A stretch of 64,000 nt of DNA, from assembly GCA_944385445.1 (NCBI GenBank), contig CALWXF010000007.1:11976-75975 (forward strand). Direction: 5' to 3'. A program made the translations under genes and the position numbers. Origin of the DNA: an uncultured Oscillospiraceae bacterium. GTDB lineage: Bacteria > Bacillota > Clostridia > Oscillospirales > Oscillospiraceae. Below the pieces are notes generated by a model, which was not told the origin of the DNA, searched no databases, and saw only the letters and a list, made by a program, of their open reading frames with translations. How positions within the stretch are numbered: the first letter of the stretch is position 1; every line of letters begins with the position of its first letter. This document shows, piece by piece, positions 1 to 64,000 of this stretch.

Positions 1-1214
1 TTCTGCTCAAGTACACCGAGAACGGCGTCACCCGTCAGGCCACCTGCACCTTGCTGGGTGAGGAGGAGATGACCCACGCCGCCGCCCTCATCTCCCACCT
101 CATCGCCTACTACCGGGACTACCAGGAGAGCGCCACCACCGACATCCTGCGCACCCTGGACGAGCTGAAGACGGTGGACGTGCACCAGTATGAGGCCTGG
201 TGCAAGATCATGGACTACTGGAGCTACATCAACACCGAGATGAAGGTGAACATCGGCGTCACGGCCGACGGTCTGCCCCAGGACGACAGCATGTGTATCG
301 TCATTCTGGGCTTCGCCCTCAACGACGACGGCACCATGAAGGAAGAGCTCATCCACCGGCTGGAGGTGGGTCTGGCCTCTGCCGAGAAGTACCCCAACGC
401 CTATGTGCTGGTCACCGGCGGCGGCACTGCTGCCAACAACCCCAACGTCACCGAGGGTGGCCTCATGGGTGAGTGGCTGCTGGCCCAGGGCCTGGACGAG
501 GATCGGCTCATTGTGGAGAACCGGGCCCCCGACACCGTGGGCAACGCTCTGAACACCTTCAACATCCTCACCTCCAAGTATCCCCAGGTGAAGAACATCG
601 TCATGGTCACCAGCGACTACCATGTGCCCCGTGGCTGCCTGCTGTTCTATTCCAAGTTCGTGCTGGCCGCCCTGGAGAGCGGACAGGAGCCTCTGACCAT
701 CGTCTCCAACGCCGGCTGTGACACCGGAAGCCAGGGCTATGAGACCATCGCCCTCCAGGCCTACGGCGTGAGCACCGTGGCTGGAGTGGACGTGCCCGCC
801 GACCAGCTGACCCTGTCCGCCCTTACCGGCATCACCGTCAAGCAGAATGCCCCCTACACCCAGGGCGGCAAGCTGGACCTCACCGTCACCGCCACCTATG
901 ACTCCGGCTACACCCGGGATGTCACCACGCTGGCCACCGTCTCCGACTTTGAGGCCGCCGGCGACACCGTCACCGTCACCTACCAGGAGAACAGCGTCAC
1001 CTGCGCCGCCACCCTCACCGTCCAGGGCGAGCAGCCCCAGGTGACTCCCACCCCCGCCCCCGAGGCCACCGACACGCCCCAGCCCACCAAAAAGCCTGAG
1101 GACGTGCCTCAGACCGGCGACGACACCACCGTCACCCTCTACGTGGTGACCCTGGCCGCCTCTCTGGCCCTGTTGGGGGGCGCCGTTGTGGTGCATCGCC
1201 GCCGTCAGCGCTAA
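1..1214 (+). CDS. 5'-truncated sortase-anchored surface protein with DUF218 (YdcF/ElyC/SanA-like) domain and Ig-like repeats
   Basis: Frame is open from nt 3. DUF218 motifs IVILG..RL..VTGG..E..M..G..E..DT.GNA..VTSDYH..R. Ig-like YQENSVTCAATLTV, echoed by YTENGVTRQATCTL at the window start. P/T linker, VPQTG, TM helix and RRRQR tail. Confidence 0.8.
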   Translation, partial: LLKYTENGVTRQATCTLLGEEEMTHAAALISHLIAYYRDYQESATTDILRTLDELKTVDVHQYEAWCKIMDYWSYINTEMKVNIGVTADGLPQDDSMCIVILGFALNDDGTMKEELIHRLEVGLASAEKYPNAYVLVTGGGTAANNPNVTEGGLMGEWLLAQGLDEDRLIVENRAPDTVGNALNTFNILTSKYPQVKNIVMVTSDYHVPRGCLLFYSKFVLAALESGQEPLTIVSNAGCDTGSQGYETIALQAYGVSTVAGVDVPADQLTLSALTGITVKQNAPYTQGGKLDLTVTATYDSGYTRDVTTLATVSDFEAAGDTVTVTYQENSVTCAATLTVQGEQPQVTPTPAPEATDTPQPTKKPEDVPQTGDDTTVTLYVVTLAASLALLGGAVVVHRRRQR

Positions 1215-1243
1215 TTGGCCGCAGGTTAGTAATTTGCTCCAAA

Positions 1244-1279
1244 AACTGCTGAGAAGCGGGTTTTCGCTTCTCAGCAGTT
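1244..1279 (+). terminator. Intrinsic terminator-like hairpin after the DUF218 gene
   Basis: AACTGCTGAGAAGCG-GGTTTT-CGCTTCTCAGCAGTT, perfect 15-bp stem. Confidence 0.7.
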
Positions 1280-1411
1280 CCTATTTTTAATAAAAATTGC
1301 CTATTTTGCCCCTGGGGATTGTGTGAAACACCGCAACGAGGCAGACCGCACAGGTGGAAAACTTGTGAAAAATGCATAGAATTTTCCCGATGGGTTTGGC
1401 TGTTCCGTCTG

Positions 1412-1440
1412 TGGACAGGTGAAAATTGGTCTGTTATCAT
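1412..1440 (+). promoter_or_regulatory. sigmaA promoter of the GH20 gene
   Basis: TGGACA-N17-TATCAT with extended -10 TG. Confidence 0.7.
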
Positions 1441-1509
1441 AGCTATAAAGGCAATAGATTCGGCACACAGCCGACGGTTTCCCCACTGGGGGTGGAACTG
1501 TCGGCCATT

Positions 1510-1538
1510 GGGATGTTACTGTTCAATCAGGCATAACC
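1510..1538 (+). promoter_or_regulatory. RAT (ribonucleic antiterminator), BglG/SacY/LicT/GlcT type
   Basis: GGGATGTTACTGTTCAATCAGGCATAACC, 29 nt, fits GGATTGTTACTG-loop-CAGGCAAAACC with a compensatory A4-U25 pair; overlaps the terminator 5' arm. Confidence 0.85.
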
Positions 1539-1619
1539 ACATGTGTCACTGCTTCGGACGAGAGGAATGGGTGATGGGACCTTTAGGTTGAGGCAGTGGG
1601 CGTGTGGTTACTCTTTTTT
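1534..1619 (+). terminator. Leader terminator overlapped by the RAT
   Basis: Arms 1534-1555 and 1590-1610 (21 bp, 4 G-U pairs, 1 bulge) followed by CTCTTTTTT. Confidence 0.8.
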
Positions 1620-1686
1620 GGGCGGAACACATCCGGCGAAACTTGCCCTAAGTACAAGAGAAGACAAGAAGGAAGAGGTGTAACGT

Positions 1687-4600
1687 ATGAAGAAGTCCCT
1701 GAAGCGCGGACTGGCCGCACTGTTGGCAGCTGTGATGCTCACCAGCGGTCTGGCCGCATCGGCGGCAGCTCAACCCAAGGCGGACAATGTGAATCTGGCC
1801 CGCCTGGACGGCGTGGTAGCCACTGCCTCCGACACCGAGACCGACCAGTTCCCCCCCTCTGCCACCATTGACGGCAACTATGAGGATACCTCCCGCTGGG
1901 GAACCAACAACGATGGCAAGGGCACCACCGAGCGCTGGCTCCAGCTGGACCTGGGCGCCCGGTACTCCATCGACAGCTTTAAGGTGTTCTGGGAGAAGAC
2001 CAACATCCAGGACTACACCATTGAGACCTCCACCGATGGCTCTGAGTGGACCCAGCAGGTGGTGGTCACCGGCGCTGCTGCCGCCCGTGAGGTGGAGCAC
2101 CAGCTGGAGAACGCTGTGGTGGCCCGCTATGTGCGTCTGAGCGTCACCAAGTACGGCCAGTCCGTGTCCAACTGGTGGAACGTGGGCGTGCGTGAGTTTG
2201 AGGTGTACGGCAATGACGAAGTGGTCCCCGTCATCGGCAACCTGGCCCGCCTGGACGGCGTGGTAGCCACTGCCTCCGACACCGAGACCGACAAGTTCCC
2301 CCCCTCCGCCACCATCGATGGCAACTATGATGAGGCCTCCCGCTGGGGTACCAACAACGATGGAAAGGGTACCACCGAGCGCTGGCTCCAGCTGAACCTG
2401 GGCGAGGAGCGCACCATCACCGGTTTCAAGGTGTTCTATGAGAAGACCAACATCGAGGACTATGTGATCGAGACCTCCAACGACGGCCAGGAGTGGACCC
2501 AGCAGATCGCTGTGGAGAACGCCGGCGGCACCCTGGAGCCCGAGCACCAGCTGGCCGATGCGGTCACCGCTCAGTATGTGCGTCTGCGTGTGACCCGCTA
2601 CGGCCAGGCCGTGGCCAACTGGTACAACGTGGGCGTGCGTGAGTTTGAGGTGTACGGCCACATGCCCGAGGATGCTGGCAGCGATGTGGTGGAGCTCCCC
2701 GAGGGCACCAACATCGCCCGTCAGAACGGCGTGATCGCCTCCGCCACCAACGTGGAGAGCGGCACCACCTTCACCGCCGACAAGGCCCGGGACGGCAACA
2801 AGACGGATAAGCCCTCCCGCTGGGCCACCGACATCGGCGTGAAGAACCCCACCATCACCTACAACCTGGGCGCCACCTACCATGTGGGCAGCGTCATCCT
2901 CTACTGGGAGAGCAACAACCCCGACAAGTGGTATGTGCAGACCTCCATGGACGGGGAGAACTGGGACACCCAGGCCACCTTCGAGGGTAAGCTGACTCCC
3001 GCCACCGCCCCCATCCAGACCGTGAACTTTGAGAGCATTGTGGAGGCCCGCTATGTCCGGGTGTGGGTGGAGAAGTACAGCAGCGCCACCTGGAACAACG
3101 TGGCTATGTATGAGTTTGAGGTGTACCAGGAGGAGTCTGAGATCGTGGTCACCCCCGCCAACACCGCTGCCGCTCTGGCCCAGAGCGTCCAGATTCAGGA
3201 CGGCAAGGTGGTCATGACCGGCGAGGTGCCCGAGAAGTACACCGCCACCTGGGGCTGCAACTATGAGCAGGTGGTGGATGCCTCCGGCGCCATCCACACC
3301 CCCCTGGTGGATACCACCGTGGAGATCTCCGTCACTGTGCGTGATAAGAACGACACCACCACCTGTGGCTCTGCCACCGTGGAGCTGGACATCCCCGGCG
3401 TCAACTCCGCCAACGAGGGCAACAAGAAGCCCGCCGTGGTGCCTGAGCTGGCCCAGTGGTACTCCGCTGCCGACCAGAAGGGTCTGACCTATGCCATCAC
3501 CGCCGACAGCCGCATCGTTGCCGACGAGACCTATGCCTCCGTGGCTCAGGAGCTCCAGGCCGACCTGAAGGACCTGTTCGGCCTGACCCTGCCCATCGTC
3601 AACGACACTCCCAAGGCCGGCGACATCAGCCTGGTGTACCACGATCAGGCTGGCTTCGACAAGGAGACCTACAACATGGTGGTCACCGACCAGGTGGTCA
3701 TCCAGGCCAACGACGCCACCGGCGCCTACTGGGGCACCCGCTCTGTGCTCCAGGCCCTGCAGCTGTCCGGTAACCTGACCATCGCCCAGGGCACCGCCTG
3801 TGACTACCCCGAGTTTGAGAACCGTGGCTTCATGCTGGACGTGGGCCGTAAGCCCACCTCCATGGAGACTCTGAAGACCATCTCCAAGACCATGGCCTGG
3901 TACAAGATGAACAGCTTCCATGTGCACCTGAGCGACAACCTCATCTTCATGGAGGATTACGTCAACGCAGGTCAGCAGGAGCGGGCTTGGGAGTCCTACC
4001 AGGGCTACCGCCTGGAGTACTCCGATGAGGGCCTGACCTCCAAGGACTACTACTACACCAAGGCCGAGTTCAAGGAGTTTATGAGCTACTCCCGTGCCCT
4101 GGGCGTGGATATTATCCCCGAGCTGGACGTGCCTGCCCACGCTCTGTCCATCACCAACTACATCAAGAACGAGCTCAATCGTCCTGACCTGGTGCTCAAC
4201 AAGCTGGGCGGCAGCCGCCCCTGGTTCGACCATGTGGACATCAGCAAGCAGGAGGGCATTGACATCATCAAGGACATCTATGCCGAGTATATCGACGAGG
4301 ACATCTTTGATGAGAACACCATCGTGCACATCGGTGCCGACGAGTTCTATGACAGCCACCCCGCTTACCGTGACTTCCTCATCCAGATGATCGACTACAT
4401 CCAGAACGAGAAGCATCGTCAGGTCCGGGTCTGGGGCAGCTTGACCTCTATGAGCGGAACTCCTTCTGAGCACCCCTTCACCGCCGATGACGTGCAGGGC
4501 GCTCAGATGAACATCTGGAACACTGGCTGGGCCAATCCTCAGCAGATGTTCAACCTGGGCTTCGGCCTGGTCAACACCATTGACGGCTACCTGTACATGG

Positions 4601-6588
4601 TGCCCAGCGGCAACGGCAGCGTGGGCGGCTACGGCGACTGGCTGAATTCCCAGAGCCTGTACAACTCTTGGGAGCCCGAGAACATGGGCGGTACCTGGAT
4701 CCCCTCCGGCTCCGCTCAGATGCTGGGCGCCTGCTACGCCATCTGGAACGACAACATTGACACCCGTGCCGCTGGCATCAACGAGACGGATATCTATTCC
4801 CGGTTCGTGGACGCTCTGCCCTACCTGGGCACCAAGATGTGGGGCACTGGCGGCAACGGCCTGGACCGTGACTACGCCACCCTGAAGGCTGACGTGGCCA
4901 CCCTGGGCGCTGCCCCCAACACCAACCCCTATCACACCATCGACCTGGCCGAGGGCACTCAGGAGTACGCTCAGTATTCCTTCACCGACACCCAGGACCG
5001 CTCCGGCAACGACCGTGACCTGACCCTCAACGGTGCCTCCCTCACCGACGGCACCCTGACCCTCACCGGGGACAGCTCCTACGCCTCCACCGGTCTGGAC
5101 GTCATGGGCCCCAAGAACACCGTGTCCCTGCGGCTGTTTAAGGCCAGCACCTCCAACTCCGGCGAGCAGATCATTCTGGAAGCCGACGCCGCCTACGGCG
5201 AGACCACCGTGAAGGCCATTGCCAATGAGGACGGCACCTGGAAGCTGGGCTTTGCCCGTGAGCTGTACGAGTACGAGTTCGACTACAACCTGCCCTGCGA
5301 TGAGTGGGTGGAGCTGACCATCACCAACGAGGGCAACAAGACCTACCTGCTGGTGGACGGCCAGAAGATCGCCGCTGTGGGTTACTTCCTCCCCGACGAG
5401 CACGCCACCACCAACTTCATGGGTAAGACTGGCATCCAGTACTCCGCCTTTAACATCCCCGTGGCCCGCATCGGCTCTGAGACCAACTCCTTTGTGGGTC
5501 AGGTGGACGATGTGATGTTCTACGCCAACGGCGTGACTCCCACCGCCAAGCACCAGGTGACCTTCAACTCCATGGGCGGCTCCGCTGTGGAGGCCGTGGT
5601 GGTGGCCGATGGCCAGACCGTGGCTCAGCCCGAGGCTCCCGTGATGGAGGGCTACACCTTCGCCGGCTGGTACACCGACGAGAACTGCACCACCGCCTAC
5701 GACTTTGACACCGCTGTCACTGCCGACATCACCCTGTATGCCAAGTGGACTGCCAACGAGCCCGCCGACACCACTCTGCTCAAGGACATCTATGACAGAG
5801 CTGCGGCGGAGGACTACTCCAACCTCATCGACAGCGCCAAGGCCTACTATGAGAAGGCTCTGGCTGATGCCGAGGCCATCCTGGCTGATCCCGCCGCTTA
5901 CACCCAGGCTCAGGTGGAAGAGGTCACCGACCGCCTGCTCAACGCCGTGTGGATGCTGGACTGGGTCAAGGGCAACCCCGCCGCCCTCCAGCTCCTGGTG
6001 GACCGCGCCAACCAGATGATGGAGAACGAAGACAAGTATGTCTCTGACAACTGGCAGTTGCTGGTGGACGCTCTGGCCGACGCCGAGAAGATCCTGGCCG
6101 AGGCTGGCGACACCATGCAGGGTGCAATGGACGATGCCGCTGACGCTCTGCTGGATGCCATCCTGGCCCAGCGCTATAAGGCAGACAAGTCCATCCTGGA
6201 AGACCTGATCGGCAAGGCCGAGAGCATGGACCTGTCCAGCTACACCGCTGAGTCCGTGGCCGTGTTCCGCACTGCGCTGGCCAATGCCCAGACTGTCATG
6301 GCCGACGAGACCCTCTCCGAGGACGACCAGGCCGTGGTCAACGAGGCTGTGGCCGCCCTCAGCGACGCCATGAACGGCCTCACCGCCGGCGGCGCTCCCG
6401 AGACCACCGACAAGCCCGAGGCCTCCCAGAAGCCTGAGAACACCGACAAGCCTCAGGCCACTGAGAAGCCCGAGAAGGTGCCTCAGACCGGCGACTCCAG
6501 CCTGCTGCTGGTGTATGTGGCTGTCCTGGCCTCCGCCATGCTGCTGCTGAGCACTGCCGTGGTGGTGCGCAAGCAGACCCGCCGTTAA
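1687..6588 (+). CDS. Multimodular sortase-anchored GH20 beta-N-acetylhexosaminidase / lacto-N-biosidase-like enzyme
   Basis: Signal peptide; 3 F5/8-type C (CBM32) modules; GH20 motifs RGFMLDVGR, HVHLSDN, PELDVPAH, HIGADE; LamG-like domain; InlB B-repeat (VTFNSMGGS..GWY..LYAKW); FIVAR-like helices; VPQTG+TM+basic tail. Confidence 0.9.
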   Translation: MKKSLKRGLAALLAAVMLTSGLAASAAAQPKADNVNLARLDGVVATASDTETDQFPPSATIDGNYEDTSRWGTNNDGKGTTERWLQLDLGARYSIDSFKVFWEKTNIQDYTIETSTDGSEWTQQVVVTGAAAAREVEHQLENAVVARYVRLSVTKYGQSVSNWWNVGVREFEVYGNDEVVPVIGNLARLDGVVATASDTETDKFPPSATIDGNYDEASRWGTNNDGKGTTERWLQLNLGEERTITGFKVFYEKTNIEDYVIETSNDGQEWTQQIAVENAGGTLEPEHQLADAVTAQYVRLRVTRYGQAVANWYNVGVREFEVYGHMPEDAGSDVVELPEGTNIARQNGVIASATNVESGTTFTADKARDGNKTDKPSRWATDIGVKNPTITYNLGATYHVGSVILYWESNNPDKWYVQTSMDGENWDTQATFEGKLTPATAPIQTVNFESIVEARYVRVWVEKYSSATWNNVAMYEFEVYQEESEIVVTPANTAAALAQSVQIQDGKVVMTGEVPEKYTATWGCNYEQVVDASGAIHTPLVDTTVEISVTVRDKNDTTTCGSATVELDIPGVNSANEGNKKPAVVPELAQWYSAADQKGLTYAITADSRIVADETYASVAQELQADLKDLFGLTLPIVNDTPKAGDISLVYHDQAGFDKETYNMVVTDQVVIQANDATGAYWGTRSVLQALQLSGNLTIAQGTACDYPEFENRGFMLDVGRKPTSMETLKTISKTMAWYKMNSFHVHLSDNLIFMEDYVNAGQQERAWESYQGYRLEYSDEGLTSKDYYYTKAEFKEFMSYSRALGVDIIPELDVPAHALSITNYIKNELNRPDLVLNKLGGSRPWFDHVDISKQEGIDIIKDIYAEYIDEDIFDENTIVHIGADEFYDSHPAYRDFLIQMIDYIQNEKHRQVRVWGSLTSMSGTPSEHPFTADDVQGAQMNIWNTGWANPQQMFNLGFGLVNTIDGYLYMVPSGNGSVGGYGDWLNSQSLYNSWEPENMGGTWIPSGSAQMLGACYAIWNDNIDTRAAGINETDIYSRFVDALPYLGTKMWGTGGNGLDRDYATLKADVATLGAAPNTNPYHTIDLAEGTQEYAQYSFTDTQDRSGNDRDLTLNGASLTDGTLTLTGDSSYASTGLDVMGPKNTVSLRLFKASTSNSGEQIILEADAAYGETTVKAIANEDGTWKLGFARELYEYEFDYNLPCDEWVELTITNEGNKTYLLVDGQKIAAVGYFLPDEHATTNFMGKTGIQYSAFNIPVARIGSETNSFVGQVDDVMFYANGVTPTAKHQVTFNSMGGSAVEAVVVADGQTVAQPEAPVMEGYTFAGWYTDENCTTAYDFDTAVTADITLYAKWTANEPADTTLLKDIYDRAAAEDYSNLIDSAKAYYEKALADAEAILADPAAYTQAQVEEVTDRLLNAVWMLDWVKGNPAALQLLVDRANQMMENEDKYVSDNWQLLVDALADAEKILAEAGDTMQGAMDDAADALLDAILAQRYKADKSILEDLIGKAESMDLSSYTAESVAVFRTALANAQTVMADETLSEDDQAVVNEAVAALSDAMNGLTAGGAPETTDKPEASQKPENTDKPQATEKPEKVPQTGDSSLLLVYVAVLASAMLLLSTAVVVRKQTRR
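1792..2658 (+). repeat. Intragenic tandem duplication of a CBM32 module (447-bp period)
   Basis: 1792-2211 and 2239-2658 share long identical DNA runs; NLARLDGVVATASDTETD..VGVREFEVYG occurs twice. Confidence 0.9.
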
Positions 6589-6601
6589 ACTCCCAATAGG
6601 C

Positions 6602-6639
6602 AAAAAAGTACGGTCAGCTTCGGCTGACCGTACTTTTTT
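6602..6639 (+). terminator. Terminator of the GH20 gene (shared AAAAAAGTACGGTCAG family)
   Basis: AAAAAAGTACGGTCAGC-TTCG-GCTGACCGTACTTTTTT. Confidence 0.9.
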
Positions 6640-6662
6640 ATGTTTTGAGCCTAGATAGAACG

Positions 6663-7006
6663 TGCTTCCTTCTCCGATTTCCCCGGTAGAACCCAGCGCC
6701 CTTCCGGGGACGCTCCGCTGGGGTAACTTTCTGCCGCCAGAAAGTCACCAAAGACCGCCAAAGGCGGGGCCTTCCCCCGCCTTGTGGAATCCACCCCGCG
6801 GTACTGGGAGCCCCTGCGCCTCCTTGTTTCGGCCCTTGGCATGATAGTGTCACATAGATGGCGTGGAACTTCTACAGAAAATACCTACTTCTCTAGCAGA
6901 CAGTGCTTCTATCGCCAGGGCCTTACCCTGGTGTGCCGCTGTTCCCAGCGGAGCGTCCCCGGCTGGGACGCTGGGTTTTGCCTGAGAAATTGGAGAAGAA
7001 CAAGCT
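6663..7006. repeat. Family A palindromic/MITE-like element, copy 1
   Basis: Perfect 19-bp IR CCGGGGACGCTCCGCTGGG (6704-6722 / 6944-6962), extended imperfectly outward; internal modules shared with copies at 13441, 23838 and 41953. Confidence 0.8.
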
Positions 7007-7013
7007 CCCTATA

Positions 7014-7054
7014 AAGAAAAAAGTACGGCCAGATTTCTCTGACCGTACTTTCTT
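7014..7054 (-). terminator. Terminator of the phosphoesterase gene (shared family)
   Basis: Minus strand AAGTACGGTCAGA-GAAA-TCTGGCCGTACTT-TTTT. Confidence 0.85.
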
Positions 7055-7068
7055 GTTTTATAAGGGGA

Positions 7069-10000
7069 TTAGCTGCGACGACGGCGCACCGTCACCACAG
7101 CCGCCAGCCCAGCGGCGGACAGTGCCAGAGCACTGAATACCAGGCCCAGCTGGGCGGCGTCCCCGGTCTGGGGCACGTCGGTCTCCGGCTTCTGGGTGGC
7201 CTCAGGATTGGTGGAGGTCTCGGGGGCGGGGGTGGCGGTCACCTCAGGGGAGGGAGTGACCTCCGGGGAGGGAGTGGGCTGCTCCGTCTCCTGCTGGGTC
7301 AGCTCGTACACCGCCACGGTGCCGGACACCTCACAGGCGGCCAGCAGCATGGGCTGCCCGGTGGGACTCTGCTGGGCGGAGAGGAAGGCCAGACCCTCGG
7401 GGGCCACATCGCCGCCAGTGACCCACTTGTCCAGCTCGCCGTCCTCGTACACCTCAGAGCCGGGGATGATGGAGCCGAAATCCCGGGAATTGATATAGTT
7501 GACGTAGGTCACAGCATCGGGGTCGGTGACGTCGTACACCATCACGCCGCCGGTGCGCTCCAGAGCCACAAAGGCGTAGGTCTTGCCGTCCACCACGCCC
7601 ACGGTGACGCTCTCCGCCTCAGGGCCCTTCTTGCCGGAGCGGTCATCCAGGGCGGCGTTGTCGTTGGAGGTGTTGAAGTAGTCGGGGAAGTAGCGGGCGG
7701 TGAGGGACTCAAAGTCGTCCCCGCTGGTGAACACCTCCTGAATGCCATCCTCGGTCACGGCGTAGAGGGTGAAGGAGCGGCCGCCGAACAGGTAGTCCTT
7801 GGAGGAATCCAGGCCGTCATAGCCCTTGGCGCTCTCGGTTTTGCTCTCCTCGCCGAAGTACACCACTTTGCCGCTGATTTCACCCTCGGCGATGTTGCCA
7901 GCGGGGGAGGCGGCGCCCTTCTTGGCCTCGTTCTCGTTGAGGTAGTCCTCCCACTCCCGGCTGTCGCCCTCGTTGGCGCACACCAGGTAGGTCACCCCGT
8001 CCACCTCATAGGCGGCGATGCCGTCGGGCATGCGGATGCCCAGCACATTCTCATAGGTCTGGGGGTTGTAGGCCTCGTCCCCCTTGTCCAGGTCCACGGG
8101 GGTGACGGAGTAGTCCTCAAAGCCGCAGGAGTAGATGCCGGTGAAGGTGCGGGTGGTGAGGTCCAGCACGGCGATGGCGTTGGCCTCCTGCAAGGTCACA
8201 TAGGCCTTGGAGCCGGACACGGCGATGTACTCCGGCTCCAGGTCGGTGGAGGGATTGGAGCCCTGCTTCAAGATGATGTGGTTGGCGGTGAGCTGGTCCC
8301 GCTGGGTGTCGAACCCGTCAAAGGTCACCACCTGGGCGGTGCCGGTGGCCACGTCCACCACGGACACCGAGCCCTTGGGGTCGATGGCGTCGGCGGTGTA
8401 GCCCATGCGGGGTTCGCCCTCGTCGGCGGAGAGGACGGTGTTGTCATCGGCGAAGGTCACCATGTCCGGCTGCACGCCCACTTCCACCAGCTTGTCCAGG
8501 GTCAGGGAGCCGTCGGCGTTGCAGGTAAACAGGGCCACCCGGCCAGCGTCGGCGTAGCCGGCGGCCTGGAGGGCGGCGGCCAGGGTGGAACCGTCGGGGG
8601 AGACGGCCACAGAGGTCATGTCGCCGTAGGCAAAGGTGGGGTCGGTCTCCTCCACCATGGCCTTGATGTCAATGTCGTTGCCGTCCAGCAGGTCCACGGT
8701 GTCCTTCTCCTCCAGGGTCTTGAGGGGAATGGCGGTGAGCAGGCCGGACTGGCCGTTAACGGCGTAGGCCCAGCCGGTGGCGGCGTTGTAGGAGACAATC
8801 TCCATGACGCCTCCGTCCACGTTGAACTCCCCGGAGGTATACCCGGCGATCTTGGTCACGTCCAGTTGGGAAGCGCCGTTCTCCTCGCCCTGGGTCTGTG
8901 CGCCGCCGTCGGTGTTCTTGGTGACGGTGAAGTGGTCAATGGGGGTGGAGTCGGGGGTCTCGCTGTCCCCGCTGAGGTTGTACACGTTCACGGTGATGGT
9001 GTTCCCCTCCACGTCAAACAGGGCGTAGCTGGGGCTGTAGTCCTGGTTCCACTCCTGGTTGCCCACCGGCAGGTTGCCTGCCAGGTAGGCCTGAGAGCCA
9101 GTCTCGCCGTTGGCCAGCACCGGGTAGTCCACGTTGTTGGCCTTGTCCACGGACTGGAAGGGGGTGTAGTACTGCATGTCGGAGGCGCAGTTTCCGGTGA
9201 GGTAGATGGTGCCGTCGGGGTCATAGAAGGTGTCCAGGGCCTCGGCGTTGCGCTGGCCGTCCTTGAGCACATAGCTGCGGGAGTACACATGGTCGTGGCC
9301 GCCCAGAACTAAGTCCACGTCGAAGTCGTCCATCAGGGCCTCGAACCCGGCGTCCACATAGTTCTCAATGTCCGAGTCGGCAGCGTGCTTGGCCACGGTC
9401 TGGGTGGACTTGTGGTGGGTGACGATGAGCCAGTCATACTGGCCCTGATACTCCTGGGTGGCGCTGGTGAGGGTGCGGCGGAAGTTCTCCACCATGGCCT
9501 CGGCCTCGGAGTTGTCCTTGGAGGCGCTGGGCACGCTGGCGTTGTCCCCGTTTTCACCCTCCAGGTCGTCGTTGCCGCCGGGGTAGGCGCCGGTGTTCAG
9601 GGTGACAAAGAGCACGTTGTTGTAGAGATAGTAGTAGTTGCCCTTTGTCTCCATCTCCCGGCGCTCGGTGAAGTCGTACTGACCGTCGGCGTTGGGGGTG
9701 ACACCGTTGCTGTTACTCTGATTGGCAATCTCCTCGGCGGTGGCCTGGATGTAGTTGCCGTGGCTCTGGCTGGTGCCGCTGTTCTGGCCCCGGAAGGTGG
9801 TCTTCACCTGCTCCAGCAGGGTGTCGGTGCCGGAAAGGCCGTCCTGGGCCACCTCCATCTGGTTGGGGAGGTTGAAGTGGTCGGCGAACATGTAGTGGCG
9901 GTCGTGGTTGCCCACGGCGGGGGCGTAGGCGATGGAGGTCATCTCCTCAGGGGCAAAGAAGGCCTCGTACTCGCTGGACTTGCCCCAGCTCTGGTCCTCC

Positions 10001-10602
10001 ACCTGGTCCCCGGCGGACACCATCAGGGTGGCCCCGGCCTGGCCCACCACCTCCATCATCTTGGCCCATCCGGTCTGGTTGGAGCCGTCGGCAGAGTTCC
10101 AGCCGTCATCGTTGTGGGACTGGTCCTCCTTGATTTGGGGGTCACTGGTGAAGGCGAAGGTGAAGTTGTCCGCCTGGGGTGTGGTGTAGGTATAGACTTG
10201 GGACCAGCTCTGGCCCCCGTCGTTGGAAATGCGGTAGTCATAGCGGGTGCCGGGCTCCAGGCCGGACACGGTGGCCTTGCACACCATCTTGCCCGTGTCG
10301 GTGTACTTGCTCTCGTCCACCTTGGTGGGGGTGGTGAGCTCGGACACCGTGGCCTCCACCACCCGGCCGTCCCCCAGGGCGATCTGGGCGGCGCTGGTGC
10401 CGTCGGGGGCGTACCAGTTGAGGTTGATGGACGAGGTGGTCTCACCGGGCTGGATGGTCAGGCTGTCCACGTCAAAGCCTGCGGTGGAACCCCACAGAGG
10501 GGTGTTGGGGGTCTCCTGGGCAGCCAGGGCCAGGGGATAGATCCCCGTGAGCAGGGCGGCGCTGAGAGCCACGCTGGCCAGCTTGGTATACCGCTTCTTC
10601 AT
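7069..10602 (-). CDS. Sortase-anchored metallophosphoesterase (purple acid phosphatase-like FN3 + calcineurin-like) fused to a choice-of-anchor I beta-propeller
   Basis: Start MKKRYTKLAS after AAGGAGG; signal peptide; motifs SDPQ, AGDQVED, GNHD, GGHDH; C-half EIVSY..GVQPDMVTF..DLEPEYI..PDGI..NEGDSR..KGPEAES..LERTGG..PEG; VPQTG anchor. Confidence 0.85.
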   Translation of the reverse strand: MKKRYTKLASVALSAALLTGIYPLALAAQETPNTPLWGSTAGFDVDSLTIQPGETTSSINLNWYAPDGTSAAQIALGDGRVVEATVSELTTPTKVDESKYTDTGKMVCKATVSGLEPGTRYDYRISNDGGQSWSQVYTYTTPQADNFTFAFTSDPQIKEDQSHNDDGWNSADGSNQTGWAKMMEVVGQAGATLMVSAGDQVEDQSWGKSSEYEAFFAPEEMTSIAYAPAVGNHDRHYMFADHFNLPNQMEVAQDGLSGTDTLLEQVKTTFRGQNSGTSQSHGNYIQATAEEIANQSNSNGVTPNADGQYDFTERREMETKGNYYYLYNNVLFVTLNTGAYPGGNDDLEGENGDNASVPSASKDNSEAEAMVENFRRTLTSATQEYQGQYDWLIVTHHKSTQTVAKHAADSDIENYVDAGFEALMDDFDVDLVLGGHDHVYSRSYVLKDGQRNAEALDTFYDPDGTIYLTGNCASDMQYYTPFQSVDKANNVDYPVLANGETGSQAYLAGNLPVGNQEWNQDYSPSYALFDVEGNTITVNVYNLSGDSETPDSTPIDHFTVTKNTDGGAQTQGEENGASQLDVTKIAGYTSGEFNVDGGVMEIVSYNAATGWAYAVNGQSGLLTAIPLKTLEEKDTVDLLDGNDIDIKAMVEETDPTFAYGDMTSVAVSPDGSTLAAALQAAGYADAGRVALFTCNADGSLTLDKLVEVGVQPDMVTFADDNTVLSADEGEPRMGYTADAIDPKGSVSVVDVATGTAQVVTFDGFDTQRDQLTANHIILKQGSNPSTDLEPEYIAVSGSKAYVTLQEANAIAVLDLTTRTFTGIYSCGFEDYSVTPVDLDKGDEAYNPQTYENVLGIRMPDGIAAYEVDGVTYLVCANEGDSREWEDYLNENEAKKGAASPAGNIAEGEISGKVVYFGEESKTESAKGYDGLDSSKDYLFGGRSFTLYAVTEDGIQEVFTSGDDFESLTARYFPDYFNTSNDNAALDDRSGKKGPEAESVTVGVVDGKTYAFVALERTGGVMVYDVTDPDAVTYVNYINSRDFGSIIPGSEVYEDGELDKWVTGGDVAPEGLAFLSAQQSPTGQPMLLAACEVSGTVAVYELTQQETEQPTPSPEVTPSPEVTATPAPETSTNPEATQKPETDVPQTGDAAQLGLVFSALALSAAGLAAVVTVRRRRS

Positions 10603-10711
10603 ATCGTTTGGTTCCTCCTTATAATATTCCAAATTCTCACGGATGGAATTATAAGGGAAGCCCACAGGCGGCGCTATCTGCCTAGCGTATGAATCGTGTA
10701 AAGAGATGGTC

Positions 10712-10742
10712 AAAAAAGGGGCCGTGCATCACGCACGGCCCC
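10712..10742 (-). terminator. mutS terminator
   Basis: GGGGCCGTGC-loop-GCACGGCCCC-TTTTTT on the minus strand. Confidence 0.85.
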
Positions 10743-10746
10743 TGGA

Positions 10747-13371
10747 TCAGGACAGTTTTTGTTTCAGCTGATAGAGCAAATTCAACGCCTCGATGGGGGT
10801 GAGGGTGTCCACGGCGGTATTGCGCAGGGTGTCCAGCACCTCGCTCCCCGTCAAATCCCCCAAGGTCATCTGCTCCTGGGCCGGGGCGGACACGGTGCCC
10901 ACTGGGGCCACCGCCCCCTGGCTCTCCAGCTGGGCCAGAATCTCCCGGGCCCGGGCAATGACGGGGTTGGGCACGCCAGCCAGCTTGGCCACCTCGATGC
11001 CGTAGCTCTGGTCGGCCCCGCCGGGGATGATCTTGCGCAGGAAGACAATGTCGTCCTTCCGCTTTTTTACCGCAATGTGGAAGTTGTGTACCCCCTCCAG
11101 CTCCTGCTCCACGGCGGTGAGCTCGTGGTAGTGGGTGGCAAAGAGGGTCTTGGCCCCCAGTTTTTTGGTGTTGGCGCAGTACTCCAGCACCGCCCGGGCG
11201 ATGGACATGCCGTCATAGGTGGAGGTGCCCCGGCCGATCTCGTCCAGAATGAGCAGGGAGTGGCGGGTGGCGTTTTGGAGCAGCTGAGCCACCTCGCTCA
11301 TCTCCACCATGAAGGTGGACTGTCCGGCGGCCAGGTCGTCGGAGGCCCCGATGCGGGTGAACACCCGGTCCACCACGCCGATGTGGGCGGAGCGGGCGGG
11401 GACATAGCAGCCCATCTGGGCCATGAGCACAATGAGGGCCACCTGGCGCATGTAGGTGGATTTGCCTGCCATGTTGGGGCCGGTGATGATGGACAGGTGG
11501 TGCTGGGTTTCGTCCATGTGGGTGTCGTTGGGCACAAAGAGGGTGTCTTTCAGGGTATGCTCCACCACCGGGTGGCGGCCCTCCTGGATGTCAATGACCC
11601 CGCTCTCGTCCACCACCGGGCGGCAGTAGTTCCGCTCCACCGCCACCGTGGCGAAGGAGAGGAGCACGTCCAGCTGGGCCACGCTGCCCGCCGCCCGCTG
11701 CACCTCCCGCACCCGGGCGGACACTGTGTCCCGCAGCTGGCAGAACAGCTGGTACTCCAGGGCGGTGATGCGGGTCTGGGCGGAGAGAATCTCGTGCTCC
11801 AGGTCTTTGAGCTCGGGGGTGATGAACCGCTCGCAGTTGACCAGGGTCTGCTTGCGGATGTAGTCCTCGGGTACCAGGTCGTAGTTGGACTTGGATACCT
11901 CGATGTAGTAGCCGAACACCTTGTTATACCGGACCTTCAGGCTCTTGATGCCGGTGCGCTCCTTCTCCCGGCTCTCCAGGGCAATCACCATATCCGCCCC
12001 ATTGGTGAGGATGTCCCGCAGGTGGTCCACCTGCTGGTCGTAGCCGGGGCGGATGAAGTCGCCCTCCCGGATGGTGAAGGGGAGGCGGTGGTCGTCGTCC
12101 TCGTCCCGAATGGCGGAGTCGATCTCCTGCTGCAGGTCCTCCAGGCCCAGCATGCCGTCCTTGATGCCCTCCATGGCCCGGCCGGTCAGGGCCTCCAGCT
12201 GGTAGGCCAGGGCGGGGAGCATCCCCAGGCCCTGGGCCAGGGCCTTCATGTCCCGGGCGTTGGCGGAGCCGTAGCCCACTTTGCCGATGAGTCGCTCCAG
12301 GTCGGGCACCTGGCGCAGGGCATGGCTCAGCTCTTCCCGGGCCACCAGGTTGTCCACCAGGGCGGCCACCCCGTCCTGACGGCGGGTGATGGCCAGGGGG
12401 GAGCGCAAGGGGCGCTCCAGCCAGGAGCGAATCATCCGGTGGCCCATGGGGGTGCGGGTGTGGTCCAGCACCCAGAGAAGGGAGCCCTTCTTGTCCTTGC
12501 TGCGCATGGTCTCGGTGAGCTCCAGGTTGCGCCGGGCGGTGAGGTCCAGCTCCATGTACAGCCGCTGGTCGGGCTGCTCCACCACCAGGGGGCCCAGGTG
12601 GGTGAGGTCGGTCTTCTGAGTCTGGGTCAGGTACCCGGCCAGAGCGCCGGCGGCCTGGTAACAGGCCAGGTCTTGCTCGGGCAGGGAGGCGCCCGCCTCC
12701 CACAGCCCGCACACCTCCAGGGCGGACCCGGCAGCCTGGGGGTCAAACTGCTCTTCCGCTCCCGTCTGGCACAGGCAGTCCAGCCGCTGGCGTAAGAATT
12801 CCACCAGTTCCCGCTGTGCGGCGGCCTGGGGGGAGAGAATGGCCTCGCTGGGGGGACAGGCGGAGAGCTGGTTGCACAGATGGGGCAGCCAGTCGGTGCC
12901 CGAGAAGGGGGTGGTGTGGAACTGTCCGGTGGACACGTCGCACACCGCCAAGCCCGCCCGGTCCCCGTCCAGGTACACGCAGCAGATGTAGTTGTTGTTG
13001 TTCTCGTCCAGCATCACGTCGTCCATGGCGGTGCCGGGGGTGACGATGCGCACAATGTCCCGCTCCACCAGACCCTTGGCGGTGGCGGGGTCCTCCATCT
13101 GCTCGCAGATGGCCACCTTATAGCCCCGCTTGATGAGTCGGGCGATGTAGTTCTGGGCGGAGTGGTAGGGCACCCCGCACATGGGGGTGCGCTCCTCCTC
13201 CGGCTTGTTGCGGTCCCGGGTGGTGAGGGTGAGGCCCAGCTCCTGGGCGCCGATCTTGGCGTCCTCCTGGAACATCTCGTAAAAGTCCCCCAACCGGAAG
13301 AAAAGCAGGCAATCGGGATTGTCCTGCTTCATTTTGATATATTGTTTCATCATGGGGGTGAGTTCCGCCAT
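10747..13371 (-). CDS. mutS: DNA mismatch repair protein MutS
   Basis: MAELTPMMKQY..FFRLGDFYEMF; TGPNMAGKSTYMRQ; DEIGRGTST; FATHYHEL. Confidence 0.97.
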   Translation of the reverse strand: MAELTPMMKQYIKMKQDNPDCLLFFRLGDFYEMFQEDAKIGAQELGLTLTTRDRNKPEEERTPMCGVPYHSAQNYIARLIKRGYKVAICEQMEDPATAKGLVERDIVRIVTPGTAMDDVMLDENNNNYICCVYLDGDRAGLAVCDVSTGQFHTTPFSGTDWLPHLCNQLSACPPSEAILSPQAAAQRELVEFLRQRLDCLCQTGAEEQFDPQAAGSALEVCGLWEAGASLPEQDLACYQAAGALAGYLTQTQKTDLTHLGPLVVEQPDQRLYMELDLTARRNLELTETMRSKDKKGSLLWVLDHTRTPMGHRMIRSWLERPLRSPLAITRRQDGVAALVDNLVAREELSHALRQVPDLERLIGKVGYGSANARDMKALAQGLGMLPALAYQLEALTGRAMEGIKDGMLGLEDLQQEIDSAIRDEDDDHRLPFTIREGDFIRPGYDQQVDHLRDILTNGADMVIALESREKERTGIKSLKVRYNKVFGYYIEVSKSNYDLVPEDYIRKQTLVNCERFITPELKDLEHEILSAQTRITALEYQLFCQLRDTVSARVREVQRAAGSVAQLDVLLSFATVAVERNYCRPVVDESGVIDIQEGRHPVVEHTLKDTLFVPNDTHMDETQHHLSIITGPNMAGKSTYMRQVALIVLMAQMGCYVPARSAHIGVVDRVFTRIGASDDLAAGQSTFMVEMSEVAQLLQNATRHSLLILDEIGRGTSTYDGMSIARAVLEYCANTKKLGAKTLFATHYHELTAVEQELEGVHNFHIAVKKRKDDIVFLRKIIPGGADQSYGIEVAKLAGVPNPVIARAREILAQLESQGAVAPVGTVSAPAQEQMTLGDLTGSEVLDTLRNTAVDTLTPIEALNLLYQLKQKLS

Positions 13372-13440
13372 GGAGTGCACGACCTTTCTATTTGTTGTTG
13401 CGGGGCAATCAGCCAGGTATCTTGATACGTTCCCCGTCTC

Positions 13441-14010
13441 AGGCTTGCCAGCCTAGGGACGCGCTCCGCTGGGCCCGATTTCTCAGCGATGAGAAATCGG
13501 GGAAAGAATCGCCAAAGGCGGGGCCTTCCCCCGCCTTGTGGAATCCACCCCGCGGTACTGGGTGGCGTGTGCGTCCTTCTCTGTTCGGCCCTTGGCTGGG
13601 TGGGGTCACATAGATGGCGTGGAAATTCTATTGTAAGTCTCAGCTTCTACGACAAATAAAACTTCTACCTCCAGGGCCTTACCCTGGTGTGCAACTGTTC
13701 CTAGTTGCCGGAAGCCTGGCTCCCGGCGGCGGGAACGCTGCTTTTCCAAGGTAGGCCCGGGTATGGAAACCGCCCAGCTGTAGGGCCAGCTACCCAGGGT
13801 GGCCTGGTGTGGTGGCACAAATAGGGGCCACGGCAAGGGTCACGGGCCGAACAACAGCTTGACGCAGGTCCAGCCTCGTACCCAAAGGGAGGTCCTTAGG
13901 GGGGAACGCCCTAAGTGGCTTTTCGTCCATTTTGGCCACTCAAAATGGACCCCAGCGGAGCGTCCCTGCCGGGGGCGCAAATTTGCGTCTGAGAAATATG
14001 AGAAGAGGAA
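13441..14010. repeat. Family A palindromic/MITE-like element, copy 2
   Basis: Begins AGGCTTGCCAGCCT..CGCTCCGCTGGG and ends CCCCAGCGGAGCGTCCC (13966) plus a flank homologous to copy 1; carries both internal module sets. Confidence 0.8.
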
Positions 14011-14028
14011 AGTCCCTAGAGGGGAGAC

Positions 14029-14859
14029 TTACCCCTTGAAATTGGTGATTACATATACATATCGAATGTGTTCCACATCCGCACTGGGGCTCAGCACCGC
14101 CGAGCGGCTGATGCCGTCGGCCTCGGTCTGGATGCTCTCCACCTGGCCCACCAGCAGGCCGCCGGGGTACTTGCCCCCCAGCCCCGAGGTGGTCACCTGG
14201 TCGCCGCTGATGAGCTGGGCGTCCTGGGGGATATAGGTCATGCGCAGCTTGCCCTCTCCCATGAGAGTAAAATCCCCCTGGGCCATGGCGCTGTCGTCGG
14301 TGCGGGCCACCCGCACCCCCAGCTCCATGCCGGGGTCCAGCAGGGTGTCCACCAGAGCCCAGTTGGTGCCCACTTCCTTCACCACGCCCACCAGATTGCC
14401 GTACTGGTCGATGACGCAGTCGCCCGCCTCCACCTCCTGGCCGCTGCCCACGCTGATGGTGATTTGGTTGGCCCAGTTGGTGGTGGAACGCTGGATGACG
14501 GTGGCGGAGGCGTAGGTCCAGTCGGGGTGCTCCTGAGCTACCCCCAGCAGGGTTTGCAGCCGCTCATTTTCCCGCAGGGCGTCCTGCCCCTCCCGCACCT
14601 GCTCCTCCAACTCAGCCAGCTGCTCTTTGAGCTGCTCATTTTCCTCCAGCAGCTGGTCATACCCGGTGAGGCGGTCGTGCTGCCCCTGGAACCAGTTGGA
14701 GATGCCGGAGGTCAGCGACCCCACCGGGCGGGTGATGACCTGGAGGGCGTTGGTGATGGGGTTGGCCCCGGTGATGGCGGAGAGAATGGCCAGCAAGGCA
14801 GCCAGCAGCACCGCCGCTGCCACCAGCAGCCCTCCGTTGTTCCGGAAAAATCCCTTCAT
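14029..14859 (-). CDS. mreC: Rod shape-determining protein MreC
   Basis: N-terminal TM, coiled coil (ENEQLKEQL..ENERL), A.VI.RS..W...ITI..GS..GV..G, GLVG.V, TSGLGGKYP.GL.VG. Confidence 0.9.
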   Translation of the reverse strand: MKGFFRNNGGLLVAAAVLLAALLAILSAITGANPITNALQVITRPVGSLTSGISNWFQGQHDRLTGYDQLLEENEQLKEQLAELEEQVREGQDALRENERLQTLLGVAQEHPDWTYASATVIQRSTTNWANQITISVGSGQEVEAGDCVIDQYGNLVGVVKEVGTNWALVDTLLDPGMELGVRVARTDDSAMAQGDFTLMGEGKLRMTYIPQDAQLISGDQVTTSGLGGKYPGGLLVGQVESIQTEADGISRSAVLSPSADVEHIRYVYVITNFKG

Positions 14860-14873
14860 AGTGTCTCCTGTCC

Positions 14874-15461
14874 TCAGTGGTCGGCCATCTGGAACAGGTC
14901 CAGACCGAAGCCCGCCAGAATCCGGCTCAGCCGGAAGATGGGCAGGCCCACCACATTGAAATAGTCTCCTTCAATGCCGGACACCAGCATACCGCCCAGG
15001 CCCTGGATGCCGTAGGCCCCGGCCTTGTCCATGGGCTCGCCGGTGGCGATGTAGTGGGAGATCTCCTCCGGCTCCAGCTCCCGGAAGGTGACGGTGGTGC
15101 ACTCGTGCTGGGTCACCACCTGGTCCCCCTGGATGACGGTGAGTCCGGTGTAGACGTAGTGGCGGTTGCCGCTGAGGGCAGAGAGCATGGCAAAGGCATC
15201 CCGCTGATCGGCGGGCTTGCCCAGCACCGCACCCTCCAGGGCCACCACTGTGTCGGCGGCAATGATGAGGTCGTCGGGGTCGGCGTGCCCGGCCACCGCC
15301 AGGGCCTTGCGCCGGGACAGCTCCTCCACCACCTGGGCGGGGGGCATGTGCTCCTCCACCGTCTCGTCCACCTCGGGGGAGGTGATTTTAAAGCCCCGCA
15401 GCCCCATCTGGCCCAGCAGCTCTTTGCGCCGGGGGGACTGGGATGCCAAGATAATGTCCAT
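14874..15461 (-). CDS. maf: Maf family nucleoside triphosphate pyrophosphatase
   Basis: IILASQSPRRKELL; ADTVV; KP; DKAGAYGIQG; NVVGLP. Confidence 0.95.
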   Translation of the reverse strand: MDIILASQSPRRKELLGQMGLRGFKITSPEVDETVEEHMPPAQVVEELSRRKALAVAGHADPDDLIIAADTVVALEGAVLGKPADQRDAFAMLSALSGNRHYVYTGLTVIQGDQVVTQHECTTVTFRELEPEEISHYIATGEPMDKAGAYGIQGLGGMLVSGIEGDYFNVVGLPIFRLSRILAGFGLDLFQMADH

Positions 15462-15483
15462 GTTAAATGGTTCCTCCTAACAA

Positions 15484-17565
15484 TTATTCCACATCTCTGT
15501 AATAGAGACCACGGGTGTAGGCAGCGGGGGCAGCGTCCCCCACGCCCTGATAACGCCGCACCATGTCAACCACCGTGCGGGCGTCCTCGGTGGTAAACAG
15601 CAGCTGCAGCCCGGACACCCCGGCCCGGAGATAGTCCCCGGCCTTGTCCGCCAAAAAGAGGGTGTCGGCGTTGAAAATCTCGTTGCGGCAGCCCCAGGCC
15701 TTGAGGACCGGGAAGCCCACCCCACGGCGGTCGGTGAGGGTGTTGCCGTTGCCGCAACAGCACTGGCCTGCCCCCGCCTTCATGGCGCAGTTCTCGGTGA
15801 TCATCAGGGGCAGGCGGCCATAGGCGATGAGCTCCACGGGCAGGGTCTTGGACAGGTCCCGAATCTGGGCCAGCTTCAGCTCAAAGGATGCGGTGAGGGA
15901 GGCAAGGCCCAGACTGCGGTATTCCTCCACGCCGTGGCTGTTGAACACCTGGAGGCCGTAGTCTCCGTGGAGGGTAAAGCCCAAATCCCGGGCCACGTCC
16001 AGCATGCCCAGGTTGCCCACCATGGCATGGGAAATACCCAGCTCTTTGCACACGGTGAGCTGTTCTTTTAGGGTGTCCAGCTCCCCATCCCAGCAGATGC
16101 GGGGGAGCACCACCGCCGCCTGGATGCCGTGGGCCTGGATGTCCGCCACCACCTGGGGGTGACGGGCGACTTCCTCCACCGGCAGGGCGATGCGGGCGGG
16201 CTGGGCCTCCAGCAGAGCCTCCGAGCACTGCTGGGCGCTGTGGAGGGTGACGTGGAGGGCGGGAACCTCCGTGGTGTTTGCCACCTTGGGCAGGGGCTCA
16301 TAGGGGAAGTGCCGCCGGGAGGGCAGGGCGGTGCGCTGAGCGGAGAGCTGCTCCACAGCGTCCCGGCGCAGGGCGTTGAGGGCGGAGCGGGGCAGGGACA
16401 GACCTGCTTCCACCTCCACTTGGTACTGATCAATGCGGTAGGGGGTGCCTCCGGTCTTGGACAGCTGGGCCGCCACATCCTCTGCCTCCAGGGCCCGGGT
16501 GCGGGCGGCCTCGGGGGCCGGCCCGGTGACGGTGACGGTGTGGCCGTCCCCGTCGGTGAGGGTGAGGGAGGCGGGGGCGTCCGCCTGGATGGAGGCGGTC
16601 AGGGTCACGGGAATGAGCTGGGTGGGCTTGTCATACCCCGCCCGGGCGGCGGCAAACAGTTCCTTGGGTTCCGGCTGCTGCTCTCGCACGCCGAACATGT
16701 GGGCGCCCTTGTTCCCCATAAAGTAGCCATCGGTGAAGCCCTGGCGGGAGAAGGCGGCGGTGAGCTGGGCCACCTCTTCTGCGGTGGGCTCCCGGCCCTC
16801 CCGGAGGGCGTCGGCATACACCTTGGTGACCACCCACACATACTCCGGCCGCTTCATCCGGCCCTCGATCTTGGCGCAGGCCACCCCCATGTCCTGGAGC
16901 TCTTTCAGGTGCCCGGCCAGGGACATGTCCTTGAGGGAGAGGGGGTAGCGGTCTGCCTTGCCCTTCCAGCCGTAGCTCAGGCGGCAGGGCTGGGCGCACA
17001 GGCCACGGTTGCCGCTGCGGCCACCCAGCACCGAGGAGAAGAAGCACTGGCCCGAGTAGCACATGCACAGGGCCCCGTGGACAAAGGTCTCGATCTCAAT
17101 GGGGGAGTGCTCACAGATGTAGGAAATTTCCTTGCGGGACAGCTCCCGGGACAGCACCGCCCGGGTGAGCCCTAAATCCGCACAGCGTTTCACGCCGTCC
17201 AGGTTGTGGATGGTCATCTGGGTGGAGGCGTGGAGGTGCACGTCGGGGGCGACCTGACCCACCACCTGCAAAAGGCCCATGTCCTGGACCAAAATGGCGT
17301 CCACCCCCAGACTCGAGGCCTCCACCGCCACCTGGGCGGCCTGGGCCACTTCCCGGTCGGAGGCCAGGGTATTGAGGGTGAGGTACACCTTCACCCCGTA
17401 GAGGTGGCACAGGCGGATGGCCTCCTCCAGCTCCTCCCGGCTAAAGTTGCGGGCGTTGCGGCGGGCATTGAAGGGGCCGTAGCCCAGATACACGGCGTCC
17501 GCCCCGGCGTAGACCGCCGCACGGACGGCCTCAGGGCTGCCCGCAGGGGATAATATCTCCATCAT
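15484..17565 (-). CDS. U32 peptidase family protein with DUF3656 (RlhA-like RNA hydroxylase)
   Basis: EILSPAGS; HASTQ; HGALCMCYSGQC..NRGLCAQPCR; KIEGRMK; long C-terminal extension. Confidence 0.88.
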   Translation of the reverse strand: MMEILSPAGSPEAVRAAVYAGADAVYLGYGPFNARRNARNFSREELEEAIRLCHLYGVKVYLTLNTLASDREVAQAAQVAVEASSLGVDAILVQDMGLLQVVGQVAPDVHLHASTQMTIHNLDGVKRCADLGLTRAVLSRELSRKEISYICEHSPIEIETFVHGALCMCYSGQCFFSSVLGGRSGNRGLCAQPCRLSYGWKGKADRYPLSLKDMSLAGHLKELQDMGVACAKIEGRMKRPEYVWVVTKVYADALREGREPTAEEVAQLTAAFSRQGFTDGYFMGNKGAHMFGVREQQPEPKELFAAARAGYDKPTQLIPVTLTASIQADAPASLTLTDGDGHTVTVTGPAPEAARTRALEAEDVAAQLSKTGGTPYRIDQYQVEVEAGLSLPRSALNALRRDAVEQLSAQRTALPSRRHFPYEPLPKVANTTEVPALHVTLHSAQQCSEALLEAQPARIALPVEEVARHPQVVADIQAHGIQAAVVLPRICWDGELDTLKEQLTVCKELGISHAMVGNLGMLDVARDLGFTLHGDYGLQVFNSHGVEEYRSLGLASLTASFELKLAQIRDLSKTLPVELIAYGRLPLMITENCAMKAGAGQCCCGNGNTLTDRRGVGFPVLKAWGCRNEIFNADTLFLADKAGDYLRAGVSGLQLLFTTEDARTVVDMVRRYQGVGDAAPAAYTRGLYYRDVE

Positions 17566-17578
17566 ACAGGGCTCTCCC

Positions 17579-17893
17579 TTACTTCTTGGCGTTCTTATCC
17601 TGGCGGGGATGCTTGGTCTGGTGCAGCTCCAGCTTCAGCTGGGCGTTCTCCTCCAACAGGTTCTTGATCTGCTGGCGCAGATTGGCGCTGGCCACCTTGT
17701 CCTTGGCATACTGGTCGGCGATGTTCAGGCAGGTGAGCAGGGCGCAGTCCAGCTGGCTGATTTCGGTGCCCTCCTGGGTCTGGCGCATCTGCTCGTTGAC
17801 GAAGTCCGCCACACGGCGCACATAGTCCTCTCCCTCTTCTGCCAAAAGCGTATAGTTGTGCCCGGCTACGGTGACAGTGACACGATTTTGCAT
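17579..17893 (-). CDS. zapA: Cell division protein ZapA family
   Basis: NRVTVTVAGHNYTL..YVRRVA.FVNEQM..ALLTCLNIAD then coiled coil. Confidence 0.85.
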   Translation of the reverse strand: MQNRVTVTVAGHNYTLLAEEGEDYVRRVADFVNEQMRQTQEGTEISQLDCALLTCLNIADQYAKDKVASANLRQQIKNLLEENAQLKLELHQTKHPRQDKNAKK

Positions 17894-18122
17894 GGAAATT
17901 CCTCCTTGTATCCATCATTTCCAAGTACACAGCAGAATGCCTGCTGACAGTTTTACAGCATAGCATTATATCACAACGGTGGAAAAAAAGGAATGAAAAA
18001 ACTCCCAGATGTCCAGAGTTTTTCCCGTTTTTTCTTGTGAGTTGGGCAACGTCAAAGGAGGACTTGCGGGCTGGTAGATTTTGCGGTATGGTAGCATTAA
18101 GAAGAGGGAAAGGGGGGAGACC

Positions 18123-18599
18123 ATGGGCCGAGAGGAATTTATAGAGCAGCTGTACCGGAGCATGTATGCGCCCCTGCTGCGCTACGCCCGCTATGCCCTG
18201 GAGGGGGACGAGGGGCTGGCGGAGGAGGCGGTGCAGGAGGCCTTTGCCACCGCCTGGCGGCGGGTGGAGGTGCTCATGGACAGCCCCAACCCCCAGGGCT
18301 GGATGATGGAGACCCTGAAACACGTCATCCAGGCCACTCGCAGGAGCCGGGACAAGGCCCGGTGGGCGGCCCAGGCAACAGAGAAGGCTGGAGAGGTGGC
18401 GGCCACCGATGAGGAGAATTTGGACACCATCTACGGGGATTTGGTGGGCCAAGAGGCCTATGAACTGCTGAAAGCGTACGCCTTGGAGCACCAGAGTGTG
18501 GAGGAGCTGGCCAGGGCCAGGGGCATCTCCAGGGAGGCCTGCAAAAAGCAGTTGCAGCGGGCCAGAAAAAAGTTGAAAAAATATTTTGAAAAATACTAG
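18123..18599 (+). CDS. ECF-type RNA polymerase sigma factor
   Basis: LY..MY..LLRYA..AEEAVQEAF.TAW (sigma2); S.EELA..GIS.EACKKQLQRARKKLK (sigma4). Confidence 0.85.
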   Translation: MGREEFIEQLYRSMYAPLLRYARYALEGDEGLAEEAVQEAFATAWRRVEVLMDSPNPQGWMMETLKHVIQATRRSRDKARWAAQATEKAGEVAATDEENLDTIYGDLVGQEAYELLKAYALEHQSVEELARARGISREACKKQLQRARKKLKKYFEKY

Positions 18600-18658
18600 A
18601 AAAGGTGTCCCCTAAAGAGGGCGACCTGACATATACCAAGTGAAAGGAGGAGCCAGGT

Positions 18659-19540
18659 ATGAGAACATCTCGGGAGGAGCTGGCCCGGATGAGCACAGAG
18701 CAACTCAAAGAGATCATACGTCTGGATTCCCAAGGGGTGGAGGTATACCCCGTTGAGGACATTTTGTACATTCTGGACCTGATCGTCCACCGAGAGAAGA
18801 CACCGGAGGAGATCCAAGCGGAGACGGAAGCGGCCTGGCGCCGCTTTCAGCGGGACTATCTCCACCGAGAGGAGGAGACCCAAGCCCCCGTACACACCCA
18901 AAAAGTACCGTGGTGGCAGCGGCTGCCCCGTGGCCTGGGGTCCACCGCTGCGGCGCTGGTGCTGGTGGTTGTTGGGCTGTTTACTGCCCAGGCGGCTGGC
19001 TGGGACATTTTGGGCGGTTTGCCCCAGTGGAATGACGAGATTTTTACCTTTGGCAACCTGGAGCCGGAGAATCCTGTGGATGTGGAGGAGACAGAGGACA
19101 TTGACACGGTTTCCCCGGACCAGCAGCAAGAGTCGGAGGCCATCACGCCCGAAGTTTTGGAGTATGACACCTTACAGGAGGCCTTAGATGCTTGCGGGAT
19201 TACAGAGGTGAAGGCTCCCACTTGGTTGCCGGAGGGGTGCCAGTTCCAGACGGTAGAGCAGATTTGCAACCCGGATGGGACGTCCTACGAGCTGTATGCC
19301 ACATATAAATATCAAGAAAGTTTGCTGGCCATTAATGTGATACCCATAGGACCAGATTCTGCTGGTATAGAGAAAGTAGAGAAAACGGTGGACATAACAG
19401 AAATGCACGGACAGACTGTATATATCATTAAAAACATCAACAATTTTACCATTGCATGGAAAACACAAAGCTATGAGTTTTATTTGTTCGGACCGAGTCA
19501 AACTGACTTGGAGAAGATTGCGGAATCTATGCTGGCATAG
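18659..19540 (+). CDS. Putative anti-sigma factor (single TM, DUF4367-like extracellular domain)
   Basis: Directly follows the ECF gene; short cytoplasmic N-terminus, one TM helix, C-terminal PTWLPEG..IAW..YEF.LFG...EKIAES. Confidence 0.7.
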   Translation: MRTSREELARMSTEQLKEIIRLDSQGVEVYPVEDILYILDLIVHREKTPEEIQAETEAAWRRFQRDYLHREEETQAPVHTQKVPWWQRLPRGLGSTAAALVLVVVGLFTAQAAGWDILGGLPQWNDEIFTFGNLEPENPVDVEETEDIDTVSPDQQQESEAITPEVLEYDTLQEALDACGITEVKAPTWLPEGCQFQTVEQICNPDGTSYELYATYKYQESLLAINVIPIGPDSAGIEKVEKTVDITEMHGQTVYIIKNINNFTIAWKTQSYEFYLFGPSQTDLEKIAESMLA

Positions 19541-19559
19541 GTTTGAGAGGTGATGGAAT

Positions 19560-19733
19560 GTGAAAAGAAGATGTGCGGTGGCACTGTTGGCCGTGTTACT
19601 CTTCGTCGTATGGGGCGGTACACAAGGATACGCTGCACAAGCACGGGCCTCTGAAGAGATTATGTCCTGCTATGCTACAATTTCAAAAAACGGGACAATT
19701 AAGTATTTATTTTTCAATTACAGAAATTATTAA
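19560..19733 (+). pseudogene. 57-aa secreted-protein ORF, probably truncated (absent from the ORF track)
   Basis: GTG start after GAGGTG; MKRRCAVALLAVLLFVVWGGTQGYAAQARA signal peptide with only ~27 residues before TAA in an AT-rich stretch. Confidence 0.5.
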
Positions 19734-19785
19734 AGTAGCTGATTCATAAAAGTGACCGAAAATGTGTGAGGATGGAGGAACTGTT

Positions 19786-20256
19786 ATGAGAAAACTGCTA
19801 TATCTGGGCTGCGGGATGTTGGCTGTTGTCATGGCATTACTCCTATGTGCCTGTGTGACCCTTAGTGAGGAAGAGACGAAAAATTTAGAATACACGTTCC
19901 AGGTGGCCTTTACCAACCATACCGACCAGGAGATGGAACGGGTAGACGTATATTTTACTGATGACTCCCAGTTTGATGGGCTAAATAAAAACTATTTTGC
20001 TGCTGTGACACTGGGAGAGATGGGGCAAGAAGAGAAAAACATGGAGCGGGATAAAGAGTACAGCTACTCCTGTAATGAGAAGACGTTGATGGCCATGGAG
20101 GACCCAGATGCGGAGTTTCAGGTGGTCTTTGTCAGTGGGCGCCGGGTACTGGCTCGATATAGCACCACCAAATCGAAAATTTGGGGCACCACCGTCCGGT
20201 GCCAGTGGCAGGAGAAGAATATCGGCCAGGTGACCAGTACACCCATGAAACCATGA
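19786..20256 (+). CDS. Hypothetical lipoprotein
   Basis: GGAGG RBS; MRKLLYLGCGMLAVVMALLLCAC lipobox. Confidence 0.7.
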   Translation: MRKLLYLGCGMLAVVMALLLCACVTLSEEETKNLEYTFQVAFTNHTDQEMERVDVYFTDDSQFDGLNKNYFAAVTLGEMGQEEKNMERDKEYSYSCNEKTLMAMEDPDAEFQVVFVSGRRVLARYSTTKSKIWGTTVRCQWQEKNIGQVTSTPMKP

Positions 20257-20410
20257 CAAATGCATGAAATTTGATAGAAGTACAGCGGCTCGCTCCTTGG
20301 GGACGAGCCGCTGTACTACTCTGCATCTCCCATCCCGCCAGAGCATAGCATTTCTCTGGGCATTGTGGTATACTCATACCAAATACCCATACCACAAGGA
20401 GGAAACCCAC

Positions 20411-20845
20411 ATGAAAGCAGTGGTGACCAGAGTCAAAAACGCCCGGGTGGAAATCGACGGGGCGGTAAACGGAGCCATTGACCAGGGCCTGTTGGTGCTG
20501 TTGGGGGTGGGCCCCGACGACACCCAGGCCACAGCGGACAAAATGGCGGATAAAGTGTGCGGCCTGCGGATTTTCGAGGACGAGGCCGGGAAAATGAACC
20601 GGAATTTGGAGACAGTGGGGGGCTCGCTGCTGGTGGTCAGCCAGTTCACCCTCTACGCCGACACCTCTTCCCGCCGCCCCGGCTTCTCCGGGGCCGCCAA
20701 GCCGGACTTGGCCATCCCCCTCTATGAGCGGTTTATGGACCAGTGCAGAGCCTGGGGCTTCACCGTGGAGCACGGGGAATTTGGGGCGGACATGCAGGTG
20801 TTCTCCCAAAATGACGGCCCGGTCACCATTTTGCTGGAGCTGTAA
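20411..20845 (+). CDS. dtd: D-aminoacyl-tRNA deacylase
   Basis: MKAVVTRV; LRIF.DE.GKMN; SQFTL; GEFGADMQV...NDGPVT. Confidence 0.95.
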   Translation: MKAVVTRVKNARVEIDGAVNGAIDQGLLVLLGVGPDDTQATADKMADKVCGLRIFEDEAGKMNRNLETVGGSLLVVSQFTLYADTSSRRPGFSGAAKPDLAIPLYERFMDQCRAWGFTVEHGEFGADMQVFSQNDGPVTILLEL

Positions 20846-20857
20846 GGAGGGGAGCCT

Positions 20858-22852
20858 ATGCCCACCATTCGACAACTAGACCCCCATGTGGCCGACCTCA
20901 TCGCCGCCGGTGAGGTGGTGGAGCGGCCCGCCTCGGTGGTGAAAGAGCTGATGGAAAACGCCATTGACGCCGGAGCCAACGCCATCACCGTGGAGATTGC
21001 CCACGGGGGTATGGCCCTCATCCGCGTCACCGACGACGGCTGCGGCATCGCCCCGGACCAGTGCCAGACCGCCTTTCTCCGCCATGCCACCTCCAAGATT
21101 TCCTCGGAGTATGACCTGGAGGCCATCGGTACCCTGGGCTTCCGAGGCGAGGCTCTGGCTGCCATTGCGGCGGTGTCCCGAGTGGAGCTGCTTACCAACC
21201 AGGGCCAGGGGCTGGGTACCGCTCTGTCCCTGGAGGGGGGAGAGCTGGTGGAGCAGGAGGAGGCGGGATGCCCCAAGGGCACCACCATGCTGGTGCGGGA
21301 TTTGTTCTACAATACCCCCGCCCGGCTGAAATTTATGAAGAAGGATTCGGCGGAAGGGGCGGCGGTGTTTGCCGTGGTGCAGCGGCTGGCCCTGTCCCAC
21401 CCGGAGCTGTCGGTGAAGTTCATCCGGGACGGCAAGCAGGAGCTATTGACCCCCGGAGACGGACAGCTGAAAAGTGCCATTTACGCCGTGCTGGGCCGGG
21501 ACCTGGCCCTGGGCTTTTTGCCCGTGAAGGGCTCCGGGGAACACATGGAGATCTCCGGCTTTGTCTCCCTGCCCACCTGCTGCCGGGGCAGCCGCAGCTA
21601 TCAGCACTTTTTTGTCAACGGACGGTACATCAAAAGCCGGGTGATGATGGCGGCCCTGGAAGAGGCCTACCGCAACCAGAAGATGGTGGGCAAGTTCCCC
21701 GGCTGTGTCCTCCACCTCACCGTGCGGCCCAACACCGTGGACGTGAACGTCCACCCCACAAAGACAGAAGTGAAGTTCCAAAACGAGCAGCAGGTGTTTT
21801 CCACCGTGTACCACGGGGTGCTGGCTGCTTTGAACGGGGACCAGAGCCGCCCCCAGGCGGTGGTGAAGTCGGTGCTGCCCCGCCAGGACACCGTCACCCC
21901 CAACCAGACCAGCCTTCACGACATGCTCACCCCCACGGTGGCCCAGCCCAAGACCACGCCCAGCCCCTTTCGCCGGGTGACCCCGTTGGACATCCCCACG
22001 GTGACGGAGAAGAAAGTGGCGCCCTCTTCCTCTTTTATCTCCCGGCCTGTGGTGCAGCGGACGGTGGTGGAGGAGAAACCTGCCCAAGCCAGGGCTGCGG
22101 TGGAGCCGAAACAGATTCCGCCCACCGTGGCAGAGGAGAAACCCAAGGCGGCGGCCCTTGTGGCAGCGCCTCCCGCCCCGGTGGCGGAGGAGAAGCCCGC
22201 CCCGGCTCCCCAGGTGGAGAAGCCCGTGGTGGCGGAGGTTCCCACCCCCGTGGTGGAGCCGGAACCCGTCCCCGTGGAGGAACCCCAGGAGCCCTGGGTG
22301 GTGCGGGGCGAGCTGTTCCACACCTACATCATGGTGGAGCAGGGGGACAAGGTGGTGCTCATCGACAAGCACGCCGCCCACGAGCGGGTGAATTTTGACC
22401 GCCTCAAGGCCCAGGACTACCGGCCCATGGTTCAGGAGCTGCTCATTCCCATCACCATCACCCCCGGACCCCAGGAGCGGCAGGTGCTGCTGGACGGCCA
22501 GGTGGTGCTGGAGGGCTTCGGCTTCCAGCTGGAGGAGTTCGGGGCGGGGAGCATCGCCGTGCGGGCGGTGCCCGACTACCTGGAGACGGGAGACGTGGAG
22601 CCCACCCTGCTGGAGCTGGCCAAAAAGCTGCGCCTCACGGGCTGGGCGGACCCCACCGCCGCCCGGGACGAGGTGATGCACACCATGGCCTGCAAGGCCG
22701 CCATCAAGGGGGGCCAGCGCAACGACCCCCAGGAGCTGGAGCGGGTGGCCCAGAAGGTGATGGCGGGAGAAGTGAAGTATTGTCCCCACGGGCGGCCCGT
22801 GGCCATCGAGCTGACCCGAGGAGAGTTGGAGCGTCAATTCAAACGGGCATAG
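20858..22852 (+). CDS. mutL: DNA mismatch repair endonuclease MutL
   Basis: IAAGEVVERPASVVKELMENAIDAG; TLGFRGEALA; DKHAAHER; ACK; CPHGRP. Confidence 0.97.
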   Translation: MPTIRQLDPHVADLIAAGEVVERPASVVKELMENAIDAGANAITVEIAHGGMALIRVTDDGCGIAPDQCQTAFLRHATSKISSEYDLEAIGTLGFRGEALAAIAAVSRVELLTNQGQGLGTALSLEGGELVEQEEAGCPKGTTMLVRDLFYNTPARLKFMKKDSAEGAAVFAVVQRLALSHPELSVKFIRDGKQELLTPGDGQLKSAIYAVLGRDLALGFLPVKGSGEHMEISGFVSLPTCCRGSRSYQHFFVNGRYIKSRVMMAALEEAYRNQKMVGKFPGCVLHLTVRPNTVDVNVHPTKTEVKFQNEQQVFSTVYHGVLAALNGDQSRPQAVVKSVLPRQDTVTPNQTSLHDMLTPTVAQPKTTPSPFRRVTPLDIPTVTEKKVAPSSSFISRPVVQRTVVEEKPAQARAAVEPKQIPPTVAEEKPKAAALVAAPPAPVAEEKPAPAPQVEKPVVAEVPTPVVEPEPVPVEEPQEPWVVRGELFHTYIMVEQGDKVVLIDKHAAHERVNFDRLKAQDYRPMVQELLIPITITPGPQERQVLLDGQVVLEGFGFQLEEFGAGSIAVRAVPDYLETGDVEPTLLELAKKLRLTGWADPTAARDEVMHTMACKAAIKGGQRNDPQELERVAQKVMAGEVKYCPHGRPVAIELTRGELERQFKRA

Positions 22853-22869
22853 CATAGGAGGAACACAAC

Positions 22870-23787
22870 ATGGCCTATCAACTGGAGAAGATCAACCAGG
22901 CCATTCGTGCCGATCAATTGGGATTTATGGAGGAATGTGACCACCAATACCAGAAAAAAGTGGAACAGGCCGCCGATCTGATCTGCAAAAATATGAAGCT
23001 CAGCCCCGTGGTGCTCCTCTCCGGCCCCTCCGGGTCGGGAAAGACCACCACCGCCCATAAAATCACCGCCGAGCTGCAGCGGCGGGGCGTGGGCACCCAC
23101 ACCATTTCCATGGACGACTACTTTGTGCGCCGGGACCCCAAAACGGCCCCCCGCACCCCCCAGGGGGACATCGACTACGAGTCCCCGGAGATGATGGACT
23201 TGCAGCTGCTCAGCCAGCACTTTGCCCAGCTCACCCGGGGAGAGGAGATTCTGGTGCCCCACTTCGAGTTTGCCCGCCAGATGCGCAACGACAGCAAGGC
23301 CGTGCCGTTGAAGCTGGGCAAGGATGAGGTGGCGATTTTTGAGGGCATTCATGCCTTGAACACCAAACTCACCACCGGACACCCCAACGCCACCCGGCTG
23401 TACATCTCCGCCCGCAGCAATGTGATGGACGGGGAGGTGCTGCGCTTCAAGGGCACTTGGATGCGCCTGACCCGCCGGGCGGTGCGGGACTTCAACTTCC
23501 GGGGCACCGACATCGTGGGCACTCTGGACATGTGGGCCAACGTGCGCCGGGGAGAAAAGCTGTACATCTCCCCCTACAAGCACACCGCCCACATGCTCTT
23601 TGACTCGTCTCTGCCCTATGAGGTGTCGGTGATGGCCTGCTACGCCCGCCCCCTCATGGCGGCGGTGCCCGAGGAGAACCAGCGCCGCCACGAGCTGTTA
23701 GAGCTGGTGCGGGCCTTTGACTGGTTCGAGACCATCGAGCCGGGTCTGGTGCCGAAAGACTCGCTGTTACACGAGTTTATCGGGTGA
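22870..23787 (+). CDS. Uridine kinase-like nucleoside kinase
   Basis: P-loop SGPSGSGKTT; ISMDDYF; IFEGIHALN; RR.VRD.NFRG. Confidence 0.8.
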   Translation: MAYQLEKINQAIRADQLGFMEECDHQYQKKVEQAADLICKNMKLSPVVLLSGPSGSGKTTTAHKITAELQRRGVGTHTISMDDYFVRRDPKTAPRTPQGDIDYESPEMMDLQLLSQHFAQLTRGEEILVPHFEFARQMRNDSKAVPLKLGKDEVAIFEGIHALNTKLTTGHPNATRLYISARSNVMDGEVLRFKGTWMRLTRRAVRDFNFRGTDIVGTLDMWANVRRGEKLYISPYKHTAHMLFDSSLPYEVSVMACYARPLMAAVPEENQRRHELLELVRAFDWFETIEPGLVPKDSLLHEFIG

Positions 23788-23837
23788 GTGCAAGGCGTAG
23801 GCCCTGCACGCTGTTTCGTTCGGTTCTGCCTTGGTTC

Positions 23838-24365
23838 AGGCTTACCAGCCTGGTGGGGACGCTCCGCTGGGGTCCATTTTGAGTGGCCAAAATAAGGAAC
23901 CTCCGATTCCCTACAGCATCGGAGTCTTGTGGCCCTTTTACGCCATAAATTCGTTGCATCTTCTGGAAATACACCAAGTATTTCTGCGAAGCTGCGTCTC
24001 TTTCTGACGCAAAATGTCTCACAATTCTCTCTCGCTTAGGGAATCGGACGTTCCTACCAAAACCCGCTTAGGGCGTTCCCGCCGCCGGGAGCCAGGCCGC
24101 CGAAAGCTGGGAACAGCGGCTCACCAGAGTAAAGCCCTGGCGATAGAAGGAGGACTGCACAGAGAAGCAGATACGTCCGGTAGAATCTCCACGCTATCTA
24201 TGTGACACGGACCAGGACCAGGGCCGAACAGAGAAGGACGCACTTTCCACCCAGTACCGGCGGGGTGGATACCACAAGGCGGGGGAAGGCCCCGCCTTTG
24301 GCGGTCTTTGGTGACTTTCTGGCGGCAGAAAGTCACCCTGCGGAGCAAACCCGGGCTGGCAAGCT
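23838..24365. repeat. Family A element, copy 3 (reverse orientation) with nested insert 23895-24055
   Basis: Ends AGGCTTACCAGCCTGGTGGGGACGCTCCGCTGGGG / GGCTGGCAAGCT; insert bounded by a 17/18 IR AGGAACCTCCGATTCCCT / AGGGAATCGGACGTTCCT. Confidence 0.8.
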
Positions 24366-24523
24366 GGATTCCAGGCTGGAAAACGGACGGAGACTTCGTC
24401 AAGCCCAGATGTTTGTTTGCCAAACCGTTGTAACAGAAAACAAACTGTGGTAAAATAACCAAGCTACTTTGAATATGAGGAAAACGCCTGTCCTCTGGGC
24501 AGACGGTATAAGGAGATGTTTCC

Positions 24524-25348
24524 ATGAGTGAATGTACCCACGACTGCTCCAGCTGCAGCTCCAACTGCGGCGAGCGTCAACAGCCCCACGACTTCCGCAA
24601 GCCCTGCAACGCCCACTCCCACATCAAAAAAGTGATCGCAGTGGTCAGCGGCAAGGGCGGCGTGGGCAAGTCCACCGTCACCTGCTCTCTGGCCGCCGCC
24701 ATGGCCGCCCGGGGCAAGAAGGTGGGCATTCTGGACGCCGATATCACCGGCCCCTCCATCCCCCGTGCCTTCGGCATCCACCAGCACGCCATGGGCACCG
24801 ATGACGGCATCCTGCCGGTGGAGACCACCGGCGGCATCAAGATGATGAGCCTGAACCTGCTCACCGACAACGAGACCGACCCTGTCATCTGGCGTGGCCC
24901 CGTCATCGCCGGAGCGGTGGAGCAGTTCTGGACCGACGTGGTGTGGGGCGAGCTGGACTACCTGTTTGTGGACATGCCTCCCGGAACCGGCGACGTGCCC
25001 CTGACCGTGTTCCAGTCCCTGCCCGTGGACGGCGTGGTGGTGGTCACCGCTCCCCAGACCCTGGTGGGCATGATCGTCACCAAGGCCGTGCGCATGGCGG
25101 AGATGATGAAGGTGCCCGTGCTGGGCCTGGTGGAGAACTACAGCTTCTTCCGCTGCCCCGACTGCGGCGGCGAGCACCCCATCTTCGGTGAGAGCACCAT
25201 CGACGCCCTGGGCGCTGAGCTGGGCCTGCCTGTGCTGGCCAAGCTGCCCCTGGACTCTGCCCTGGCGGGTGCCATGGACGAGGGCACCGTGGAGGGCTAC
25301 ACCCCCAACCCCTTGGCCCAGGTGGCCGCCCAGCTGGACGCAGAATGA
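24524..25348 (+). CDS. Mrp/NBP35 (ApbC) Fe-S cluster carrier ATPase
   Basis: N-terminal CxxxCxxCxxxC; SGKGGVGKST; DADITGPS; WRGP; DMPPGTGD; CPDC. Confidence 0.93.
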   Translation: MSECTHDCSSCSSNCGERQQPHDFRKPCNAHSHIKKVIAVVSGKGGVGKSTVTCSLAAAMAARGKKVGILDADITGPSIPRAFGIHQHAMGTDDGILPVETTGGIKMMSLNLLTDNETDPVIWRGPVIAGAVEQFWTDVVWGELDYLFVDMPPGTGDVPLTVFQSLPVDGVVVVTAPQTLVGMIVTKAVRMAEMMKVPVLGLVENYSFFRCPDCGGEHPIFGESTIDALGAELGLPVLAKLPLDSALAGAMDEGTVEGYTPNPLAQVAAQLDAE

Positions 25349-25538
25349 CAAATGTTCCAATCCGTGACGGTTCGCCGTCACGGATTTGGCATTTTAAGGG
25401 AAAATTTTCTCGGGTGCTTGTTGCCCCGGTCGAAATCTGGTATAATGGGTCGTAACCAAAAAGCCCTGATTTTTCCAGAGAGAAACGGGGCTTCTCTGCA
25501 TAGGATAATGGGCAAGGGAGGCGTGAGGATTGGAACGA

Positions 25539-26303
25539 TGGATGTTGGAGCGCACCAACGGGGCGCACATGGCGCAGCTGCGCATGCAGCTGGCCCAGAT
25601 GACCGCCGCCAGTCAGCTGCTGGAGCGGTACGCCACGGATGAAAAGAGCCGGGCGTATCTGAGCACCATCAACCAAAGCGTGTGCCGGATGCTGCGCCTG
25701 GTGGGGCGGCTGGAGCTGGCACAGCGGCTCACCGACGAGGACGAGGTGCGGCTGCAAGTGGCTCCCTTGGATATTACCCGCTGGGGCACCGATTTAGCCC
25801 GGCGGCTGGAGGGCGCCTTGGCTGGAGCCAACCTCTCCTTTACCTGGGAGGTGGCGCCGGGGCTGTCCGGAGTGGCAGACGGCGGGATGCTGGAGCAGCT
25901 GGTGCTGGAGCTGGTGTCCAACGCCGCCAAGACGGGAAGCCCTGTGAAGCTGGCGGTGCAGCCGGGCACAGGGTCGGTGCGCATCACCGTGTCCGATCAG
26001 GGGCCGGGGCTGGACGCCCAGCAGCTCTCCAGCCTCTTTCAGCAGCCCCCCCAGGAGGAGCAGGGCATGGGAGTGGCCCTGGCCCAACAGATCGCCCAGC
26101 TCCACGGCGGCCTGCTTATGGCGGACAGCAAGCTGGGCCATGGGGTGAACATGGTGGCGGTGATCCCCCTGCGGGAGGGGATGCCCCCCCGCCGCCTGGA
26201 GACGCCTCCGCCCCAGTGGGGGGACAACGGGCTGGACCCGGTGCTGGTGGGCTTGAGCGATGTGCTCCCCGCCGCATCCTTTGCCCCCGATGAATTGAGA
26301 TAA
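25539..26303 (+). CDS. Orphan histidine-kinase-like protein (degenerate H-box, HATPase_c)
   Basis: ELVSNAAK, VSDQGPGL, GMGVALAQQIAQLHGG; H-box reads MAQLRMQL; no TM or sensor domain. Confidence 0.7.
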   Translation, partial: WMLERTNGAHMAQLRMQLAQMTAASQLLERYATDEKSRAYLSTINQSVCRMLRLVGRLELAQRLTDEDEVRLQVAPLDITRWGTDLARRLEGALAGANLSFTWEVAPGLSGVADGGMLEQLVLELVSNAAKTGSPVKLAVQPGTGSVRITVSDQGPGLDAQQLSSLFQQPPQEEQGMGVALAQQIAQLHGGLLMADSKLGHGVNMVAVIPLREGMPPRRLETPPPQWGDNGLDPVLVGLSDVLPAASFAPDELR

Positions 26304-26307
26304 TACG

Positions 26308-26350
26308 AAGGGTCTGTTGCAAAATGGTGGTTTTGCAACAGACCCTTTTT
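26308..26350 (+). terminator. Intrinsic terminator
   Basis: AAGGGTCTGTTGCAAAA-TGGTGG-TTTTGCAACAGACCCTT-TTT. Confidence 0.85.
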
Positions 26351-26547
26351 GGTCAATCCCTCCGTCATGGCTACGCCATGCCACCTCCCTTTACACAAGG
26401 GAGGCTTTAGGCCTGGAAAAGACTTGCGGTTCGCGTTTTTGAAGATAAAATCGACGATTATCATGCAAAAAGTAATAACAGAATCGCCGCAGGACAAAGG
26501 CCCCCTTGTGCAAAGGGGGCTGTCACCGTAGGTGACTGGGGGATTGT
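26351..26547. repeat. Family B REP-like doublet (B1 minus 26351-26405, B2 plus 26496-26547)
   Basis: GCCTCCCTTGTGTAAAGGGAGG..GGAGGGATTG and GGCCCCCTTGTGCAAAGGGGGCTGTCACC..GGTGACTGGGGGATTG. Confidence 0.9.
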
Positions 26548-26609
26548 TTCCGGTGGGGAGTTGGACCGTCTGCGGATGTTGCAGCAGGCCCTTGCATCAA
26601 ATGCCTGTT

Positions 26610-27020
26610 TTATCGGTATTTCCCCGTCCAGCGGTAGTGCAGGGGGTCAAAGAGCACCAGACCCAGGACGAAGAGGACCATGTAGAGCACAAACATGGCG
26701 TTGATGAGGTAGCGGGCGTACACCTCCCAGGCGGGGACAAAGGGGAGGGTAATGCCAACAATCATGCCCAAGAGGGGCAGGGAGGTGAGGCCTCGGAACA
26801 GGTAGTGGAACAGGGCGGTGAGCCGGGGCCGGGGGGAGATGCGCATGAGCCAGGGGAAGAGCTTCTCTTGGGGAAACTGGCTGGCGTGCTGCTCCACGTC
26901 CCGGATGGTCTGTCCGGCGGAGGCCTCGCACAAATGCCCAATCCAGGCGCAGCACAGCCGACTCAACAGCCAGAATATAGCGCAGATGACGGTGTTGATG
27001 ACAAACAGGGTGATATCCAT
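26610..27020 (-). CDS. Hypothetical membrane protein
   Basis: GGAGGGG RBS; 136 aa with three hydrophobic segments. Confidence 0.65.
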   Translation of the reverse strand: MDITLFVINTVICAIFWLLSRLCCAWIGHLCEASAGQTIRDVEQHASQFPQEKLFPWLMRISPRPRLTALFHYLFRGLTSLPLLGMIVGITLPFVPAWEVYARYLINAMFVLYMVLFVLGLVLFDPLHYRWTGKYR

Positions 27021-27035
27021 GGAAATCCCCTCCTG

Positions 27036-28181
27036 TTAGAACGTGCTCAGATAGCCCAGGTCGTAGAGGAACCACTTCAACCAGGTGGTGTCGTAATCGG
27101 GGCAGTAGGCATAGAAAATCTTGGTCCCGTCCTGGACCACCGCCCCATAGTTCCCCTGGGTTTCCAGGGCGTAGAGGGTGTAGCCCTCCCCGGACTCCTC
27201 TGTGACCTGGGGATTTTGTGCGGCCACCAGCTCATAGAGCTGCTGTTGCAGCCCCTGGGCCAGGCTCTGCGCCTGGCTTTCCTGGGTCAGCACCATGTAC
27301 TCCATGTGCATCCCCTCATAGTCCACCAGAAGGGCGTCGGAGAGGGTGATGCCGGGGTAGGTCTCAGACAGCTGCCCCACGGCATTGACCGGGGGGAACC
27401 CCTCCTTGTCCAGGCGCTGGTACATGGCCTGGAAGTCGGAGAGGACAGACGGTGGGTCGGAGACCTCCGGGGCAGGGGCCTCCGAGGTAGGGGCTGTGGT
27501 GGCCTCCGGGGTGGAGGTGGTGGGGAGGAACTTGGAGGACAGCATGGGGAGGACCAGGAACACCAGTACCACCGCCACTACAAAGAGCTTTTGGGTGTAG
27601 CCCCGGCGGAAGCGGCGGCGCTGGGCCACCTCCGGCTCGGCGGCCTCAAAGGGTCCGGCGTAGGGGATGTCCTCGTACGGGTCCTCTGGGTTTTCCTCCT
27701 CTTCGTTTTCCCGCTTGGGGCGGTAGGGCTTGTAGCGGGAGCTGTCAAAGAAGTCCGCGGTCTCCGCCTGGATGTACTTCCCGTACCGGAACCCCAACAG
27801 GGTGAACATGGCCCACAGGACCAGCATAGCCGCCCCCAAGGCCCAGGTGTATTGGTAGAGGCGAGTGGCGAAAATCACCATCACCCCCACAAAATAGAGC
27901 TTGACGGGCAGGTTGGTGAGGGAGCAGTAGCGGGACATGGTGTAAAACTCTTTGGCGTAGCCCGAACGCTGTTCCATCCAGGCCCAGAGCTGCTCATGAC
28001 GGTCACGGTTGCGGTGCATGTGATGGTCCTCTGTCCGGGTCCACAGGTACATCTGGGCGTCCGCAGGCTTGAGTCCGGCGGTCATGTACAGGTAGCGGGA
28101 GAGAAGCTTGTCGGAGAGAAAGGACAGGGCGAACAGGACAAACAGAGAGATTAGAACGGGTTCACCAGGCATGGCACTCAA
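27036..28181 (-). CDS. Hypothetical multi-pass membrane protein with extracellular C-terminal domain
   Basis: AAGGAGG upstream (start may be ATG at 28172); several TM segments, acidic and T/P linkers; host-like codon usage. Confidence 0.7.
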   Translation of the reverse strand: MSAMPGEPVLISLFVLFALSFLSDKLLSRYLYMTAGLKPADAQMYLWTRTEDHHMHRNRDRHEQLWAWMEQRSGYAKEFYTMSRYCSLTNLPVKLYFVGVMVIFATRLYQYTWALGAAMLVLWAMFTLLGFRYGKYIQAETADFFDSSRYKPYRPKRENEEEENPEDPYEDIPYAGPFEAAEPEVAQRRRFRRGYTQKLFVVAVVLVFLVLPMLSSKFLPTTSTPEATTAPTSEAPAPEVSDPPSVLSDFQAMYQRLDKEGFPPVNAVGQLSETYPGITLSDALLVDYEGMHMEYMVLTQESQAQSLAQGLQQQLYELVAAQNPQVTEESGEGYTLYALETQGNYGAVVQDGTKIFYAYCPDYDTTWLKWFLYDLGYLSTF

Positions 28182-28292
28182 AAACCTCCTTTACGGTGCA
28201 AACGGTTTGACCAGGTGGCATTTTTTCGAAATGCTAACAGGCGTACCATGCCAGGGGACATGATACGCCTGTGTATAAATCTGTGTGTGGGA

Positions 28293-29735
28293 TTAGTAAG
28301 CCACGCCCCAGTACACCATGTGCTTGGCGGGCTTGCCGCACACGGGGCACACGTCGCCCAGGTGCTCCTGCTCCAGGGGGATGCAGCGGGAGGACACGCC
28401 CGCCACTTCCTTCATCTTCAGCTCGCAGGCTTCGTCGCCGCACCACATGGTCTTGGCAAAGCCGCCCTGGGTGGCCATCTTCTCCTTGACCTCCTCCAGG
28501 GTGGAGCAGGGGTAGGTGTTCTCGTCCAGGTTGCGCTTGGCCCGGTGGAAGAGGCTCTGCTGAATCTCCTCCAGCAGATTTTTCACGGTCTCCTCGATGT
28601 TGTCCAGGGAGACGAAGGACTTTTCACCGCTGTCCCGGCGCACCAGCACGCACTGGTTCTTCTCCATGTCCTTGGGACCCAGCTCCAGGCGCAGGGGCAC
28701 GCCCTTCATCTCGTACTCGGCAAACTTCCAGCCGGGAGACTGCTCGGAGGCGTCCATCTTCACCCGGATGCCGGCGGCCTTCAGCCGGTCGCACACGGCC
28801 TGGTTGGCCTCGATGACGCCGTCCTTGTGCTGGGCCACGGGGATGACGATGACCTGGGTGGGGGCGATGCGGGGGGGCAGCACCAGGCCATTGTTGTCGC
28901 CGTGGGTCATGATGACACCGCCGATGAGGCGGGTGGACACGCCCCAGGAGGTCTCAAAGGGGGTGTGCAGCTGGTTGTCCTTGCCGGCGAAGCTCACGCC
29001 GAAGGCACGGGCGAAGCCGTCGCCGAAGTAGTGGGAGGTGCCGGCCTGGAGGGCCTTCTTGTCGTGCATCATGCACTCCACGGTGTAGGTGGCCTCGGCG
29101 CCGGAGAACTTCTCCTTATCGGTCTTGCGGCCCTTCACCACGGGCATGGCCAGGTAGTTCTCGCAGAAGTCGGCGTAGATGTTGAACATGCGCTCGGTCT
29201 CTTCAATGGCCTCCTCGGCGGTGGCGTGCATGGTGTGGCCCTCCTGCCACAAAAATTCCCGGTGGCGCAGGAAGGGACGGCTGGTCTTCTCCCAGCGCAG
29301 CACGGAGCACCACTGGTTATACAGCTTGGGCAGGTCCCGGTGGGAGTGGATGATGTGGGAGTAGTGCTCACAGAAGAGGGTCTCGGAGGTGGGGCGGATG
29401 CAGTAGCGCTCCTCCAGCTCCTCGCTGCCGCCGAAGGTGACCCAGGCGCACTCAGGGGCGAAGCCCTCCACATGATCCTTCTCCTTCTGGAGCAGGGACT
29501 CGGGGATGAGCATGGGCAGATATACATTCTCGTGGCCGGTCTCCTTGAACTTCTCGTCCAGAATCTTCTGGAAGTTCTCCCAGATGGCGTAGCCATAGGG
29601 GCGCAGGATGAACATGCCTTTGATGGAAGAATAGTCAATCAGTTCTGCTTTGGTGCACACGTCGGTGAACCACTGGGCAAAGTCGGCCTCCATATCGGTG
29701 ATCTGGCTGACCTGTTTGCTTTTGTCTTGTGCCAT
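28293..29735 (-). CDS. proS: Proline--tRNA ligase (archaeal/eukaryote-like type)
   Basis: [14 protein letters not shown]; RPTSET; LNQW-like YNQWCSV.RWE; FLWQEGHT; QAGTSH; SWGVSTR; C-terminal ..AY. Confidence 0.95.
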
Positions 29736-29781
29736 AAAACTCTCATTCCTTTTTCAAATAATAAAGGTATCGTAACTATGT

Positions 29782-29810
29782 ATTTTATGGGCCAGAGGGC
29801 AAAAAGTCAA
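29782..29810 (-). promoter_or_regulatory. sigmaA promoter of proS (no T-box leader seen)
   Basis: TTGACT-N17-TAAAAT about 45 nt upstream of the ATG. Confidence 0.7.
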
Positions 29811-29869
29811 GAGCAGAGCGCAAAAAGACAGGGCTTTGACCCAACAAATCAAAGCCCTTTTGCGTGTGT

Positions 29870-30511
29870 TTACAGTAGAGTTTCACTAACTGCCTGTTCC
29901 ACCCGCCGTGCGTTGGCCTCCAGGGCCTTGCAGATCTCCTCCGGCTGGTTGTGCTCCACCCCGGCCAGCATGGCCCGGAAGTCGGAGTGATTGGCCGAAA
30001 GGTCCATGCCGTGGGCGGCATACAGGTTGCGCAGCAGCAGCTGCTGGCCCTGAATGGCCAGCATACTCTTGTCCAGACGGCGGTTGCCGCAGTGGACGTA
30101 AAACACCTCCATAAACCGGTGCACCCCCACCGCCAGCTGCTGCGGCGTCCGGGCGGCCTCAAATTCCGCCAGACGTTCCGCCAGGTGCTGGGCCAGGACC
30201 TGGTGATCCTCCCGCTCCATGGACAGCCGGGCGGCGGCGCAGTGAAGGGTGGTGGCCAGCTGGGTGATCTCCTCCACGTCCTTGGCGTCCAGGGTCAGCA
30301 CCCGGGCGCCCACGTTGTTCTCATAGACAATGAGCCCCTCCTGCTGCAGGCGGTTGATGGCCTCCCGGATGGGGGTGCAGCTGACACCCAGGGAGTCCTG
30401 AAGCTCGTTGACGTTGACCCGGCTGCCCAGAGGCAGACGCAGGGAAATGATATCGCTGCGCAGGCGATCATAGACCTGATCCACCAGCGACCGTTTTTTG
30501 ATGGAAGCCAT
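29870..30511 (-). CDS. GntR family (FCD/FadR-type) transcriptional regulator
   Basis: SLVDQVYDRLRSDII..LGVSCTPIREAINRLQQEGL HTH; GGAGG RBS. Confidence 0.9.
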   Translation of the reverse strand: MASIKKRSLVDQVYDRLRSDIISLRLPLGSRVNVNELQDSLGVSCTPIREAINRLQQEGLIVYENNVGARVLTLDAKDVEEITQLATTLHCAAARLSMEREDHQVLAQHLAERLAEFEAARTPQQLAVGVHRFMEVFYVHCGNRRLDKSMLAIQGQQLLLRNLYAAHGMDLSANHSDFRAMLAGVEHNQPEEICKALEANARRVEQAVSETLL

Positions 30512-30710
30512 GCGGATACCTCCCAACCTGTGCCCTCCCACAGGGGGCCACACTTGTTTCTTGCACTATACAGGATAGCAGATTGGGCGGAGAAAGGCAA
30601 GAAAAATGGCGGGGAGCGGGGGAAAAGTTCCCAGCGGACCCCTTGTCACCGGAGAAAAAACGTGGTACAATTTTCTGCATGAAAACGATTTCACTTTGGA
30701 GGAGAGAGCT

Positions 30711-31640
30711 ATGCGTATTGTCACCATCGGCGAAATTCTCATTGATTTGACCCAGACCGGATATAACCAGCAGAACATCCCCATGTATGCCGCCAATCCC
30801 GGCGGCGCCCCCGCCAACGTGGCGGTGGCGGCGTCCCGCCTGGGGGCGGACACCGCCTTCGTGGGCATGGTGGGCTCCGACGGCTTCGGCACCTACCTGG
30901 ACCAGGTGCTGAAAGACAACGGTGTGAGCACCCAGGGCCTGCGGGTGGGCCAGGGGGCCACCACCCTGGCGGTGGTGTCGGTGAACGCCCAGGGGGAGCG
31001 GTCCTTCCAGTTCATGCGGGGAGCGGACGCCAACCTGACGGCGGACCAGGTGGACCGGGATCTCATTGCCGGGGCGGGCATCGTCCACTTCGGCTCGGTG
31101 AGCCTCACCGCCGATCCCGCTCGCAGTGCCACCCTCCACGCCGTGGAGCTGGCCAAGGAGCAGGGGGTGACGGTGAGCTACGACCCCAACTACCGGGCCG
31201 CCCTGTGGAACAGCCAGGAGGAAGCGGTGGAGTGGATGCGCCGTCCCCTGTCCGGCGTGGACATTCTGAAGCTGTCCGACGAGGAGATGGAGCTGCTCTC
31301 CGGCCATAATGACCCCGAGACCTGCAGTCAGGTGATGGCAGACAAGGGCATCTCCCTGGTGCTCATCACCCTGGGCTCTGAGGGGGTGTTCTACCGTTTG
31401 GGAGAGCACACGGGCATCGTGCCCGGAGTGCCCACCAAGGTGGCGGACACCAACGGTGCTGGGGACACCTTCTTCGGGGGGGTGCTCAGCCGCCTGAGCC
31501 GCCGCACCCAGGGGGCCCTGGAGGGCCTGACCGCTCAGGAGTTGGAGGAGATCCTCACCTTTGCCAACCGGGCGGCCTCGGTGACCTGCTCCCGCAGCGG
31601 CGCCATTCCCGCCATGCCCACTTTGGAAGAGTTGAAATAA
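30711..31640 (+). CDS. PfkB family carbohydrate kinase (fructokinase-like)
   Basis: IGEILID; GGAPANVA; YDPNYR; DTNGAGDTF; promoter TTGTCA-N17-TACAAT at 30643-30671. Confidence 0.92.
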   Translation: MRIVTIGEILIDLTQTGYNQQNIPMYAANPGGAPANVAVAASRLGADTAFVGMVGSDGFGTYLDQVLKDNGVSTQGLRVGQGATTLAVVSVNAQGERSFQFMRGADANLTADQVDRDLIAGAGIVHFGSVSLTADPARSATLHAVELAKEQGVTVSYDPNYRAALWNSQEEAVEWMRRPLSGVDILKLSDEEMELLSGHNDPETCSQVMADKGISLVLITLGSEGVFYRLGEHTGIVPGVPTKVADTNGAGDTFFGGVLSRLSRRTQGALEGLTAQELEEILTFANRAASVTCSRSGAIPAMPTLEELK

Positions 31641-31697
31641 CGTAAAAACGTCCTGCTGCACCCCGCAGCAGGACGTTTTTGTACTTTTGAAACTAAC

Positions 31698-31853
31698 GCC
31701 TCCCTTGTGCAAAGGGAGGTGGCCCGGCGTGAGCCGGGTCGGAGGGATTGACGGTACTGGGTATCCTATTTCAACTTGGCTTTGTTCGGTAGCCGACACA
31801 GACAATCCCTCAGTCAGCCTAACGGCTGCCAGCTCCCTTTACACAAGGAAGCC
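31698..31853. repeat. Family B doublet (B1 plus 31698-31752, B2 minus 31801-31853)
   Basis: Same two units, convergent, between pfkB and the ABC ATPase gene. Confidence 0.9.
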
Positions 31854-31862
31854 TTGCGCACA

Positions 31863-32639
31863 TTAGTACCCCGCCAAAAACTGGCGGGTGCGCTCTTCTT
31901 GGGGGTTCTCAATGACGCTGCGGGCGGGGCCTCGCTCCACGATGACCCCGGCGTCCATGAACATCACCTCGTCGGCCACGTCCCGGGCGAAGGCCATCTC
32001 GTGGGTGACGATGATCATGGTGGTCTTTTGCTCCACCAGGCCCCGGATGACCCGCAGCACTTCTCCGGTGAGCTCCGGGTCCAGGGCGGAGGTGGGCTCA
32101 TCAAAGCATAGAATATCCGGTTTCAGGGCCAGGGCTCGGGCGATGGCCACCCGCTGCTGCTGGCCGCCAGAGAGCTGGCTGGGGTAGTGGCTTGCCCGCT
32201 GCTCCAGGCCCATTTTGGTGAGCAGTTCCAGGCCTTCCTGTTGAATCTCCTCCAAAATGGCCTTTTTGTTGGCCTTGAAGTCGGGCCGCTCCCGGGCCAG
32301 CAGTTCCTTGGCCAGGGTCACATTTTTCAGGGCCGTATACTGGGGAAACAGGTTGAAGGACTGAAACACCATGCCGAAGTGGAGGCGTTTTCTGCGAATT
32401 TCGGCATCGGTCTGGCTGCGGCGGTTGGCGGCGTCAAAGATGACGTTGCCCCCCACCGAGATGGTGCCCTGGTCCGGGGTCTCCAGGAAGTTCAGGCACC
32501 GCAGCAGGGTGGTCTTGCCGCTGCCGGAGGAGCCAATGATGGCCAGGGCCTTGCCCTTCTCCAGGTCAAAGCTGATATCCTCCAGCACCCGGGTGGACCC
32601 AAAGTGTTTTTCCAGGTTGTTTACCTCTAAGATTGCCAT
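31863..32639 (-). CDS. Polar amino acid ABC transporter ATP-binding subunit
   Basis: GSSGSGKTT; [15 protein letters not shown]; [11 protein letters not shown]. Confidence 0.95.
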
Positions 32640-32656
32640 ATGTCACACCCGCCTTT

Positions 32657-33325
32657 TCAGGAGAAATAGTCCAGCTTCTTTTCCAGCCAGCCGAAGAACA
32701 GGGTGAGCAGGCCGTTGAAGATGAGATAGTACACGCCGGTGAAGAACAGGGGCCACAGCAGATTAGAGTAGCCGTGGGAGGTTTTCAGGAAGGCGTAGCC
32801 CGCCCAAATCAGTTCTTGCAGGGAGATGACACGGGCAATGGCGGTGTCCTTCAGCAGAGTAATGACCTCGTTGGACATGGGGGGTACGATGCGCTTGATC
32901 ATTTGCAGCAGGGTGACGTGGAAGAAAATCTGTCCCTTTGTCATGCCCAGCACCTGCCCGGCCTCCTGCTGTCCCTTGGGGACGCCCTGAATGCCGCCCC
33001 GGTAGATCTCGGAGAAGTAACAGGCGTAGTTGAAGATGAAGGCTACGGCGCAGGCCAGAAATCGCCCCGTCTCTCCGGCGGGCCAGGGGTTTTGGTCCAT
33101 GACCATACCGGGGATGTAGAAGATGATAATGAGCTGGAGCATCAACGGGGTGCCTCGAATGACCCACACCACAAACCGGCACAGCCACCGCAGAGGGGGA
33201 AAGCGGTTCATGGAGCCCCAGCAAATCACAAGCCCTAAGGGCAGCGACCCCAAGAGGGTGATGAAAAACAGCTTTAAGGTCTGTAAAAAGCCCTCATTGA
33301 GTGCGCCGATTACCGTTAAAAACAT
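32657..33325 (-). CDS. Polar amino acid ABC transporter permease
   Basis: RGTPLMLQL; EIYRGGIQGVPKGQ.EA loop; LLKDTA. Confidence 0.93.
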   Translation of the reverse strand: MFLTVIGALNEGFLQTLKLFFITLLGSLPLGLVICWGSMNRFPPLRWLCRFVVWVIRGTPLMLQLIIIFYIPGMVMDQNPWPAGETGRFLACAVAFIFNYACYFSEIYRGGIQGVPKGQQEAGQVLGMTKGQIFFHVTLLQMIKRIVPPMSNEVITLLKDTAIARVISLQELIWAGYAFLKTSHGYSNLLWPLFFTGVYYLIFNGLLTLFFGWLEKKLDYFS

Positions 33326-33404
33326 GGAAATACCACCTTATGTACCAATGTTGTCTACACATTTCAAAGGCAGAGCCTCCGCTCTGCCTTTGAGGGGTCT
33401 GCGG

Positions 33405-34202
33405 TTATTGTTCCACCAGCTTGTCAGCAATGCCGTACTTCTCGGCCAACTGCTGCATGGTGCCATCGGCGTACTTTTCAGCGAAGAACTCGTTGAGCTT
33501 GGCGGCCAGGTCGGAGCCCTTGCGGAAGCCCACGCCGTACTGCTCGTCGGCCAGGGATACGGTGTAGGTCAGGTCCGGGTTGCTGGTTCCCTCGCCGGTG
33601 GAGGCCACGGCCATGAGGTAGTCAATGATGGCCGCATCGGCGGTACCGGAGGACACCTCCAGCAGAGCGGTGGCCTGGTCCTGGGCGGGGGTGTAGGTGA
33701 GGGAGTAAGCATCGGCCTGCTCCATGCCCGCCGAGCCGTTTTCCACCGAGAAGTTCAGCTCCTTGATGCTCTCCACGGTCTGGTATTTCTCTGCCTGATC
33801 GGCCTTGACGATGACCACCTGGGCGTTGTTGAAGTAGGGGTTGGAGCACTCCATGGCCGCCTTCACGTCCTCAGTGAGGGTCATGCCGTTCCAAGCCACG
33901 TCAATGGTCTTGCCGTCCAGCTCCATGGTCTTGCTGTCCCAGTCGATGAGCTGGAACTCCACGTCCACCCCCAGGCTCTCAGCAAAGAGGGTGGCCATGT
34001 CGGCGTCAAAGCCCACCCAGTTGCCGTTGTCATCCTGGTAGTCCATGGGTTCAAACTCGGTGATGCCCACCACCAGAGTGCCCTTGTCCTGGACATAGGC
34101 CAGATCGCTGGTGGTCTCGGTATTTTTTGCGTCTTTGCTGCCGCAAGCGGCCAGGCTCAGCCCCATAGCCAGGGCCAGCGCCAGAGAAATCATCTTTTTC
34201 AT
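33405..34202 (-). CDS. Polar amino acid ABC transporter substrate-binding lipoprotein
   Basis: Lipobox LAAC; GFDAD; WNGMT; EQYGVGFRK; promoter TTTACA-N17-TAAAAT at 34257-34285. Confidence 0.92.
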   Translation of the reverse strand: MKKMISLALALAMGLSLAACGSKDAKNTETTSDLAYVQDKGTLVVGITEFEPMDYQDDNGNWVGFDADMATLFAESLGVDVEFQLIDWDSKTMELDGKTIDVAWNGMTLTEDVKAAMECSNPYFNNAQVVIVKADQAEKYQTVESIKELNFSVENGSAGMEQADAYSLTYTPAQDQATALLEVSSGTADAAIIDYLMAVASTGEGTSNPDLTYTVSLADEQYGVGFRKGSDLAAKLNEFFAEKYADGTMQQLAEKYGIADKLVEQ

Positions 34203-34353
34203 ATCCTCATATCCTCCTCGTTGTGCCCTTCTGTGGATAGAGGGGCCAGTGACGGTATTTTAGCACAGTAGTGAGATAATGTAAAGAGGCAAAAAAGAAA
34301 AGGTGTCCCCGGCGAATGGACAATTCCGACGGGGACACACAGGTGGATACCGT

Positions 34354-35031
34354 TTAGCCGTTGCCAGTGGGGATGAAGGGGCGGATGGCCATGGCCACGT
34401 TGGAGATGGGCATGGTCTGGAGCCACACCTTGCCGGGGCCGGTGAGCAGGGTGTTGAAGAGACCCTCGCCGCCCAAAAACTTGTTTTTCAGCCCGGGCAC
34501 CTGCTGGATGTCCATGGTGACGGTGGGGGCAAAGCCGGCCACGTTTCCGGTGTCCACCACGATCTGCTGCCCCGGAGCCAGGTCGTACTCCACCAGTTCG
34601 CCGTCAATTTCCGCAAAGGCCACGCCACGGCCGGATAGGCGCTGCATGATGAAGCCCTCGCCGCCGAAGAAGCCCGCCCCCAGCTTGCGGCTGAAGTGGA
34701 TGGACAGGTCCACCGTGGACTCTGCGGCCAAGAAGGCGTTTTTCTGCAAGATCATCTCTTGGCCGGGTCCGATGTTCAGGGGCATGATTTTGCCGGGGAA
34801 GCTGGAGCCGAAGGCGATCATGCCCTGGCCCCGGGCGGTGTAGATGTTCTGGAACATGCTCTCTCCTGAGAAGGCCCGGGAAAACATCTTGCCCAAACCG
34901 CCCCCGGAGGTCTCCATCTGCATGTTGGGGCTCATCCACACCATGGAGCCCCGCTCGGTGATCATTTGCTCCCGGTCCTGCAAGTGGCAGATGACCACGG
35001 GGAATGCGCCGCCGGTGATTTCGTATCTCAT
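34354..35031 (-). CDS. AIM24 / TIGR00266 family protein
   Basis: MRYEITGGAFP..ERGSMVWMS..FSGESMF..GEGFIMQRLSG.G..VDTGNVAGF..GGEGLF. Confidence 0.88.
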   Translation of the reverse strand: MRYEITGGAFPVVICHLQDREQMITERGSMVWMSPNMQMETSGGGLGKMFSRAFSGESMFQNIYTARGQGMIAFGSSFPGKIMPLNIGPGQEMILQKNAFLAAESTVDLSIHFSRKLGAGFFGGEGFIMQRLSGRGVAFAEIDGELVEYDLAPGQQIVVDTGNVAGFAPTVTMDIQQVPGLKNKFLGGEGLFNTLLTGPGKVWLQTMPISNVAMAIRPFIPTGNG

Positions 35032-35110
35032 AGAAACCCTCCCTTTCGTTTCTCTGGTCAGCCTCATGATACCTGTGGGACAAGGGGGCTGTCAAGGGCA
35101 GAAAAAGTCC

Positions 35111-35139
35111 TTTACAAACCCAGATAAGTGGGCTATAAT
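35111..35139 (+). promoter_or_regulatory. sigmaA promoter
   Basis: TTTACA-N17-TATAAT immediately 5' of the riboswitch. Confidence 0.85.
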
Positions 35140-35144
35140 CTCCT

Positions 35145-35203
35145 GTGGGAATGAAGTTCTCCCACGGGCAACCGAAACCGCTGTGTTCAGCTGATGACTT
35201 CTG
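35145..35203 (+). ncRNA. Fluoride riboswitch (crcB motif)
   Basis: GTGGGAATGAAGTTCTCCCAC..AAACCGCT..AGCTGATGACTTCTG; P1 GTGGGA/TCCCAC; pseudoknot GAAGTT/GACTTC; 3' end overlaps a CTTCTGTGA/TCACAGGGG hairpin. Confidence 0.9.
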
Positions 35204-35395
35204 TGATTTATTTTGGTCACAGGGGGCATTGGCTTTTTTGCTATATAGATATAGCAAAAAAGTACAATGTGCCATTTCCTCGCCCCTTTGGGGCAACCGG
35301 AAAAGATGCACGAAAACTTCATGTGCTCGTTGGGTATCCCGGTTTTGCCGTGCGCTCTGCCCATGAAGTTTTGTGGCCGCAAGGAGGAAACAAAC

Positions 35396-36604
35396 ATGTT
35401 AACATCCCTGGCACTCATATTCCTGGTGGGCCTATCCATGGCGGCCATCGTCCAGCAGCTCAAGCTGCCCCGCATCATCGGGATGCTCATCACCGGCATC
35501 GTGGTGGGCCCCTATGTACTCAATTGGCTGGACCCGTCCATTCTGTCCATCTCGGCGGAACTGCGCCAGATGGCCCTCATTATCATCCTGCTGAAAGCGG
35601 GCCTGTCCCTCAACCTGTCCGACCTGAAAAAGGTGGGCCGTCCGGCGGTGATGATGTCCTTTGTCCCTGCCAGCTTTGAGATTTTGGGCTATGTGCTGGT
35701 GGCCCCCCACCTGCTGGGGGTCAACATCATGGAGGCCGCCGTCATGGGCGCCGTGCTGGGGGCCGTGTCCCCGGCGGTGGTGGTGCCCCGGATGGTGCAG
35801 CTGATGGAGACAGGGTACGGCACCAAAAAGGGTATCCCCCAGATGATTCTGGCCGGGGCCTCCTGTGACGATATCTTTGTCATCGTCCTCTTTACCACCT
35901 TTACCGGTATGGCCCAGGGCGGCAATCCCCAGCTCATGGACTTTGTCAACATCCCCGTGTCCATCGTCCTGGGCGTGGCCTTGGGCGCTGTGGTGGGCTG
36001 GCTTTTGAGCCGCTTTTTCGAGACCGCCTACGCCCACCAGCACTGCGTGCGCAACAGCACCAAGGTCATCATCGTCCTGGGCGTGTCCTTCACCCTCATG
36101 GCAGTGGAGACCTGGCTGGAGGGCATCGTGTCTGTCTCCGGTCTGCTGGCCGTGGTGAGCATGGCTTGCGTGCTGAAAATCAAGAGTCCCACCTTTGTCT
36201 CCAAGCGCCTGTCTGAGAAGTTCGGCAAGCTGTGGATTGCCGCCGAGGTCATCCTCTTCGTGTTGGTGGGCGTTGCTGTGGATATCCGCTACACCATGAG
36301 CGCCGGGGGCGCCGCCGTGCTCATGATTCTGTGCGCCCTGGTATTCCGGGCTGTGGGCGTGTGCCTGTGCGTGGCGGGTACCAAGCTCACCCGCAAGGAG
36401 CGCCTGTTCTGCGTCATCGCCTACCTGCCCAAGGCCACGGTGCAGGCTGCCATCGGCTCGGTGCCCCTGACCATGGGCCTGCCCTGCGGACAGATTGTGC
36501 TGTCTGTGGCGGTGCTGGGCATCCTCATTACCGCGCCCCTGGGGGCCATCGGCATGGACGCCACCTATCGGAAGCTGCTGACCCGGGAGATTTTGGAAGA
36601 ATAA
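35396..36604 (+). CDS. Cation:proton antiporter (CPA/NHA-like)
   Basis: About 12 TM helices; LKLPRIIGML; GAVSPAVVVP; GASCDDIF; PKATVQAAIG. Confidence 0.88.
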   Translation: MLTSLALIFLVGLSMAAIVQQLKLPRIIGMLITGIVVGPYVLNWLDPSILSISAELRQMALIIILLKAGLSLNLSDLKKVGRPAVMMSFVPASFEILGYVLVAPHLLGVNIMEAAVMGAVLGAVSPAVVVPRMVQLMETGYGTKKGIPQMILAGASCDDIFVIVLFTTFTGMAQGGNPQLMDFVNIPVSIVLGVALGAVVGWLLSRFFETAYAHQHCVRNSTKVIIVLGVSFTLMAVETWLEGIVSVSGLLAVVSMACVLKIKSPTFVSKRLSEKFGKLWIAAEVILFVLVGVAVDIRYTMSAGGAAVLMILCALVFRAVGVCLCVAGTKLTRKERLFCVIAYLPKATVQAAIGSVPLTMGLPCGQIVLSVAVLGILITAPLGAIGMDATYRKLLTREILEE

Positions 36605-36624
36605 GAGTAAAACGAGGTGTTTTC

Positions 36625-37293
36625 ATGGAACCCATCGCCCACATTCATACGGATTTCACCAGTAAATTCGGCGTACCCCGCCAGGCGGGGCTGGTGCGTG
36701 AGCTGCAAGCCTCCATCATTTTTGCCCCGGAGTATCGCAACCCGGAGGCGCTGCGGGGGCTGGAGGGCTTCTCCCACCTGTGGCTCATCTGGGAGTTCTC
36801 CCAGTGTGTGGGCAAGCCCTGGTCCCCCACGGTGCGCCCGCCCCGGCTGGGGGGCAATGCCCGCATGGGGGTGTTTGCCACCCGGTCTCCCTTCCGGCCC
36901 AACCCCATTGGCCTGTCCTGTGTGGAGCTGGTGGGGGTGGAGGAACACACCCCCCAGGGCCCGGTGATCTTCGTGGCGGGGGCGGACCTCATGGACGGCA
37001 CCCCCATCTATGACATCAAGCCCTATGTGCCCTATGCCGACTGCCACCCGGAGGCGGTGGGAGGCTTTGCCCAGGACGCCCCGGAGCAAAAGCTGAAGGT
37101 GGATATTCCCCCCCATCTGCTCTGCCTCATCCCCGAGGGGAAGCGGCAGGCCCTGGTGGGAGTGCTGGCCCAAGACCCCCGGCCCCCCTACCAGCGGGAC
37201 AGCCAGCGGGTGTACGGCTTCGGCTTTGGCGGGTTGGAGGTGCACTTCACCGTGGACAACGGTGTAGCCCGTGTGGTGGACATCCATGGATAA
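36625..37293 (+). CDS. trmO: tRNA m6t6A37 methyltransferase TrmO (TsaA)
   Basis: KFGVPRQ; GLEGFSHLWLIWEF; GVFATRSPFRPNPIGLS; DLMDGTPIYDIKPY. Confidence 0.92.
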   Translation: MEPIAHIHTDFTSKFGVPRQAGLVRELQASIIFAPEYRNPEALRGLEGFSHLWLIWEFSQCVGKPWSPTVRPPRLGGNARMGVFATRSPFRPNPIGLSCVELVGVEEHTPQGPVIFVAGADLMDGTPIYDIKPYVPYADCHPEAVGGFAQDAPEQKLKVDIPPHLLCLIPEGKRQALVGVLAQDPRPPYQRDSQRVYGFGFGGLEVHFTVDNGVARVVDIHG

Positions 37294-37305
37294 GGAGGAA
37301 CCGAC

Positions 37306-37932
37306 ATGGAGATGATACGCACCACTTCAGATCTGACCTTCCAGGACTTCCTCCGTTACCCGGCCCTTCGGGTGGAGGAGGGGGAGTTTGCCTTTGTCAC
37401 TGGACGCAGCGGGGCGGGGAAGAGTACCTATCTGCGGCTGCTGAATGGGTCCATTCCCGCCGACCCAGGCTGTATTTTCTACCGGGGCATCCCCCTGGAG
37501 GAGTACCAGATCTTGCCCTATCGCCGCCAGGTGCTGCTGGTGCCCCAGGCGGTGTACCTCATTCCGGGCACCATTTTGGACAACTTCCACTTCTACTACG
37601 ACGCCCGGCGGCAGCAGCGAATCGACGGGGAGCGGGCGGCGGAGTTTTTGCGCCGCTGCTGCCTGGACTTCCCGGTGGATACCTCCTGTGACACCCTGTC
37701 CGGGGGAGAGCGGCAGCGGGTGTTCCTGGCCATTTTCCTCTCTTTGGCCACCGATGTGATCCTGCTGGACGAGCCCACGGCGGCCCTGGACGAGGCCACC
37801 GCCCGGCAGGTGCTGGCAAACATCAAGGAATATTGCAAGGGGCAGGGGCTCACCGCCCTGTGTGTCTGCCACAGCCCCAAGCTGGTGGAGACCTTTGCCG
37901 ACCGGGTGATGGAGATGGGAGGCGCACAATGA
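37306..37932 (+). CDS. ABC ATP-binding protein, FetA/YbbL-like
   Basis: GRSGAGKST; LSGGERQR; DEPTAALD. Confidence 0.85.
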   Translation: MEMIRTTSDLTFQDFLRYPALRVEEGEFAFVTGRSGAGKSTYLRLLNGSIPADPGCIFYRGIPLEEYQILPYRRQVLLVPQAVYLIPGTILDNFHFYYDARRQQRIDGERAAEFLRRCCLDFPVDTSCDTLSGGERQRVFLAIFLSLATDVILLDEPTAALDEATARQVLANIKEYCKGQGLTALCVCHSPKLVETFADRVMEMGGAQ

Positions 37933-38705
37933 ACGGGATTATTCAACTGCAAATTGGGCAGTTTTTGCTCATCTATCTGCTGCTTTTGGTGGTGCTGGTG
38001 GTGATGCGGGTGTGCCGCATCGACCAGACCCGTCTGCTGGTGGTGTCCAGCATGAAGATGACGGTGCAGCTCATCCTGGCGGGGCTCATCCTCACCTACA
38101 TCTTTGAGCACCCTCACCCTCTGTTTGTGGTGGCCTATCTGGGGGCCATGACGGGCTTTTCCATCCACCGGGTGCTGAGCAAGAACCGGGACTTGAATCC
38201 CCGGTTCCGCCTGGTCACCGGGGTGTCCATCGCCGGGGCGGGGCTGTGTGTGTTGGCCTACTTTGTGGCATTGGTGGTGGGAGAGGGCCTCTTCAACCCC
38301 CAGTATGTCATCCCCATCGGGGGCATGGTCATGGGCAACACCATGACCGGGGTGTCCCTGGGGGTGAAGACCTTCCGGGAGTCCATCCACGACCAGCGCA
38401 GTAAGATTGAGGCGCTGGTGTGCGTGGGGGCCTCGGCGGAGGACATTTTGCTGCCCTTTGTCCGTCAGGCCCTGGAGACCGCCATGCTGCCCACCCTCAA
38501 CTCCATGGTGGGTATGGGCATTGTCTCCCTGCCCGGGATGATGACCGGCCAGATTCTGGCGGGCACCCTGCCCATGACCTCCATTCTCTATCAGATCGCC
38601 ATTATGATCGCCATCTGTACCGCTGTCACCTGCGCCTGTTTTGGCACGCTGTACTTCGGCAGCAAGACCCTGTACGACAAGAAACGGCAGATCATTCAAC
38701 TGTAA
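37929..38705 (+). CDS. ABC permease, FetB/YbbM (UPF0014) family
   Basis: MTVQLILAG; PQYVIPIGGMVMGNTM; GIVSLPGMMTGQILAG; YQIAIM. Confidence 0.9.
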   Translation: MNGIIQLQIGQFLLIYLLLLVVLVVMRVCRIDQTRLLVVSSMKMTVQLILAGLILTYIFEHPHPLFVVAYLGAMTGFSIHRVLSKNRDLNPRFRLVTGVSIAGAGLCVLAYFVALVVGEGLFNPQYVIPIGGMVMGNTMTGVSLGVKTFRESIHDQRSKIEALVCVGASAEDILLPFVRQALETAMLPTLNSMVGMGIVSLPGMMTGQILAGTLPMTSILYQIAIMIAICTAVTCACFGTLYFGSKTLYDKKRQIIQL

Positions 38706-38712
38706 AAGCGCT

Positions 38713-38760
38713 AAAACACCCAGAGTATACCGCAAGTACGGTATACTCTGGGTGTTTTTT
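38713..38760. terminator. Bidirectional terminator
   Basis: AAAACACCCAGAGTATACCG-CAAGTA-CGGTATACTCTGGGTGTTTT. Confidence 0.9.
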
Positions 38761-38768
38761 AAATAGGC

Positions 38769-40226
38769 TTAATCTTTGACAACAGTATAGAACTTTTGAT
38801 AGCGGCTTTTGGGCTTCTCTGGAATGGTCATGGCCAACTGGTGGGATTCCAACAGCGGATTTACATGGTGTTGCATGGCATAGAATGTGGTTTTCAGGCC
38901 CAAAAAGTCCTGAATTTCCTGGCGAGAGCGGGGCGTTTTGCAAAAGTCCAACAGCCGATCCGTGGGATTAGCGGGGGTGGTGGGTGTTTCTGTTTGAGCG
39001 GTGACAGGCTGATTATATAGAGTGACCACAAATTCGTGGCGACGGTTTTCAAATTTGGGTTCTGGCAGTCCGTGTTCTCTCATGGCTCGGCGCATGGTGG
39101 GAATACCGGAATATCGGTTTTCTGCCTTCGTCAAGCTTTCTGTCATCACCGCAAGGGCAGGATTGCGCAGATCGGGACGGCACTTGCCCAACTGTTCTAC
39201 GCTCATCCGCCCGTATAGGCTGCCAGGGCTATGCACTTCCACACGGTCTGAGAAGAAGTCGATCTGAACAGGGGTTCCCTCGGTATAGATGCTGTAGTCT
39301 CGATGAATCAAGGCATTTAAAATGGCTTCCCGTAGAGCGTCCAAAGGATATTCGGTGTAATCGATCCGCTGACCAGTCTCTTGGCTGATGGTAGTGCGGA
39401 CCTTCATGTTGCGCATACAAAAATTGAGGGCTTCGGTGATCATGGTGGGAATGGTACCCTCAATTCGTTTGTTGTCCAAAAAGCGGGAGGAATCCTGGCT
39501 GATATCTCCAATTTCGGTACCAGGCACCACAATGGCGGTGATGCCAAGCTGGGGGAAATACCCCTGGGGATAGAGGCTGAAATTCATGACGGCGGCCAGA
39601 GTGGGAATGCCGTTTCGGGTGATATTTAACATCTCATAAGCTTGCTCCGGGGAAAACTGAGAAAAGCCGGGGCGCTCCACGCTTTTTTGGAGGAGATATT
39701 GTTGGAGCAGAGTTTGATCGAACATAGACAAATTGGCTCGTTCTACAGGGCGTTCATCGTCGTGGAGATGCTTTCGAAATGCCTCGTAGGTGTATAGCTC
39801 ATAGTCCGTCATCGTTTGATCGGAATCGCCCACCCGGATATACGCCCCTTTTGTGCGGCCTGCACCGCTGTAGTAGCAGGGGCGCTGGGAGATATCCAGG
39901 GCAGGAATCTCGGCAGAGCAAATCCACTTGCCATCCAGTTCTGCCAGAGAAAACACGGCTCGGACATGGGGTTCCATTTGAAGGCATTGGGCGGCTACTT
40001 TCTTCTGTAAATCTTGTGGGTCATATACTCCCACCACTTGATAGTCTGAGGTCTCGTCTATGCCGAAAAGAATGGTTCCACCACTGTCCTGATTGGAGAA
40101 GCTGGAGAGTGTATCGTACAAACGCTTGGGGCAGTCTACATGGGCTGCTTTTACCTCAATGGTTTGTTCTTCTGCCTTTTGTCTGCAAACTCTCTGGGCC
40201 AATTCCACTAATTCATCTGCTAACAA
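38769..40226 (-). CDS. AlbA_2 (Schlafen-like) + RecG-C/HATPase_c_4 + wHTH protein
   Basis: EEQTIEVK; SFSNQDSGGTILFGIDE; YPLDALREAILNALIHRDY; EVHSPGSL; RNPALA; TTG start 8 nt after AGGAGG; A/T-rich codons. Confidence 0.85.
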   Translation of the reverse strand: MLADELVELAQRVCRQKAEEQTIEVKAAHVDCPKRLYDTLSSFSNQDSGGTILFGIDETSDYQVVGVYDPQDLQKKVAAQCLQMEPHVRAVFSLAELDGKWICSAEIPALDISQRPCYYSGAGRTKGAYIRVGDSDQTMTDYELYTYEAFRKHLHDDERPVERANLSMFDQTLLQQYLLQKSVERPGFSQFSPEQAYEMLNITRNGIPTLAAVMNFSLYPQGYFPQLGITAIVVPGTEIGDISQDSSRFLDNKRIEGTIPTMITEALNFCMRNMKVRTTISQETGQRIDYTEYPLDALREAILNALIHRDYSIYTEGTPVQIDFFSDRVEVHSPGSLYGRMSVEQLGKCRPDLRNPALAVMTESLTKAENRYSGIPTMRRAMREHGLPEPKFENRRHEFVVTLYNQPVTAQTETPTTPANPTDRLLDFCKTPRSRQEIQDFLGLKTTFYAMQHHVNPLLESHQLAMTIPEKPKSRYQKFYTVVKD

Positions 40227-40443
40227 TGGACTCACCTCCTGTTAATAAACTAAGATTAGCAAAATATTTTTGCAAAATCAAGAGAATTAAGCAAAATCAT
40301 TTAGCTTATTTTTAAATTAAGCAAAATATTTTGTAGATTTATAAGAAATAAACAAACTGACTTTGCATTTGTAGTTCATGAAGCGGAGGCAAGTCACAAA
40401 AAGAGAGAAAAAACAGACAATATAGAATGGAAACTATATGCCC

Positions 40444-40497
40444 TGTAAAATGAAAGTAGACACTCACAAAAATGTGGGTGTCTACTTTTATTTTACA
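40444..40497 (-). terminator. Long hairpin after yfcC
   Basis: TGTAAAATGAAAGTAGACACTCACA-AAAA-TGTGGGTGTCTACTTTTATTTTACA, 25-bp stem. Confidence 0.75.
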
Positions 40498-40528
40498 GGT
40501 GCGCTGATGGATTCAGCGTGTGCTTTTT

Positions 40529-41923
40529 CTATGCCAGAGCCCCCAGAGCCAAGAACATGAGGGACAGCACCAGAAGGATGGCCAACAGCTTCCAGATGAA
40601 CTTTAAAAACGCCCCATAGGGCACATGGCCCAGGGCCAGGGCTCCCATCACCACCGCACTGGTGGGGGTGATGAGGTTGATAAGCCCCGAGGCGGTCTGA
40701 AAGGCGGTGATGACCACCTCCCGCCCCACCCCCGCAAAGTCCGCAAGAGGGGCCATAATGGGCATGGACAGGGTGGCCAGCCCTGAGGAGGAGGGGATGA
40801 GGAAGGACAGGGGCAGGTAGAGAAGGAAGGTGAGCAGGGTAAAGCTCACCGCCCCCGCCCCTCTCAGGGCCTGTTCCCCCCAGTAGAGCACTGTGGCGGT
40901 GATCTGGCCCCCGTTCATAATGACGGTGATACCCCGGGAGATGCCGATGATAAAGGCTACCCCCAGAAGGTCCGCCGCTCCGTGAATGAAGGCCCCCACT
41001 GTCTCCTCCTCCCCCAGCCCGCAGCTCACCCCCACCAGGATGGAGGCGGCCAGGAACAGGGCGGAGAGCTGGGGGAACCACCAGCCCAGGGCGGGCAGGG
41101 GCAGCCCCATGTCGTCAAAGGGGATGACGGCGTAGATCATCACCAGGAAGGTGAGGGCGAAGAGCGCCAGGGCCAGAGACTGCACCCAGGTCAGCTTGGC
41201 CCCGTCCGAATCGTGGGCGGCGAAGCGGGCGGTGTAATCGGCCCGGCGGCCGGCCATGAGGGAGGTCTCCGGGTGGGATTTGACCCGGGCGGCGTAGCGC
41301 ATGACAAAGTAGATGGACGCCGCCAGCATCACCACCAGCATGAGAAGGCGCAGCAGCATCCCGGTGCCCAGGGACACCCCGGCAAAGCCTGCGGCGATGC
41401 CGGTGGCGAAGGGGTTGACGGTGGAGGCCAGGGTGCCCACCCCGGCCCCCACCAAAATCACCGCCACAGCGGTGATGGGGTCATACCCGGCGGAGATGAA
41501 AATGGGGAGCACCAGAGGGTAAAAGGCGATGGTCTCTTCCGCCATGCCAAAGGTGGTGCCCCCCAGGGCGAACACCAGCATCAAAATGGGGATGAGCAGG
41601 GTCTCTTTGCCCCGGAGCTTGGCCACCAGGGCGGAGATGCCCCGGTCAATGGCCCCAGTTTTGCCCACAACCCCCAGAAAACCACCCACCATGAGGATAA
41701 AGGCGGCAATGTCGATGGCCTCGTACAGCCCCTCCAGGGGGGCGGTGAACACCGAGGTGATGGGCTGGCCCTGTTGGGGAATCTGCTCATAGGTGCCCGC
41801 CACCGGCTCCCCCTCCGGCCCGGTCTGGTAGCGTCCGGCGGGGATGACCCAGGTGAGAATGGTCATCACCAGCAGCAGGGAGAGGAGAATGGTGTAGGCG
41901 GTGGGCATGCGAAAGGATTTCAT
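40529..41923 (-). CDS. YfcC family transporter, probable arginine/ornithine antiporter
   Basis: RMPTAYTILL..TWVIPAG; GTTFGMAEE; ASTVNPFATG; FLIPSSSGLA; TPTS; lies in the arc cluster. Confidence 0.88.
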   Translation of the reverse strand: MKSFRMPTAYTILLSLLLVMTILTWVIPAGRYQTGPEGEPVAGTYEQIPQQGQPITSVFTAPLEGLYEAIDIAAFILMVGGFLGVVGKTGAIDRGISALVAKLRGKETLLIPILMLVFALGGTTFGMAEETIAFYPLVLPIFISAGYDPITAVAVILVGAGVGTLASTVNPFATGIAAGFAGVSLGTGMLLRLLMLVVMLAASIYFVMRYAARVKSHPETSLMAGRRADYTARFAAHDSDGAKLTWVQSLALALFALTFLVMIYAVIPFDDMGLPLPALGWWFPQLSALFLAASILVGVSCGLGEEETVGAFIHGAADLLGVAFIIGISRGITVIMNGGQITATVLYWGEQALRGAGAVSFTLLTFLLYLPLSFLIPSSSGLATLSMPIMAPLADFAGVGREVVITAFQTASGLINLITPTSAVVMGALALGHVPYGAFLKFIWKLLAILLVLSLMFLALGALA

Positions 41924-41952
41924 AGTGTACCTCCTTACGGAGAAATGAATAC

Positions 41953-42506
41953 AGGCTTGCCAGCCTGGTGGGGACGCTACCCGCTAGGGGTGACTTTCTG
42001 CTGCCAGAAAGGCACGAAAGACCACCAAAGGAGGGGCCTTCCCCTGGTGAGCCGCTGTTCCCAGCTATCGAAAGCCTGGCAGCCCAGTCCATGGGCTGCA
42101 CCGCACCAAAGGCTCCCCTGTGCAAGGGGAGCTGTCAGCCCGTAGGGCTGACTGAGGGGTTGACGGTAGGCAGCCGCAGACAATCCCTCCGAGCTGACTT
42201 CCGTCAGCCCACCTCCCTTTACACAAGGGAGGCGTTGAGTCTGGCGGTGACTGAGGCACCGCTGCTCCAGGGAAGGCCCGGAGGTGGAAAACACCTGGCC
42301 ATAGGGCCAGCTGCCATGGCGGCCTGGTGTGGTGGCAATATCAGGAGCCACAGCAAGGGTGACGGGCCGAGGATCAATTTGACGCAGTTCCAGTCTGGTA
42401 CCTCAGGGAGATTCTTAGGGGGGAACGCCCTAAGCGGGTTTTTCGTCTATTTTTGCCCGGTCAAAAATAGACCCCAGCGGAGCGTCCCCACCAGGCTGGC
42501 AAGCCT
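41953..42506. mobile_element. Family A MITE-like element, copy 4, with 26-bp perfect TIRs, AATAC duplication and a nested B doublet (42108-42233)
   Basis: AGGCTTGCCAGCCTGGTGGGGACGCT (41953-41978) / AGCGTCCCCACCAGGCTGGCAAGCCT (42481-42506); AATAC at 41948-41952 and 42507-42511. Confidence 0.75.
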
Positions 42507-42525
42507 AATACAGCCACATGGGAAC

Positions 42526-42577
42526 GGTCAATCCCTCAGTCAGCCTGGCGGCTGACAGCGCCCCCAGAGGGGAAGCC
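42526..42577 (-). repeat. Single degenerate family B2 unit
   Basis: GGTCAATCCCTCAGTCAGCCTGGCGGCTGACAGC..GGGGAAGCC. Confidence 0.8.
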
Positions 42578-42589
42578 AAGAGTGGGCCG

Positions 42590-43537
42590 TCAAGCGGTGA
42601 TCTGGGTGCCGCACTTTCCCGCCAGGGCCTCCAGCCCCCGGTCCAGGCTGGTGATGATGGCGGTCCGGCCCCGGGCGGAGCGGGCAAACTGAATGGCCGC
42701 CTTCACCTTGGGCAGCATGGAACCCTCCCCAAAGTGTCCCTGGTGGGCGTACTGCTCCAGGGTCTCCGCCTTCACCTCGCCCAGGTCCTCCTGTTGGGGG
42801 GTACCGAAGTGGAGGGCCACAGCGGGCACCTCGGTGAGAATCATCAGCACGTCCGCCTCCATCTCAATGCCCAGACGGCAGGCGGCCAGGTCCTTGTCGA
42901 TGACGGCGGCCACCCCTTCCAGGTGTCCGTCCGCCCCCTCCACCACCGGCACACCCCCGCCGCCGCAGGCGATGGTGATGGTGGTGTTCCACAGGGTTTT
43001 CATGGTTCCGATCTCCACAATGCGCTGGGGCTGGGGGGAGGGCACCACCCGGCGGTACCCCCGCTGGCCGTCTTGGCGCATGTGATAGCCACGCTCCCGG
43101 GTGAGGGCGTCCGCCTGGGCCTGGGTGTAAAAGGGCCCGATGGGCTTGGTGGGATGGGAAAAGGCGGGGTCCCGGGGGTCCACCACCACCTGTGTCACCA
43201 CCGTCACCACGGGGATGTGCTTGCCCTGAGCCCGCAGGGCGGCGGTGAGGGTCTGCTGGATGTGGTAGCCGATATAGCCCTGGCTCATGGCCCCGCACAC
43301 GTCAAAGGGCATGGGGGGCGTCACGTCACGGGCGGTCTCGCTGGCCAGCAGGATGCGCCCCACCTGGGGGCCGTTTCCGTGGACGATGGCCAGCTCATAC
43401 CCGGATACCGACAGCTGGGACAGCTGCTGGGCGGTGCGCTGGAGCACCTGGTGTTGAGACTGGGCGGTGGGGGGGAGCTGTTTGTCCTCCAGGGCGTTGC
43501 CCCCCAGGGCCACCACCACTTTGGTGGCCCCCCTCAT
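42590..43537 (-). CDS. arcC: Carbamate kinase
   Basis: VVVALGGNAL; HGNGPQVG; SQGYIGY; PTKPIGPF; VIDKD; GSMLPKV; ATGA overlap with arcB. Confidence 0.95.
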   Translation of the reverse strand: MRGATKVVVALGGNALEDKQLPPTAQSQHQVLQRTAQQLSQLSVSGYELAIVHGNGPQVGRILLASETARDVTPPMPFDVCGAMSQGYIGYHIQQTLTAALRAQGKHIPVVTVVTQVVVDPRDPAFSHPTKPIGPFYTQAQADALTRERGYHMRQDGQRGYRRVVPSPQPQRIVEIGTMKTLWNTTITIACGGGGVPVVEGADGHLEGVAAVIDKDLAACRLGIEMEADVLMILTEVPAVALHFGTPQQEDLGEVKAETLEQYAHQGHFGEGSMLPKVKAAIQFARSARGRTAIITSLDRGLEALAGKCGTQITA

Positions 43538-44526
43538 AGGGTGGCCACCAGGATGGCCTTGATGGCGTGCATCCGGTTCTCCGCCTCGTCGAAGACCACC
43601 GAGTGACGGGAGCGGAACACCTCGTCGGTGACCTCCCGGATGTCCACTCCCTTGTCCATCCACTCACGGGCCAGCTTGGTCTCAAAGTCGTGGAAGGAGG
43701 GCAGGCAGTGCATGAAGATCACCTCGGGGTTCCCCGTGGCGGCCAGCATGGTGTGGTCGATGCGGTAGGGTGTGAGCAGCTTGGCCCGCTGGGGGATGAG
43801 CTCTTCCTCGCCCATGGAGGCCCAGATGTCCGAGTAGAGCACGTCCGCTCCCTTCAAAGCGTTGGGGTCGCAGGTCAGGGTGATGTTGGCCCCGGAGATG
43901 GCTCCCTCCTGCTTGCAGGCCTCCAGAATGGTCTTGTCCGCCCCGTCAATGAGCTCCTGGGGCCCGTAGCCCACAAAGTCCACCCCCATCTTGCAGCAGC
44001 CGAACATCCAGGCATAGCACATGTTGTTGCGCACGTCCCCTACAAACACCACTTTGCAGTCCTTCAGGGGCTTGTTCACATGCTCCTCCATGGTCATCAT
44101 GTCCGCAATGATCTGGGTGGGGTGGTCCAGGTCGGTCAGGCCGTTGTACACCGGCACCCCGGCGTGTTTGGCCAGGGTCTCCACAATGGCCTGGTCATAG
44201 CCCCGGTACTCGATGCCGTCAAAAAAGCGGCCCAGCACCTTGGCGGTGTCCTCCATGGACTCCTTTTTCCCCATCTGGGAAGAGCCGGGGTCCAGATAGG
44301 TGACCCGGCCCCCCTCCTCGGCCATGGCCACCTCGAAGGAGCAGCGGGTACGGGTGGAGGTCTTTTCAAAGAGCAGCACGATATGCTTGCCTTTGAGGGC
44401 CTCCCCGTGGAGCCCCATCTGCCGCTTGGCCTTCAGGGAATGGCCCAGGTCCAGCAGGTAGCGGATCTCCTGGCCGGAGAGGTCCATGAGGGTGAGAAAA
44501 GATTTGCCGTTCAGATTCACTGCCAT
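43534..44526 (-). CDS. arcB: Ornithine carbamoyltransferase (catabolic context)
   Basis: FEKTSTRTRC; NGLTDLDHPTQ; SDIWASMG; HCLP; FDEAENRMH. Confidence 0.95.
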   Translation of the reverse strand: MAVNLNGKSFLTLMDLSGQEIRYLLDLGHSLKAKRQMGLHGEALKGKHIVLLFEKTSTRTRCSFEVAMAEEGGRVTYLDPGSSQMGKKESMEDTAKVLGRFFDGIEYRGYDQAIVETLAKHAGVPVYNGLTDLDHPTQIIADMMTMEEHVNKPLKDCKVVFVGDVRNNMCYAWMFGCCKMGVDFVGYGPQELIDGADKTILEACKQEGAISGANITLTCDPNALKGADVLYSDIWASMGEEELIPQRAKLLTPYRIDHTMLAATGNPEVIFMHCLPSFHDFETKLAREWMDKGVDIREVTDEVFRSRHSVVFDEAENRMHAIKAILVATL

Positions 44527-44552
44527 AGTTGTGGTCTCCTTTGCAAAATAGA

Positions 44553-45773
44553 TTAGATGGCGCCCCGCACCAGGGGCATGGTCATACACCGGGGGCCGCC
44601 CCGGCCCCGGGACAGCTCGCTGCTGGGAATGGTGAGCACCTCAATGCCCGCCTCCTCCATGACCCGGTTGGTGACGTGGTTGCGGGAGTAGGCCACCACC
44701 CGGCCGGGGGCGAGACAGAAGGTGTTGGAGCCGTCGTTCCACTGCTCCCGGGCGGCGTCGATCACCGAGCCGCCGCCGCACTTGAGGAGGGTGACGGAGT
44801 CCAGGTTCAAATGCTCTTTCAGAATGTTCTCCAGGCTGTCCTCCTCCTCGGTGATAGACAGGTGTGCCCCCTCCTCCAGCTCCAGCACGAAGAGGCGCAG
44901 GTGGGAGGAGATGCCCGGGTGCATGGTGAATTTGTCGTGGTCCACCATGGTAAACACCGTGTCCAGGTGCATGAAGGCCCGGTTTTTGGGGATGTCAAAG
45001 GCCAGCACCTGGGTAAAGCCCACCTGGGGGGACAAAAGCCGTTTGGCCAGCTGCTCAATGGCCCAGGGCTGGGTGCGCTGGGAGATGCCGATGGCCACCA
45101 CCTGGGGGGAGAGCACCAGAATGTCCCCGCCCTCGATGGAGGCGGAGGCGGTGCGGTCGTAGTATACCGGGGTAGTTTTGTACTGGGGGTGGTGGGCAAA
45201 GATATACTTGGCAAAGAGGGTCTCCCGCCGCCGGGTGACGGTGTGCATCCGGTGGATGGTCACCCCGTTGCCGATGGCGGCGAAGGGGTCCCGGGTAAAG
45301 TACAGGTTGGGGATGGGGTCCAACACAAAGGGGTAGTCGTCGGCCAGGTAGTCGGTGAGGTTTTTCCGCCCGTACCCCCGCACCTGGGACTTGCGCAGCC
45401 CCGACATCATGGCCGATACCATGTTGTGGGTGGACATGGACAGGAAGTGGTCGGCGATCATGGCGGTGCGCTTTTCCCCCCGCACCCCCGCCTCTCCGAT
45501 ATACTCCAGCACAAACTGCTCCTTCACCTTCAGGTCCGTGAGGGACTCGCTGACCAGGTCGGTGAGGTACACCACCTCGGCCCCGTTGTTCCGCAGCAGC
45601 TGACAGAAGGCGTCGTGCTCCTCCTGGGCGATGTTCAGATAGGGGATGTCGTCGAAGAGCAGCCGCTCCATATATTCCGGCATCAGGTTTTCCAGCTCGC
45701 CCCCCGGGCGGTGGAGCAGCACCCGCTTCAGGGGCCCGATCTCGCTTTTGATTTCAATGGCCGATTGTGCCAT
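44553..45773 (-). CDS. arcA: Arginine deiminase
   Basis: SEIGPLKRVLLHRPG; LLFDDIP; NLYFTRDP; IEGGD; MHLDTV; EQWNDG; SELSRGRGGPRCM. Confidence 0.97.
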   Translation of the reverse strand: MAQSAIEIKSEIGPLKRVLLHRPGGELENLMPEYMERLLFDDIPYLNIAQEEHDAFCQLLRNNGAEVVYLTDLVSESLTDLKVKEQFVLEYIGEAGVRGEKRTAMIADHFLSMSTHNMVSAMMSGLRKSQVRGYGRKNLTDYLADDYPFVLDPIPNLYFTRDPFAAIGNGVTIHRMHTVTRRRETLFAKYIFAHHPQYKTTPVYYDRTASASIEGGDILVLSPQVVAIGISQRTQPWAIEQLAKRLLSPQVGFTQVLAFDIPKNRAFMHLDTVFTMVDHDKFTMHPGISSHLRLFVLELEEGAHLSITEEEDSLENILKEHLNLDSVTLLKCGGGSVIDAAREQWNDGSNTFCLAPGRVVAYSRNHVTNRVMEEAGIEVLTIPSSELSRGRGGPRCMTMPLVRGAI

Positions 45774-45835
45774 CCAATCCCTCCTTTTGGATTTCAATGG
45801 TATGGATACCTTTCCCCATGGGAGAAAAAATATGC

Positions 45836-45867
45836 AAAAAAGCGTGTGCCACATGTGTGGCACACGC
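45836..45867 (-). terminator. prfB terminator
   Basis: Minus strand GCGTGTGCCAC-ACAT-GTGGCACACGC-TTTTTT. Confidence 0.85.
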
Positions 45868-45874
45868 AATAGGA

Positions 45875-45997
45875 AAAGGCTCCCCTTGTTGCAAGGGGAG
45901 CTGTCAGCCGTTAGGCTGACTGAGGGGATAAAACCAGGGAGGGACAATCCCCCCGACCCGGCGTACGCCGGGCCACCTCCCTTTACACAAGGGAGGC
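45875..45997. repeat. Family B doublet (B2 plus 45875-45930, B1 minus 45943-45997)
   Basis: Starts 2 nt after the prfB stop codon. Confidence 0.9.
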
Positions 45998-45999
45998 TA

Positions 46000-47121
46000 T
46001 TATTTGGTGGCCCAGTTGCCGGTGGCGGAGGCGGTGAGGTAGGCGTTGATGAAGCCGTCCAGGTCGCCGTCCATGACGGCGTTGATGTTGGAGGTCTCAA
46101 AGGCGGTGCGGTTGTCCTTCACCAGCTGGTAGGGCATGAACACATAGGACCGAATCTGGCTGCCCCACTCGATCTTCAGCTGCACGCCCTTGATGTCGGA
46201 GATCTTGTCCAGGTGCTCCTGCTCCTTGATCTGGATGAGCTTGGAGCGCAGCATCTTCATACAGGTCTCTCGGTTTTGCAGCTGGCTTCGCTCGGTCTGG
46301 CAGGCCACCACCAGGCCGGAGGGCTTGTGGATCAGTCGCACGGCGGAGGAGGTCTTGTTGACGTGCTGGCCGCCGGCGCCGGAGGCGCGGTAGACCTGCA
46401 TCTCAATGTCCTCGGGGCGGATCTCCACTTCCACGCTGTCGTCGATCTCGGGGGTCACCTCCACGGCGGCGAAAGAGGTCTGACGGCGGGCGTTGGCGTC
46501 GAAGGGGGAGACGCGCACCAGGCGGTGCACGCCGTGCTCACTCTTCAGGTAGCCGTAGGCGTTCTCACCGTCAATGCGGATGGTGGCGGACTTGATGCCC
46601 GCCTCGTCTCCGTCCTGGTAGTCCAGAATGGAGTAGGTAAAGCCGTGGCGCTCCGCCCAGCGGGTGTACATCCGGTAGAGCATCTGAGCCCAGTCCTGGG
46701 CCTCGGTGCCGCCGGCACCGGCCTGGAGGGAGACAATGGCGGGGGAGGGGTCGTACTCCCCGGACAGGAGGGTGGCCAGACGGGCCTCCTCCATGTTGCG
46801 GATGAGGCCCTCGAAGCCCTCTTCCACCTCGGGCACCAGGGATTCGTCCTCCTCCTCGTTGCCCATCTCACACATGACCATCAGGTCGTCCCAGGTGGAC
46901 AGACGCTTGGCCTGGGCGTTGATCTTGCCCTCCAGCTGGCTGATGCGCTGCTGGATCTTCCGGGCCTTCTCCACGTTGTCCCAGAACCCGTCGGAGGCGG
47001 ACTCCGCCTGGAGCATATCCAGCTCCCGCTCAGCGGCCTCCAGGTCCAGGGCCTGCCCCAGCTCTTCCAGCTCGGGCTTGAGGTTGTTGAGTTTTACCTT
47101 GTATTCGTCAAATTGCAGCAT
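46000..47121 (-). CDS. prfB: Peptide chain release factor 2, single continuous ORF
   Basis: GAGGTEAQDW; GVHRLVRVSPFD; GAGGQHVN; WGSQIRSY; SPF anticodon motif. Confidence 0.97.
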   Translation of the reverse strand: MLQFDEYKVKLNNLKPELEELGQALDLEAAERELDMLQAESASDGFWDNVEKARKIQQRISQLEGKINAQAKRLSTWDDLMVMCEMGNEEEDESLVPEVEEGFEGLIRNMEEARLATLLSGEYDPSPAIVSLQAGAGGTEAQDWAQMLYRMYTRWAERHGFTYSILDYQDGDEAGIKSATIRIDGENAYGYLKSEHGVHRLVRVSPFDANARRQTSFAAVEVTPEIDDSVEVEIRPEDIEMQVYRASGAGGQHVNKTSSAVRLIHKPSGLVVACQTERSQLQNRETCMKMLRSKLIQIKEQEHLDKISDIKGVQLKIEWGSQIRSYVFMPYQLVKDNRTAFETSNINAVMDGDLDGFINAYLTASATGNWATK

Positions 47122-47481
47122 TCTCGTTCATCCTTTAACCGGCCCATGGCCATAATATATCCCATATATTATATAGAAAGGCTCCTGGGTTGTAAAGGGG
47201 GGAGATTCCCGTCAAAAAGATGATTTTTCACCCTCAACGCTGGCTGACAATTGGCCCGGCCTGGCCCATAAAGATCAGGTCGTCCACGTCCTGGGCGGGG
47301 GTGTCGGATTTCGGGGGTGTGGTTTGCAACAACATGGTAGATCGCTCCGTTTCTGTCAATGTCTGTGGAGGAGGGGCGGGCCAATTCCCGCCACACTCCC
47401 CCGTATACCATGTAGTATATGCAAACCAGGGTGAAAAGTTGCGTGAAATTTGGCAGAACGTGAAAATGCATCTCCCCACCC

Positions 47482-47522
47482 TTGACAAGGGCGTGGGACC
47501 CCCATATAATTAACACTGTTAA
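47482..47522 (+). promoter_or_regulatory. Consensus sigmaA promoter with adjacent palindromic operator
   Basis: TTGACA-N17-TATAAT then TTAACA-C-TGTTAA over the expected start site; likely MarR autoregulation. Confidence 0.8.
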
Positions 47523-47543
47523 CTATATGGAGGCGAAGAAACC

Positions 47544-47975
47544 ATGGAATTGGAATGGACGGATGTGATGCACTACCAGCAGCAGATGCAGCGGCTCATC
47601 CGGCTGTTACTGCCCCAGAAGCCGGGCCGGTTGACGGCCAGCGAGTGGGAGCTGCTGTCCTGGCTGTATCTGAAACCCGGCCAGAATCGGCCCATGCAGC
47701 TCAGCCAGTGCAGCGGGATGAAAAAGGAGGCGGTGAGCCGCTGCCTGAAAAGTCTATATGAAAAGGGCTATATCGCCAAGCAGCCCCAGCCCGGGGACGA
47801 GCGGGGTTACTGCATGACCCTCACAGAGTTGGGGATGGAAGAGCTGAAAAACCAGTGTGAGGCCAATCTGGACCCGTATTATGACTTGCTGCGTGAGGTA
47901 GGCCCTGACTTTGTGGCCCTGCTGGAACAGGTGGACCGGGTGGTCCGTCAGGTGGAGGAGGGGAGACAGGCATGA
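47544..47975 (+). CDS. MarR family transcriptional regulator
   Basis: LTASEWELL..VSRCLKSLYEKGYI..DERGY..LTELG. Confidence 0.9.
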   Translation: MELEWTDVMHYQQQMQRLIRLLLPQKPGRLTASEWELLSWLYLKPGQNRPMQLSQCSGMKKEAVSRCLKSLYEKGYIAKQPQPGDERGYCMTLTELGMEELKNQCEANLDPYYDLLREVGPDFVALLEQVDRVVRQVEEGRQA

Positions 47976-49042
47976 GCGTCTATCAGGGGTTGCAGCTGGA
48001 CCCCGCCATTTTGAAGCAGTATATCCGCAAGAGCCAGTCGGCGGGGGAAAAGCGGTACTATTATGCCATTATGGCCGCCCGTTCGGTGCTCATTGTGGCC
48101 TTTGCAATTTTGTTCATCGGGGGGCTGTCCCAGATCTTCGGGCAGGAGAACACCCCCATGGCGGTGGTGCTGTTCTGCTGGATGCTGGCCGTCCGCTTTG
48201 TGAATTTTGAGTACTGTATTCGGGACTCTCTGGTTTCCCTGGGGGCCATGCTGGGCATTTTACTCGTTGCCCCCACCCTGGCCCAGATGGCCCCGCCGGT
48301 GCTGCTGTTTGTCCTCCACGGGGTGGAGTTTTTCGCCCTGCTGACCCTCACCAGCCAGCGGCCCGAGCTGGGCAACGCCGGACTGTGTGGATTCTCCTAT
48401 GTGTATCTCACAGGCAACCCGGTGCAGGGGGAGGTGCTCCTCCAGCGGGCGGGGCTGGCCCTGGTGGGGTATGTGATCTGTGCTCTGATTCTGGTGAAGA
48501 AGCACCGGGGAGCCCACCGGGAGGTGCGCTTCCACCATGTGGTGCGGCGGTTTTCCCTCACCTCCCTCACCCACCTCTGGCAGGTGCGCATGGCGCTGGG
48601 AGTGAGCCTGGTGCTCACCCTGGGCAGCGTGCTCCAGGTCCAGCGGTTTATCTGGATGGGCTTTGCCTGCGCCTCTCTGCTGTCCCAATACCCCTACTCC
48701 CCCGACACCCGCACCCGGGTGTGGCAGCGGATTGTGGGGGTGCTGGCAGGGTCCGGGGCGTACTTTGTGTTGTATCAGCTGCTGCCCAGCGGCCTGCACT
48801 CCATGATGGGGCCCTTGGGCGGGCTGTGCCTGGGCTTTTGCACCGACTATCGGTATAAAACCGCTATGAACTGCTTCGGGGCGTTGATGATGGGCACGGC
48901 CATCTACGGCGTCCAGGATGCGGTGGTGCTGCGCATTGTGGACACCATTCTAGGGGTGCTGCTGGGCATGGTGTTTGCCTGGGTGTTCCACCACCTGGTG
49001 ACGGTGCGGGTGCTGCCAGAACAAGAGAGAAAAACGGCATAA
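47972..49042 (+). CDS. FUSC family membrane protein (putative exporter)
   Basis: About 10 TM; RMALGVSL..WMGFACASLL..RIVGVLAG..RIVDTILG; overlaps marR by 4 nt. Confidence 0.8.
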   Translation: MSVYQGLQLDPAILKQYIRKSQSAGEKRYYYAIMAARSVLIVAFAILFIGGLSQIFGQENTPMAVVLFCWMLAVRFVNFEYCIRDSLVSLGAMLGILLVAPTLAQMAPPVLLFVLHGVEFFALLTLTSQRPELGNAGLCGFSYVYLTGNPVQGEVLLQRAGLALVGYVICALILVKKHRGAHREVRFHHVVRRFSLTSLTHLWQVRMALGVSLVLTLGSVLQVQRFIWMGFACASLLSQYPYSPDTRTRVWQRIVGVLAGSGAYFVLYQLLPSGLHSMMGPLGGLCLGFCTDYRYKTAMNCFGALMMGTAIYGVQDAVVLRIVDTILGVLLGMVFAWVFHHLVTVRVLPEQERKTA

Positions 49043-49079
49043 AAAGGTAATGTGTGTCTTACCAACTTCGCAGAGGGAA

Positions 49080-49205
49080 ACAATCCCCCAGTCACCTGCG
49101 GTGACAGCCCCCTTTGCACAAGGGGGCCTAAGGGCAATGCCGTACCCAACGCCTCCCTTGTGTAAAGGGAGGTGGCCCGGCGTAAGCCGGGGCGGAGGGA
49201 TTGAC
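49080..49205. repeat. Family B doublet (B2 minus 49080-49128, B1 plus 49151-49205)
   Basis: Divergent pair beside the terminator hairpin at 49210-49245. Confidence 0.9.
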
Positions 49206-49259
49206 AAAGAAACAGGCGGTGCAGCGTTTGCTGCACCGCCGTTTTGGCGTTCTTGGAAC

Positions 49260-50903
49260 TTATTCGGCCGAAATCATATAATAGTACACGGGCTGGCCGC
49301 CGCTGAGCAGGGTGATCTCAGCGTTGGGGCACAGGCGCTGGAACAGCTCCAGGGCCTTGCCGGCGGACTCCTCGTCCACATCCTCGCCGTAGAAGATGTT
49401 GATGAACTCGGCGTTCTGCTGGGTCTCAGCCTGGGCCAGGTTCTCCAGCAGCTCCTCCATGGACTTGGCGGTGCCGAACAGCTGGCCGTCGCTGAGGGCC
49501 ATGTAGTCGCCCTCCTGGATGGCGAAGCCGTCAAAGTCGGAGTTGCGGGCGGCGTAGGTCACCTCGCTGGTGTGCACGTGGCTCATGGCCTCGGTCATGG
49601 CGTCCACGTTGTCCTGTACGGGACCCTCGGGGTCCATCACCAGCAGGGTGGAGATGCCCTGGGGCACGGTGCGGGTGGGGATGACCACCACTTCCCGGCC
49701 CTCAATGAGGCCCACGCACTGCTGGGCGGCCATGATGATGTTCTTGTTGTTGGGCAGCACGAACACGGTCTCGGCGGGGGTGCGGGCGATCTCCCGCAGA
49801 ATGTCCTCGGTGGAGGGGTTCATGGTCTGACCGCCGGAGATGATGCCGTCCACGCCCAGGTCCCGGAACACGGAGGCCAGGCCGCCGCCGGCACACACGG
49901 CCACCACGCCGTACTTCTTCTCGGCGGGGACGATACCGGGCTCTTCCTCCTGGGTCTCCTTGGCCTCTTCCAGAATCTCGGTGTGCTGCTCCCGCATGTT
50001 CTCGATCTTCACGGTGAGCAGAGCGCCGTAGGTCAGGGCCTCTTCCAGCACACGGCCGGGGTGGTTGGTGTGGACGTGGACCTTGATGATCTCGTCGTCA
50101 TCCACCAGCACCAGGCTGTCGCCCATGCCATTGAGGAAGGAGCGCAGCAGCTGGGGGTCCTTGGTGTTGTCCCGGGAGCAGATGAACTCGGTGCAGTAGC
50201 CGAAGGTGATGTCTCCGGTCTCAAAGGTGGCGAAATCCGCCTTGTCCTTGGCCTTGGGGGCGTCGTCCTCGCCGCCCTGGGGAGCGGGAATACCCCGCAT
50301 CTCGTCCAGCATACCCTGGAGGATGATGAGGAAGCCCTTACCGCCGGCGTCCACCACCCCGGCCTTCTTCAGCACGGGGTTCTGGTTGATGGTCTCAGCC
50401 AGGGCCTCCTGGCCGTGGGCGATGGCACACTCCAGCACATGCTCGGCGCTGTTCTGCTCCTGGGCGGCCTCAGCGGCAGCCTTGGCGGCCAGACGGGAGA
50501 CGGTGAGGATGGTGCCCTCGGCAGGCTTCATGACGGCCTTGTAGGCGGCGGACACGCCCTCGTGGAGGGCGGCGGCCAGGGCCACGCCGTCGGCGGTGTC
50601 GTGGTCCTTCAGGGCCTTGGACACGCCGCGGAAGAGCAGGGAGAGGATGACGCCGGAGTTGCCACGGGCGCCCCGCAGCAGGGCGGAGGCGTTGGTGGCG
50701 GCAGCCTGGGCCACGGTGGCGGCAGGCTTTTTCTTGGCCTCAGCGGCGGCGGTGCCAATGGTCAGGGACATGTTGGTGCCGGTGTCGCCGTCGGGCACAG
50801 GGAAGACGTTGAGCTCGTTGATGCTCTGTTTCTGGGCGTTGATGGAGGCAGCAGCGTGCACCACCATGCGCTGAAACAATGCGCCGTCAATGATGTCGAT
50901 CAT
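49260..50903 (-). CDS. fakA: DAK2 domain protein, fatty acid kinase subunit A (YloV)
   Basis: INELNVFPVPDGDTGTNM; ARGNSGVILS; VVDAGGKG; GYCTEF; GGQTMNPS; GGQPVYYY. Confidence 0.92.
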   Translation of the reverse strand: MIDIIDGALFQRMVVHAAASINAQKQSINELNVFPVPDGDTGTNMSLTIGTAAAEAKKKPAATVAQAAATNASALLRGARGNSGVILSLLFRGVSKALKDHDTADGVALAAALHEGVSAAYKAVMKPAEGTILTVSRLAAKAAAEAAQEQNSAEHVLECAIAHGQEALAETINQNPVLKKAGVVDAGGKGFLIILQGMLDEMRGIPAPQGGEDDAPKAKDKADFATFETGDITFGYCTEFICSRDNTKDPQLLRSFLNGMGDSLVLVDDDEIIKVHVHTNHPGRVLEEALTYGALLTVKIENMREQHTEILEEAKETQEEEPGIVPAEKKYGVVAVCAGGGLASVFRDLGVDGIISGGQTMNPSTEDILREIARTPAETVFVLPNNKNIIMAAQQCVGLIEGREVVVIPTRTVPQGISTLLVMDPEGPVQDNVDAMTEAMSHVHTSEVTYAARNSDFDGFAIQEGDYMALSDGQLFGTAKSMEELLENLAQAETQQNAEFINIFYGEDVDEESAGKALELFQRLCPNAEITLLSGGQPVYYYMISAE

Positions 50904-50937
50904 AATGTTAGCAAATTCCTTTCTATCAGCGCTGGCC

Positions 50938-51288
50938 TTAGCCGATGACCATGGAGTCTACGCACACGGAGACGCTGCGCACTTCCACGCCGGTGAGGCG
51001 GTTGACGTTGTACTTGACTTCACTTTGGATGGAGCGGCTCACGGCCACCAGATTGACCCCGTTGTCCACGATGATGTGCAGCTCAATGGACACGGAATCG
51101 TCCTCGTGATAGACCAGCTTCACGCCTTTGGACATGGACTCACGGCGGAGCAGATGAACCAGGCCGTCGGTCTTGGAGCGGAAGGCCATCCCTTTCACGC
51201 CGTAGCAGCTGGTAGCCACAGCGCCGGTGATGTTGCTGAACACTTCGCTGGCAATGCGGATGCGGCCGATTTCAGTTTGTATCTTCAT
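50938..51288 (-). CDS. Asp23/Gls24 family protein (YloU)
   Basis: G.IRI..EV...I.G.VATSCYGV.GM..GLV.LL..KGV..VKY..TG..V..V; canonical position before fakA. Confidence 0.9.
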   Translation of the reverse strand: MKIQTEIGRIRIASEVFSNITGAVATSCYGVKGMAFRSKTDGLVHLLRRESMSKGVKLVYHEDDSVSIELHIIVDNGVNLVAVSRSIQSEVKYNVNRLTGVEVRSVSVCVDSMVIG

Positions 51289-51583
51289 GGAACCCTTCCT
51301 TTCTATGGTAAGAGTGGGAATTGTGTGGTCAAGACAAAGCTTTAGTCAATACATTGTATTCCATTTTGGAGGAAAAAACAAGGGGAGTTTTCCCACAGAG
51401 GCGGGGGAAAGGATGGAAAATTTCAAGAGAAATTCCCGGTTTCTGGTGCAATTTGTGGAAGGGGGCTGGCGGGGCCGGGGAGGCGGGAAAGGGAATTGTG
51501 AATTTTTTTCAAATCCCATTGTTTTTTACTTGCAAATCGTGTAAACTATGACGTACCGAAACACACAAGGGAGGGACTGAACA

Positions 51584-51778
51584 ATGAAAGTCATCCGCTT
51601 TATCTTGAAGGCAGCCGCCGTGGCCATGGCCGTGAGCGCCGTGGTGTGTCTGGTGATGGCATACTGGGACAAGATCGTAGATACCTTCTACGCCATTGCC
51701 GACAAGGTGGAGGAGAAGAAGGCCAACTGCTGCTTCTGTTCCTCCGAGTACGACGATTACGAGGATATCGACCTGTAA
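51584..51778 (+). CDS. Small hypothetical membrane protein (64 aa)
   Basis: GGAGG RBS; N-terminal TM helix; own terminator at 51790-51820. Confidence 0.75.
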   Translation: MKVIRFILKAAAVAMAVSAVVCLVMAYWDKIVDTFYAIADKVEEKKANCCFCSSEYDDYEDIDL

Positions 51779-51881
51779 GCCAAAAAAGTGGGCCGCTGAG
51801 CAATCAGCGGCCCCTTTTTTCAAATGAAAAATAAAGAATGAAGAATGAAAATGCAGGTCCTGGGGTGCAGCGCACTCCAAA

Positions 51882-52016
51882 GCCTCCCTTGTGTAAAGGG
51901 AGGTGGGCTGACGTAAGTCAGCTCGGAGGGATTGACAGACCAGACCCTTCCGTCACCCTGCACGGTCAACCCCTCAGTCAGCCTTGCGGCTGACAGCTCC
52001 CCTTACACAGGGGAGC
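51882..52016. repeat. Family B doublet (B1 plus 51882-51936, B2 minus 51964-52016)
   Basis: Convergent pair with AAGAATG-like heptamer runs in the flanks. Confidence 0.9.
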
Positions 52017-52057
52017 CTTTTACCTGGCCATCCAGCCTTATTCTTCTTCATTTCCAT

Positions 52058-52095
52058 AAAAAAGTACGGTCAGCGTAAGCTGACCGTACTTTTTT
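52058..52095 (-). terminator. Terminator of the GH84 gene (shared family)
   Basis: AAAAAAGTACGGTCAGC-N4-GCTGACCGTACTTTTTT, arms identical to 6602-6639. Confidence 0.9.
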
Positions 52096-52108
52096 GCTTG
52101 ATGGGGGA

Positions 52109-55100
52109 TTAGCTGCGGCGCTTGCGGGTCACATAGGCGGCGCCGGTGAGCAGGCTCACAGAGCCAGCCAGAGCAGCCACATACACCATCAGCTGAGCGG
52201 AGTCGCCAGTCTGAGGCACGTTCTCGGGCTTCTCGGTGGTCTGGGGCTTCTCAGAGGCCTCGGGCTTGTCGGTGGTCTCGGGAGCGCCACCGGCGGTGAG
52301 GCCGTCCATGGCAGCGGACAGAGCGGCTACGGCGTTGTCCACAGTGGCCTGATCGTCCTCAGAGAGGGTCTCGTCCGCCATCACAGCCTGAGCAGAGGCC
52401 AGAGCGGAGCGGAACACGGCCACGGACTGGGCGGTGTAGCCGGACAGGTCGATGCTCTCGGCCTGGCCAATGAGCTCTTCCAGGATGGACTTGTCGGCCT
52501 TGAAGCGCTGGGCCAAAATGGCGGTGAGCAGGTCGTCCACAGCGGTCTCCACGTCGCCCTGGAGGGCGTCGCCGTCGTCCATGACCTTCTGACCGGCGTT
52601 CAGAGCGTCCAGCAGGTCCTGCCAGCAGTCCTTGACGTACTTGCTCTCGTTGGCAACCATGGTCTCAGCCTTGGCAATGAGCACTTCCAGCATGGTCTTG
52701 TCGCCCTGCTTCAGGCCCAGAGCCCAGATGCCCTCCAGCAGGTTGTCCCAAGCGGTGTTCACCTGCTCCTGAGTGGCGTTGGGGTCGTCCAGCACGTCCT
52801 TGGCCTCGGCCATGGCCTTCTCAAAGATGTTCACGGCGGACTCGGCCACGCCGGCGGTGTCCAGGGTCAGAGCGTACTCATAGGTGGCCTGGAGCAGAGC
52901 CTTGTTGGCCTCCTGACCGGGCTGATCGGGCACACGGGCCTCCACAGCGGCGTTCATGGCCTCCACGGCGGTGTTCAGGGCCTCCTGGGTCACGGGCTCG
53001 CCCAGGGTGTTGTCGGCCAGAATGGCCTCCACAGCGGCGATGGCGTCGTTGAGGGCGGCAATGGACTCGGCGGTGTAGCCCTCCTCAGCAGCGGCGGCCT
53101 TGGCAGCGTCCACCTGAGGCTGCACGCCGTAGGTGTTCAGAGCCACGAAGCGGTCGCCCTTGATCTCGATCTCGTTGAGGTAGATGCCGTCGGTGTAGGC
53201 GATGCGGAAGGCGGTGACGCCCTTGAGCTGGTTGGCGTGGTAGACACGGGCACCGGTGTTGCTCAGGTCGGCATCATGCTCCAGCAGGGTCTCGCCATCG
53301 GCGGTGACGGCGTACACGCTCACGCCGTCCCAGGTGCCCATGGCGTTGTACAGCACCAGGTCGTTGGCCTTGGCGCTCTCGTAGACGTGGTACACCACTT
53401 CGCCCTCGCCGGTGGCCTGGACGAAGCTCATCACGTCGCGGTCATAGAGCTTGGCCTCGCCCACGCCGTTGACGGTGGCCATGGCCTTGGCCTCGGTGGA
53501 CACGCCGTGGAACTCGGCGATCTTCAGCCAGTTGGTGGAGCGGGACTCGGTGACGGTGGCACGGATGGCCTTGGCCTGGACGGTATCGAAGCTGACGGAA
53601 ATGGCACCGCCCACAAAGTCGTCGCTGTCCACGATACCCACAGAGATCCACTCGCTGTCGGCGTTCTGGTACTCCAGGTTCACCTTACCCTTCATGGCGT
53701 CACCATCGGTGGTGGTGGTGTACTCAATGCGGTTGATGCTGGTCACGGTGTTGTAGGTGACGGTGAGGTGGGTGCCCTTGGCCTGGCTGTTGAGCCAGAC
53801 GAAGGTGGTGTTGTTGTAGTCGTTGATGTTGCTGGTGGGGTGGTTGTTGGGCTCATAGATCTGAGCGCTGGAGGTGACGGAGGCGATGGACACCACCTGA
53901 GTGGCGATGGACACCTGGGTCAGGTCCACGGAAATCTCCTCAGCGGTGTTGTTCATCACACGCACATAGCGGGCCTGAGTGCCGGCGGCAAAGCCAGTCC
54001 AGGTCTTGCCGTCCAGGGAGATCTGGACGTTCAGGTCGTCCAGGCCGGACACGGAGGACAGAGCCACCAGCTGGGCCAGGTCGAACTGGACATAGGAGCC
54101 GGAGCCCAGGGTCACGGTCTCGCCGTCGGTGACGGTGAAGGTGTTGCCGGACTTAGCCATGGCCCAGCCCTCCGTGTTGGTGTCGGTGTAGACGAAGGGG
54201 TCGGAGGCGTCAGTGAAGAAGGAGCCGCCGGCCTGGGTCATGATGTAGCGGGCGAAGGGCAGGATGTACAGAGCGCCGGGGTTGGTCACATAGTTGCTGA
54301 TGGTCTGGCTGGTGCCCTGGCCCTCCAGGCTCTCCACCTTGTACTTCTCCAGGGTGTCGATGCCGTTGGAGAGGTAGATGGCGTTCATCAGGTGATCGAA
54401 GCGCCGGCTCTCCTCGCCATACATGGCCTGGATGCAGTCGATGATGATCTGGCTCATGTCATTGAGGCGGTACACCCAGGGGCGAATCTCCTCTTCCAGG
54501 TTCACCAGCTTGGAATCATCGCTGTCCTTGAGGGTGAGGATGAGCTGGCAGGAATCCACGATCTTCTGCATCTCCTCCAGCACGGCCGGATAGTTGGAGC
54601 TGTCCGACTTGTAGGCGTTGAAGATGGAGTTGATGTTGGTGTGGTCCTGGTTCTTGGCAGCGTGGCTGGCAAACACACGCAGGGCCTCCTGCATGGCGGG
54701 GTCATCGGTGTAGGAGGCAAAGGACTCCTCCCAGTTGCTCTGGACATCGAAGTTGGCGGTGTTCCAGGTGTAGTCGGCCACACCGTACAGGGCCACCTTG
54801 GAGGCCTCAGCCTGGTTCATGGGGTTGGACAGGACGCCCAGACTGGCGGTGACGTCCAGGTCGGTGGCATACACCGAGTCGATGCGGTTCATCAGCAGCT
54901 GGTCGTCAATGTTGTCGTTGACGGGGTAGTTCCACCACATGACGGGCTTCTTACCGGTGTACTGCTGGATCTTCAGCAGGTCGGAGTTGCGGATGGGGGA
55001 CCACACGCCGGAGCCGGTCATCATCATGATGACGTTGTTGTCCTGGTTCTGCTCCCGGAAGGCGCCCAGGTTGGTCTCCAGCTGAGAGGAGGAGCCAAAG

Positions 55101-56914
55101 TTCAGGGCGTAGAAGCTGGGCACATAGTAGGTGCCGGCCACATGATCGGCGGGGTTCTCGGAGCCGTTGTAGGTGTCCTCCAGGCGGCGCTGAATCTCAG
55201 CCATCATGTAGGCCTGGTTCTCGGAGCCACGCAGAGCCACACCGGTGTCGATGTCGTCCACGAACACGCCGAACTGACGCACGCCCAGATCGTACATGTG
55301 GGAGAACTTCTCCATGATGTCGTCAATGCCCTGCTCCACGCTGTCACGGCTGGTGAAGTTGATGCCGTTTTGCATGGCGGGGTGGATGGACCAGGCAAAG
55401 GAGATGTTGTTCTCGGCGGCAGCGGCGGTGATGGTGCGCATGTCGTCCTGGGTCATCATGCCGTAGAAGCGCTGCTCGTCGGTGATCTCGGTGGGATACT
55501 CATCCCGCCAGTTGCCCAGGTGATAGGGGTCGCCCTTGGGGCCGTAGACGAAGGTGTTCATCTTGTTGTCTTCCATGTACTCGAACAGGGAGATGATGTC
55601 CTCCACAGAGTACACCTTGCCGTAGAAGCCCTCGACGATGCCACGGTACTGCATGTTGGCATAGTCCTCGATGGTGGCGCAGGTCAGCTGCTGGCCGGCC
55701 ACGGTGTCCATGGCGTCATCCAGGGTGGCCAGGCCGTAGTACACAGCGTCGTCGTCCTCACCCAGGATGGTCACACGGCCATTGGAGTTGATGTCCACAA
55801 AGTGGGCGTCATACTTGGTCTCGCTGGCCACAAACAGGTCGTCGGAGTAGCCGGTGGTGTTGGTGTCCACGTTCTCGGTAGAGCCGTGCAACCCTAACGC
55901 CAGGGTGCTCTCCTCATAGTTCTCGGTGACGGTGTAGGACACGCCCTGCTTGCCCATGATCTCCTGCACCCGGCCCTTGGTGACATCGGTGATGCCGGAC
56001 TCATAGTAGACCTTGACGTTGTCAAAGTCGATGAGGTTGTACTGCATCTCCAGCTTCTGGGGGGTGGGGTTGAGATCATAGGTGTTGTCCAGATCAGTCT
56101 GGGACAGAATGGTCACGGGAATCTCCACGTCGGCGCTGCTGCCCAGGTAGGAGACGGTGGCGGTGAGGGTGGCCTGGGTGGTGGTCTCAGGCAGGGTCAC
56201 CTTCAGCATACCGTACTCCACGGTGAGGTAGGGAGAGTCGCTCTTCCAGGTGACGGTGGCGCCGTAGTCGGTGCTCTCCACCAGGGACACGTCCCGGCTC
56301 AGAGCGTCCCACTTCTGGGCGTTCTCCAGCTGGGTCTTGGCCTGGTTGAGCACAAACTCCCAGGTGTTGTTGTACACTTCCATCTCGTAGATGGACACGC
56401 AGGTCCAGATGTCAGGGAAGTTCTCGGTGACATACACCCGGACATAGCGGGCCGTGACCTCATCAAAGGTGAGGGTGCGGGCCTCCTCGGGCTGGCCGTC
56501 GGTGACGTTGGCCACGTCGGTCCACTCATTGCCGTCGTCAGAGACCTGGACCTTGTAGGCCTTGCCGCCGGACTTCTCCCAGAACAGACGGACGCAGTTG
56601 AAGGTGGTGGGCTCGCCGAAGTCCAGGCGCAGCCACTGGGGGTTGCTCTCACTGAGGGTGCCGCTGGACCAGCGGGTGTCCATGTTGCCGTCGTTGGCCT
56701 TCTCCTGGGTGAAGTTAGAGGTCTCGTTGGCGGACGAGGCGGCGGTGGCGGTGAGGGCCAGGTTGGGGCTGGTCGCCTCATTGGCAAGGGTGGCAGCGGA
56801 GTTGGTGATCTCGTCGGCCTGGGTCTGAGGCAGGGCAGCGGCATAGCTGACGGTGGACAGACACATGGCACACACGGTGACCAGAGCGCCGACTTTCTTG
56901 GTAATCTTGCGCAT
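52109..56914 (-). CDS. Multimodular sortase-anchored GH84 beta-N-acetylglucosaminidase (NagH/NagJ-like)
   Basis: Start MRKITKK after AGGAGG; signal peptide; CBM32; GH20b-like domain; GH84 motifs RGIVEGFYG, YGPKGDPYH, FVDDI, WWNYPVND; further CBM32-like and FIVAR modules; VPQTG. Confidence 0.9.
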   Translation of the reverse strand: MRKITKKVGALVTVCAMCLSTVSYAAALPQTQADEITNSAATLANEATSPNLALTATAASSANETSNFTQEKANDGNMDTRWSSGTLSESNPQWLRLDFGEPTTFNCVRLFWEKSGGKAYKVQVSDDGNEWTDVANVTDGQPEEARTLTFDEVTARYVRVYVTENFPDIWTCVSIYEMEVYNNTWEFVLNQAKTQLENAQKWDALSRDVSLVESTDYGATVTWKSDSPYLTVEYGMLKVTLPETTTQATLTATVSYLGSSADVEIPVTILSQTDLDNTYDLNPTPQKLEMQYNLIDFDNVKVYYESGITDVTKGRVQEIMGKQGVSYTVTENYEESTLALGLHGSTENVDTNTTGYSDDLFVASETKYDAHFVDINSNGRVTILGEDDDAVYYGLATLDDAMDTVAGQQLTCATIEDYANMQYRGIVEGFYGKVYSVEDIISLFEYMEDNKMNTFVYGPKGDPYHLGNWRDEYPTEITDEQRFYGMMTQDDMRTITAAAAENNISFAWSIHPAMQNGINFTSRDSVEQGIDDIMEKFSHMYDLGVRQFGVFVDDIDTGVALRGSENQAYMMAEIQRRLEDTYNGSENPADHVAGTYYVPSFYALNFGSSSQLETNLGAFREQNQDNNVIMMMTGSGVWSPIRNSDLLKIQQYTGKKPVMWWNYPVNDNIDDQLLMNRIDSVYATDLDVTASLGVLSNPMNQAEASKVALYGVADYTWNTANFDVQSNWEESFASYTDDPAMQEALRVFASHAAKNQDHTNINSIFNAYKSDSSNYPAVLEEMQKIVDSCQLILTLKDSDDSKLVNLEEEIRPWVYRLNDMSQIIIDCIQAMYGEESRRFDHLMNAIYLSNGIDTLEKYKVESLEGQGTSQTISNYVTNPGALYILPFARYIMTQAGGSFFTDASDPFVYTDTNTEGWAMAKSGNTFTVTDGETVTLGSGSYVQFDLAQLVALSSVSGLDDLNVQISLDGKTWTGFAAGTQARYVRVMNNTAEEISVDLTQVSIATQVVSIASVTSSAQIYEPNNHPTSNINDYNNTTFVWLNSQAKGTHLTVTYNTVTSINRIEYTTTTDGDAMKGKVNLEYQNADSEWISVGIVDSDDFVGGAISVSFDTVQAKAIRATVTESRSTNWLKIAEFHGVSTEAKAMATVNGVGEAKLYDRDVMSFVQATGEGEVVYHVYESAKANDLVLYNAMGTWDGVSVYAVTADGETLLEHDADLSNTGARVYHANQLKGVTAFRIAYTDGIYLNEIEIKGDRFVALNTYGVQPQVDAAKAAAAEEGYTAESIAALNDAIAAVEAILADNTLGEPVTQEALNTAVEAMNAAVEARVPDQPGQEANKALLQATYEYALTLDTAGVAESAVNIFEKAMAEAKDVLDDPNATQEQVNTAWDNLLEGIWALGLKQGDKTMLEVLIAKAETMVANESKYVKDCWQDLLDALNAGQKVMDDGDALQGDVETAVDDLLTAILAQRFKADKSILEELIGQAESIDLSGYTAQSVAVFRSALASAQAVMADETLSEDDQATVDNAVAALSAAMDGLTAGGAPETTDKPEASEKPQTTEKPENVPQTGDSAQLMVYVAALAGSVSLLTGAAYVTRKRRS

Positions 56915-57030
56915 GGTTGATGTTCCTCCTATTCTCCTGAAATCGTGTATGGGACAATTTAGGGGATGAATCACCTCCTGGTTGGACAAGAAGAGGGGCG
57001 TGGGGAACTCCCACGGAAGAGGTACCGACG

Positions 57031-57097
57031 AAAAAGACCAGACGACACCAAAGGGGCCCATATCACAGCGATACGCCCCCCTTTCGGTACATCTGGT
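57031..57097 (-). terminator. Leader terminator overlapped by the RAT
   Basis: Minus strand ACCAGATG-TACC-GAAAGGGG..CCCCTTT-GGTG-T-CGTCTGGT-CTTTTT. Confidence 0.8.
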
Positions 57098-57119
57098 TTT
57101 GCCCATACGGTAACAATCC
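57095..57119 (-). promoter_or_regulatory. RAT (ribonucleic antiterminator) with short apical stem
   Basis: GGATTGTTACCGTATGGGCAAAACC keeps both canonical ends GGATTGTTAC and GGCAAAACC; 3' end overlaps the terminator. Confidence 0.85.
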
Positions 57120-57141
57120 TTCTTGTTGTTCACTTGCCACC

Positions 57142-57170
57142 AGTATACCACTGGAGATGGAAAAAGTAAA
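57142..57170 (-). promoter_or_regulatory. sigmaA promoter of the GH84 gene
   Basis: TTTACT-N17-TATACT with extended -10 TG. Confidence 0.75.
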
Positions 57171-57226
57171 CAAAAGAAGGATTGTTATATCTCATGAAAC
57201 TGTATGAATTATATTGTCCATTCTGT

Positions 57227-58057
57227 CTATACCAGGCCCAGCTTGGCAAATACCACCTGGGCCAGCTCGTGGCGGGGCAGAGGCCGGTCCAAGAAGTACT
57301 CCAGGGCGAAAATGGCCTGATAGATGAGCATGGGCAGGCCGTTGGCGGTCTTGAGACCCCGCTTTTGGGCCTGGTGCAGCAATTGGGTGCAGGCGGGATG
57401 GTAGATGAGGTCCATCACCCCGGCGCCACGGGGCAGGGCGTCCAGGAAGGAGAAGTCCTCAAACTGGTGGGGGCAGTCGTCCATGCCCAGGTTGGTGCAG
57501 TTGATGACCAGCTGGGCCTGGGAGCACACCTGGGAGAGGGTGCCGGGGTCAAAGCCCGCAGGGGTGAGAGTGCCGGAGGAATCCAGCTGGCACAGCTGCT
57601 GGGCCTTGGACAGGGTGCGGTTGCACACCCAGATGCGCTCTACCTGGGTCTGGGCCAGGCGCAGGGCCACCGCCCGGGCAGCGCCCCCCGCCCCCAGCAG
57701 CACCACCTGCCGGGCGGGCCATAGTCCCATATGCACCAGGGACTCCAGACAGCCGTCCCCGTCGGTGTTGTGGCCGATCCACTTCCCGTCCCGGCGGCAG
57801 ACGGTGTTCACCGCCCCGGATAGCTCCACTTCCTCCCCCAGCTGGTCCATCAGGGGCACCAGGTCCTCCTTGTGGGGCATGGTGGCGTTGAAGCCGGTGA
57901 CTCCGTGGGTCTCGGCAAAGGCCAGGTACTGGGGCACCTCCCCCTTTTTCACCAGGTGGGGGGTGTAGGGGATGTCCAATCCCAGGTAATCCAGCATGGT
58001 GGTCTGGATGATGGGGGATTTGGAGTGGAGGACGGGATCACCGATGACTTGCAGCAT
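57227..58057 (-). CDS. aroE: Shikimate dehydrogenase
   Basis: IGDPVLHSKSP; NATMPHK; GAVNT; GHNTDG; LLGAGGAARA; DLIYHP; GLPMLIYQA. Confidence 0.93.
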   Translation of the reverse strand: MLQVIGDPVLHSKSPIIQTTMLDYLGLDIPYTPHLVKKGEVPQYLAFAETHGVTGFNATMPHKEDLVPLMDQLGEEVELSGAVNTVCRRDGKWIGHNTDGDGCLESLVHMGLWPARQVVLLGAGGAARAVALRLAQTQVERIWVCNRTLSKAQQLCQLDSSGTLTPAGFDPGTLSQVCSQAQLVINCTNLGMDDCPHQFEDFSFLDALPRGAGVMDLIYHPACTQLLHQAQKRGLKTANGLPMLIYQAIFALEYFLDRPLPRHELAQVVFAKLGLV

Positions 58058-58059
58058 GT

Positions 58060-58998
58060 TCACTGTCCCCCTTTGAGGAAGAAGTCCATGGCCCGCAGGT
58101 AGCCCTGGAGGCCCAGGCCGTAGATCTGGCCCACACACCCCGAGGCGGTGACGGACACCGAGCGGAAGGGCTCCCGGGTGTGGATGTTGCCGATGAGCAC
58201 CTCGAAGGCGGGGATATTCACCGCCTGGAGGGCGTCCAGAATGGCGTAGCTGTAGTGGGCGTAGGCGGCGGGGTTGATGATGATGGCGTCGTAGACCCCG
58301 TCGGCGGCCTGAATCTGGTCCACAATGTCCCCCTCGTGGTTGGACTGGTAGCAGGTGGCGGTGGAGTTATGTATCTTGGCATACTCCTCGATCATGGTAC
58401 ACAGAGAGGCGTAGTTTCCGTGGTTTTCCCGGCCGTACAGCTCCGCATCCCCCTTGCCCAGCAGGTTGAGGTTGGGGCCGTTGATGATGAGAAATTTCTT
58501 GCCCACCTCGGAGATCTTCTCCAGAATTTCCGCAACGGTGGCCTCCGGTGAGGAAAAGTCCTGGATGATGACATCGGCGGCGGACAGGTACAGGGGCAGG
58601 CGGTGGTGGTGGCGCTCCACAAAGGCGTTGTGCCCTTCCTGGGCCAGAGGACGGCTCTCTGTGTCCAGGCTGGCGCAGATTTCGTCAATGGGGCGGTCCA
58701 GGAACACCAGAATGCCGTTGCGGCGCAGGGAGGTCACGTTTTTTCTCGACAGCACCGCCCCGCCGCCGGTGGCGATGACCAAACCCTCCTGGCTGCTCAG
58801 CTGCTCCAGCACCTGGCTCTCCAGGGAGCGGAAGCCCCGCTCCCCGTCCTGGGCGAAAATCTGGGAGATGGTGCGCCCGGTGGTCCCCTCCATCAGCTCG
58901 TCGCAGTCCACGAAGGGGCGGCCCAGCTGCTGGGCCAGCATATGTCCGGCGGTGGTTTTTCCACAGCCCATCATACCAATGAGGATAATATTCTTCAT
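58060..58998 (-). CDS. aroK: Shikimate kinase fused to a degenerate type II 3-dehydroquinate dehydratase domain
   Basis: IGMMGCGKTT; FR..E; ATGGG; then NGPNLNLLG, QSNHEG, INPAAYAHYS. Confidence 0.9.
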   Translation of the reverse strand: MKNIILIGMMGCGKTTAGHMLAQQLGRPFVDCDELMEGTTGRTISQIFAQDGERGFRSLESQVLEQLSSQEGLVIATGGGAVLSRKNVTSLRRNGILVFLDRPIDEICASLDTESRPLAQEGHNAFVERHHHRLPLYLSAADVIIQDFSSPEATVAEILEKISEVGKKFLIINGPNLNLLGKGDAELYGRENHGNYASLCTMIEEYAKIHNSTATCYQSNHEGDIVDQIQAADGVYDAIIINPAAYAHYSYAILDALQAVNIPAFEVLIGNIHTREPFRSVSVTASGCVGQIYGLGLQGYLRAMDFFLKGGQ

Positions 58999-60158
58999 GC
59001 TTCTTCCTCCAAATTCGACACGAAGTTGCCAAGTACCCGGAAGTCTCCGGTGGTCTGGGACAGCTCATGGAGCACATCGGCGATCTCCGGGGTGTTCAGG
59101 TTCCCGGTGAACTCCAAGAAGAACATGTACTCCCAGCTGTGCTGGGGCAGGGGACGGGATTCCAGCTTCACCATGTTCAGGCCGTGGACGGCGAAGATGG
59201 TGAGAATTTCATGGAGGGAGCCCGCCTCATGGGGGAGGAGAAAGACGGTGCTGATCTTGTCAGCGCCCTCCCGCAGCTCCACCTGGGGAGAGACCACCAC
59301 GAAGCGGGTGGTGTTGTGGGGGTTGTCGTTGGTGGGACCGGCCAGGATGTTCAGCCCGTAGATCTGAGCGGCCCGGGCCGAGCACAGGGCGGCTTTGGTG
59401 AGGTCTCCGCTCTGGGCCACCATCTGGGCCGAGCCGGCGGTGTCCGCCTGGGGCACCTGCTTCCAATGGGGGTGAGCGTTCAAAAACTTCTCACTTTGAA
59501 ACAGTCCCTGTTCGTGGGAGTACACATGGGTGATGGTGTCCAGGGTGGCCCCGGGCAGGGCCATGAGACAGTGGTCCACCTTCACCGTGGTCTCTCCCAC
59601 CAGGAAGAAATCGTATTCCGACAGCAGATCGTAGATTTGGCGGATGGCGCCCGTGGAGCTGTTCTCAATGGGGAGCACCGCATAGTCCGCCCGGCCCTCC
59701 TTCAGGGCCAGAAAGGTGTCCTCAAACTGGGGCAGCCCGGTGGCCTGGACCCCTTCGCCGAAGAAGTTGATGCAGGCCTGCTCGCTGTACGCCCCAGGCT
59801 CCCCCTGGAACACCACCCGGGGGTGCTGGATGGGCTCCCGCATCCGGGACAGGGCCTGGACAAACCGGGGAACGCCGGGGTTGTCCGCCCGCTCTCTCGT
59901 CAGGTCCCGCTGTTGGCGGCGGGAGATGGACATCATGGTCTGAAAGAGGGTGGTGACGCCGGGGCGCAGGTCCCCCTCCACCAGCTGGGCCTTGTCCTGG
60001 AGCACCTGGCGCTCCCGCACTGCGTCCAGCACCGGGATGCCCCGCTCCAGCTTGTACTGGCCCACCTGGGCGGTGACCGCCATGCGCTGGCGGAACAGCT
60101 CTACCATCTGTCGGTCGATGCGGTCGATTTCCGCTCGATACTGCTGCAATTCATCCAT
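58995..60158 (-). CDS. pheA: Chorismate mutase / prephenate dehydratase
   Basis: R.EIDRIDRQ; FQGEPGAYSE; LPIENSSTG; SHEQG..Q; NTTRF; ACT domain KLESRP. Confidence 0.93.
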   Translation of the reverse strand: MDELQQYRAEIDRIDRQMVELFRQRMAVTAQVGQYKLERGIPVLDAVRERQVLQDKAQLVEGDLRPGVTTLFQTMMSISRRQQRDLTRERADNPGVPRFVQALSRMREPIQHPRVVFQGEPGAYSEQACINFFGEGVQATGLPQFEDTFLALKEGRADYAVLPIENSSTGAIRQIYDLLSEYDFFLVGETTVKVDHCLMALPGATLDTITHVYSHEQGLFQSEKFLNAHPHWKQVPQADTAGSAQMVAQSGDLTKAALCSARAAQIYGLNILAGPTNDNPHNTTRFVVVSPQVELREGADKISTVFLLPHEAGSLHEILTIFAVHGLNMVKLESRPLPQHSWEYMFFLEFTGNLNTPEIADVLHELSQTTGDFRVLGNFVSNLEEEA

Positions 60159-60185
60159 GGGAATGGCCTCCAAACTTCGAAATCA

Positions 60186-60426
60186 GCCTCCCTTGTGTAA
60201 AGGGAGGTGGCCCGGCGTTAGCCGGGTCGGAGGGATTGTCTGTCACCTGGCCTAGGTCAACCCCTCAGTCTCGTCGGTGCGGACTGTGTATCTCTCGCCT
60301 CGCCCCTGAGAGGCGGGGCAAGTCTCGCTCACGCCGTCGCACCTCCTCTCCCCACCGAACCCGCTTGCGCTGGGCTTCGGCGGGGACCCCGTAACGGGCT
60401 GCCAGCTCCCCTTGCACAGGGGAGCC
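60186..60426. repeat. Family B doublet; the B2 loop holds a ~126-nt two-hairpin insert (60271-60396)
   Basis: B1 60186-60240; B2 arms CCTCAGTC and GGCTGCCAGCTCCCC are split by the insert. Confidence 0.85.
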
Positions 60427-60494
60427 TTTTGTCGAGCCCTCCAGTTTGTGTCCAATGTTTCACGCTTCACTTCTCTCGCCGTCCCGGCCAAAAA

Positions 60495-61541
60495 TCAAAT
60501 TCCCAGCAGCTGGCAGGCGGCCAGGGCTGCGGCGGCCTCAATGACAGGCACCGCCCGGGGGACCACACAGGGGTCGTGCCGCCCCTGGAGCTCCAGCTGG
60601 GCATTTTCCATGCGGCTCATGTCAATGGTAAATTGGGTGCGGGCAATGGAGGGGGTGGGGCGCATGGTCACCTCGAACACCAGGGGCATGCCGTTGGTGA
60701 TGCCGCCGTTGATGCCTCCGGCGCAGTTTTGCTCCGCTCCCACGTTGCCGTTCTCGTCCACATACAGGGGGTCGTTGGCCTCGGAGCCCCGCATGAGGGA
60801 GAAGGCGGTGCCGGCGCCGAAGGCCACCGCCTTCACCGCCGGGACGGCAAACAGGTACTGGGAGAAGATGCCCTCGGCGTTCTCCCCAAAGTCGGGGGAG
60901 CCGTATCCGGCGGGGAGTCCGAACACCCCGCACTCAATGGAGCCGCCCACGGAGTCTTGCTCTTCCTTGGCCTCCAAAATGGCCTCCTGCATCTCGGCGC
61001 CCTTCTCATCGTTGAGCACCGGGAAGTCCTTGTCCGCCACCCCTTTCAGGGTGTCCCAGTCCTCCAGGGCCTCGTCGTTGACCCCGTAGATGGAGCTGAT
61101 GTGGGCCCCCACGGTGATGCCACGCTGGGCCAGAATCTGCTTGGCGATGGCCCCGGCGAACACCAGGGGGGCGGTAAGCCGCCCGGAGAAGTGGCCGCCG
61201 CCTCGGTAGTCATTGAAGCCCTGGTAGCGGACGTGGGCGGGGTAGTCGGCGTGGCCGGGCCGGGCCAGGTCACGGGTTTTGCTGTAATCGGCCGAGCGGG
61301 TGTCGGTGTTAGGAATCATGGCGCACAGGGGGGACCCGGTGGTCTTGCCCTCAAACACCCCGGAGAGCACCTGCACCTGGTCGGCCTCCTTGCGGGCGGT
61401 GACCAGGGGAGACTTGCCGGGGGCCCGGCGGGCCATGTCCTTTTCAATGGCGGCCCAGTCCAGCTCCAGCCCAGCGGGCACGCCTGTGAGGGTGACGCCA
61501 ATGGCGGGGCCGTGGGACTCGCCGAAAATGGTATAGTTCAT
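60495..61541 (-). CDS. aroC: Chorismate synthase
   Basis: FGESHG; RPGHAD; GGHFSGRLT; GGINGGITNG; GRHDPC. Confidence 0.96.
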   Translation of the reverse strand: MNYTIFGESHGPAIGVTLTGVPAGLELDWAAIEKDMARRAPGKSPLVTARKEADQVQVLSGVFEGKTTGSPLCAMIPNTDTRSADYSKTRDLARPGHADYPAHVRYQGFNDYRGGGHFSGRLTAPLVFAGAIAKQILAQRGITVGAHISSIYGVNDEALEDWDTLKGVADKDFPVLNDEKGAEMQEAILEAKEEQDSVGGSIECGVFGLPAGYGSPDFGENAEGIFSQYLFAVPAVKAVAFGAGTAFSLMRGSEANDPLYVDENGNVGAEQNCAGGINGGITNGMPLVFEVTMRPTPSIARTQFTIDMSRMENAQLELQGRHDPCVVPRAVPVIEAAAALAACQLLGI

Positions 61542-62764
61542 AGGGTTTCCTCGCTTTTTACAATGTTTCCCCCCAGCTTCTCATAGACCTCCCAGAAGTC
61601 GGGAAAGGATTTGGCCACACACTGAGCGCCCGTCAGGGTGATGGGGGCCTCACACCGGGTGGCGGCCATGGCAGCCATCATGGCGATGCGGTGGTCGTTG
61701 TGGCAGGGGACGGTGACGCCCCCGGCGAACTGGGCCACACCTTGGATGGTGAGCCCCTCAGAGAGCTCCTCCACCTGGGCACCCAGTTCATTGAGCACCT
61801 GGGAGGTGGTGGCCAGTCGGTCGCTCTCCTTGATGCGCAGCCGGGCCGCCCCCACAATGTGGCAAGTCTTGCCCTCCATACCAGCGGCCAGAGCCGCCAG
61901 CGGGGGCACCAGGTCGGGGCACTGGCTCACGTCCAGGGTGACAGTCTGTTCCGGTCCGGTGAGCTGCTCGTAAAAGGAGACGATGCGCCGGTCTCCCTGG
62001 GGGGAGTGGGGGTCCAGACCCTGGATGTCCAGGTCATTGCCCAGCCCCAGCCCGGCATAGAAAAAGCCCGCCTGGGACCAGTCCGCCTCCACGCTGTCCC
62101 GGATGGGGGAGTAGCGCTGGGAGCCGGGGATGGTATACCCGTCCAGGGTAATGCCCGCCTGGTGGAGGGCCTGCCGGGTCATGGCCACATAGTCCTCCGA
62201 CTCCAGGGGGGAGGTGAGGGTGATGGTGGAGGTGCCCTCCACCAGGGGCAGGGCGTACAGCAGCCCGGTGACGAACTGGCTGGATACGTTGCCGGGGAGG
62301 GGATAGTCTCCCGGGGTGAGCTGTCCCTGGACGGTGAGCACCCCATCTTCCAGGGTGTAGGAGATGCCTTTGGCATCGAAGAGATCAAAGTAGGGGGTTT
62401 GGGGCCGCTCCATCAGCCGCCCCTGTCCGGTAAAGACCCCGCCGCCTGCCACCGCCAGGGCGATGGGGATGAGAAAGCGGAGGGTGGAGCCGGACTCCCC
62501 GCAGTCCAGGCGGGGAGGGGAGGGGGTGGGGCGGTTCATGGTGAGGCCCTGCACCGTCAGGGTGGACCCGGACCAGGTGAAGGAGGCCCCCAGGGCCTCC
62601 ATGCACCGGATGGTGGCCAGAATGTCCTGGGATGGGGCCACATGGGTGAGCACGCTCTCCCCAGAGGCCAGGGCGGCGGCGATGATGAGCCGGTGGGCCT
62701 GGCTTTTGGAGGGGGGAGGCGTGACGGGGCCGTGAAGCTTGGCGGGGGTGATGGTGACGTTCAT
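61538..62764 (-). CDS. aroA: 3-phosphoshikimate 1-carboxyvinyltransferase
   Basis: PPSKSQAHR; GESGSTLRF; SSQFVTGLL; RIKESDRL; DHRIAM; KSFPDFW. Confidence 0.96.
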   Translation of the reverse strand: MNVTITPAKLHGPVTPPPSKSQAHRLIIAAALASGESVLTHVAPSQDILATIRCMEALGASFTWSGSTLTVQGLTMNRPTPSPPRLDCGESGSTLRFLIPIALAVAGGGVFTGQGRLMERPQTPYFDLFDAKGISYTLEDGVLTVQGQLTPGDYPLPGNVSSQFVTGLLYALPLVEGTSTITLTSPLESEDYVAMTRQALHQAGITLDGYTIPGSQRYSPIRDSVEADWSQAGFFYAGLGLGNDLDIQGLDPHSPQGDRRIVSFYEQLTGPEQTVTLDVSQCPDLVPPLAALAAGMEGKTCHIVGAARLRIKESDRLATTSQVLNELGAQVEELSEGLTIQGVAQFAGGVTVPCHNDHRIAMMAAMAATRCEAPITLTGAQCVAKSFPDFWEVYEKLGGNIVKSEETL

Positions 62765-62776
62765 AGCAATACCTCG

Positions 62777-63838
62777 TTACAGCATCTCCAGCAGCTGCTG
62801 TTTCAAAATGGGGTAGGCCAGGGCGTGGCCGGGGCGGTCCAGGAGGATGAGGGAGAGGGAGGAGCCCGCCCCCTTCTTGTCCAGGCCGATGGCGGCGGCG
62901 TAGTCCGCCTGGGAACAGGGAATGGCGGTGGGCAGGCCGAAGGCCTCCACCAGTTGGGCGATGTCCGGGGCCAGGTGGGCGGGGGTGAGACCCAGGGCGG
63001 TGCCCAGCTGGGCGGCCCGCACCATCCCGGCGGCCACGGCCTGGCCGTGGGTGTAGGTGGTGTAGTGGCCCGCCAGCTCGTAGGCGTGACCCAGGGTGTG
63101 GCCGAAGTTGAGGATCATCCGCCGCCCGGTGTCCAGCTCGTCCTCCGCCACCACCTCCGCCTTGATGCGGCAGCAGGTGTACAGCACTGGTTCGATGTTT
63201 GCCATGATGGCGGAGCGGGAGGGGTTCTGGCCCAGAAACTCCAAAAAGTCCTGGTCGGCGATGCAGCCGTACTTGATGACCTCCGCCATGCCGTCGGCAA
63301 AGGTCTCGTGGGGCAGGGTGCCCAGCACCTCCGGGTCCATGAGCACCAGCCGGGGCTGATAGAAGGTCCCCGCCAGGTTTTTTCCCTCGGGCAGGTCGAT
63401 GGCCACCTTGCCTCCCACCGAGGAGTCCACCTGGGCCAGGAGGGTGGTGGGGATTTGGATGAGGGCCACCCCCCGCAGGATGGTGGCGGCGGCAAAGCCC
63501 GCCAGGTCCCCCACCACGCCGCCCCCCAGGGCCACCACGCAGTCGGTGCGGGTGAGGCCGAATTGGGCAAAGCCGCTCCACAGACGGGCCAGCTGCTGGG
63601 CGCACTTGCTCTCCTCCCCGGCGGGGACCACAAAGGTCTCCACCTGGAACCCGGCCCGGGTGAGGCTGTGGGACACGGTTTCGCCGTACAGCGGGGCCAC
63701 ATGGGAGTCGGTGACCAGGGCCACCTTCCGGGCCTGGGGAACCACCGAGCAGATGTAGCCCCCGGCCTGGGGGAGCAGGCCGGGCCTTATGAGAATGTCA
63801 TACTCCCGTCCGGGGAGGGGGACTGTGAGGGTTTGCAT
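62777..63838 (-). CDS. aroB: 3-dehydroquinate synthase
   Basis: GEESK; GGGVVGDLAGF; PTTLLAQVDSSVGGK; LNFGHTLGHA; HGQAV. Confidence 0.96.
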   Translation of the reverse strand: MQTLTVPLPGREYDILIRPGLLPQAGGYICSVVPQARKVALVTDSHVAPLYGETVSHSLTRAGFQVETFVVPAGEESKCAQQLARLWSGFAQFGLTRTDCVVALGGGVVGDLAGFAAATILRGVALIQIPTTLLAQVDSSVGGKVAIDLPEGKNLAGTFYQPRLVLMDPEVLGTLPHETFADGMAEVIKYGCIADQDFLEFLGQNPSRSAIMANIEPVLYTCCRIKAEVVAEDELDTGRRMILNFGHTLGHAYELAGHYTTYTHGQAVAAGMVRAAQLGTALGLTPAHLAPDIAQLVEAFGLPTAIPCSQADYAAAIGLDKKGAGSSLSLILLDRPGHALAYPILKQQLLEML

Positions 63839-63853
63839 GGGGGATATCTCCTC

Positions 63854-64000
63854 TCAGAGTTTGTCGATGGCCTGGGCCAAAGTGTCCAAAAAGGCCTCCT
63901 CGCCCCAGGTGTTGATCTTGAAGAACATGGCCTGACTGCCGCCGGCGGTGATGGCGGTCAGGCGCAGCTGGTTGCCCTGGCCGGTGAGGGTCATACACAG
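63854..64000 (-). CDS. 3' end of a small conserved Firmicute protein (DUF6054-like), truncated by the window
   Basis: ..LRLTAITAGGSQAMFFKINTWGEEAFLDTLAQAIDKL*; not in the ORF track. Confidence 0.65.
   Translation of the reverse strand: MCMTLTGQGNQLRLTAITAGGSQAMFFKINTWGEEAFLDTLAQAIDKL

Follow-up and report, generated by a model that had tools for sequence, protein, structure and literature searches.

The window, by which we mean the whole 64,000-nucleotide stretch that was analysed, carries a GH84 beta-N-acetylglucosaminidase gene directly behind the last gene of an aro/pheA operon, and a long inverted repeat lies in the gap between them. The question raised by this locus is what the repeat does. 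The preliminary description took it for an insulator: RNA reading through from the aro operon would pair the two arms, lose the antiterminator binding site (RAT) of the GH84 leader and stop at the leader terminator, whereas RNA from the GH84 promoter would keep a free RAT. An invertible promoter was named as the alternative, and conservation beside aroE as something to check.

All relevant genes at the locus are carried on the minus strand, the aro/pheA operon first and then GH84 (Table 1). The operon members recognized by Pfam are aroB, aroA, aroC, pheA, aroK-aroQ and aroE. From the aroE stop codon (TAG, 57229-57227) to the GH84 ATG (56914) the gap is 312 nt long, and the ribosome-binding site and ATG of GH84 (56930-56912) are located approximately 200 nt downstream of the 3' arm of the repeat. 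In the GH84 protein there are also F5/8 type C domains, FIVAR domains and an N-terminus resembling a signal peptide. Neither the terminator scan nor folding detected a terminator in the 39 nt that separate the aroE stop from the 5' arm, in agreement with the preliminary description.

Table 1 Features of the aroE-GH84 region (positions in the window).
Feature	Position	Strand	Basis
aroE (shikimate dehydrogenase), last gene of the co-directional aro/pheA operon	57227..58138	-	Pfam Shikimate_dh_N, Shikimate_DH, SDH_C
AT-rich 39-nt spacer, aroE stop to hairpin	57188..57226	-	sequence, scan, fold
Hairpin 5' arm (UAACAAUCCUUCUUUUGUUUACUU)	57164..57187	-	repeat search, fold, covariation
Predicted GH84 promoter	57142..57170	-	promoter scan
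Hairpin loop, 28 nt, with inner hairpin CCAGU-GGUAU-ACUGG	57136..57163	-	fold
Hairpin 3' arm (AAGUGAACAAcAAGAAGGAUUGUUA; bulged C 57125)	57111..57135	-	repeat search, fold, covariation
RAT, short 25-nt variant (GGATTGTTACCGTATGGGCAAAACC)	57095..57119	-	pattern search
Leader intrinsic terminator	57031..57103	-	repeat search, fold (-36.4 kcal/mol)
GH84 beta-N-acetylglucosaminidase, 1601 aa	52109..56914	-	Pfam NAGidase 5e-84
GH84's own bidirectional intrinsic terminator (A-run, GTACGGTCAGC/GCTGACCGTAC, T-run)	52058..52096	-	sequence read
Convergent 64-aa gene (51584-51775) and bidirectional terminator (about 51781-51820)	51584..51820	+	tblastn, sequence

The sequence GGATTGTTACCGTATGGGCAAAACC in the GH84 leader exactly matches the RAT consensus, an imperfect palindrome (GGATTGTTAC...GCAAAACC), in a variant with a short apex. 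The stem of the leader terminator begins at 57103 (GGCAAAACCAGA...), overlaps the 3' half of RAT and is followed by five U residues at 57035-57031; helices 2 and 3 of this stem covary among orthologues. Judged by these features, the leader is a genuine RAT-terminator system, for which antiterminator binding and relief of termination are predicted.

Six RATs were found in the genome, including those at C1:307391, C6:19787, C9:1143, C19:4407 and window position 1510. The genes behind them are two GH84 genes, a GH20 gene (window 1687), an antiterminator-EIIA-EI-EIICB operon and a classic bgl-type operon. The RAT studied here is identical to that at C9:1143, and near-identical copies precede the second GH84 gene (C1) and the antiterminator-PTS operon (C6). 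At C9:1143-1300 (locus L012), RAT and terminator are followed only by a 5-codon ORF, with no clear gene behind. CAT_RBD antiterminators gave three hits in the genome. The C6 operon, located behind its own RAT, encodes a CAT_RBD and PRD protein, EIIA_1, an EI-like ORF read from the sequence, and EIIC and EIIB. This gene content suggests a regulon in which secreted glycosidases of the mucin/O-GlcNAc type are under PTS-sensed control.

The closest described regulon is that of NagY in E. faecalis, where nagY-nagE and the secreted enzyme gene hylA are controlled by RAT-terminator antitermination (PMC9981650; review PMC12591593). Here too, the RAT overlaps an intrinsic terminator in the leader, the CAT-PRD antiterminator gene adjoins glucose/GlcNAc-type PTS genes, and RATs precede secreted enzymes that degrade host glycans. 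Unlike the RAT leaders of the BglG/SacY/LicT/GlcT type, that of GH84 has the short 25-nt variant. A term search of the 2025 antiterminator review (PMC12591593) returned no mention of an upstream structure competing with RAT in the text it covered, and a literature term search for 'anti-RAT' in the sense of a RAT-masking arm found nothing.

The promoter scan placed a GH84 promoter between the arms of the repeat, as had been described, with the -35 hexamer TTTACT (57170-57165), a 17-nt spacer and the extended -10 element TGgTATACT (57150-57142). Transcription is predicted to start at about 57135, where the 3' arm begins. The TTTACT/TGG-TAnnnT design is shared with the leader of the paralogous GH84 gene on contig C1, which has no hairpin, and with the orthologues of that leader. 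The region upstream of the -35 hexamer is not conserved in the C1-type paralogous leader of the same genomes, which argues that the 5' arm is not an ordinary promoter-upstream element. A candidate second promoter before the 5' arm (TATAAT, 57213-57208) was rejected, as it has no -35 hexamer and is lost in two relatives (G044 and G002). On the opposite strand of the hairpin region, the promoter scan found no promoter-like site.

The repeat had been described as a 19-bp inverted repeat of 14 perfect pairs, a bulged base and 5 further pairs. The repeat search and our reading of the minus strand gave the same structure, and as RNA it extends to 24 pairs. The perfect core comprises 57111-57124 and 57174-57187 (14 nt, 100% complementary, 49 nt apart), and beyond one bulged C (57125) the minus strand reads on with a TTGTT/AACAA extension. 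The RNAfold helix joins 57187-57164 with 57135-57111 and contains one bulged C and one U.G pair. The -35 hexamer is part of this helix: UUUACU pairs with AGUGAA at the predicted start, with one U.G wobble. On the minus strand the gap sequence is TAACAATCCTTCTTTTGTTTACTT at 57187-57164 and AAGTGAACAAcAAGAAGGATTGTTA at 57135-57111. The 5' arm begins 39 nt past the aroE stop, lies upstream of the predicted GH84 start and ends in the -35 hexamer. The predicted GH84 transcript opens with the 3' arm as its first 25 nt; this arm holds RAT positions 1-9, where the preliminary description spoke of the RAT 5' half. No U-tract follows the hairpin directly in the window, where the stem is succeeded by CCGUAUGGGC; among the carriers one was present only in G044 (UUUUUUU).

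Each arm is in itself a small palindrome, AACAA-N8/9-TTGTT (57111-57135 and 57164-57187). This allows the local GH84 transcript a weak AACAA/UUGUU hairpin of -3.3 kcal/mol over RAT positions 4-8, a mild built-in competitor of RAT.

We rejected a chance repeat as unlikely. The 14-mer arm has no second copy in the 2.15-Mb genome, even with two mismatches allowed; the whole genome contains just 17 perfect inverted repeats that reach 14 bp and enclose a loop of 25-100 nt, and the one between aroE and GH84 sits on one of the six RATs; the arms are also conserved above their neighbours, as detailed below. Three other identities were tried. A search of Rfam for a known RNA family gave noise alone (plant miRNA precursors at E about 0.15-0.5). 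We dismissed a resemblance to an integron attC site, as the outer boxes pair and fit poorly and there is no array, and likewise an operator of the regulon type, since the arm motif occurs nowhere else in the genome.

Folding of the read-through RNA gave -36 kcal/mol for the hairpin vs -2 kcal/mol for RAT. RAT positions 1-9 were paired to the 5' arm with a probability of 0.91-1.0, and the leader terminator still formed. Because the 5' arm lies upstream of the predicted GH84 start, the hairpin is expected only in RNA started upstream, that is, in aro read-through. In such RNA the two arms would pair, and as the 5' arm and the loop would be made first, the helix would close before the 3' half of RAT exists. 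RAT could then not fold, which would leave a BglG/SacY-type antiterminator without its binding site. The leader terminator (57103-57031) would form next, and with any sugar signal aro transcripts would stop near 57031. RNA made from the GH84 promoter would start inside the hairpin, at about 57135, and lack the 5' arm; their RAT would be free and the gene inducible. On this fold model the masking mechanism of the preliminary description is physically sound. RAT1 (window 1510) had been said to have an upstream terminator of its own and no complementary arm, and we found both to be so.

We searched relatives for the hairpin by BLAST, pattern scans and a covariance model. Carriers were six species-level genomes of the genus and five close metagenome contigs, and the conservation beside aroE is strict: the hairpin follows aroE directly in every carrier, including all six species. 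The covariance model (R1) detected one copy per genome in six of 78 genomes and nothing credible elsewhere in the genus, and on this ground a family of repeated or mobile hairpins was rejected. Both arms were invariant in G003, G019 and G046. Outside known elements, none of 32 arm positions was changed in G046 vs 16 of 63 neighbouring non-element positions (p=7e-4), and in G044 the counts were 4/32 vs 23/63 (p=0.011). Changes in the 5' arm amounted to 0/17 in G046 and 1/17 in G044. The spacer between aroE and the hairpin was changed at 5/39 and 12/39 positions in the same two genomes. The loop sequence varies between species, with 6/17 (G046) and 7/17 (G044) positions of the promoter spacer altered.

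Among eight distinct sequences, five of the 24 pairs were changed on both sides (0/500 shuffles), all of this stem covariation coming from two diverged genomes, both of them MAGs. Paired cells made up 96% across the eight sequences vs 37-61% when partners were slid. These compensatory pairs and paired cells indicate that the stem is under selection for pairing. The sense hairpin was the stronger one in seven of the eight sequences and the antisense hairpin in G044. U.G cells were about as frequent as A.C/C.A cells, which correspond to G.U on the antisense strand; thus, covariation alone does not fix the strand. We took the sense strand as the relevant one because it is the strand transcribed by the co-directional operon, which has no terminator ahead of the hairpin, and because the scan found no promoter-like site on the opposite strand.

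These data bear on whether the repeat could be a neutral leftover. Template-switch events can make perfect inverted repeats in one step, and a single such (quasi-palindrome) event might have copied the pre-RAT/RAT segment in inverted form upstream of the promoter, the repeat persisting only by close kinship of its carriers. Four of the six carrier species are indeed mutually close (75-93% leader identity), and similar short complements elsewhere, a 10-mer at C6 and another in Paenibacillus, were attributable to chance. The significantly higher conservation of the arms than of flanking non-element positions in two lineages speaks against this explanation, as do the five compensatory pairs that keep the helix where neighbouring sequence has diverged by 25-40%, and we consider it very improbable.

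The two diverged carriers are informative on function. In G044, 20-21 of 23 stem pairs are kept, with one U-A to C-G double change, one U.G to U-A change and the bulge moved by one base. Its RAT is changed at about 40% of positions and no longer folds, its -10 element lacks the last T, and the stem is followed by the U-tract mentioned above. From its sequence the G044 stem looks like a stand-alone terminator. The gene behind this leader (L094 675-3183, contig C11) encodes 743 aa with three F5/8 type C domains and no NAGidase domain.

In G002, aroE is followed by the hairpin and then by a gyrB/parE-like gene with a near-consensus promoter of its own. Neither GH84 nor the promoter hexamers of the loop were found there, nor any RAT beyond remnants. 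Of the inner pairs of the G002 stem, 19/20 are kept, with four compensatory double changes, two U.G changes and loss of the bulge. Remnants of RAT and of the leader terminator (GCAGACTGGC...GCCAGCCCTGC, no U-tract) follow the hairpin at L128 2100-2342 (contig C107), and no canonical terminator of the aro operon was evident after the hairpin in this interval. Since G002 and G044 keep the stem in the absence of a functional RAT, conservation of the stem does not depend on a RAT to disable. Moreover, as G002 keeps the stem without either RAT or recognisable terminator, a role independent of both must exist or have existed. RAT masking is thus probably not the only job of the hairpin, as read from these two relatives.

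Could the arms act as DNA instead? They might be inverted regulator sites that loop or clamp the GH84 promoter, or form a single-stranded DNA hairpin for a recombinase or transposase at the edge of the module. Their geometry would suit a protein: the arm centres are 63 bp, or six helical turns, apart, the arms flank the promoter at about -55 to -33 and +1 to +25, and each contains the small palindrome. Symmetric arm changes could mean altered protein specificity, the wobble counts leave the strand unfixed, and the element stands at an insertion boundary (see below). Against this, the arm motif is unique in the genome, the covariance model found no second copy in any of the 78 genomes, and no regulator or recombinase gene is adjacent. 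The spacers within the arms stay complementary, which protein half-sites do not require, and the shifted bulge in G044, its loss in G002 and the G.U pairs are features of a helix. The stem also persists in G002 and G044 after both have lost the promoter hexamers. We therefore regard a role at the DNA level as improbable.

The inverted repeats do flank a promoter, as in phase variation, where the arms would be recombinase sites. The invertible promoter named in the preliminary description did not survive the analysis and is practically discounted here. Between the arms there are only 28-49 nt (28 nt in the loop, 38-49 nt between the perfect arms as first described), far fewer than in known invertible segments, and no recombinase gene is nearby. 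The assemblies examined, from six species genomes and five metagenome contigs, all have the loop in one orientation, and covariation in the stem is that of a helix around a loop that is free to vary.

The history of the locus was read from relatives. In G005, G001 and G016, a convergent 64-aa gene and a canonical bidirectional terminator stand immediately behind aroE. In the window, a 64-aa gene sits just beyond GH84 and the GH84 terminator and is 98% identical to the G005 protein by tblastn. The gene order in this comparison shows that the stretch running from the hairpin to the terminator of GH84, the GH84 module, was inserted between aroE and its ancestral terminator. Within the interval 51584-57226, set against L126, L127 and L129, the module comprises leader, gene, own terminator and REP-like units. 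The insertion accounts for the lack of an own terminator behind aroE, and because of it polymerases leaving aroE run into the GH84 leader. In the aroE tree (13 genus members, loci L121-L134), G002 was placed beside G005, whereas G001 fell within the group of hairpin carriers. Monophyly of the carriers was rejected (p-AU 0.0007), for a group that was defined after seeing the tree. The scattered carriers hint at lateral transfer or other spread of the aroE-proximal module, at its recombination, or at repeated loss, as far as the tree can indicate.

An element of the aro 3'-UTR with a selected function unrelated to RAT has to be weighed at this point. It might be a barrier to 3' exonucleases, an RNase III site or a non-canonical terminator stem; the RAT overlap and the promoter in the loop would then be by-products of where GH84 landed, and masking might still occur without having been selected. 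A 24-bp duplex is long enough for processing by RNase III. For the G002 stem, processing or stabilisation is the chief competing role. Compensatory changes keep the stem in G002 although RAT, GH84 and loop promoter are missing, and G044 has kept it despite a decayed RAT, promoter and GH84 catalytic domain. The link to aroE is constant and the downstream gene varies (full GH84, truncated GH84, gyrB/parE-like), and the hairpin sits where G005, G001 and G016 have the canonical terminator. However, four of the six species have no U-tract after the stem, which thus cannot terminate alone, and the strong canonical terminator 10 nt downstream would already protect the 3' end. It is also hardly accidental that the 5' arm ends at the -35 hexamer and that the 3' arm spans the predicted +1 to RAT position 9. 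We judge a function wholly unrelated to RAT to be rather unlikely.

The reading that we prefer, with a probability of about one half, is that the repeat forms a conserved hairpin of the aro transcript, in its 3' untranslated tail and straddling the GH84 promoter, and that its primary selected role is probably aro 3'-end formation, by way of RAT masking for as long as a RAT is present. The insertion severed aroE from its ancestral terminator, and for this reason the hairpin probably serves aro 3'-end formation. It would be a device to end or trim aro transcripts after the insertion, the version in G044 having gained a U-tract of its own. More tentatively, and with the odds leaning against it, the hairpin may gate the leader by transcript origin, making the RAT terminator unconditional for RNA from outside and leaving it responsive to the signal for the module's own promoter. 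The insulator of the preliminary description thus stands in part. Selected pairing, a 5' arm upstream of the predicted start, a RAT abolished thermodynamically and an aroE gene without terminator all agree with it; retention of the stem without a functional RAT in G002 and G044, and other RAT leaders that lie behind unterminated genes and have no conserved arm of this kind, do not.

We searched 185,579 species genomes for further anti-RAT arms, taking TAACAATCC at a distance of 30-60 nt before GGATTGTTAC. The scan gave 66 matches, and a RAT stood behind the match only in the hairpin clade and at one locus of Paenibacillus massiliensis; exact anti-RAT arms of the hairpin kind were found in no other lineage among these genomes. 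At the P. massiliensis locus (L036 4930-5090), a GH1 gene has no terminator, and behind it come a 10-nt anti-RAT, a promoter and a RAT. We rejected it as a second instance: a 98%-identical relative has a broken 10-mer, more than 12 syntenic leaders have none, and the match is attributed to chance. A 10-bp inverted repeat over the start of the C6 RAT (AATCCAAGCT/AGCTTGGATT) was likewise set aside as chance, being unconserved in G005, G046 and G002. In many Paenibacillus species (loci L164-L182), no obvious terminator separates a GH1 6-phospho-beta-glucosidase gene from the promoter and RAT leader that serve a licT-like gene. From such arrangements, read-through into RAT leaders seems to be common and tolerated. 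Since a conserved anti-RAT arm is missing both from more than 12 syntenic GH1-licT leaders of Paenibacillus and from the C6 leader family, insulation is not a general need.

The closest known logic is the fold-back of the IS10/Tn10 (and IS50) transposase message attributed to Davis, Simons and Kleckner, in which reportedly only transcripts from outside promoters carry both arms. There as here, the gene's own promoter lies between complementary segments and outside transcripts alone fold; at the present locus, the promoter at 57170-57142 and the predicted start at about 57135 give an own transcript free of the 5' arm. In both cases the fold hides a signal needed for expression, so that outside transcription cannot switch the gene on, and the GH84 module, too, is an insertion behind a foreign gene. 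The two differ in what is hidden. IS10 conceals a ribosome-binding site, with an effect on translation, whereas the 3' arm here covers RAT positions 1-9, not a translation initiation region, and the effect proposed is on termination through the antiterminator site. Further, the GH84 module is no insertion sequence and has no transposase, its arms are unique in the genome, and its hairpin persists in relatives in which the hidden signal is gone. Within a passage of PMC13181058, the paper of Davis, Simons and Kleckner (1985, Cell 43:379) is cited for sequestered translation signals.

Two further systems share part of the arrangement. For int of phage lambda, sib retroregulation uses a hairpin with an RNase III site that destabilises the message, and the transcript classes differ at the 3' end (terminated vs read-through). 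As in sib, formation of the hairpin at the present locus depends on the promoter of origin and the outcomes differ for two transcript classes; unlike sib, it is the 5' end that distinguishes the transcripts here, and antitermination is the step proposed to be affected. In the aromatic supraoperon of B. subtilis, aroFBH transcripts read through into the trp leader attenuator, where TRAP regulates the upstream transcripts at the same attenuator. The likeness is that aro transcripts without a terminator of their own meet a protein-controlled attenuator in the next leader. In B. subtilis, however, no structure is known to make the attenuator unconditional for upstream transcripts.

The element occurs in six species only, with a function that we infer. 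RAT/terminator switches are textbook devices, usually described as two competing structures and a protein; a third, upstream structure that only foreign transcripts carry would extend this picture by one layer. If the masking is true, this would apparently be the first case, as far as we found, in which fold-back insulation acts on antitermination that depends on a protein. A single terminator would then be a constitutive operon terminator and a conditional attenuator at once, shared by two transcription units under different rules. The locus would also show how a newly inserted gene can be insulated and how its neighbour can regain a terminator. For annotation, it is a warning that promoters can sit in the loops of functional RNA hairpins. 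For gut ecology, the interest lies in two GH84 genes and a GH20 gene placed behind RATs, together with an antiterminator-PTS operon, in uncultured gut Clostridia (Candidatus Enterenecus).
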